24,000 nucleotides of DNA from Clostridiales bacterium (lineage in GTDB: Bacteria > Bacillota > Clostridia > Oscillospirales > Oscillospiraceae), in the NCBI GenBank assembly GCA_012719745.1, contig JAAXZS010000189.1:2480-26479 (forward strand), in the 5' to 3' direction. A model generated the notes under the pieces. That model was not told the DNA's origin. It did not search any database and was given only the letters and a program-made list of their open reading frames with translations. Below are positions 1-24,000 of this stretch, one piece after another; position 1 is the stretch's first letter, and the number at the start of each line of letters is the position of its first letter. The position numbers and the translations under genes were made by a program.

Positions 1-588
1 CACAAAGTGGACATCCTCAAAAAACACATCAGGTTCCTGCGTGGACAACTCCACATTGGTAAAGTTCCAGAAGCCACGGATACCCATGGCAATCAGCTTG
101 CTGGCAAGGCTCTGAGCCACATTCTGCGGTACGGTCAGTACCGCCACATTGGGCTGATATTCTTTTACATAGGCATCCAACTCATCCATGGAGCGGATGG
201 TTACATCGTGGATCTTGGTGCCGATGAGGGCAGGGGAGAGATCAAAAGCGGAATCCACATGGAAGCCCACCTTGGCAAAATCAAAGTTTTGCAGCAGCGC
301 ATGCCCCAGATGGCCAGCGCCGATGATAATCAGCCGATGACCGCCGTCAATGCCCAGAATATGACCAATTTCGGCTCGCAACTCGGCCACGTTGTAGCCG
401 TAGCCCTGCTGGCCAAACTCGCCGAAGCAGCTTAGATCCTGACGGATCTGGGAGGCGGTAATGTCCATTTTACCGCCCAGGGAGCTGGAGGAAATGCGGA
501 CGACACCCTTGTTGTACAGGTCGTCCAAGTAGCGGTAGTAACGGGGAAGACGATGGATAACGGCGTCAGATATTTTTTGCTTTTTCAT
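1..588 (-). CDS. rex: Redox-sensing transcriptional repressor Rex (3' end runs off the window start)
   Basis: Absent from the ORF track because no stop lies inside the window. Reverse-strand translation from ATG (588-586) reads MKKQKISDAVIHRLPRYYRYLDDLYNKGVVRISSSSLGGKMDITASQIRQDLSCFGEFGQQGYGYNVAELRAEIGHILGIDGGHRLIIIGAGHLGHALLQNF... This is the Rex winged-helix N-domain followed by a GxGxxG Rossmann NADH-sensing domain. A GAAGGAA RBS lies just upstream. The + strand ORF 7..435 is its antisense shadow. Confidence 0.9.
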   Translation of the reverse strand, partial: MKKQKISDAVIHRLPRYYRYLDDLYNKGVVRISSSSLGGKMDITASQIRQDLSCFGEFGQQGYGYNVAELRAEIGHILGIDGGHRLIIIGAGHLGHALLQNFDFAKVGFHVDSAFDLSPALIGTKIHDVTIRSMDELDAYVKEYQPNVAVLTVPQNVAQSLASKLIAMGIRGFWNFTNVELSTQEPDVFFEDVHFV

Positions 589-664
589 ACTGTTCCTTCT
601 CTATTGCTCAGAATAAGATGCGCGCTGCAGAGAGCCGCTTGACTATTATTTCACAGTTTTACCT

Positions 665-693
665 ATTGTACAGCAGGTTTATCCAGTTGTCAA
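665..693 (-). promoter_or_regulatory. Candidate sigma-A promoter of rex
   Basis: Read on the minus strand: TTGACA (693-688), 17-nt spacer, TACAAT (670-665), about 75 nt upstream of the rex ATG. Confidence 0.5.
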
Positions 694-705
694 CTTTTTT
701 AACAA
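687..705. promoter_or_regulatory. Rex-box-like inverted repeat overlapping the rex -35 element
   Basis: TTGTCAA-CTTTT-TTAACAA resembles the clostridial Rex operator consensus TTGTTAA-N4-TTAACAA as I recall it. The spacer is 5 nt rather than 4, so confidence is low. Confidence 0.3.
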
Positions 706-725
706 TCTAAATTAAAAAATTTCCC

Positions 726-754
726 TTTACAGAAGAGAAAATAATTGCTATAAT
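726..754 (+). promoter_or_regulatory. Candidate sigma-A promoter for the tRNA-Arg transcription unit
   Basis: TTTACA (726-731), 17-nt spacer, TATAAT (749-754) preceded by TGC (extended -10). It sits 27 nt upstream of the tRNA-like 5' half. Confidence 0.5.
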
Positions 755-780
755 ACATAAGCCGTGTCGGAAATAGATAT

Positions 781-819
781 GCGCCCGTAGCTCAGCTGGA
801 TAGAGTGACAGACTCCGAC
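781..819 (+). pseudogene. Orphan 5' half of a tRNA-Arg(CCG) gene (acceptor 5' strand, D arm, 5' anticodon stem, anticodon loop)
   Basis: GCGCCCGTAGCTCAGCTGGATAGAGTGACAGACTCCGAC is 35/39 identical to nt 950-988 of the intact tRNA downstream. Similarity ends exactly after the CUCCGAC anticodon loop. No 3' anticodon stem, T arm or acceptor 3' strand follows. Confidence 0.65.
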
Positions 820-949
820 GTTTCAGGCGTCTCCAGTTGAGATATGCCGCAAAGCCCTGCCGCGCCTGCGTTTGCGGGGATGGCAGAGAAAAAATGAGTG
901 GTCGTTGACTACTATTTGACGACTATCGCAAAACCCCACAACCAAATAT

Positions 950-1026
950 GTGCCCGTAGCTCAGTTGGATAGAGCGTCAGACTCCGACTCTGAAGGCCGC
1001 TGGTTCGAATCCAGTCGGGCATACCA
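950..1026 (+). tRNA. tRNA-Arg, anticodon CCG, genomically encoded CCA
   Basis: Hand-folded cloverleaf. Acceptor GTGCCCG/CGGGCAT (G1-U72 wobble). D arm GCTC-AGTTGGATA-GAGC. Anticodon arm TCAGA-CTCCGAC-TCTGA (anticodon CCG). 5-nt variable loop AGGCC. T arm GCTGG-TTCGAAT-CCAGT. Discriminator A plus CCA. Total 77 nt. Confidence 0.9.
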
Positions 1027-1029
1027 AAT

Positions 1030-1081
1030 GAAAACCGCTTGAAACCATTGAAACACAATGGGTTCAGGCGGTTTCTCTTTT
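1030..1081 (+). terminator. Long hairpin plus T-run downstream of tRNA-Arg
   Basis: GAAAACCGCTTGAAACCATT / AATGGGTTCAGGCGGTTTC form a ~19-bp imperfect stem with loop GAAACAC, followed by TCTCTTTT. Confidence 0.5.
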
Positions 1082-1124
1082 AGCATATTGCGGCGGCAGT
1101 AAGAGAATGCTGCCTTTGATTAGG

Positions 1125-1175
1125 GACGTTTTTGGTCGGTTTGGGACACTTAGGTGTGCAAAATGTGTGCAAAAT
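1125..1175 (+). repeat. Left copy of ~51-bp imperfect direct repeat (att-like), core GTGCAAAAT-GT-GTGCAAAAT
   Basis: Ungapped hand alignment to 3086-3136 gives 38/51 matches. The 20-nt core 1156-1175 matches 3117-3136 at 18/20. The core is itself a tandem GTGCAAAAT iterated with 11-nt periodicity. It lies 10 nt from the integrase stop codon. Confidence 0.6.
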
Positions 1176-1185
1176 CGGAGCCAAA

Positions 1186-1821
1186 TTATGGCGCGGAGTT
1201 TATCAACTTCCGCGCTGTTTCCAAAGATGTGTCTGTGGGATGGGTGTAAATATTGGCTGTGGTAGATATATCTGCATGTCCCATTAAATATTTTGCGATG
1301 TTGATCGGAACACCTTTCTTCTCGAGATCGGTACAGAAGGTATGGCGCAGATCATACAGATCAAGATCTTCTGCAAGGACATGCCTGGTAATGATAAGGG
1401 AGTGCTTACGCTTTCCTTTTGGCTTGATATGCTCCACTTCGGCGCCCAACAGAATGTCCATATATTTTTTTGTAGTTTCCCACATCCGCTTCATGGACGA
1501 TTCAGTTATATGGGATTTGCCGTCGCGCTGGGTGAAGACGTAACCGCCTTTAACATATTTCATTGCTTTAAGCGTGGGAAGATATTCCTTCGGGATTGGT
1601 ATACGACGGATGCCGGCTTTTGTTTTGGGGCCCTTCATCGTGTTGCTGCCGGATTCCTTTGCGCTGCATACCGTGATGGTTTCCGATTCCAGGTCAACAT
1701 CATCCCATTTGAGAGATGCGGTTTCGCCGGGACGAAGACCACAGTATAAAATCATCTGCACCCACATACCTGCCCTGTTGGGCTTGCCATCAACAAGAGA
1801 CGTTTTAGCAAATGTGAGCAA
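1186..1821 (-). pseudogene. Tyrosine recombinase/phage integrase, catalytic domain only (N-terminal core-binding domain missing)
   Basis: The ORF has the catalytic signature: GLRPGE (Arg I), YDLRHTF (His-x-x-Arg), MGHADISTTANIYTH (His plus nucleophile Tyr). The ORF-track start is a TTG. Integrase-like sequence (HRSITDAERSALLTFAK) continues in frame only to about 1851, where it meets the opposite-strand serine recombinase fragment. About 100-150 aa of a normal N-terminus is absent. Confidence 0.8.
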
Positions 1822-1851
1822 AGCGGATCTCTCTGCGTCCGTGATGCTCCT

Positions 1852-2844
1852 GTGAGAGCCTTTCGAATCATCAATCCGTCCGCATACAAGGCTAAAAACG
1901 GCGATACACGCTTTTCACGGTACAATGACAATCAGAACCCGGATAAAGTGTTTGAGTGGTGTTACGCCACGATTCAGATTATTCTGCAAGACCGGGTTTA
2001 CACCGGGGATATGGTGAATCACAAGTGTGAGATTGTCAACTACAAGACCAAGGAACGACAGAACCAGCCGAAAGAGCAATTCATTGTTGTTCCCAACACA
2101 CATGAACCTTTAGTCAGCCGGGAAGATTTTGAGCAGGTGCAAATGCTGATTAAAGCCCGTCCGTCACCATCGGTTTATGAAACAGAAAATCTGTTTCGTG
2201 GGGTTCTTGTGTGCTCTGAATGCGGTCATAGTCTTTCTATGGCACACCGTCGGGACAAACGCACCTTTTACCGCTGTATGCATCATTACCGCCATCCGGA
2301 CGAATGTATGCACACCCATGCCATCTTTTACGATGACCTCTACAAAGCCGTTTTAGAGCGTATCCGAGCAACGGCAAGGCTATTGCAGGATGACGAAGCC
2401 TTTTATCGGCTGGTAGAAGAAAAAGCAGGCTTAGACACCTCTGAAATGCATTTAATGCAAGAGCGTGACAAGCTGAAACGCAGACAGCAGGAACTTTCCA
2501 CGCTGCTTTTCAAGCTATTCGAGGATCACGCTGCCGGACTGATATCTGATGCAAACTATGTGTCGTTCACAAACAGATACCAGTCCGAGCAGACAGAAAT
2601 CCAAGGTAAAATTGCGGTGCTGGATGCAAAACTGGAACAGCAGGTTGATTACCAAGTGGGTGCCGAGCAGCTTCGCCAAGCAATCTCCGACTACCTGAAC
2701 ATTGAAACCTTAACGCCATTCATCTTGAATAAACTTATTGAGAAAATTCAAGTGGGATGTGTTGAGAAGATTAACGGTCAGGCAGTGCAGGAGATTACTA
2801 TTGTGTGGAGATTTACAGGAGTTGTTAGTTCTGAACAAATGTAA
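1852..2844 (+). pseudogene. Large serine recombinase, C-terminal portion only (resolvase catalytic domain missing)
   Basis: Contains the recombinase-domain segment (WCYATIQIILQDRVYTGDMVNHK...VVPNTHEPLVSREDFEQVQ), a zinc-ribbon motif (CSECGHSL...YRCMHHYRHPDEC) and a coiled-coil tail typical of TnpX/phage-type large serine recombinases. There is no N-terminal resolvase domain with the catalytic Ser. The frame opens with GTG at the junction with the integrase fragment. Confidence 0.8.
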
Positions 2845-3085
2845 AACTGGAGATTATTTGATCGACTTTTTTTAACTCTGATGTTTTCTTTTCACTTTGA
2901 TAAGTTGCAAATACTACTTTAGGAAAATGAGCAATTACCCATAGCTTGATGAACCATTGATCTGGTGTATTGCCAATTCCATACAACACAGTTTTTTCTT
3001 TTTTGGTACCATCAAGGATTAGGGCATGATTTAGCTTGATTTGATTAGCATCAATAAATTTCTATAGAATGCTGTTTTAATTAGA

Positions 3086-3136
3086 AATGTTTTAGGCCAC
3101 TTTGAGACATTCAAGAGTGCAAAATATGTGCAAAAA
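3086..3136 (+). repeat. Right copy of the ~51-bp imperfect direct repeat, core GTGCAAAAT-AT-GTGCAAAAA
   Basis: See 1125-1175. Similarity stops at both outer edges, and the flanks after 1175 and after 3136 are unrelated. Confidence 0.6.
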
Positions 3137-3446
3137 AAGGCAAGCGAAAAAGCAGCAGAAATACGCCTTGCCAATAAAAGCCGTTCTTGCTATATTAGAA
3201 GCTGTAATAGGTAAAGAACCAGAGCAATGTCGCATCCTTTAGCGGGAAGACGGTATTTTTCTAAATGCTTTTTTGAATTTGCTTGATCATAGCGGGAAAT
3301 TTGGTATCTGGCGTGTTGCTTTTGATATTGCGGAACATGTATTGAAAACGTACCGGGCGCACTAAATAGAAATCTCCAAATTCAGCGAATTCGGGGATTT
3401 TTTCATCAAAAATTGCCGCCGAAAGGCGGGGAAAGAAGGACGCAAA

Positions 3447-3938
3447 ATGGAAAATGCAGCCGTTGAAAAAAAGAAGCAGGTACTCTGCCGTATGGCACAG
3501 GACTTTAACGATGCCGGCATTACCTGGGCAGTGGGAGGCTCTGTGCTGCTGTATTTTGAGGGACTTGTGACCGATTTCCACGACCTGGACATTTCGGTGA
3601 CCCGGGGAGACGCGGCGACGGCGTGCCGCATACTCGATACCCTGGGGCAGCCCCAGCCGTCGGAGCAAAATTCTCTTTACCAGACGGAGTGCTTCCGGGA
3701 ATATACGGTGGAGGGCGTAGAGGTGGACCTGATGGCCGGCTTTTCCATTATGGCTTCCGATGGGCTGCACAGCTTTCCACTGAAAAAACAGAGCATCTGC
3801 CGCACCGTTTATCTGGGGGAAACGGCCATCCCGCTTCAGTCACTGGAAGACTGGGAGCTTTTCTATGACCTGATGGGACGGCCGGAGAAGGCGCGGATGA
3901 TCCGGACGTACCGGACAGAGGGGAACGCGGTACGCTGA
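3447..3938 (+). CDS. Pol-beta-superfamily nucleotidyltransferase-fold protein (Lnu/ANT-like small NTase); substrate unknown
   Basis: 163 aa. The N-terminal motif ITWAVGGSVLLYFEGLVTDFHDLDISV fits the hG[GS]-x(9-13)-Dh[DE]h minimal NTase signature seen in lincosamide/aminoglycoside nucleotidyltransferases. An AAGAAGGA RBS lies upstream. The overlapping minus-strand ORF 3261..3770 has no recognisable features. Confidence 0.55.
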   Translation: MENAAVEKKKQVLCRMAQDFNDAGITWAVGGSVLLYFEGLVTDFHDLDISVTRGDAATACRILDTLGQPQPSEQNSLYQTECFREYTVEGVEVDLMAGFSIMASDGLHSFPLKKQSICRTVYLGETAIPLQSLEDWELFYDLMGRPEKARMIRTYRTEGNAVR

Positions 3939-4125
3939 GTCGGACAGGGTAAGGAAGACGGCTCCGGCCGAAAAACAAGGGATTGGCGGCATTTTATGTG
4001 CCCAAAACGGTTCTTTGCGGAATCTCCTGCTGCCGATTTTGGGGCTGGTTTTCTTCGGACTGATCTTTGGGTTTAACCTGTAAAAAAACAGGCGTGAAAA
4101 AAGGAAATGTCATGCGGAAATATTT

Positions 4126-4154
4126 TTGACAAACATAGATTTATTCCCTATAAT
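4126..4154 (+). promoter_or_regulatory. Consensus sigma-A promoter
   Basis: TTGACA (4126-4131), exactly 17 nt, TATAAT (4149-4154). It lies ~70 nt upstream of the ATG at 4227. Confidence 0.65.
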
Positions 4155-4226
4155 AAAAGCATCTTAAATATATCCGACAGAAGCGCCGGATCAGGAAAAA
4201 CGGGCAAAACCGAGAGAGGGAAAACC

Positions 4227-4736
4227 ATGATCTCTGCCATTGTCTATACATCTGAAACGGGCTTCACCCGACAATATGCCGCCATGCTTTCGGAAGAAAC
4301 CGGTCTGCCCGCCTATTCGCTTGACCGTGTACCGGAGCCGCGGGGCGGGCGGGAGATTATTTATATGGGATGGCTGGCCGCCCGAGGTATCGCCGGCTAT
4401 CCGGCGGCCGCCGCCCGGTACAAGGTGCGGTGCGTGTGCCAGGTGGGGCTTGATGCTCCCACGGCCCACAGTTTGGAAAGAACCAGAAAGTGGCATAATA
4501 TAGACCCGGAGATTCCGCTCTTTGCTCTGCAGGGCGGTCTGGACATAAATAAACTGCACGGTGCCTATCGGCTGATGATGCAGGCGTGGCGCAAAAAAAC
4601 GATTGCACAACTGGAAAAGGAAAAGCCCTTGGATGAACAGCAGAGGTTCCTGTACAACGCGGCCCGGTTCGGCGCATCGTGCGTGAAGCGTGATAATCTG
4701 CAAGATATCATTGCGTGGTATCACACAGTTGAATAA
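4227..4736 (+). CDS. Flavodoxin-like domain protein
   Basis: An internal ATG with a GAGAGAGGGAAAA purine-rich RBS is preferred over the track start 4107, which lies upstream of the promoter at 4126-4154. MISAIVYTSETGFTRQYAAMLSEETGLPAYSLD is a flavodoxin-type beta1 / phosphate-loop (T/S-x-T-G-x-T) start. 169 aa. Confidence 0.55.
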   Translation: MISAIVYTSETGFTRQYAAMLSEETGLPAYSLDRVPEPRGGREIIYMGWLAARGIAGYPAAAARYKVRCVCQVGLDAPTAHSLERTRKWHNIDPEIPLFALQGGLDINKLHGAYRLMMQAWRKKTIAQLEKEKPLDEQQRFLYNAARFGASCVKRDNLQDIIAWYHTVE

Positions 4737-4750
4737 GGAGGATGACCAAA

Positions 4751-5014
4751 ATGGAAAATGCATTGTGTATCTGCAAAGACATGTTGGGAACGGTGCTGGG
4801 ATTTTTCTTGAATCTGGCACGGGAGACAGCGGCGCTGGTGACCCACACCATCGCGCAGCTGACAGAAAAAACAATGGCGTTTGTGGGCAGAAAGTGCTGG
4901 GATCGTATGCGGAAAATTGCGCAGCCCGTCCTGAAGTGCGTGATGATCCTCTCCGCTGTCACGGCGGTCGTCTCCGGCGTCTGCTATCTCATCACCAGAA
5001 AAAACGGCAACTGA
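4751..5014 (+). CDS. Small hypothetical protein with C-terminal transmembrane helix
   Basis: AGGAGG at 4736-4741 lies 9 nt before ATG 4751, whereas ATG 4742 abuts the RBS. The C-terminus PVLKCVMILSAVTAVVSGVCYLI is hydrophobic. A strong terminator follows. No family recognised. Confidence 0.4.
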   Translation: MENALCICKDMLGTVLGFFLNLARETAALVTHTIAQLTEKTMAFVGRKCWDRMRKIAQPVLKCVMILSAVTAVVSGVCYLITRKNGN

Positions 5015-5030
5015 TACGAATTGAAAAAGA

Positions 5031-5064
5031 AAGGGCTGCCACAGCTGTGCGGCAGCCCTTTTCC
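5031..5064 (+). terminator. Rho-independent terminator
   Basis: GGGCTGCC (5033-5040) and GGCAGCCC (5051-5058) form a perfect 8-bp GC-rich stem, followed by TTTT. Confidence 0.7.
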
Positions 5065-5178
5065 TATGCAAACCGAATGTCTTTCGACAAAATACGAAAG
5101 TTGACTATGGAAAACAGAAGTGCGGAATGCTATACTATTTAACAAATTACGGCTTAAGCAAGCAAGGAGGTTTTTGTT

Positions 5179-7065
5179 ATGAGAAAAAAAGCATTTAAGG
5201 CGGAATCAAAGCGCCTGCTGGATCTGATGATTAACTCCATCTACACGCACAAGGAGATTTTCCTTCGGGAGATCATCTCCAATGCCAGCGACGCCATCGA
5301 CAAGCTCAGCTATCTGTCGTTGACGGACGACAAGGTGGGGATGAGCCGGGCGGATTTTGAGATCCGTCTGACAGCGGACAAGGAGACCCGCCTGCTCACC
5401 GTCAGCGATAACGGCATCGGTATGAGTGCCGAGGAGCTGGAGAACAACCTGGGTATCATCGCCTCCAGCGGTACCCTTCAGTTCCGCAAGGAGACAGAGG
5501 ATAAGGATACGGATGCCGATGTGATCGGCCAATTCGGCGTGGGTTTTTACTCCGCCTTTATGGTGGCCGACAAGATCACGGTTATCACCAAAAAGTACGG
5601 TGAGGAGGAGGCTCATCGCTGGGAATCCTCCGGTGCCGACGGTTATACCATCGAGCCCTGTGAAAAAGAGAAGGTGGGCACCGATATTATCATGCACATT
5701 AAAGCCGACGGCGAGGGGGAGGAAAACGAATACTCCCGGTATCTGGAGCAGTATACCCTCAGTTCCCTTGTGAAAAAATATTCCGACTACATTCGCTTCC
5801 CCATCCGCATGATGATGTCCCAGTCCAAGCGCAAGGAGGGTTCTCCCGATGACAAGCCCGAATACGAGGATGTGTGGGAGGACAAGACGCTCAACAGCAT
5901 GAAACCCCTGTGGCAGCGGAAAAAGAGCGAGGTGACGCAGGAGGAATACAACAAATTCTATCAGGATACCTTCGGCGATTATACCGACCCGCTGTCTGTC
6001 ATCACAGTGTCGGCAGAGGGTGCTGTCACCTATAAGGCACTGCTGTTTATTCCGGCCAAGCCGTCATTGAAGTATTACTCCGAGGACTACGAATCGGGTC
6101 TGCAACTCTATTCCTCCGGTGTAATGATTATGGACAAGTGCGCCGATCTCCTGCCTGACTGCTTCAACTTTGTCCGGGGCGTGGTGGAATCTCCGGACCT
6201 GAATCTGAATATCTCCCGGGAGCTTTTGCAGCATGACCGTCAGCTGAAGATCATCTCCGGCAATCTGGAAAAGAAGATCAAAGGCGATCTGGAACGGATG
6301 CTGCGGGACGAGCGGGAGAAGTATGAGACCTTCTACAAGAGTTTTGGCCGTCAGCTGAAATACTCTCTTGTAAACGGCTATGGCGCCAAGAAGGAGCAGC
6401 TGCAGGACCTGCTGCTGTTTTACTCCTCCACAGAGAAAAAGCTGGTGACGCTCAAGGAGTATGTGGAGCGGATGCCCCAGGAGCAGAAGTTTATTTATTA
6501 CGCCTCCGGCGATAAGGTGGAGACCATCGACCACCTGCCCCAGACGGAGCTTTTGAAGGATCACAAGATGGAGATCCTCTATTTCACCGACCGGGCGGAT
6601 GAATTTGTGGCCGAAGCGCTGCACGCCTACGAGGAAAAGCCTCTGCGCTCCGCCGTGGACGGCGATCTGGAGCTGAGCGATGAGCCCAAGGCGGAGGAGT
6701 GCGAATCCGATAAGGAGACCTTTGCCTTTATCAAGGAGACGCTGGGGAACAGAGTGGATGAGGTCAAGGCCTCCGCCAAACTGAAGACCCACCCGGTGTG
6801 CCTTTCCAGCGGCGAGGGCATGACCTTTGAAATGGAGAAGTATTTTATGGCCGTGCAGCCGGAGATGCAGATGAAGGCCAAGCGCATTCTGGAGCTGAAT
6901 GTGACCCATCCGGCCTTTATAAAGCTGGGAGCGCTGCGGCTCACCGATCCGGAGACGGCCAAAAAATATGTGGAGATCCTCTTCAATCAAGCCCAGATGA
7001 TCGCCGGGCTGCCGGTGGAGGACCCCTCCGGCTATACGGATCTGCTGTGTAGCCTGTGGCAGTAA
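5179..7065 (+). CDS. htpG: Molecular chaperone HtpG (Hsp90 family)
   Basis: 628 aa. It has the hallmark N-terminus KAFKAESKRLLDLMINSIYTHKEIFLREIISNASDAIDKL, the GHKL ATPase motifs DNGIGM and GQFGVGFYSAFMVA, and AAGGAGG 8 nt upstream of the ATG. Confidence 0.97.
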   Translation: MRKKAFKAESKRLLDLMINSIYTHKEIFLREIISNASDAIDKLSYLSLTDDKVGMSRADFEIRLTADKETRLLTVSDNGIGMSAEELENNLGIIASSGTLQFRKETEDKDTDADVIGQFGVGFYSAFMVADKITVITKKYGEEEAHRWESSGADGYTIEPCEKEKVGTDIIMHIKADGEGEENEYSRYLEQYTLSSLVKKYSDYIRFPIRMMMSQSKRKEGSPDDKPEYEDVWEDKTLNSMKPLWQRKKSEVTQEEYNKFYQDTFGDYTDPLSVITVSAEGAVTYKALLFIPAKPSLKYYSEDYESGLQLYSSGVMIMDKCADLLPDCFNFVRGVVESPDLNLNISRELLQHDRQLKIISGNLEKKIKGDLERMLRDEREKYETFYKSFGRQLKYSLVNGYGAKKEQLQDLLLFYSSTEKKLVTLKEYVERMPQEQKFIYYASGDKVETIDHLPQTELLKDHKMEILYFTDRADEFVAEALHAYEEKPLRSAVDGDLELSDEPKAEECESDKETFAFIKETLGNRVDEVKASAKLKTHPVCLSSGEGMTFEMEKYFMAVQPEMQMKAKRILELNVTHPAFIKLGALRLTDPETAKKYVEILFNQAQMIAGLPVEDPSGYTDLLCSLWQ

Positions 7066-7098
7066 GGCGGAAATGAGGCATTTGTTAAAACACATGAG

Positions 7099-7127
7099 TT
7101 GATAAGAAGCCGCCGGCCTGCTATAAT
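7099..7127 (+). promoter_or_regulatory. Candidate sigma-A promoter (extended -10)
   Basis: TTGATA (7099-7104), 17 nt, TATAAT (7122-7127) preceded by TGC. Confidence 0.5.
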
Positions 7128-7169
7128 GGTAAGCTGTCAGAGATTTTATGTGAAAAGGAGCATATGGTT

Positions 7170-8096
7170 ATGCGGGTCATCGACATTGAAAATATCAACT
7201 ACAACATGAAGAACGACACACAGTTTGTTTTGCGCTGTGAGGAGGTCTTTCACGATAAGATCAGCGCGGCGGTGGGCACCATTCTCTCCGGCAAAAAGGA
7301 TAAGCCCATTGTGGCGCTCACCGGCCCCTCCGGCTCCGGAAAGACCACCACAGCCATGCGGCTGCAAAAATATCTGGAAAACCTGGGCGTAAAGGTCTGC
7401 ATGCTGAGTATGGACAATTTTTTCCTGCCCTTGGATCAAAGACCGCCGGAGGCGACGGACTGGGAATCCCCCTACTGCGTCAACCGGGATCTGCTGGTCT
7501 CCTGCATTGAGCGTCTGGCGGACGGGCGGGAGGTGGATATCCCTTGGTATGATTTTAAGACCGGCAACACCGGCGGCTACAACAAGATGCAGGGCAGCAA
7601 GGACGCCATTATCATCGCCGAGGGCATTCATATGCTGAACCCTCTGATTTTTGATAAGCTTCGCGGAGAGGCCAACGGCATCTATGTGGCGCCCCGCACC
7701 CGTATCATTACCGCTGACGACAAGATTGTCCGCCCCGAGCAGCTGCGTGTGGCGCGGCGCATGATCCGCGACTACAATACAAGAGGCCATTCCCTGCGGG
7801 ATACCGTGATCCGGGCGGAGAGCGTGGACCGGGGGGAAGTCAATTATATCCAGCCCCATAAGAACAACGCCTCCATCCACATTGATACCTTCCATGACTA
7901 CGAGCCGTGCATCCTCTCCCAGTATCTCAAGGAGATTCCTCAGTTCCGGGAGGAGCTGGACGACACCTTTGTGGAAGAGCACGGCCTCACCGACCTCATG
8001 CACATTGTGGACAGCGTGCCTCCCCTGCGGACGCCCTTCGTTCCGCTGGACTCCATCGTCCGGGAGTTTGTGGGCGGCAGCTGCTTCCAATATTGA
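7170..8096 (+). CDS. Uridine kinase / PRK-family P-loop nucleoside kinase-like protein
   Basis: Walker A VALTGPSGSGKTTTA, then LSMDNFF and IIIAEGIH, as in the Udk/PRK family. GGAG at 7157-7160 favours ATG 7170 (9-nt spacing) over the track start 7164 (3-nt spacing). The ~100-aa C-terminal extension is not recognised. Confidence 0.75.
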   Translation: MRVIDIENINYNMKNDTQFVLRCEEVFHDKISAAVGTILSGKKDKPIVALTGPSGSGKTTTAMRLQKYLENLGVKVCMLSMDNFFLPLDQRPPEATDWESPYCVNRDLLVSCIERLADGREVDIPWYDFKTGNTGGYNKMQGSKDAIIIAEGIHMLNPLIFDKLRGEANGIYVAPRTRIITADDKIVRPEQLRVARRMIRDYNTRGHSLRDTVIRAESVDRGEVNYIQPHKNNASIHIDTFHDYEPCILSQYLKEIPQFREELDDTFVEEHGLTDLMHIVDSVPPLRTPFVPLDSIVREFVGGSCFQY

Positions 8097-8104
8097 AAAG
8101 GCTG

Positions 8105-8141
8105 AAAAACACGGTCTCCCATCCAGGAGACCGTGTTTTTT
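8105..8141 (+). terminator. Rho-independent terminator
   Basis: AAAACACGGTCTCC / GGAGACCGTGTTTT form a perfect stem with loop CATCCA, followed by a T7 run. Confidence 0.8.
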
Positions 8142-8188
8142 AATTGACAGACAATTCAAAGAAATTTTCCAAAATATGACAAAATTTG

Positions 8189-8217
8189 TTGTCTTTGGAA
8201 AAGACTGATGATATAAT
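8189..8217 (+). promoter_or_regulatory. Candidate sigma-A promoter of the large c-di-GMP signalling gene
   Basis: TTGTCT (8189-8194), 17 nt, TATAAT (8212-8217). Confidence 0.4.
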
Positions 8218-8279
8218 AAAAAAGCATTATTTTGAAGCCATACGATGCAGATGGCAAAGAAAAGCAGGTGAGGCAAATC

Positions 8280-11200
8280 ATGAATCCGCAAAAACGCATA
8301 CTGGTCGTGGACGATCAGCCGATCAACCGAAAGATCCTGTTTCGGTTTTTATCCAATGCCTACACTGTATTGGAGGCGGAAAACGGCCGCCAGGCACTGG
8401 ATATTCTCAATACACAGGGGGAAACTCTGTCGGCTGTTCTACTGGATCTGGTGATGCCGGATCTGGACGGATACGATGTGCTCAAAACCATGCAGCGTGA
8501 CCCCACGCTCTCGGCCATCCCGGTGATTGTCGTCTCCCAGTCGGACAAGGGGGAAACGGAGGCGAAGGCACTGCAGCTGGGGGCCCGGGACTTTATTTCC
8601 AAGCCCTATAATCCCGGTGTGCTGCGTCGCCGGCTTGCCAATCTGATCGAACTCCATGAATCAAATCTCTGCATCGGGCGCATTGAGCATGATACGCTGA
8701 CTGGGACCTATAATAAAGATGCCTTCTGCCGCCGTGCGGCAGAAATGATCTCTGAGCATCCCACCCATTATTTCCTGCTGGTGGCTACGGACATCGAACG
8801 ATTTAAGCTCATCAACGACAGCTTTGGAACGGCGGAGGGCGATAAGCTTCTGCACTATGTGGGGCAGCGACTGCAGGCGGAAATGCAGAAGGTGGGCGGT
8901 ATTTGCGCGCGCCACAGCGCCGACCATTTTGTGGCGCTGGTACCGACATCAGCGGATGATGGCGGTCTTCATTCGGTAATAAAGCGGGCCGAGGAAGATA
9001 TAAACGGTTACCCGCTGAAGATGCATATAACGCTGAAATTCGGAATTTACCCCGTCAATGATTTGCGCATACCGGTGTCGCTGATGTGCGACCGGGCGCT
9101 TCTGGCGTCCGACAGCGCCAAAAACCGGTATGACCATCCCTGCGCCTACTATGATGATACCATCCGTCAGAAGCTGCTGCTGGAGCAGCAGATTACCGAT
9201 GAAATGAAACGGGCCCTTAAGAGGGGGCAGTTTCAGGTTTACCTCCAGCCGAAGTACGATCTGCTCAGTGAACGCATTGCCGGGGCGGAGGCACTGGTTC
9301 GCTGGATGCATCCCAAGCTGGGCTTTCTCGCCCCGGACGCGTTTATTCCTCTTTTTGAAAAAAACGGCTTTATTACGGAGCTTGACAACTATGTCTGGGA
9401 TCAGACCTGCCGCCTGATTGCCGACTGGATTGCCCGGGGAGGCAAATATGTACCGGTGTCCGTCAATGTATCCCGTCGTGATATTTATCGGGAAAATTTG
9501 CCGGAACTATTTTCGGCGCTGGTAAAAAAGTACGGTCTTCAACCGTGTCAGCTGCATCTGGAGATTACGGAGACGGCCTATGCGGAAAATCCTGCTCAGC
9601 TGATTTCCGTGGTAAGTCGGCTAAAAAAACTGGGCTTTACCATTGAAATGGACGATTTTGGCAGCGGATATTCCTCACTGAACATGCTCTCGGAGCTGCC
9701 GATCGACGTGCTGAAGCTGGATATGCACCTGATCCAGCGGGAGACCGGCAAGAAGAATGACCGCAATATTCTCAGCTTCATCATTAGTCTGGCCAAATGG
9801 ATGAACCTGCTGGTGGTGGCAGAGGGCGTGGAGACCCGGCAACAGGTGGAGGTGCTGCGAAATCTGGACTGCAATTATGTGCAGGGATATTACTATGCAA
9901 AGCCCATGCCGGCGGAGAAATTTACCTACATTTTGCTCCATTCCAATTTGGCCGATCCTATTTCCGCCGACCGGGAGACCAATGAAACAGATGTGACGCT
10001 GCCGATACACGAACGCGGTGAAATCATGGTGATTGCCGACAAAGCCTGCTCGGATCGGTCGGCGCTGGCAGAGTATTTTCAAAATATTTATACGGTGGTG
10101 GAGACGGAAAACACAGAGGACGCTTACGCCTGCATTCAGAAATATTTCGATCAGGTGTCCGTTTTACTGCTGGATACAAGCATTGCCGGACAGGACAGGG
10201 ACAGCTTCATCAAAAAGCTGCGGGCCAATGCGCTCTACAGAGATATTCCCGTGATCCTGACTGGCTGCGGCGATGAGCGGCAGGCTTTTGCACAGGGAGC
10301 CAGCGAATTCCTGACAAAACCCTATCACATGGACATTGCCCTGCATCGGGTGCAGAATGTAACAGCGCACAACACCATTCAGCTGCTGGAGCGGGAAAAA
10401 CAAATGCTCAGCCGGATCAGGACCCTCTCTCAGGAGGTCAAAATGGACGCGATGACAGGGCTTCTGAACCGAACGGAAATGGAGAACCAGATTGAGGAGC
10501 TCCTTTCCCGGGAGAAGCACGGCATATTTATGACCCTTGACATCGACAATTTCAAAACCATTAATGATACTTACGGCCATGGAAAAGGGGACACGGTGCT
10601 GCTTCTTGTGACAGAGACATTGCGACAGCATACCCAGTCTGGGGCGCTTCTGTGCCGCATGGGCGGCGATGAGTTTGCCGTGTTCATTCCCGCTCGTCTG
10701 ACCAGAACCAAAATAGAAAAAATGGCGGCTCGACTGTTAAATGCGCTTGAGCTGCACGTGGAAAATATCAACCTTTCCTGTTCTGTGGGCATCAGCGTAG
10801 CGCCGGAGAACGGGGAGAGCTATAAGGAGTTGTACCACAACGCGGATATGGCGCTGCTGACAGCCAAGCGGCTGGGCAAAAATCAGTTTCAGTTTTATGA
10901 TGGTCTCCAGGAGCTGCCCGATCGGATACTGTATCGCAATCTGGACTGGATTCTGGACGAAGCCAGCGACGCCGTGTATATCTGCGATGCTGACAGCTAT
11001 GAGCTGTTTTATGTCAATGATGTGGTTTCCACATGGACGGGCAAATCCAAAAAGCAATGCATGGGAAAACCGTGTTACCGGGCCATTTGGGGTCTGGATC
11101 ATCCCTGCAATCACTGCGTGCCTCTGGAGAAGATGGAGCGCAGCTACTGCGAGCATGAGTTTGAAGACGCAGGGCAGGGTCGGCACTTTATTACAAAGGG

Positions 11201-13238
11201 AAAGCTGGTGGACTGGGGCGACAGAAAGGCCCGCATCCAGTATGTACAGGATAACACCCACCGGGCAAAGCTGTTGCATCAGATGGAGGAGCTGTCGGAG
11301 GACAGACGCCTGTTGCTGGATCTGCTGCCCGGCGGCCTGCTGCGCTATCAGGCGTATACCCACAGCTTCAGCTTTGTCAGTGAAAGCACGCTTCACATGC
11401 TGGGTTATACCCGCCCGGAATTTGAAGCGCAGTTCAGCGGCTCCTATGACAATTTCATTTATGAAGCGGACCGCGGCATTGCCCCCGCCCTCCGCGGTGA
11501 ATATGCCAACCGGACCTATAGGATCCGACGTCGGGACGGATCACTGGCCAGTGTGTACGAGACGGCCTATTTTCACCCCACACCCACGGGCGGCGAGACC
11601 TATGTCATGCTCACCGATGTGACGGAGCAGCATGCGGTGGAGGAAGAAAACCGCCGCCTGACAGAACGTCTGGAGGCTGTAGTCAATAACGTACCGGGTG
11701 GCGTCTGCCTCTATCAGTCCGATGGGCGGACAATCACCCCATTGCTGACCAGCCGGGAATACCTCAATTTGATGGGGCTGACGGATGAGGAAAATAGACA
11801 GGCGTTTGCCACCAATGATTTCTCTCTGGTGACGCCGGAGTACCGGGCGGATTTTACACAAGGACTGCGGGCCGCCTTTGCTGACGGCGGGTATCTGCAT
11901 ATGGTCTATCGCTGCCGTCACGCCAAAACCGGCAAGCTGTTCTGGGTTTCTCTCACTGGCAGCGTGGTGCCGCAGGAGGATGGTTCCCGTTTGGGCTTCG
12001 TGGCCTATGCCGATGTAACGCAGCAGATGCGGCGGGAGGAAAAACTTGAAGAGGTCAGCCGCGTCCTGCAGGAGCAGCGAGATATGCTCTCGGCCGCCAT
12101 GGCCCACAGCGGAATTCTCAGCTGGGAATACAATTTTGAAACCAAAACGGCGGAGTTGTGCGGCCATACCCAGCAGCTCGACACCATGCCGGAGCGCCTT
12201 TCTCCTATGCCGGAAGCGTGGCTTGCATCGGGAAAAATGGATGCCTCCTACAATGACGCTTATTGCGCAATGCTCCACTCCCTGCGGAACAACGAAAGCG
12301 CGTCCCTGAAGGTGGAGCTGCTCCGTCCCGGGGAAAAGACCAAAGCCTGGTATAAAATGATGTATACGGTAATCCGCCGTAATCAGGCCGGAGAGCCGCT
12401 TTTGGCCATCGGGACGGCCATTGACATCAGCGAGCAGAAACTGGCGGAGCAGCGGTACGACGAAGAAGTCTCGTTTCTGGCGTCCCTCAGCTCCAAACTG
12501 GTTTCGGCCTTTCGCATTGATCTGACCACGGGCCTTGTGGAAGAAGCTCACTCAGCGCTGTATCTGGTGGAAGATCCGCTGCACTTTGTCTTCAGTGACG
12601 ATAGCCTTACGGACCTGTGCCGGCGTTTCATCCCCAATGAGGAGGAGCGCCGCCGCTGCCGGGAGATGATGATTCCGTCCCGTCTGTTGAAGGATTTTGA
12701 AACGGGCATTACCGAGCAAACCTGTGAATATGCTGTGCGGCTTAAAAACGGTCGTCTCTGCTGGATATCCATGCAGCTTAAGATGATGCGCAAGCCGGGT
12801 ACAGAGAAAGTCACGGGCTTTTTCAGCTTCTGGAATATTCATCAGGAAAAAATGCTGGAAAAGGTGGTTCAGGCGCTGATTAAAACGGAATACGATGCCA
12901 TCTGTACCATTGACGCCGCCACCGGCTATCCCAGCATTTTTCACGGCGATATATTCCAGCGGATTCGCGACAGGCAAAGAGCGCTGGGCGATTCGGAGGC
13001 GGGGGTTGTGGCCGATCTGCAAGCGACCTGCTACCCACCCGACCTGGAACGTGCCGTTGCGGAGACAAAGATCCAATTTGTCCGTCAGGCGCTTTCCCAC
13101 ACTGCCGTCCATACGGTGACATACCGGGAAGATACCGGCAAGGGTCTTCGTTCCAAACGGGTGGAATACAGATATCTGGATGAGTCGCACACCGCCATTC
13201 TTTGTACCATCCAGACGCATGAGGAGCCTTTTCTCTGA
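8280..13238 (+). CDS. Multidomain c-di-GMP signalling protein: REC - degenerate GGDEF - EAL - REC - GGDEF - C-terminal PAS array (1652 aa)
   Basis: Start ATG 8280 has an AGGTGAGG RBS; the track start 8232 is rejected.
- REC1, ~8292-8645: ILVVDDQ, acceptor Asp in LLDLVMPD at 8445-8447, SKPY Lys.
- GGDEF1, ~8688-9165: SADHF (8916-8930) replaces GGDEF.
- EAL, ~9190-9930: EALVRW at 9288, EITE, DDFGSGYSSL, KLD, AEGVET, QGYYYAKP all present.
- REC2, ~10020-10365: LLLDTS Asp at 10173, LTG, TKPY.
- GGDEF2, ~10444-10905: intact GGDEF at 10662-10676.
- Remainder, ~10940-13230: four clear PAS-like modules plus about two more divergent ones. Confidence 0.9.
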   Translation: MNPQKRILVVDDQPINRKILFRFLSNAYTVLEAENGRQALDILNTQGETLSAVLLDLVMPDLDGYDVLKTMQRDPTLSAIPVIVVSQSDKGETEAKALQLGARDFISKPYNPGVLRRRLANLIELHESNLCIGRIEHDTLTGTYNKDAFCRRAAEMISEHPTHYFLLVATDIERFKLINDSFGTAEGDKLLHYVGQRLQAEMQKVGGICARHSADHFVALVPTSADDGGLHSVIKRAEEDINGYPLKMHITLKFGIYPVNDLRIPVSLMCDRALLASDSAKNRYDHPCAYYDDTIRQKLLLEQQITDEMKRALKRGQFQVYLQPKYDLLSERIAGAEALVRWMHPKLGFLAPDAFIPLFEKNGFITELDNYVWDQTCRLIADWIARGGKYVPVSVNVSRRDIYRENLPELFSALVKKYGLQPCQLHLEITETAYAENPAQLISVVSRLKKLGFTIEMDDFGSGYSSLNMLSELPIDVLKLDMHLIQRETGKKNDRNILSFIISLAKWMNLLVVAEGVETRQQVEVLRNLDCNYVQGYYYAKPMPAEKFTYILLHSNLADPISADRETNETDVTLPIHERGEIMVIADKACSDRSALAEYFQNIYTVVETENTEDAYACIQKYFDQVSVLLLDTSIAGQDRDSFIKKLRANALYRDIPVILTGCGDERQAFAQGASEFLTKPYHMDIALHRVQNVTAHNTIQLLEREKQMLSRIRTLSQEVKMDAMTGLLNRTEMENQIEELLSREKHGIFMTLDIDNFKTINDTYGHGKGDTVLLLVTETLRQHTQSGALLCRMGGDEFAVFIPARLTRTKIEKMAARLLNALELHVENINLSCSVGISVAPENGESYKELYHNADMALLTAKRLGKNQFQFYDGLQELPDRILYRNLDWILDEASDAVYICDADSYELFYVNDVVSTWTGKSKKQCMGKPCYRAIWGLDHPCNHCVPLEKMERSYCEHEFEDAGQGRHFITKGKLVDWGDRKARIQYVQDNTHRAKLLHQMEELSEDRRLLLDLLPGGLLRYQAYTHSFSFVSESTLHMLGYTRPEFEAQFSGSYDNFIYEADRGIAPALRGEYANRTYRIRRRDGSLASVYETAYFHPTPTGGETYVMLTDVTEQHAVEEENRRLTERLEAVVNNVPGGVCLYQSDGRTITPLLTSREYLNLMGLTDEENRQAFATNDFSLVTPEYRADFTQGLRAAFADGGYLHMVYRCRHAKTGKLFWVSLTGSVVPQEDGSRLGFVAYADVTQQMRREEKLEEVSRVLQEQRDMLSAAMAHSGILSWEYNFETKTAELCGHTQQLDTMPERLSPMPEAWLASGKMDASYNDAYCAMLHSLRNNESASLKVELLRPGEKTKAWYKMMYTVIRRNQAGEPLLAIGTAIDISEQKLAEQRYDEEVSFLASLSSKLVSAFRIDLTTGLVEEAHSALYLVEDPLHFVFSDDSLTDLCRRFIPNEEERRRCREMMIPSRLLKDFETGITEQTCEYAVRLKNGRLCWISMQLKMMRKPGTEKVTGFFSFWNIHQEKMLEKVVQALIKTEYDAICTIDAATGYPSIFHGDIFQRIRDRQRALGDSEAGVVADLQATCYPPDLERAVAETKIQFVRQALSHTAVHTVTYREDTGKGLRSKRVEYRYLDESHTAILCTIQTHEEPFL

Positions 13239-13461
13239 AAGTTTTTATCCGACTTATGTCCCGGCCGCCTTTCATGCCGATAGACAGTCTGCGCAGGAGG
13301 GAGTTATTCACTTTTTGTGTATAAAGTAAAATAAAATTCATTAAAATACCATCTATTTGGGATGCATGGCGAAATTGCACGCATCTGTGAGCGCGTGACG
13401 AATATATCAAACAATTGTGCTCAGATGTATACAGATATTCGCTCAAATAAAGGGCAAGCAC

Positions 13462-13490
13462 TTGTATTTCCACAGTGGACATGGTATAAT
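13462..13490 (+). promoter_or_regulatory. Candidate sigma-A promoter (extended -10) of the agr-containing operon
   Basis: TTGTAT (13462-13467), 17 nt, TATAAT (13485-13490) preceded by TGG. It lies in a 337-nt AT-rich intergenic region, ~85 nt upstream of ATG 13576. Confidence 0.5.
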
Positions 13491-13575
13491 ATTTGCATGT
13501 TTAAACGAGATAAAAAGAACGAAACGCGGGCATAAACAATATTTCACCAATAACGGATGTACATGGGGGACGGAT

Positions 13576-14121
13576 ATGCTGCCATTTATCCTGCTGCCGC
13601 TTTTATGGGCGCACATTCGCCGGCATCCACTCCGGCCGCTGCTGAAGGCGTGGGATCTGCTGCCCCTGCTGGCCATAGAACTGATCCATGTTTTTTTTCA
13701 GATCAGCTGCTTTGCCGGTAATACCCGCTGGATCGGGCTGGGGCGCTATTTGCAGTGGGCGCTTCTTCTTTCGCTTCTCGTCCCCATTCTGCGCCGTCGG
13801 TTGTATAAGCCGGCGCTGTGGGGAGCCGGTTGTACGATAGTGGGCAGCCTGCTCAACCGTGTGGTGATGGCGGCCAACGGCGGACAGATGCCCGTCTGGC
13901 CGACGCTCTCTCAGTGGACGGGCTACTGCACCCGGGAAACGCTTTCTCTTGGCCTTGATAAGGTGCATATCCTGATGACCGAGGGTGCCAGACTGACTTT
14001 TTTAGGTGACTACATTGATTTGGGTTGGTGCATCCTTAGCCCCGGCGATGTGCTGAACCATCTGTTTGTTTCCATTATTGTGTATTATACGGTACTGTCC
14101 TTTGAGCGGACAGAAAAATAA
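13576..14121 (+). CDS. DUF5317-like integral membrane protein
   Basis: Internal ATG 13576 with a GGGGGA RBS is preferred; the track start 13417 lies upstream of the promoter. 181 aa and multi-TM. The motifs ANGGQMPVW and ILSPGDVL match my recollection of the clostridial DUF5317 family (NGGKMPV ... S-x-GD-hL). Not verifiable here. Confidence 0.6.
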   Translation: MLPFILLPLLWAHIRRHPLRPLLKAWDLLPLLAIELIHVFFQISCFAGNTRWIGLGRYLQWALLLSLLVPILRRRLYKPALWGAGCTIVGSLLNRVVMAANGGQMPVWPTLSQWTGYCTRETLSLGLDKVHILMTEGARLTFLGDYIDLGWCILSPGDVLNHLFVSIIVYYTVLSFERTEK

Positions 14122-14146
14122 TTTTGCCGGAAAGGGAATGGTGCCA

Positions 14147-14701
14147 ATGGAATATCTGCTTCTCTTTTTAACGGACGGCATTATGGGCTATTTTTTACAG
14201 GGCGTGGGATACCTGCTGGGTGTATTTGCCAGCGTCAAACGCAAAATCACCTTCCGCGAGTTTGTTCCCATGGCCGCCCTTTACGGGCTGGTGGCCTTTG
14301 GCATCCGCAAGATCAATGTGATCAGTTTCGGCTTTCACACAATTCTCATCATGATTGCCATCATCCTTCTGGCGGTTTTACTGCTTAAGACGCCCACCTT
14401 CATGACGGTGGTGGGAATCCTCATCTCCTCGGTGGCCATTCTGGTGGCGGAGGTTATCAATATGGCTGTTCTATCCGGTATTTTTGGCTATCCGGCGATG
14501 ATGGCGATCTTGGCTGGTGACGGTACCATTTACGGTGAGATCAATAAGGCTGTTGCCGGCATTCCCACCAACCTGATCCTGCTCATCATCATGTTCATTA
14601 CGTATAAGCTTCGGATGAAGCCTAAGAAGGAGCATGGTTCACATGGAGCAATTGGCACACAGGTGGGCACAAAAAATCGGGACGACACTGGGAACGGATG
14701 A
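14147..14701 (+). CDS. Hypothetical polytopic membrane protein (about 5 TM helices, no soluble domain)
   Basis: ATG 14147 lies 9 nt after GGGA; ATG 14138 is an alternative. Hydrophobic segments include FLQGVGYLLGVFA, FVPMAALYGLVAFGI, FHTILIMIAIILLAVLLL, FMTVVGILISSVAILVAEVINMAVL and IPTNLILLIIMFITY. The basic/Gly-rich tail overlaps the agrB start by 59 nt. No family recognised. Confidence 0.55.
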   Translation: MEYLLLFLTDGIMGYFLQGVGYLLGVFASVKRKITFREFVPMAALYGLVAFGIRKINVISFGFHTILIMIAIILLAVLLLKTPTFMTVVGILISSVAILVAEVINMAVLSGIFGYPAMMAILAGDGTIYGEINKAVAGIPTNLILLIIMFITYKLRMKPKKEHGSHGAIGTQVGTKNRDDTGNG

Positions 14702-15275
14702 AGAGCGCATTGCGGTCATGGCCTACGGCCTGACAGCGCTTTTGCAGTTGGTTCTTATTTTCCTGGCGGCTGCGCTGCTGGGATGGGCCCTGGGCTTTTT
14801 TGGAGAAAGCATGATCGTGTTCTTCTCTGTGGGCTTTTTACGCCGCCTTATTGGAGGCGCTCATGCCGGCAGCTTCAACGGCTGTCTGGTGGTGAGTATT
14901 TTCTGTATTGGCTTTTTTTCGGCACTGGCGCACTATGTACTGCCGCTGTGTCCCTTCTGGGTTTTGGGTGGAGCGTCACTTGCCATTTATCTGACGGCAG
15001 TTGTCCTGATTGCCCGGCTTGCGCCGGTGGACTCACCCAATAAACCTGTCCGCTCATCTGAAAAGCGGCGGCGGCTGCGCCGCGGTGCTTTTGGCGTGAT
15101 GGTTGCTTTTGTATTGTTGACGGCGGCGGCCCTCTTATGGCAAACCCGGGGTGGAGACTGTGCCCGGTATATCTGGGCGCTTAACCTGTCTGTTTTGTGG
15201 CAGACGACCATGCTGACCGGGTGTGGCAGCCGATTGATTCGCATAGTGGATCTCCGATTTAAGAGACCATTATAA
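14643..15275 (+). CDS. agrB: Accessory gene regulator protein B (AgrB), AgrD-processing membrane endopeptidase
   Basis: The N-terminus LAHRWAQKIG...DEERIAVMAYGLTALLQLVLIFL is AgrB-like. The hallmark LRRLIGGAHAGSFNGC has His (14862-14864) and Cys (14883-14885) spaced 7 residues apart, like the catalytic H77/C84 of S. aureus AgrB. Four or more further TM helices and a basic loop (KRRRLRR) follow. AAGGAG at 14627-14632 favours ATG 14643 over 14634. Confidence 0.85.
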   Translation: MEQLAHRWAQKIGTTLGTDEERIAVMAYGLTALLQLVLIFLAAALLGWALGFFGESMIVFFSVGFLRRLIGGAHAGSFNGCLVVSIFCIGFFSALAHYVLPLCPFWVLGGASLAIYLTAVVLIARLAPVDSPNKPVRSSEKRRRLRRGAFGVMVAFVLLTAAALLWQTRGGDCARYIWALNLSVLWQTTMLTGCGSRLIRIVDLRFKRPL

Positions 15276-15299
15276 TAAAAGGGGAAGGGAGGAAGATTC

Positions 15300-15425
15300 A
15301 TGAAGAAGAAGGCATTGGCGGCTCTGTCCGTTGTAGCGACCCTTGTTGCTACGCTCGCGGCAACCTCTGCTTGTGTCTGGTGGTTTTACCAGCCGGAAGA
15401 GCCGGAATCTCTGAAGAACCTGTGA
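15300..15425 (+). CDS. agrD: AgrD-type autoinducing peptide precursor (41 aa); predicted thiolactone core CVWWF
   Basis: Not in the ORF track, presumably because it is too short. GGGAGGA (15287-15293) lies 6 nt before ATG 15300, which is 24 nt after the agrB stop. Hand translation gives MKKKALAALSVVATLVATLAATSACVWWFYQPEEPESLKNL with stop TGA at 15423-15425. It has a basic/amphipathic leader, a single Cys (15372-15374) and an acidic QPEEPxSL tail. This closely parallels C. perfringens AgrD as I remember it (...TSACLWFTHQPEEPKSLRDE). Confidence 0.8.
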   Translation: MKKKALAALSVVATLVATLAATSACVWWFYQPEEPESLKNL

Positions 15426-15527
15426 TATGAGGAGACGGCTTTGTGAGGGCAGACGAAGTACGGCTTGCCGGACGGCTGGCCTTATGGAGTCTGCTCTCAC
15501 AATTCTTTTATACAAAGGGGGTGCGGT

Positions 15528-16409
15528 ATGCTGACAGAAAAAGAAAAGCAATCCCGTTTTAATAATATGTTCTTCACGCTGAAGATCATGGCACTGTTTT
15601 TTTGCACAGCGCCACTGTTTCAGTACTATTTTGGGGACAGTGCCAATCATATGCTGGTAAATCTGAACATTGGCATGGTCGTCATTTTTCTCTGTATTGT
15701 AGTCATTGTGGCTTTCATGTGGATTGTGCTCAACTCCCAGTTCCGTCGGATCAAGGCCGGTCACTATCTGGAGATTGCCATTTTTTATGTGGCATGCCTG
15801 TCGGCTATTTTATACAGTGGCTCTTATCGGAGCTATTATAAAGGCATGTTTATCTTCATGATTGTGGTATATACCATGGATATGGGTATCCGCACCGGCT
15901 TTTTCGTAGCCAGTATTAGTGCGCTCACCATTGTGACGCTGGATCTGACACTCTATCACGACGGCGGCGTCAATGCCTATTTTCAGGCGGATCTGGCGCT
16001 TTCAGCCATGTTTTTCGTGGTGGCATGGGTGCTGGGCTTTTATGTCAAGCTGGAAAACGAGCATATTGAAAACCTGAAAAAAACAGCCAATATGGATGGC
16101 CTCACGGGTCTTTACAACCACCGCTATTTTTACGATACCATCACCGCTCTTTTTGAGAACAATACTCAAAAGCCACTGTCTTTTATTATGCTGGATCTGG
16201 ATCATTTTAAGATCTATAATGACATGTTCGGCCATCAAAAGGGCGATGAGGTGCTGCGGCAGGTTTCCCGCCTGATTGGGGAATCGGCCCGGACGGGAGA
16301 TGTGGTATGCCGTTACAACGCAGACCGAGGCCTTGGCTATGGCGGATCGGTTGCGCCAGTCCATCAGCGATTATGCCTTTACGGGACAGGAGATGCTTCC
16401 CAATCATAA
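15528..16409 (+). CDS. Fragment 1 of a disrupted gene: 6-TM sensor domain plus N-terminal two-thirds of a GGDEF domain (frame lost at ~16316)
   Basis: ATG 15528 has an AAGGGGG RBS; the track start 15465 is rejected. About 190 aa carry six hydrophobic helices. Then come DGLTGLYNHRYF, MLDLDHFKIYNDMFGHQKGDEVLRQV and GDVVCRY. After RY the frame reads non-homologous NADRGLGYGGS... to a stop at 16409. Confidence 0.8.
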   Translation: MLTEKEKQSRFNNMFFTLKIMALFFCTAPLFQYYFGDSANHMLVNLNIGMVVIFLCIVVIVAFMWIVLNSQFRRIKAGHYLEIAIFYVACLSAILYSGSYRSYYKGMFIFMIVVYTMDMGIRTGFFVASISALTIVTLDLTLYHDGGVNAYFQADLALSAMFFVVAWVLGFYVKLENEHIENLKKTANMDGLTGLYNHRYFYDTITALFENNTQKPLSFIMLDLDHFKIYNDMFGHQKGDEVLRQVSRLIGESARTGDVVCRYNADRGLGYGGSVAPVHQRLCLYGTGDASQS

Positions 16410-17139
16410 CCTGACGGTGTCCATTGGTGTGGCGGAGCGGCTGGGACCGGAGGACACGGTACAGGAACTCATTGAACGGGCAGATGCGGCGCTGTACCGG
16501 GCTAAATTTTTTCGCAAGAACCGTGTGGAACTGTATTCCACCGTTTTCGATCAGTTTACCCATCTGGATGTGTCCACGGACAACAGCATTACCTCAGTGA
16601 AAGCGCTGATCACCATCATCAACTCCCGCGACCACTATACTTACAGCCATACGGAACGTGTGGTACGCTACTGTGATGTTTTCGCCGATTACTGTCATCT
16701 GTCCCAGCAGGATAAGGTACACCTGGTCTATGCGGCCTACCTCCACGACATCGGAAAGATCAATGTCAAGAAAGAGACGCTGATTTCGGAGAAGCGGCTG
16801 ACGGAGCAGGAGTGGGAAGAGGTCAAGCGTCATCCTGTGGACAGTGCGGATATTGTCAGTCAGATTCCGGAATTGCAAGAGGTAGTGCCCATTGTGATGC
16901 AGCACCACGAACGCTTCGACGGAACCGGTTATCCTAACGGCCTTCGGGGAGAGGAAATCTGCCGTCTGGCGCGGATGCTGTCTTTGGCGGACAGCTTTGA
17001 CGCCATGACCGCCAAACGTCCCTATCAACCGAGCCGTACCTTCGAGGATGCCTTTGCCGAGATTCGGCGCTGTTCCGGCACACAGTTTGATCCTGCACTC
17101 TCCGAAAGCTTTATTCAGGCCGTGTACAGCGACTTATAA
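16276..17139 (+). CDS. Fragment 2 of the same disrupted gene: C-terminal third of the GGDEF domain plus an intact HD-GYP phosphodiesterase domain (homology starts ~16315, +1 frame)
   Basis: TTQTEALAMADRLRQSI...LTVSIGVAE...RADAALYRAKFFRKNRV is the GGDEF C-terminal part. The HD-GYP signatures YSHTERVVRY, YLHDIGKI and HHERFDGTGYPNGL follow. There is no convincing RBS or start of its own; the track start is a TTG. Confidence 0.8.
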   Translation: MGNRPGREMWYAVTTQTEALAMADRLRQSISDYAFTGQEMLPNHNLTVSIGVAERLGPEDTVQELIERADAALYRAKFFRKNRVELYSTVFDQFTHLDVSTDNSITSVKALITIINSRDHYTYSHTERVVRYCDVFADYCHLSQQDKVHLVYAAYLHDIGKINVKKETLISEKRLTEQEWEEVKRHPVDSADIVSQIPELQEVVPIVMQHHERFDGTGYPNGLRGEEICRLARMLSLADSFDAMTAKRPYQPSRTFEDAFAEIRRCSGTQFDPALSESFIQAVYSDL

Positions 17140-17155
17140 AAAATATAAATAAGAA

Positions 17156-17184
17156 AAGCGGCGGATGCCTTGCATCCGCCGCTT
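17156..17184. terminator. Bidirectional rho-independent terminator between convergent genes
   Basis: AAGCGGCGGATGC (17156-17168), loop CTT, GCATCCGCCGCTT (17172-17184): a perfect 13-bp stem. It is A-rich on the 5' side and T-containing on the 3' side. It sits between the stops at 17139 (+) and 17189 (-). Confidence 0.75.
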
Positions 17185-17188
17185 ATTG

Positions 17189-18400
17189 CTACCCGATCGA
17201 CTCCCCGGCCAGACGTCCGCTGGCCCAGGCCCATTGCAGATTGTAGCCGCCGCAGTCGCCGTCAATATCCAGCACCTCGCCGCAGGCGTAAAGTCCCGGT
17301 ACAAGACGGCTTTCCATGGTTTTGTCGTCAAATTCCTCTGTACACATCCCACCGGCCGTGACCTGGGCACTGTCAAAGCCGCAGCTGCCGGTGACGGGCA
17401 GGGGAAAGCGTTTGCAGACATGAGCGATGGCAGCGTGATCCTTCTCCCCCAACTGCTCCAAAGGGACGGCGGGGGAGAGACCCGCTGCCTTGACAATGAC
17501 CAGCCCCAGCCGATTGTGTACGGCTCCCGTCAGTATCTGCCCGGCCTCCGCTGTCGGCCAGCGGGCGGCCCGTTCCGTCACCCACTGCCGCACCTCTGCT
17601 TCTGTGCGATCCGGCCAGAAGTCCAGTTCCAACGTAAGATATTCTCCGGCCGCCGCGGCGCGGGAGAGGTCAAAAACCGCAGGGCCGCTGACGCCGTATT
17701 CGGTAAAGAGGATTTCCCCCCGGTTGACGGCTTTTCTTCGACCGTCCTCAAGCAGCGTAAGTCTTGCGTCCGCCTTAACCCCCTTGAGAGAACGGGGATA
17801 GGTGGGATCGGTTTTCAGCTGCACAAGCGCCGGATAGAGAGCTGTCCGGTGATGGCCCAGGGCTTTGAGCAGCTGATAGCCGTCCATGACGCCCCCCAAC
17901 TTTCCACCCGCCGCCCCGCCGCATGCTACGATCACGGCCTCGGCGGCAAAGGTAGTTTCACCCGCTGTCACCGTAAAGCCATCGGCATTTTTTCGGATGC
18001 GCTCCACCGAAGCGCCCGTTATGGTCGACGCGTTGTCCCGGCTCTCCAGCGTAAAGCGCAGTACATCCAGTACACTGTTGGCCATGTTGCTGTAAGGATA
18101 GACCCGGCCGTCCGGCTCAGTGACAGTGACAAGTCCCAACGCGCCGAAGAAGGCCAGCGTGTCCGCCGACCCGAAGCGAGAGAGAGCAAAAGCGGCAAAG
18201 TTCGGGTGTTCCCCGTGATAGTGGGAGATGTCGGCGCGGCAGTTGGTAAGGTTGCACCGCCCATTGCCGGTGGAGAGCAGCTTGCGTCCCACCCGGCTCT
18301 GCCGCTCCAGCAGTAAAACGTGGTTTTCAGGATTTTCAGAGGCGGTCAGGGCGGCCATCAGCCCGGCGGCGCCGCCCCCGGCGATCACAATTTCTCTCAT
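17189..18400 (-). CDS. HI0933/BaiN-family FAD-dependent flavoprotein (NAD(P)/FAD-dependent oxidoreductase)
   Basis: 403 aa. It has the dinucleotide-binding start MREIVIAGGGAAGLMAA, then GRKLLSTGNGRCNLTN and the C-terminal GLYACGEVLDIDGDCGGYNLQWAWASG typical of the family. AAGGAGG lies 7 nt upstream. Confidence 0.85.
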   Translation of the reverse strand: MREIVIAGGGAAGLMAALTASENPENHVLLLERQSRVGRKLLSTGNGRCNLTNCRADISHYHGEHPNFAAFALSRFGSADTLAFFGALGLVTVTEPDGRVYPYSNMANSVLDVLRFTLESRDNASTITGASVERIRKNADGFTVTAGETTFAAEAVIVACGGAAGGKLGGVMDGYQLLKALGHHRTALYPALVQLKTDPTYPRSLKGVKADARLTLLEDGRRKAVNRGEILFTEYGVSGPAVFDLSRAAAAGEYLTLELDFWPDRTEAEVRQWVTERAARWPTAEAGQILTGAVHNRLGLVIVKAAGLSPAVPLEQLGEKDHAAIAHVCKRFPLPVTGSCGFDSAQVTAGGMCTEEFDDKTMESRLVPGLYACGEVLDIDGDCGGYNLQWAWASGRLAGESIG

Positions 18401-18412
18401 AGGAGTGCCTCC

Positions 18413-18832
18413 TTACATCTTTGCCTTTCGGAAGGTGAGATAGCCCTCCAGCATCAGCGACGCGGCCACGGCATCCACTGTTTTCTTTCGCTTTTTAGCG
18501 TTTTTACCGTTGCCCAGCAAAATGTTATGGGCGTCGATGGTGGTGCGCCGTTCGTCCCACAGGGTGAGTGGCAGACCGGTGGTCTCCTTCAGAAGCTCAC
18601 CGAAGGCGGCGGCCTTTTCCGCCCGGGGCCCCACGGTGCCGTTCATATTTTTGGGATAGCCCAGCACCAGCTCCGTGACGCCGTGCTGGGTGATGAGCGC
18701 CTGAATTGCCTCCGCCAGCCTGTCCGCGCGATAAGCGTCAATGGTAGCGGAGAAGCCGGCCAAGGTGCCGGTGGCGTCGGAAATAGCGATGCCAGTGTGG
18801 GCGTCGCCATAATCAATGGCCATAATTTTCAT
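18413..18832 (-). CDS. ruvX: Holliday junction resolvase-like nuclease RuvX (YqgF)
   Basis: MKIMAIDYGDAHTGIAISD...VLGYPKNMNGTVGPRAEK...WDERRTTIDA...VDAVAASLMLEGYL is the YqgF/RuvX pattern. The start is chosen at ATG 18832 rather than the track's 18901 extension. Its stop lies 12 nt before the downstream flavoprotein start. Confidence 0.85.
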   Translation of the reverse strand: MKIMAIDYGDAHTGIAISDATGTLAGFSATIDAYRADRLAEAIQALITQHGVTELVLGYPKNMNGTVGPRAEKAAAFGELLKETTGLPLTLWDERRTTIDAHNILLGNGKNAKKRKKTVDAVAASLMLEGYLTFRKAKM

Positions 18833-18946
18833 AAAAAACGGAGTTCCTTTCCCCTTTATCATTCTTTCCTTTATCATACACACTTTTGAACCGGGCTGCA
18901 ACCGGGAAAAAGGTTAAAAATTATCTAAAAAAGTCCTCAAAAAGTG

Positions 18947-18975
18947 TTGACCTGCCGGAAATAGTGATGTATACT
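18947..18975 (+). promoter_or_regulatory. Candidate sigma-A promoter of rpmG-secE-nusG
   Basis: TTGACC (18947-18952), 17 nt, TATACT (18970-18975). Confidence 0.5.
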
Positions 18976-19112
18976 TAACATTACCTATGAACAGGGCTTC
19001 TTTTTTTGCGCGCTTTTTCGCTTCAACGCGCGGAAAGGGTGTGACCCCGAATTTATGTAGGGAGGCAGTCGGCGTCCTGTGTGGGATGCCAATAATAAGG
19101 AGGTGCCGTTAG

Positions 19113-19262
19113 ATGCGTGTTAAAATCACTTTGAGATGTAATGAGTGCAAGCACAGAAACTACAACACGATGAAAAACAAGAAGAACAACCCTGACCGTC
19201 TTGAAATGAACAAGTATTGCCCCTTCTGCAGAAAGCATACCGTCCACACTGAAACCAAGTAA
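19113..19262 (+). CDS. rpmG: 50S ribosomal protein L33
   Basis: Not in the ORF track (49 aa). TAAGGAGG RBS. Hand translation gives [49 protein letters not shown], with the CxxC...CxxC zinc-ribbon form of L33. Confidence 0.93.
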
Positions 19263-19289
19263 TTGGAAGAAAGGAAAGAGTATCGTAAT

Positions 19290-19514
19290 ATGGCAGAAGA
19301 AAAGAAGGTTCAAAAGCCGAAGAAGGACCGCGGCAAGTGGTTTCGTGAGATGAGAAGCGAACTCAAGAAGGTCGTGTGGCCCACCGGAGCCGTCACCATG
19401 AAAAACACCGGCATAGTGCTGCTTTGCTCACTGTGCGTGGGCGCCTGCATCTGGATCTTTGACGCAGTGGCCGTTATGGCCGTGAAGCTGCTGATAAGCC
19501 TGTTTGCCGCCTGA
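19290..19514 (+). CDS. secE: Preprotein translocase subunit SecE
   Basis: MAEEKKVQKPKKDRGKWFREMRSELKKVVWPT...single C-terminal TM helix. Conserved position between rpmG and nusG. ATG 19290 is preferred over the TTG at 19263. Confidence 0.9.
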   Translation: MAEEKKVQKPKKDRGKWFREMRSELKKVVWPTGAVTMKNTGIVLLCSLCVGACIWIFDAVAVMAVKLLISLFAA

Positions 19515-19525
19515 GGTGGAGAAGA

Positions 19526-20050
19526 ATGGCTGATAACGCAAGATGGTATGTGCTGCATACCTACTCCGGCTATGAAAACGCTGTAAAGACCGCCATCGAA
19601 AAGCTGGTGACCAACCGCGGTCTGGAGGAGATGATCCTCAAGATCGAGATTCCTCTGGAGTCGGTGACCGAAGTGACGGAAGCCGGCGACATGAAGGATG
19701 TAGAACGCAAGGTGTTTCCCGGTTATGTCCTGATTAAGATGATTCTGACGGATGATACCTGGCATCTGGTGCGCAATATCCGCGGCGTCACAGGTTTTGT
19801 GGGTTCCGAAAACAAGGCCATCCCCCTGTCTGAGGAGGAAGTGCTGGCGCTGGGCGTGGAAAAACACGAAATTGTTGTGTTGTACCATGTGGGTGACAAT
19901 GTGAAGATCATTGATGGCCCCCTGGCCAGCTTTACCGGCGTAGTGGAGGACATCGAACCCGAAAAGGACAAGGTTCGCGTGGTGGTCTCCATGTTCGGCA
20001 GAGAGACCCCTGTAGAGCTGGAGCTCGATCAGGTGGAGGTTCTGCACTGA
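19526..20050 (+). CDS. nusG: Transcription termination/antitermination factor NusG
   Basis: RWYVLHTYSGYENAVKTAIE (NGN domain), FPGYVLIKM, and a C-terminal KOW (GDNVKIIDGPLASFTGVVEDI). Confidence 0.95.
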   Translation: MADNARWYVLHTYSGYENAVKTAIEKLVTNRGLEEMILKIEIPLESVTEVTEAGDMKDVERKVFPGYVLIKMILTDDTWHLVRNIRGVTGFVGSENKAIPLSEEEVLALGVEKHEIVVLYHVGDNVKIIDGPLASFTGVVEDIEPEKDKVRVVVSMFGRETPVELELDQVEVLH

Positions 20051-20190
20051 GTTTGCTGCAAGGCGCCCTGCGTTTTGCATACAGGCCGGGCAATCGTCCG
20101 GCGCAAGTGGGAGAGACCGAAAGGCCTCGCCAAAAGTGGGTCCGGTGTCGGCCGGCCACTACCACATTTTGATGAAGGAGGTGCCTCTTT

Positions 20191-20616
20191 ATGGCACAGA
20201 AAGTTGTTGGATACGTCAAACTGCAGATTCCTGCAGGCAAAGCAACCCCCGCACCCCCCGTTGGCCCTGCTCTGGGTCAGCACGGCATCAATATCGCCGC
20301 CTTTACCAAGGAATTCAACGAGCGCACCAAGGGTGACATGGGTCTTATCATTCCCGTTGTCATCACTGTGTACGCTGACCGTTCCTTTACCTTTATCACC
20401 AAGACCCCTCCTGCGGCAGTCCTGATCAAAAAGGAATGCAACATTGAGTCCGGCTCCGGTGTGCCCAACAAGACCAAGGTAGCCACCATCTCCAAGGCCT
20501 CTTTGCAGAAGATCGCCGAGCTGAAGATGCGCGACCTCAACGCCGCGTCTGTGGAAGCCGCCATGAGCATGATCGCTGGTACCGCACGCTCCATGGGCGT
20601 TACCGTGGAAGAATAA
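20191..20616 (+). CDS. rplK: 50S ribosomal protein L11
   Basis: [43 protein letters not shown] is unmistakable L11. GAAGGAGG RBS. Confidence 0.97.
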
Positions 20617-20630
20617 GGAGGGTGTAAGGT

Positions 20631-21323
20631 ATGTTTAGAGGTAAGAAATATAAAGACAGCGCCAAGCAGATTGACAAGACCATGCTCTATGAGGCCAAGG
20701 AAGGCCTGGAGCTGATCTGCAAGACTGCTACGGCTAAATTTGATGAGACCGTTGAGCTGCATGTCCGTTTGGGCGTGGACTCCCGTCACGCTGACCAGCA
20801 GGTCCGCGGCGCCATCGTCCTTCCCAACGGCACCGGCAAGACCGCCCGCGTCCTGGTTTTTGCCAAGGGCGACAAGGCTGACGCTGCCCGCGAGGCCGGC
20901 GCAGACTATGTGGGCGATATGGACATGGTGGAGAAGATCCAGAAGGAAAACTGGTTTGACTTTGACGTGGTCGTCGCTTCCCCTGACATGATGGGTGTTG
21001 TGGGCCGTCTGGGTAAAGTCCTGGGCCCCAAGGGCTTGATGCCCTCTCCCAAGGCCGGTACCGTCACTCCTGACGTTGCTAAGGCTGTGAAGGAAGTTAA
21101 AGCTGGTAAGGTGGAGTATCGTCTGGACAAGACCAATATTATCCACTGCCCCATCGGCAAGGTTTCCTTCGGTGGTGAGAAGCTGTACGAGAACTATGCC
21201 GCTTTGATGGGCGCCATTGTCAAGGCCAAGCCCGCTACCGCCAAGGGTCAGTATATCAAGTCCTGTGTGGCTGCCGCCACCATGGGCCCCGGTGTCAAGA
21301 TGAACACCGCGAAACTTCTGTAA
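20631..21323 (+). CDS. rplA: 50S ribosomal protein L1
   Basis: [35 protein letters not shown] and [37 protein letters not shown]. Confidence 0.97.
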
Positions 21324-21349
21324 TAGAAGAACAAATCATATATCCGGGG

Positions 21350-21378
21350 TTGACATTTTCGTCACTTCTCGATATAAT
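21350..21378 (+). promoter_or_regulatory. Consensus sigma-A promoter of the rplJ-rplL unit
   Basis: TTGACA (21350-21355), exactly 17 nt, TATAAT (21373-21378). Confidence 0.65.
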
Positions 21379-21384
21379 CAATGA

Positions 21385-21535
21385 TGCGTTCCAAAGACAG
21401 CAGGTGACGGAAGTCGTAAATCCTGCCGAGGATGGCAAATCGTACTGATTGCTTTGAACAGTCCTTGTGTCTTTGAACACAGGGACTGTTTTCCTTTTTT
21501 TGAACGCACCGACAAATCTCATGGAGGTGAAATCC
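21385..21535 (+). ncRNA. Probable ribosomal protein L10 leader (autoregulatory 5' UTR of rplJL)
   Basis: A ~150-nt transcribed leader lies between a consensus promoter and rplJ and contains an intrinsic-terminator-like attenuator. Position and architecture match the Firmicute L10 leader. I could not verify the conserved kink-turn/rRNA-mimic motif by eye. Confidence 0.5.
21457..21501 (+). terminator. Attenuator hairpin plus U-run inside the rplJ leader
   Basis: AACAGTCCTTGTGT / ACACAGGGACTGTT form a 14-bp stem with one G-U pair and loop CTTTGA, followed by TTCCTTTTTTT. Confidence 0.65.
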
Positions 21536-21539
21536 AAGA

Positions 21540-22061
21540 ATGCCTAACGCAAAAGTTCTGTCTGAAAAGCAGGCAATCGTGGCCTCTCTGACTGAGAAGC
21601 TGCAGGGCGCCGCCGCCGGTATCATTGTGGACTACAAGGGTATCAGCGTGGCACAGGATACCGCTCTGCGTGCCGATTGCCGCCAAAACAACGTGGACTA
21701 CGCTGTCATCAAGAACACGCTGCTCCGCTTTGCTTTCAACAACGTAGGTCTGAAGGAATTGGACGATCAGCTCAACGGTTCCACGTCTCTGGCTGTCTGC
21801 CAGAACGATCCCGTGGCGCCTGCTCGCGTGATTGCCGACTACGCCAAGAAGCTGGGTGACAAGTTCGAGATCAAGGGCGGTTTCATGGACGGCAAGGTCG
21901 TTTCCATTGAAACCATCAACGCTCTGGCTGCTATTCCCGCGCTGCCCGTTCTGCAGGCGAAGGTTCTGGGTACCATGCTGGCTCCCATTTCTTCTCTGGC
22001 CTGCGTGCTCCAGCAGATTGCCGATCAAAAGGGCGCTCCTGCCGAAGCAGCTGCCGAATAA
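21540..22061 (+). CDS. rplJ: 50S ribosomal protein L10
   Basis: MPNAKVLSEKQAIVASLTEKLQGAAAGIIVDYKGISVAQDTALR... GGAGGTGA RBS. Confidence 0.96.
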   Translation: MPNAKVLSEKQAIVASLTEKLQGAAAGIIVDYKGISVAQDTALRADCRQNNVDYAVIKNTLLRFAFNNVGLKELDDQLNGSTSLAVCQNDPVAPARVIADYAKKLGDKFEIKGGFMDGKVVSIETINALAAIPALPVLQAKVLGTMLAPISSLACVLQQIADQKGAPAEAAAE

Positions 22062-22134
22062 GGCGGTTTTCTCCCCGCGGAGAAGGACTCCGCAACCCAA
22101 TTTTTAAAAACGAACAATTAGGAGGCTTACTAAA

Positions 22135-22506
22135 ATGAGCGAAAAAGTTACTGCTATGATCGAAGAAATCAAGGGCCTGACCGTTCTGGAACTGTCCGAG
22201 CTGGTTCACGCTCTGGAAGAAGAATTCGGCGTTTCCGCCGCTGCCATGGCTGCTCCTGCTGCCGGTGCTGCTGCTCCCGCTGCCGAAGAGAAGACCGAGT
22301 TTGACGTTGTCCTGACCGGCTTTGACGCTGCTGCCAAGATCAAGGTCATCAAGGTTGTCCGCGAAGTCATGGATCTGGGTCTGGCTGAGGCCAAGGCTGC
22401 CGTGGAAGGCGCTCCCACCACCATGAAGGAAGGCATCTCCAAGGACGATGCCGAGGCTCTGAAGAAGCAGGTCGAGGAAGTCGGCGGCAAGGTCGAGCTG
22501 AAGTAA
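22135..22506 (+). CDS. rplL: 50S ribosomal protein L7/L12
   Basis: [25 protein letters not shown], an Ala/Pro hinge, then [25 protein letters not shown]...VELK. TAGGAGG RBS. Confidence 0.97.
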
Positions 22507-22543
22507 GTTTGATATTTCGGAAAATAGACAGGAACAGTAAAGT

Positions 22544-23230
22544 ATGATTCTGACCGGATCGCTCGTGAACGGCGCGGCCATTGTCGTGGGTGCCGCCGTG
22601 GGCCTTCTGGCAAAAAACCTGCTGACCGAAAAACTGAAAAAAGCCATTATGGCTGCATTGGCGCTTTTTACCATTGGACTGGCAATTCCCGGTCTGATGG
22701 ACAGCAGCAATGCACTGGTTCCTATTCTTTCCATGGTTCTGGGAACAGTCCTGGGGGAATGGATTGATTTGGATCGGCGTATTACCGCTTTGGGTGACCG
22801 CCTACAGTCCGGGTTAAAAAGGGATCAGTCCCAGTCCTCCCTCGCGGAAGGATTTGTGGCAGGAAGCGTACTTTTTGCCGTGGGTGCCATGGCGATTCTC
22901 GGCGGTATGAAAAGCGGCCTTTCCGGTGATCACAGTCTGCTTTTTGCAAAATCTGTGATTGATGGCATTGGGGCTTTGGTCTTTGCCGCTACCCTGGGTA
23001 TCGGTGTTGCTTTTTCAGGCGTCACGGTGCTGGTGGCGGAGGGCAGCGTGGCTATTTTGGCTTCGCTGATTGCCCCCTATTTGGGACAGGCTGTTATCAA
23101 TGAGATTTCCTTTGTGGGATCGCTTCTGATGATTGGCCTCGGTCTTAATCTGCTGGGTGTGACTAAGCTGAAGATCCTCAATATGGTGCCGGCTGTTTTG
23201 CTGCCCATACTTCTCTGTCTGTTTTTGTAA
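22544..23230 (+). CDS. DUF554-family integral membrane protein
   Basis: MILTGSLVNGAAIVVGAAVGLL..., GDR, EGFVAGSVLFAVGAMAILG and NEISFVGSLLMIGLGLNLLG match my recollection of DUF554 (YdfK-like). 228 aa, highly hydrophobic. Confidence 0.75.
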   Translation: MILTGSLVNGAAIVVGAAVGLLAKNLLTEKLKKAIMAALALFTIGLAIPGLMDSSNALVPILSMVLGTVLGEWIDLDRRITALGDRLQSGLKRDQSQSSLAEGFVAGSVLFAVGAMAILGGMKSGLSGDHSLLFAKSVIDGIGALVFAATLGIGVAFSGVTVLVAEGSVAILASLIAPYLGQAVINEISFVGSLLMIGLGLNLLGVTKLKILNMVPAVLLPILLCLFL

Positions 23231-23243
23231 TGCAAACAAATAG

Positions 23244-23283
23244 AAGAATCCGCATCCTACTAGGATGCGGATTCTTTTATTTT
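23244..23283. terminator. Bidirectional rho-independent terminator
   Basis: AAGAATCCGCATCC (23244-23257) and GGATGCGGATTCTT (23263-23276) form a perfect 14-bp stem, followed by TTTATTTTTC. It lies between the convergent DUF554 gene and gpsA. Confidence 0.8.
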
Positions 23284-23293
23284 TCTTAGATGG

Positions 23294-24000
23294 TCAGTAC
23301 CAGCCGACCTCTTCCTTTCGTTCCCGAGTCATGAGTCGTCCCACCATATCCTGTGGATCAGCGCCGTGGTACAGAACATCGTATACCGCATCGCAGATGG
23401 GCAGCTCCATATGGAGGCTTCCGGAGAGCTCCTTGACGCTTTGCGCCGCATAATAGCCCTCTACCACCTCGCCAATCTCCTCCACCGCCTGCTGGGGGCT
23501 TTTCCCCTGCCCGATCAGAATGCCGGCCCGGCGATTGCGAGAGTGCATGGAGGTGCAGGTCACGATCAGATCACCCATGCCGGCGAGGCCCGAGAAGGTG
23601 AGGGCTGTACCGCCCATGGCGTGTCCCAGCCGGGTCATTTCCAGCATGGAGCGGGTCAGCAGCAGGGCTTTCGTGTTGTCGCCGTGTCCCATGCCATCGC
23701 TGATGCCGCAGCAGAGAGCCACCACGTTTTTCATAGCACCGCAAATCTCCACACCCACCATGTCGGGGCTGGTATATACGCGGAAATACTCATTCATAAA
23801 GGTATTCTGCACCAACTCCGCCATAGTCTTATCCTGGCAGGCCGCCACGCAGCCGGTAGGCTGCCGAAGGGAGACCTCCTCCGCGTGGGAGGGGCCCGAC
23901 AGGACCACGATGGGACAGATATCCTTTGTCTCTTCCTCAATAATCTGGGACAGACGCAGATGAGTTTCCTTCTCGATCCCCTTGGAAACAGAAACCAGCG
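23294..24000 (-). CDS. gpsA: NAD(P)H-dependent glycerol-3-phosphate dehydrogenase (5' end beyond the window)
   Basis: The reverse-strand frame is open to the window edge: ...SKGIEKETHLRLSQIIEEE...VVLSGPSHAEEV...FRVYTSPDMVGVEICGAMKNVVALCCGISDGMGHGDNTKALLLTR...GMGDLIVTCTSMHSRNRRAG... These are the GpsA signature blocks. The 'M' at 23908 in the track is an internal GTG (Val). Confidence 0.9.
   Translation of the reverse strand, partial: LVSVSKGIEKETHLRLSQIIEEETKDICPIVVLSGPSHAEEVSLRQPTGCVAACQDKTMAELVQNTFMNEYFRVYTSPDMVGVEICGAMKNVVALCCGISDGMGHGDNTKALLLTRSMLEMTRLGHAMGGTALTFSGLAGMGDLIVTCTSMHSRNRRAGILIGQGKSPQQAVEEIGEVVEGYYAAQSVKELSGSLHMELPICDAVYDVLYHGADPQDMVGRLMTRERKEEVGWY

Follow-up and report, generated by a model that had tools for sequence, protein, structure and literature searches.

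The locus described in this study lies in a 24-kb window (the whole stretch of DNA that was analysed) and is orthologous to the agr cassette of C. perfringens, with the following gene order on the forward strand: a DUF5317 membrane protein; a small membrane protein; AgrB; AgrD; and a protein that joins six transmembrane helices (6TM) to GGDEF and HD-GYP domains. The first gene (13576..14121, +) encodes a membrane protein recognized by the DUF5317 model of Pfam (PF17248, 7.3e-20), and its start was placed from the 181-aa gene called in loci L012 and L013. This gene corresponds to C. perfringens CPE1563 by gene order, and its position was kept in 41/43 metagenome loci and in C. perfringens L027/L028. 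DUF5317 was mentioned in no paper of the literature searched, subscription journals being outside the search. The second gene (14147..14701, +) encodes a small multi-pass membrane protein of 184 aa that matched no Pfam or NCBIfam family. It corresponds to CPE1562 by gene order, overlaps the start of agrB by 59 nt and was present in 53/55 loci. The third gene, agrB (14643..15275, +), encodes the membrane peptidase of AgrD tail cleavage and ring formation (Pfam PF04647, 109.8 bits, 1.3e-31). The residues His74 and Cys81 in GGAHAGSFNGC, which follows the motif GGxH(x6)C, were invariant in seven cassettes and are taken by us, following work on S. aureus, to be the catalytic residues. A search of the genome contigs for AgrB returned one distant locus with 41% identity.

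The fourth gene, agrD (15300..15425, +), encodes a 41-codon autoinducing-peptide (AIP) precursor, which was identified from the open reading frame and its translation, the NCBIfam model TIGR04223 and a family alignment. The ATG at 15300 lies 24 nt downstream of the agrB stop codon TAA (15273-15275), and the ribosome-binding site GGGAGGA (15287..15293, +) was read in the sequence 6 nt before this ATG. Translation of 15300-15425 (+) gave MKKKALAALSVVATLVATLAATSACVWWFYQPEEPESLKNL (41 aa), laid out as a leader (codons 1-24), the core CVWWF (codons 25-29) and the follower YQPEEPESLKNL (codons 30-41). The precursor has a KKK N-terminus, a hydrophobic stretch and a single cysteine, Cys25, and its tail contains three acidic residues and one basic residue. 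In these respects, the sequence-only reading of this DNA proved accurate: it had placed the ATG and the ribosome-binding site correctly behind the agrB stop, its codon-by-codon translation of the 41-codon frame was exact, and the basic N-terminus, hydrophobic stretch, one Cys and acidic tail that it had named as hallmarks of AgrD were all present in the translation.

The match of this protein to TIGR04223 reached 56.3 bits (cut-off 19; E = 2.2e-15) and was full length, with AgrD residues 3-40 aligned on positions 1-38 of the 38 in the model; the AgrD of C. perfringens scored 53.0 bits. The staphylococcal AgrD model, Pfam PF05931, was not reached (14.1 bits against a gathering threshold of 22.7), which places the protein in the clostridial branch and not in the staphylococcal one. 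Thus, the clostridial-type AgrD proposed earlier, together with the HMM search suggested for it, was borne out by a match well above the cut-off and by an AgrB (1.3e-31) directly upstream. Profile searches recovered at least 1065 relatives, and the pattern [AS][TS]SAC, four residues, Tyr and QPEEP was invariant in 131/131 short relatives tallied; conservation of the small ORF and its Cys, which had also been put forward as a check, was therefore found, SAC being kept in every one of them. The codons of agrD differed from those of L006 by 5 synonymous and 1 nonsynonymous changes and from those of L001 by 12 synonymous and 7 nonsynonymous changes, and at the level of sequence comparison agrD was shown to be under purifying selection. 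The agrD had been described as hidden; however, GenBank already lists the same 41-aa protein as NLU25489.1 ([quoted passage not shown]), and gene callers had picked up agrD on 6 or more of the 7 further contigs with the same ORF. The ORF 15300-15425 is a real and already annotated AgrD and, being one among more than 1000, is routine by itself.

Some features of the leader would also fit a small lipoprotein or a secreted peptide outside quorum sensing. The leader resembles a Sec signal peptide (mean Kyte-Doolittle 1.93) and is not amphipathic as in S. aureus, since its helical hydrophobic moment was low (0.61) compared with 1.89 for S. aureus AgrD. Moreover, TSAC resembles a lipobox, and one C. 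perfringens entry is called "putative lipoprotein" by UniRef. Against this stand the HMM match far above the cut-off, the presence of AgrB directly upstream of this AgrD subtype (on the same strand in the window) in 68/69 loci, the conserved acidic QPEEP follower and the C. perfringens orthologue, which is an AIP precursor with experimental support (PMC2706048, PMC7492741). A peptide of this kind is effectively refuted, and a chance ORF was likewise ruled out by the TIGR04223 score, the relatives and the mostly synonymous substitutions.

The ring of the mature signal is predicted to be formed from the core Cys-Val-Trp-Trp-Phe (15372..15386, +), on the basis of the spacing in C. perfringens and the hypervariable residues. 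The spacing from Cys to the conserved Pro is 10, which is the same as in CLWFT-HQPEEP of C. perfringens and predicts a ring of five residues; it also matches the spacing in S. aureus AgrD-I. The active AIP of C. perfringens is the 5-residue ring CLWFT (PMC7492741, PMC12312760), and the C. perfringens AgrD sequence and ring on which the earlier analogy had been built were exact when checked against the published ones. As judged from characterised relatives, AgrB would cut after Phe29 and join Phe29 to the thiol of Cys25, and the signal-peptide-like leader, whose last residues A-T-S-A are invariant, would be removed just before Cys25; these two steps would leave a tail-less five-residue ring. 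The predicted product is cyclic CVWWF without an N-terminal tail, for which an [M+H]+ of 722.3119 was calculated. The CVWWF signal proposed in the sequence-only reading was accordingly retained as a prediction with respect to its ring, by analogy with C. perfringens, but not with respect to a possible N-terminal tail, because all native clostridial AIPs detected so far are without one (PMC8251862). The ring would form as a thiolactone and could rearrange to a lactam of equal mass, as clostridial AIP thiolactones are converted to homodetic lactams of the same mass through an S-to-N acyl shift (PMC8251862). Owing to this equal mass, the loss of 18 Da suggested as a test cannot separate the two forms. 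The active form varies by system: R. cellulolyticum signals with the lactam (PMC8251862), and the short-lived thiolactone is reported as the active form in L. monocytogenes (PMC12828898, citing PMC11297923).

Rc-AIP1 of R. cellulolyticum and the AIP of C. acetobutylicum resemble the predicted signal in that a Cys-initiated core directly follows the leader and the thiolactone made by AgrB becomes a homodetic ring by S-to-N acyl shift, a route that is likewise predicted here (Molloy et al. 2021; PMC8251862). However, their rings are of six residues, whereas five are predicted for the window. A six-residue ring that takes in Tyr30 (CVWWFY, calculated [M+H]+ 885.3752) would resemble these tail-less rings, CVLVTL in C. 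acetobutylicum and CWFWSY in R. cellulolyticum (PMC12312760, PMC8251862), and Tyr30 was invariant in 131/131 short relatives tallied. A short-tailed ring (e.g. SA-CVWWF) would have a parallel in the 8-residue tailed peptide 8R, which is active on some C. perfringens strains (PMC7492741). Both forms are unlikely: the spacing equals that of C. perfringens, in which the 5-residue ring is likely the natural form (PMC7492741, PMC12828898); the variation ends exactly after four residues, suggesting that Tyr30 belongs to the conserved tail recognized by AgrB; and a tail would depart from every native clostridial AIP detected so far.

The four ring residues behind the cysteine were hypervariable: the 131 short relatives yielded 102 distinct cores and 80 loci yielded 60, and a ring in the frame C-x4-[YH]QPEEP was recovered from 80/80 metagenome loci. 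CVWWF, for which a distinct pheromone specificity had been suggested earlier, was not found among the approximately 210 relatives sampled. Nevertheless, it is not an outlier, since W-W rings are common; Trp occupied ring position 3 in 88/102 distinct cores, and CIWWF occurred in L006 and L007, whose contigs are 96-97% identical to the window at the DNA level. As far as the sampled sequences indicate, CVWWF belongs to a very large set of ring variants.

Between agrD and the sensor gene, RNA folding revealed a long, terminator-like hairpin (15442..15512, +) with arms at 15442-15454 and 15489-15501, followed by AUUCUUUUAUA. The fold of 15420-15535 had an energy of -45.2 kcal/mol (z = -4.3), and 0/200 shuffles were as stable. 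A hairpin directly past the agrD stop was present in 8/8 other loci folded, including C. perfringens L027, and a U-rich or A/U-rich tract came after it in 6/8 of them. A simple consensus terminator scan missed the long hairpin, neither it nor the promoter scan rose above chance, and an Rfam search of the cassette gave no riboswitch or known RNA.

The fifth gene, encoding the 6TM sensor-GGDEF-HD-GYP protein (15528..17139, +), is disrupted in the window, as recognized from two ORFs and from comparison with intact orthologues of 548 aa, such as that of L012 (9319-10965). A 35-nt deletion between positions 16316 and 16317 removes G-GEEF-TVIYPD and shifts the frame, so that the gene now reads as two ORFs, 15465-16409 and 16276-17139, each with half of the GGDEF domain. 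The junction (CGTTAC|AACGCAG) shows TAC microhomology, and L017, from JGI sample 3300022230, ends precisely at this point. The deletion was a single 35-nt gap relative to seven related contigs, five of which are 98.3-99.1% and two 96-97% identical. The catalytic motifs RYGG[DE]EF and HHE..DG.GYP were kept in all intact copies, and the cassette of the window lacks an intact, catalytically competent c-di-GMP enzyme. With the GGEEF lost and the frame shifted, this strain is predicted to make the signal and to lose the c-di-GMP output.

The 5' part of the same gene encodes the six-helix membrane domain (15528..16088, +), which is proposed as the AIP sensor and was modelled by AlphaFold2 as six helices with a pLDDT of 90.4. 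In a Foldseek search of the PDB this domain found no match, no solved structure there resembling it. A word-indexed search for relatives of the domain gave one fragment, and an exhaustive HMMER search was used; the domain occurs fused to GGDEF/HD-GYP or to HisKA/HATPase outputs. The kinase-fused relative examined (P0068, in L022) had no adjacent agrBD, and the GGDEF/HD-GYP relative P0115 (L029) was without agrBD, which shows that the link between the 6TM domain and agr is not an exclusive one. Homologous 153-aa proteins are encoded directly upstream of related 6TM sensor proteins without agrBD. The clostridial versions of the small protein matched each other by blastp at 1e-14 to 3e-33, and that of the window lineage matched these 153-aa homologues weakly, at 3e-4 at best. 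The small protein of the window had no significant match with the upstream protein of L022, and their homology is visible only through the clostridial versions. The proposed 6TM sensor probably acts together with the small membrane protein whose gene precedes agrB.

The arrangement of the cassette is widely conserved. Among metagenome loci whose flanks extended far enough, each neighbour of agrD was found in 95-99% (41/43 to 68/69). The 6TM protein gene was directly downstream of this AgrD subtype in 62/64 metagenome loci (for the catalytic part, 44/46 with split genes included) and in 8/8 lineages inspected singly (window/L012, L001, L018, L020, L021, L025, L027 and L031), and it stays beside AgrD across lineages whose flanking genes all differ. 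Neither an AgrC-type HisKA/HATPase kinase nor a LytTR AgrA was found among the Pfam-scanned ORFs of the 24-kb window, which has no canonical agrBDCA arrangement. The gene order is the C. perfringens type and equals that of L027/L028, in which DUF5317 (188 aa), the 153-aa protein, AgrB (214 aa), AgrD (44 aa) and a GGDEF+HD_5 protein (563 aa) follow one another. The window and the CpAL system of C. perfringens (CPE1563-CPE1562-agrB-agrD, ring CLWFT) thus share the order and domain content of five genes, the AgrD frame TSAC-x4-[H/Y]QPEEPxSL and the hairpin after agrD, and neither has agrC or agrA nearby. In C. perfringens, a four-gene operon ending at agrD was established by RT-PCR, and complementation required its two upstream ORFs (PMC2706048). 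By gene order, the next gene in this species is CPE1560. The two systems differ in the ring (CVWWF here, CLWFT there), in the residue after it (Tyr here, His there) and in the host, which is here Oscillibacter-like and not Clostridium. Furthermore, the protein identity is only 22-51%, and the downstream c-di-GMP gene is broken in the window.

Four pairs of near-identical contigs with different rings were compared, and in each a divergent block spanned agrB and agrD and reached into the 6TM domain, also taking in the small-protein gene where this was covered and never extending far into the catalytic domains. L067 (ring CIWSH) and L062 (ring CFWAH) were 99-100% identical over approximately 3.6 kb upstream and 4 kb downstream of the block. 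Identity was 47-84% from the 3' end of the DUF5317 gene through the small protein, agrB and agrD to approximately nucleotide 280 of the sensor gene; over the remainder of the 6TM region and the beginning of the GGDEF domain it recovered through 91-97%. At the nucleotide level, the block ends about half-way through the 6TM region. The sensor proteins of this pair were 57-83% identical over residues 1-180 and 90-100% thereafter; identity was 98% for the catalytic part, 73% for the 6TM domain, 64% for AgrB and 57% for the small protein, the most divergent gene of this pherotype-like pair. In the three other pairs the block also stopped inside the 6TM region or at its end, the latter in L018/L088 and L070/L102. 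The mean 6TM distance for 0 to 4 ring differences was 0.18, 0.29, 0.39, 0.47 and 0.46, with a catalytic-domain distance of 0.15-0.30 and with the zero-difference value taken from 2 pairs only, and the partial Mantel correlation was r = 0.44 (p = 0.001).

The same pattern has been described for the agr specificity groups of S. aureus, in which agrB, agrD and the membrane-sensor part of the following gene, agrC, are hypervariable and the cytoplasmic part is conserved (PMC10482373). From this match, the 6TM domain is probably the sensor. The sensor domain co-diversifies with AgrB and AgrD and the output is conserved, as for an agr-type receptor, although linkage alone could still account for this; no more than 0.1-0.6 kb separates the 6TM region from agrD, and part of the divergent block could reflect hitch-hiking of sequence adjoining agrBD.

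Taken as a whole, the locus is very probably explained as an agrD within a C. perfringens-type cassette of Oscillibacter-like Clostridia, with a predicted ring, a 6TM domain proposed as its sensor and a predicted loss of output. In many clostridia, among them C. perfringens, C. difficile (agr1) and C. botulinum, agrBD is present without agrCA, and to our knowledge the sensing of AIPs in clostridia that lack agrCA has been an open question since 2009. Judging from sequence comparisons, we slightly favour sensing of the signal by the six-helix membrane domain of the downstream GGDEF/HD-GYP protein, in which case a change in c-di-GMP, and not only a histidine kinase, would report cell density. 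The messenger c-di-GMP controls the switch between biofilm and motility. The chances appear about even for the fuller proposal that the 6TM domain is the cognate receptor in cassettes of the C. perfringens type, probably together with the small protein, that quorum sensing is wired directly to c-di-GMP instead of a two-component system, and that pherotypes like those of S. aureus exist; the 35-nt deletion would then make the window strain a natural variant blind to the signal.

Alternatively, the AgrD signal may be sensed only by a VirS-type kinase encoded elsewhere, with the GGDEF/HD-GYP neighbour answering some other cue and the 6TM variation hitch-hiking. For C. perfringens, published work describes binding of the AIP to VirS as well as responses that depend on this kinase (PMC7492741), and a 2025 review models the AIP as acting on VirS (PMC12828898). 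The terminator-like hairpin separates agrD from the sensor gene, homologous sensor and small-protein pairs exist without agrBD, and in L033/L038, whose rings differ by one residue, the 6TM domain was not accelerated, being no more divergent than the catalytic part. However, several observations speak against sensing by a VirS-type kinase alone: the sensor gene stays beside this AgrD subtype in nearly all loci with differing flanking genes, the divergent block of four pairs stops inside the 6TM region or at its end, the 6TM divergence scales with the number of ring differences, and no histidine kinase was found in the 24-kb window. In addition, some Agr effects in C. perfringens are reported to be independent of VirS/VirR (PMC4963840), and an unexplained AIP-binding band of approximately 75 kDa was seen in the same species (PMC7492741). 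We therefore regard sensing by a VirS-type kinase alone as a serious but less probable explanation.

Regarding a link between agrBD and an adjacent GGDEF/HD-GYP gene, the literature searched (which left out subscription journals) offered nothing beyond general reviews and transcriptional links in C. difficile, and the GGDEF/HD-GYP gene after agrD was unmentioned in it, including the 2025 review on C. perfringens. The interest of the locus lies in its cassette context, in which the C. perfringens-type AgrD has, in nearly every case, a membrane GGDEF/HD-GYP enzyme encoded after it. If the 6TM domain is the receptor, the cassette would provide a testable link between peptide quorum sensing and c-di-GMP, and pherotypes would be predicted in gut and environmental Clostridia.

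The cassette shares with agrBDCA of S. aureus the biosynthetic logic of AgrB and AgrD. It differs in that two extra membrane-protein genes precede agrB, no N-terminal tail is expected on the ring, and agrD is followed by a GGDEF/HD-GYP enzyme instead of the AgrC kinase, with no AgrA. C. acetobutylicum pairs agrBD with agrCA (PMC12312760), whereas the neighbour here is a c-di-GMP enzyme. Staphylococcal GdpS (NCBIfam NF047872) has, like the sensor protein, an N-terminal polytopic membrane domain followed by GGDEF, and the GdpS model aligned over part of the membrane region with 73-113 bits against a cut-off of 400. Unlike GdpS, the sensor protein adds an HD-GYP domain, its intact copies keep GG[DE]EF, and its gene is tightly linked to agrBD.

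The 41-codon ORF at 15300-15425 on the forward strand encodes MKKKALAALSVVATLVATLAATSACVWWFYQPEEPESLKNL, identical to the translation proposed in the sequence-only reading. Its ATG lies 24 nt past the stop of the agrB homologue, which ends at 15275, and the claimed ribosome-binding site, GGGAGGA as read from the sequence, is present at 15287-15293 on the same strand. The product matched the NCBIfam model TIGR04223 ("AgrD family cyclic lactone autoinducer peptide") end to end (56.3 bits, E = 2.2e-15; cut-off 19 bits), and the experimentally studied C. perfringens AgrD scored 53.0 bits. The threshold of the staphylococcal Pfam family PF05931 was missed (14.1 vs 22.7 bits), and the peptide therefore belongs to the clostridial AgrD branch. 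A first search recovered 35 relatives, and a profile built on these recovered at least 1065, many of them named "cyclic lactone autoinducer peptide" by NCBI. The conservation expected of a genuine small ORF and its Cys was found in 131 short relatives, where the frame of [AS][TS]SAC, four residues, Y and QPEEP had no exception, while the four ring residues formed 102 different cores. Codon changes were 5 synonymous and 1 nonsynonymous (V26I, in the ring) against the related contig L006, and 12 and 7, respectively, against L001; by these sequence comparisons the ORF is under purifying selection. The interpretation of 15300-15425 as AgrD is supported. The gene had also been called hidden, but the identical 41-aa protein is already in GenBank, where NLU25489.1 is named as a cyclic lactone autoinducer peptide; the same peptide occurs on seven metagenome contigs, with the gene called on all six of those listed, and the nearest cluster is named Oscillibacter sp. 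This agrD is ordinary and was annotated before; its family is large, and its locus has a well-studied orthologue.

The C. perfringens AgrD sequence given for comparison was exact and contains TSACLWFTHQPEEPKSL; this peptide is active as a ring of five residues, CLWFT (PMC7492741, PMC12312760, PMC12828898). Since Cys and the conserved Pro are equally far apart in both precursors, the predicted ring should be CVWWF, as the earlier analogy had it, with AgrB cleavage between F29 and Y30. A six-residue ring, CVWWFY (885.375), is a minor alternative for which other clostridia offer precedents. For CVWWF, the leader resembles a Sec signal peptide ending in an invariant A-T-S-A, and native clostridial autoinducing peptides (AIPs) detected to date lack an N-terminal tail (PMC8251862), so that leader cleavage is expected immediately ahead of Cys25; the short tail once considered possible finds no parallel among these native peptides. 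A tail-less thiolactone can give a homodetic lactam by an S-to-N acyl shift, and in R. cellulolyticum it is this lactam form that serves as the true signal (PMC8251862); for L. monocytogenes, PMC12828898, citing PMC11297923, reports a labile thiolactone as the active form. The proposed mass test for a loss of 18 Da would reveal the peptide but could not tell thiolactone from lactam, as the computed [M+H]+ of cyclic CVWWF is 722.3119 for both. The CVWWF ring was seen in none of about 210 sampled relatives; CIWWF occurs on contigs with 96-97% DNA identity to the window, Trp occupies ring position 3 in 88 of 102 distinct cores, and W-W rings are common.

The genes around agrD are, in order and on the forward strand, a DUF5317 protein (13576-14121, domain match), a 184-aa small membrane protein without family (14147-14701), AgrB (Pfam PF04647, 1.3e-31), AgrD, a hairpin and a gene joining a six-helix membrane domain (6TM) to GGDEF and HD-GYP (15528-17139). 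The AgrB motif GGxH(x6)C, whose His and Cys we take to be catalytic from S. aureus work, was constant in all seven cassettes aligned. The five genes kept their order between unrelated flanks in every lineage inspected, including C. estertheticum, a 6.5-Mb Clostridium genome and C. perfringens. By position, the two genes upstream of agrB correspond to CPE1563 and CPE1562, which in C. perfringens are co-transcribed with agrBD and required for complementation (PMC2706048). A census of 80 further metagenome loci, scored with HMMs built from the seven cassettes and counted where enough flank was available, found AgrB directly upstream of agrD in 68/69, the small membrane protein in 53/55, DUF5317 in 41/43, the 6TM domain directly downstream in 62/64 and the catalytic part in 42/46, plus two split copies. 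Two other metagenome loci, L049 and L060, have the GGDEF/HD-GYP gene broken into separate ORFs, as are the small-protein gene and agrB of L049, which could reflect recurrent cassette decay or assembly errors. Two other loci carry this AgrD subtype differently: L074 lacks the usual neighbours and has an AgrB homologue downstream, and L083 has AgrB as the only cassette neighbour. The long stable hairpin with a U-rich tail (15442-15512, forward strand; RNA fold z = -4.3) was not picked up by a simple terminator scan; each of the eight other loci folded also had a hairpin there, and in six its tail was U-rich or A/U-rich, which fits an operon end at agrD.

The scanned ORFs of the window included no kinase or regulator of the AgrC/AgrA type. 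The 6TM domain matched neither a Pfam family nor, by Foldseek, any PDB structure, and its structure was confidently predicted as six helices (pLDDT 90.4). An exhaustive search gave 106 cluster representatives; the 43 long ones comprise 23 with GGDEF, 19 of which have HD_5 (the HD-GYP domain) as well, and 20 with HisKA+HATPase, and 6TM is therefore a modular sensor domain. The strongest evidence on the sensor came from four pairs of closely similar contigs with differing AIP rings, elsewhere 85-100% identical: a strongly divergent block comprised agrB, agrD and 6TM, together with the small membrane protein where aligned (L067/L062 and L018/L088), and these pairs are pherotype-like alleles. L067 (CIWSH) and L062 (CFWAH) share 99-100% identity across flanks of about 3.6 kb upstream and 4 kb downstream. 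Their block (47-84% identity; about 3600-5470 in L067) starts at the DUF5317 3' end, takes in the small-protein gene, agrB and agrD, and reaches about 280 nt into the sensor gene, with identity climbing back through 91-97% over the remaining 6TM part and the GGDEF start; sensor residues 1-180 are 57-83% identical and later residues 90-100%. The block stops at the 6TM/GGDEF junction in L018/L088 and L070/L102, and inside the 6TM domain in L110/L047. Among pairs at a catalytic-domain distance of 0.15-0.30, mean 6TM distance for zero to four ring differences was 0.18 (two pairs), 0.29, 0.39, 0.47 and 0.46. Two lineages sharing CIWWF had a 6TM distance of 0.18, not above their catalytic distance of 0.19. 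The partial Mantel r of 6TM, 0.44 (p = 0.001), exceeded those of the small protein (0.38), AgrB (0.26) and DUF5317 (0.23).

The S. aureus agr groups are likewise defined by a hypervariable block over agrB, agrD and the sensor half of agrC (PMC10482373), and because of this likeness we think that the 6TM domain is the cognate AIP sensor; it would sense the cyclic peptide and pass the signal through GGDEF/HD-GYP to a c-di-GMP output. Some of this pattern could arise simply from physical linkage to agrBD. The pair L033/L038 shows no 6TM acceleration, sensor and small-protein pairs occur without agrBD, and AIP binding evidence has been published for C. perfringens VirS (PMC7492741). The same work left a ~75-kDa AIP-binding band unexplained (PMC7492741). 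In L022 (5509-7860) and L029 (493-2647), 153-aa small-protein homologues lie 31 nt upstream of related 6TM sensors, one a PAS histidine kinase and the other a GGDEF/HD-GYP enzyme, with agrBD not nearby; small protein and sensor are therefore a conserved pair by themselves. A literature search, which did not cover subscription literature, found no link between agrBD and an adjacent GGDEF/HD-GYP gene, and c-di-GMP goes unmentioned in a C. perfringens review of 2025. The proposal of 6TM as receptor, made at the level of the cassette, is what this analysis adds; it is new so far as the searchable literature goes and directly testable.

In the window itself, the sensor gene lacks 35 nt between 16316 and 16317. 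Seven related contigs, of which five are 98.3-99.1% and two 96-97% identical to the window, have these nucleotides and an intact 548-aa gene; intact copies retain both RYGG[DE]EF and HHE..DG.GYP. The intact junction reads CGTTAC, GGCGGCGAAGAATTTACGGTGATTTATCCCGATAC and AACGCAG in succession, with TAC microhomology at the deletion ends. Through the deletion the gene loses its GGEEF active site and its reading frame, and what is left is a membrane stub of 293 aa. The contig L017 matches the window at 100% identity and breaks off right at the deletion junction, which suggests that intact and deleted alleles coexist in its sample. If the sensor model is true, the window strain would still make the signal and would have lost that response.

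Directly upstream of the cassette, 8232-13238 encodes a 1668-aa cytoplasmic protein with REC, GGDEF, EAL, a second GGDEF and PAS, which makes this locus rich in c-di-GMP genes; the protein's orthologue is split into 505 and 1145 aa in the related contig L012 and whole (1652 aa) in L013. Farther away, tRNA-Arg(CCG) (950-1026) is followed by an ORF for a tyrosine integrase on the minus strand (1186-1821) and by the C-terminal portion of a large serine recombinase (1852-2844). GC content falls to 44-47% there, and 950-2844 looks like a mobile-element remnant inserted at the tRNA gene. A ribosomal protein L10 leader (21373-21501; Rfam RF00557, 69.2 bits) lies in the downstream L33-SecE-NusG-L11 region, an ordinary housekeeping context.
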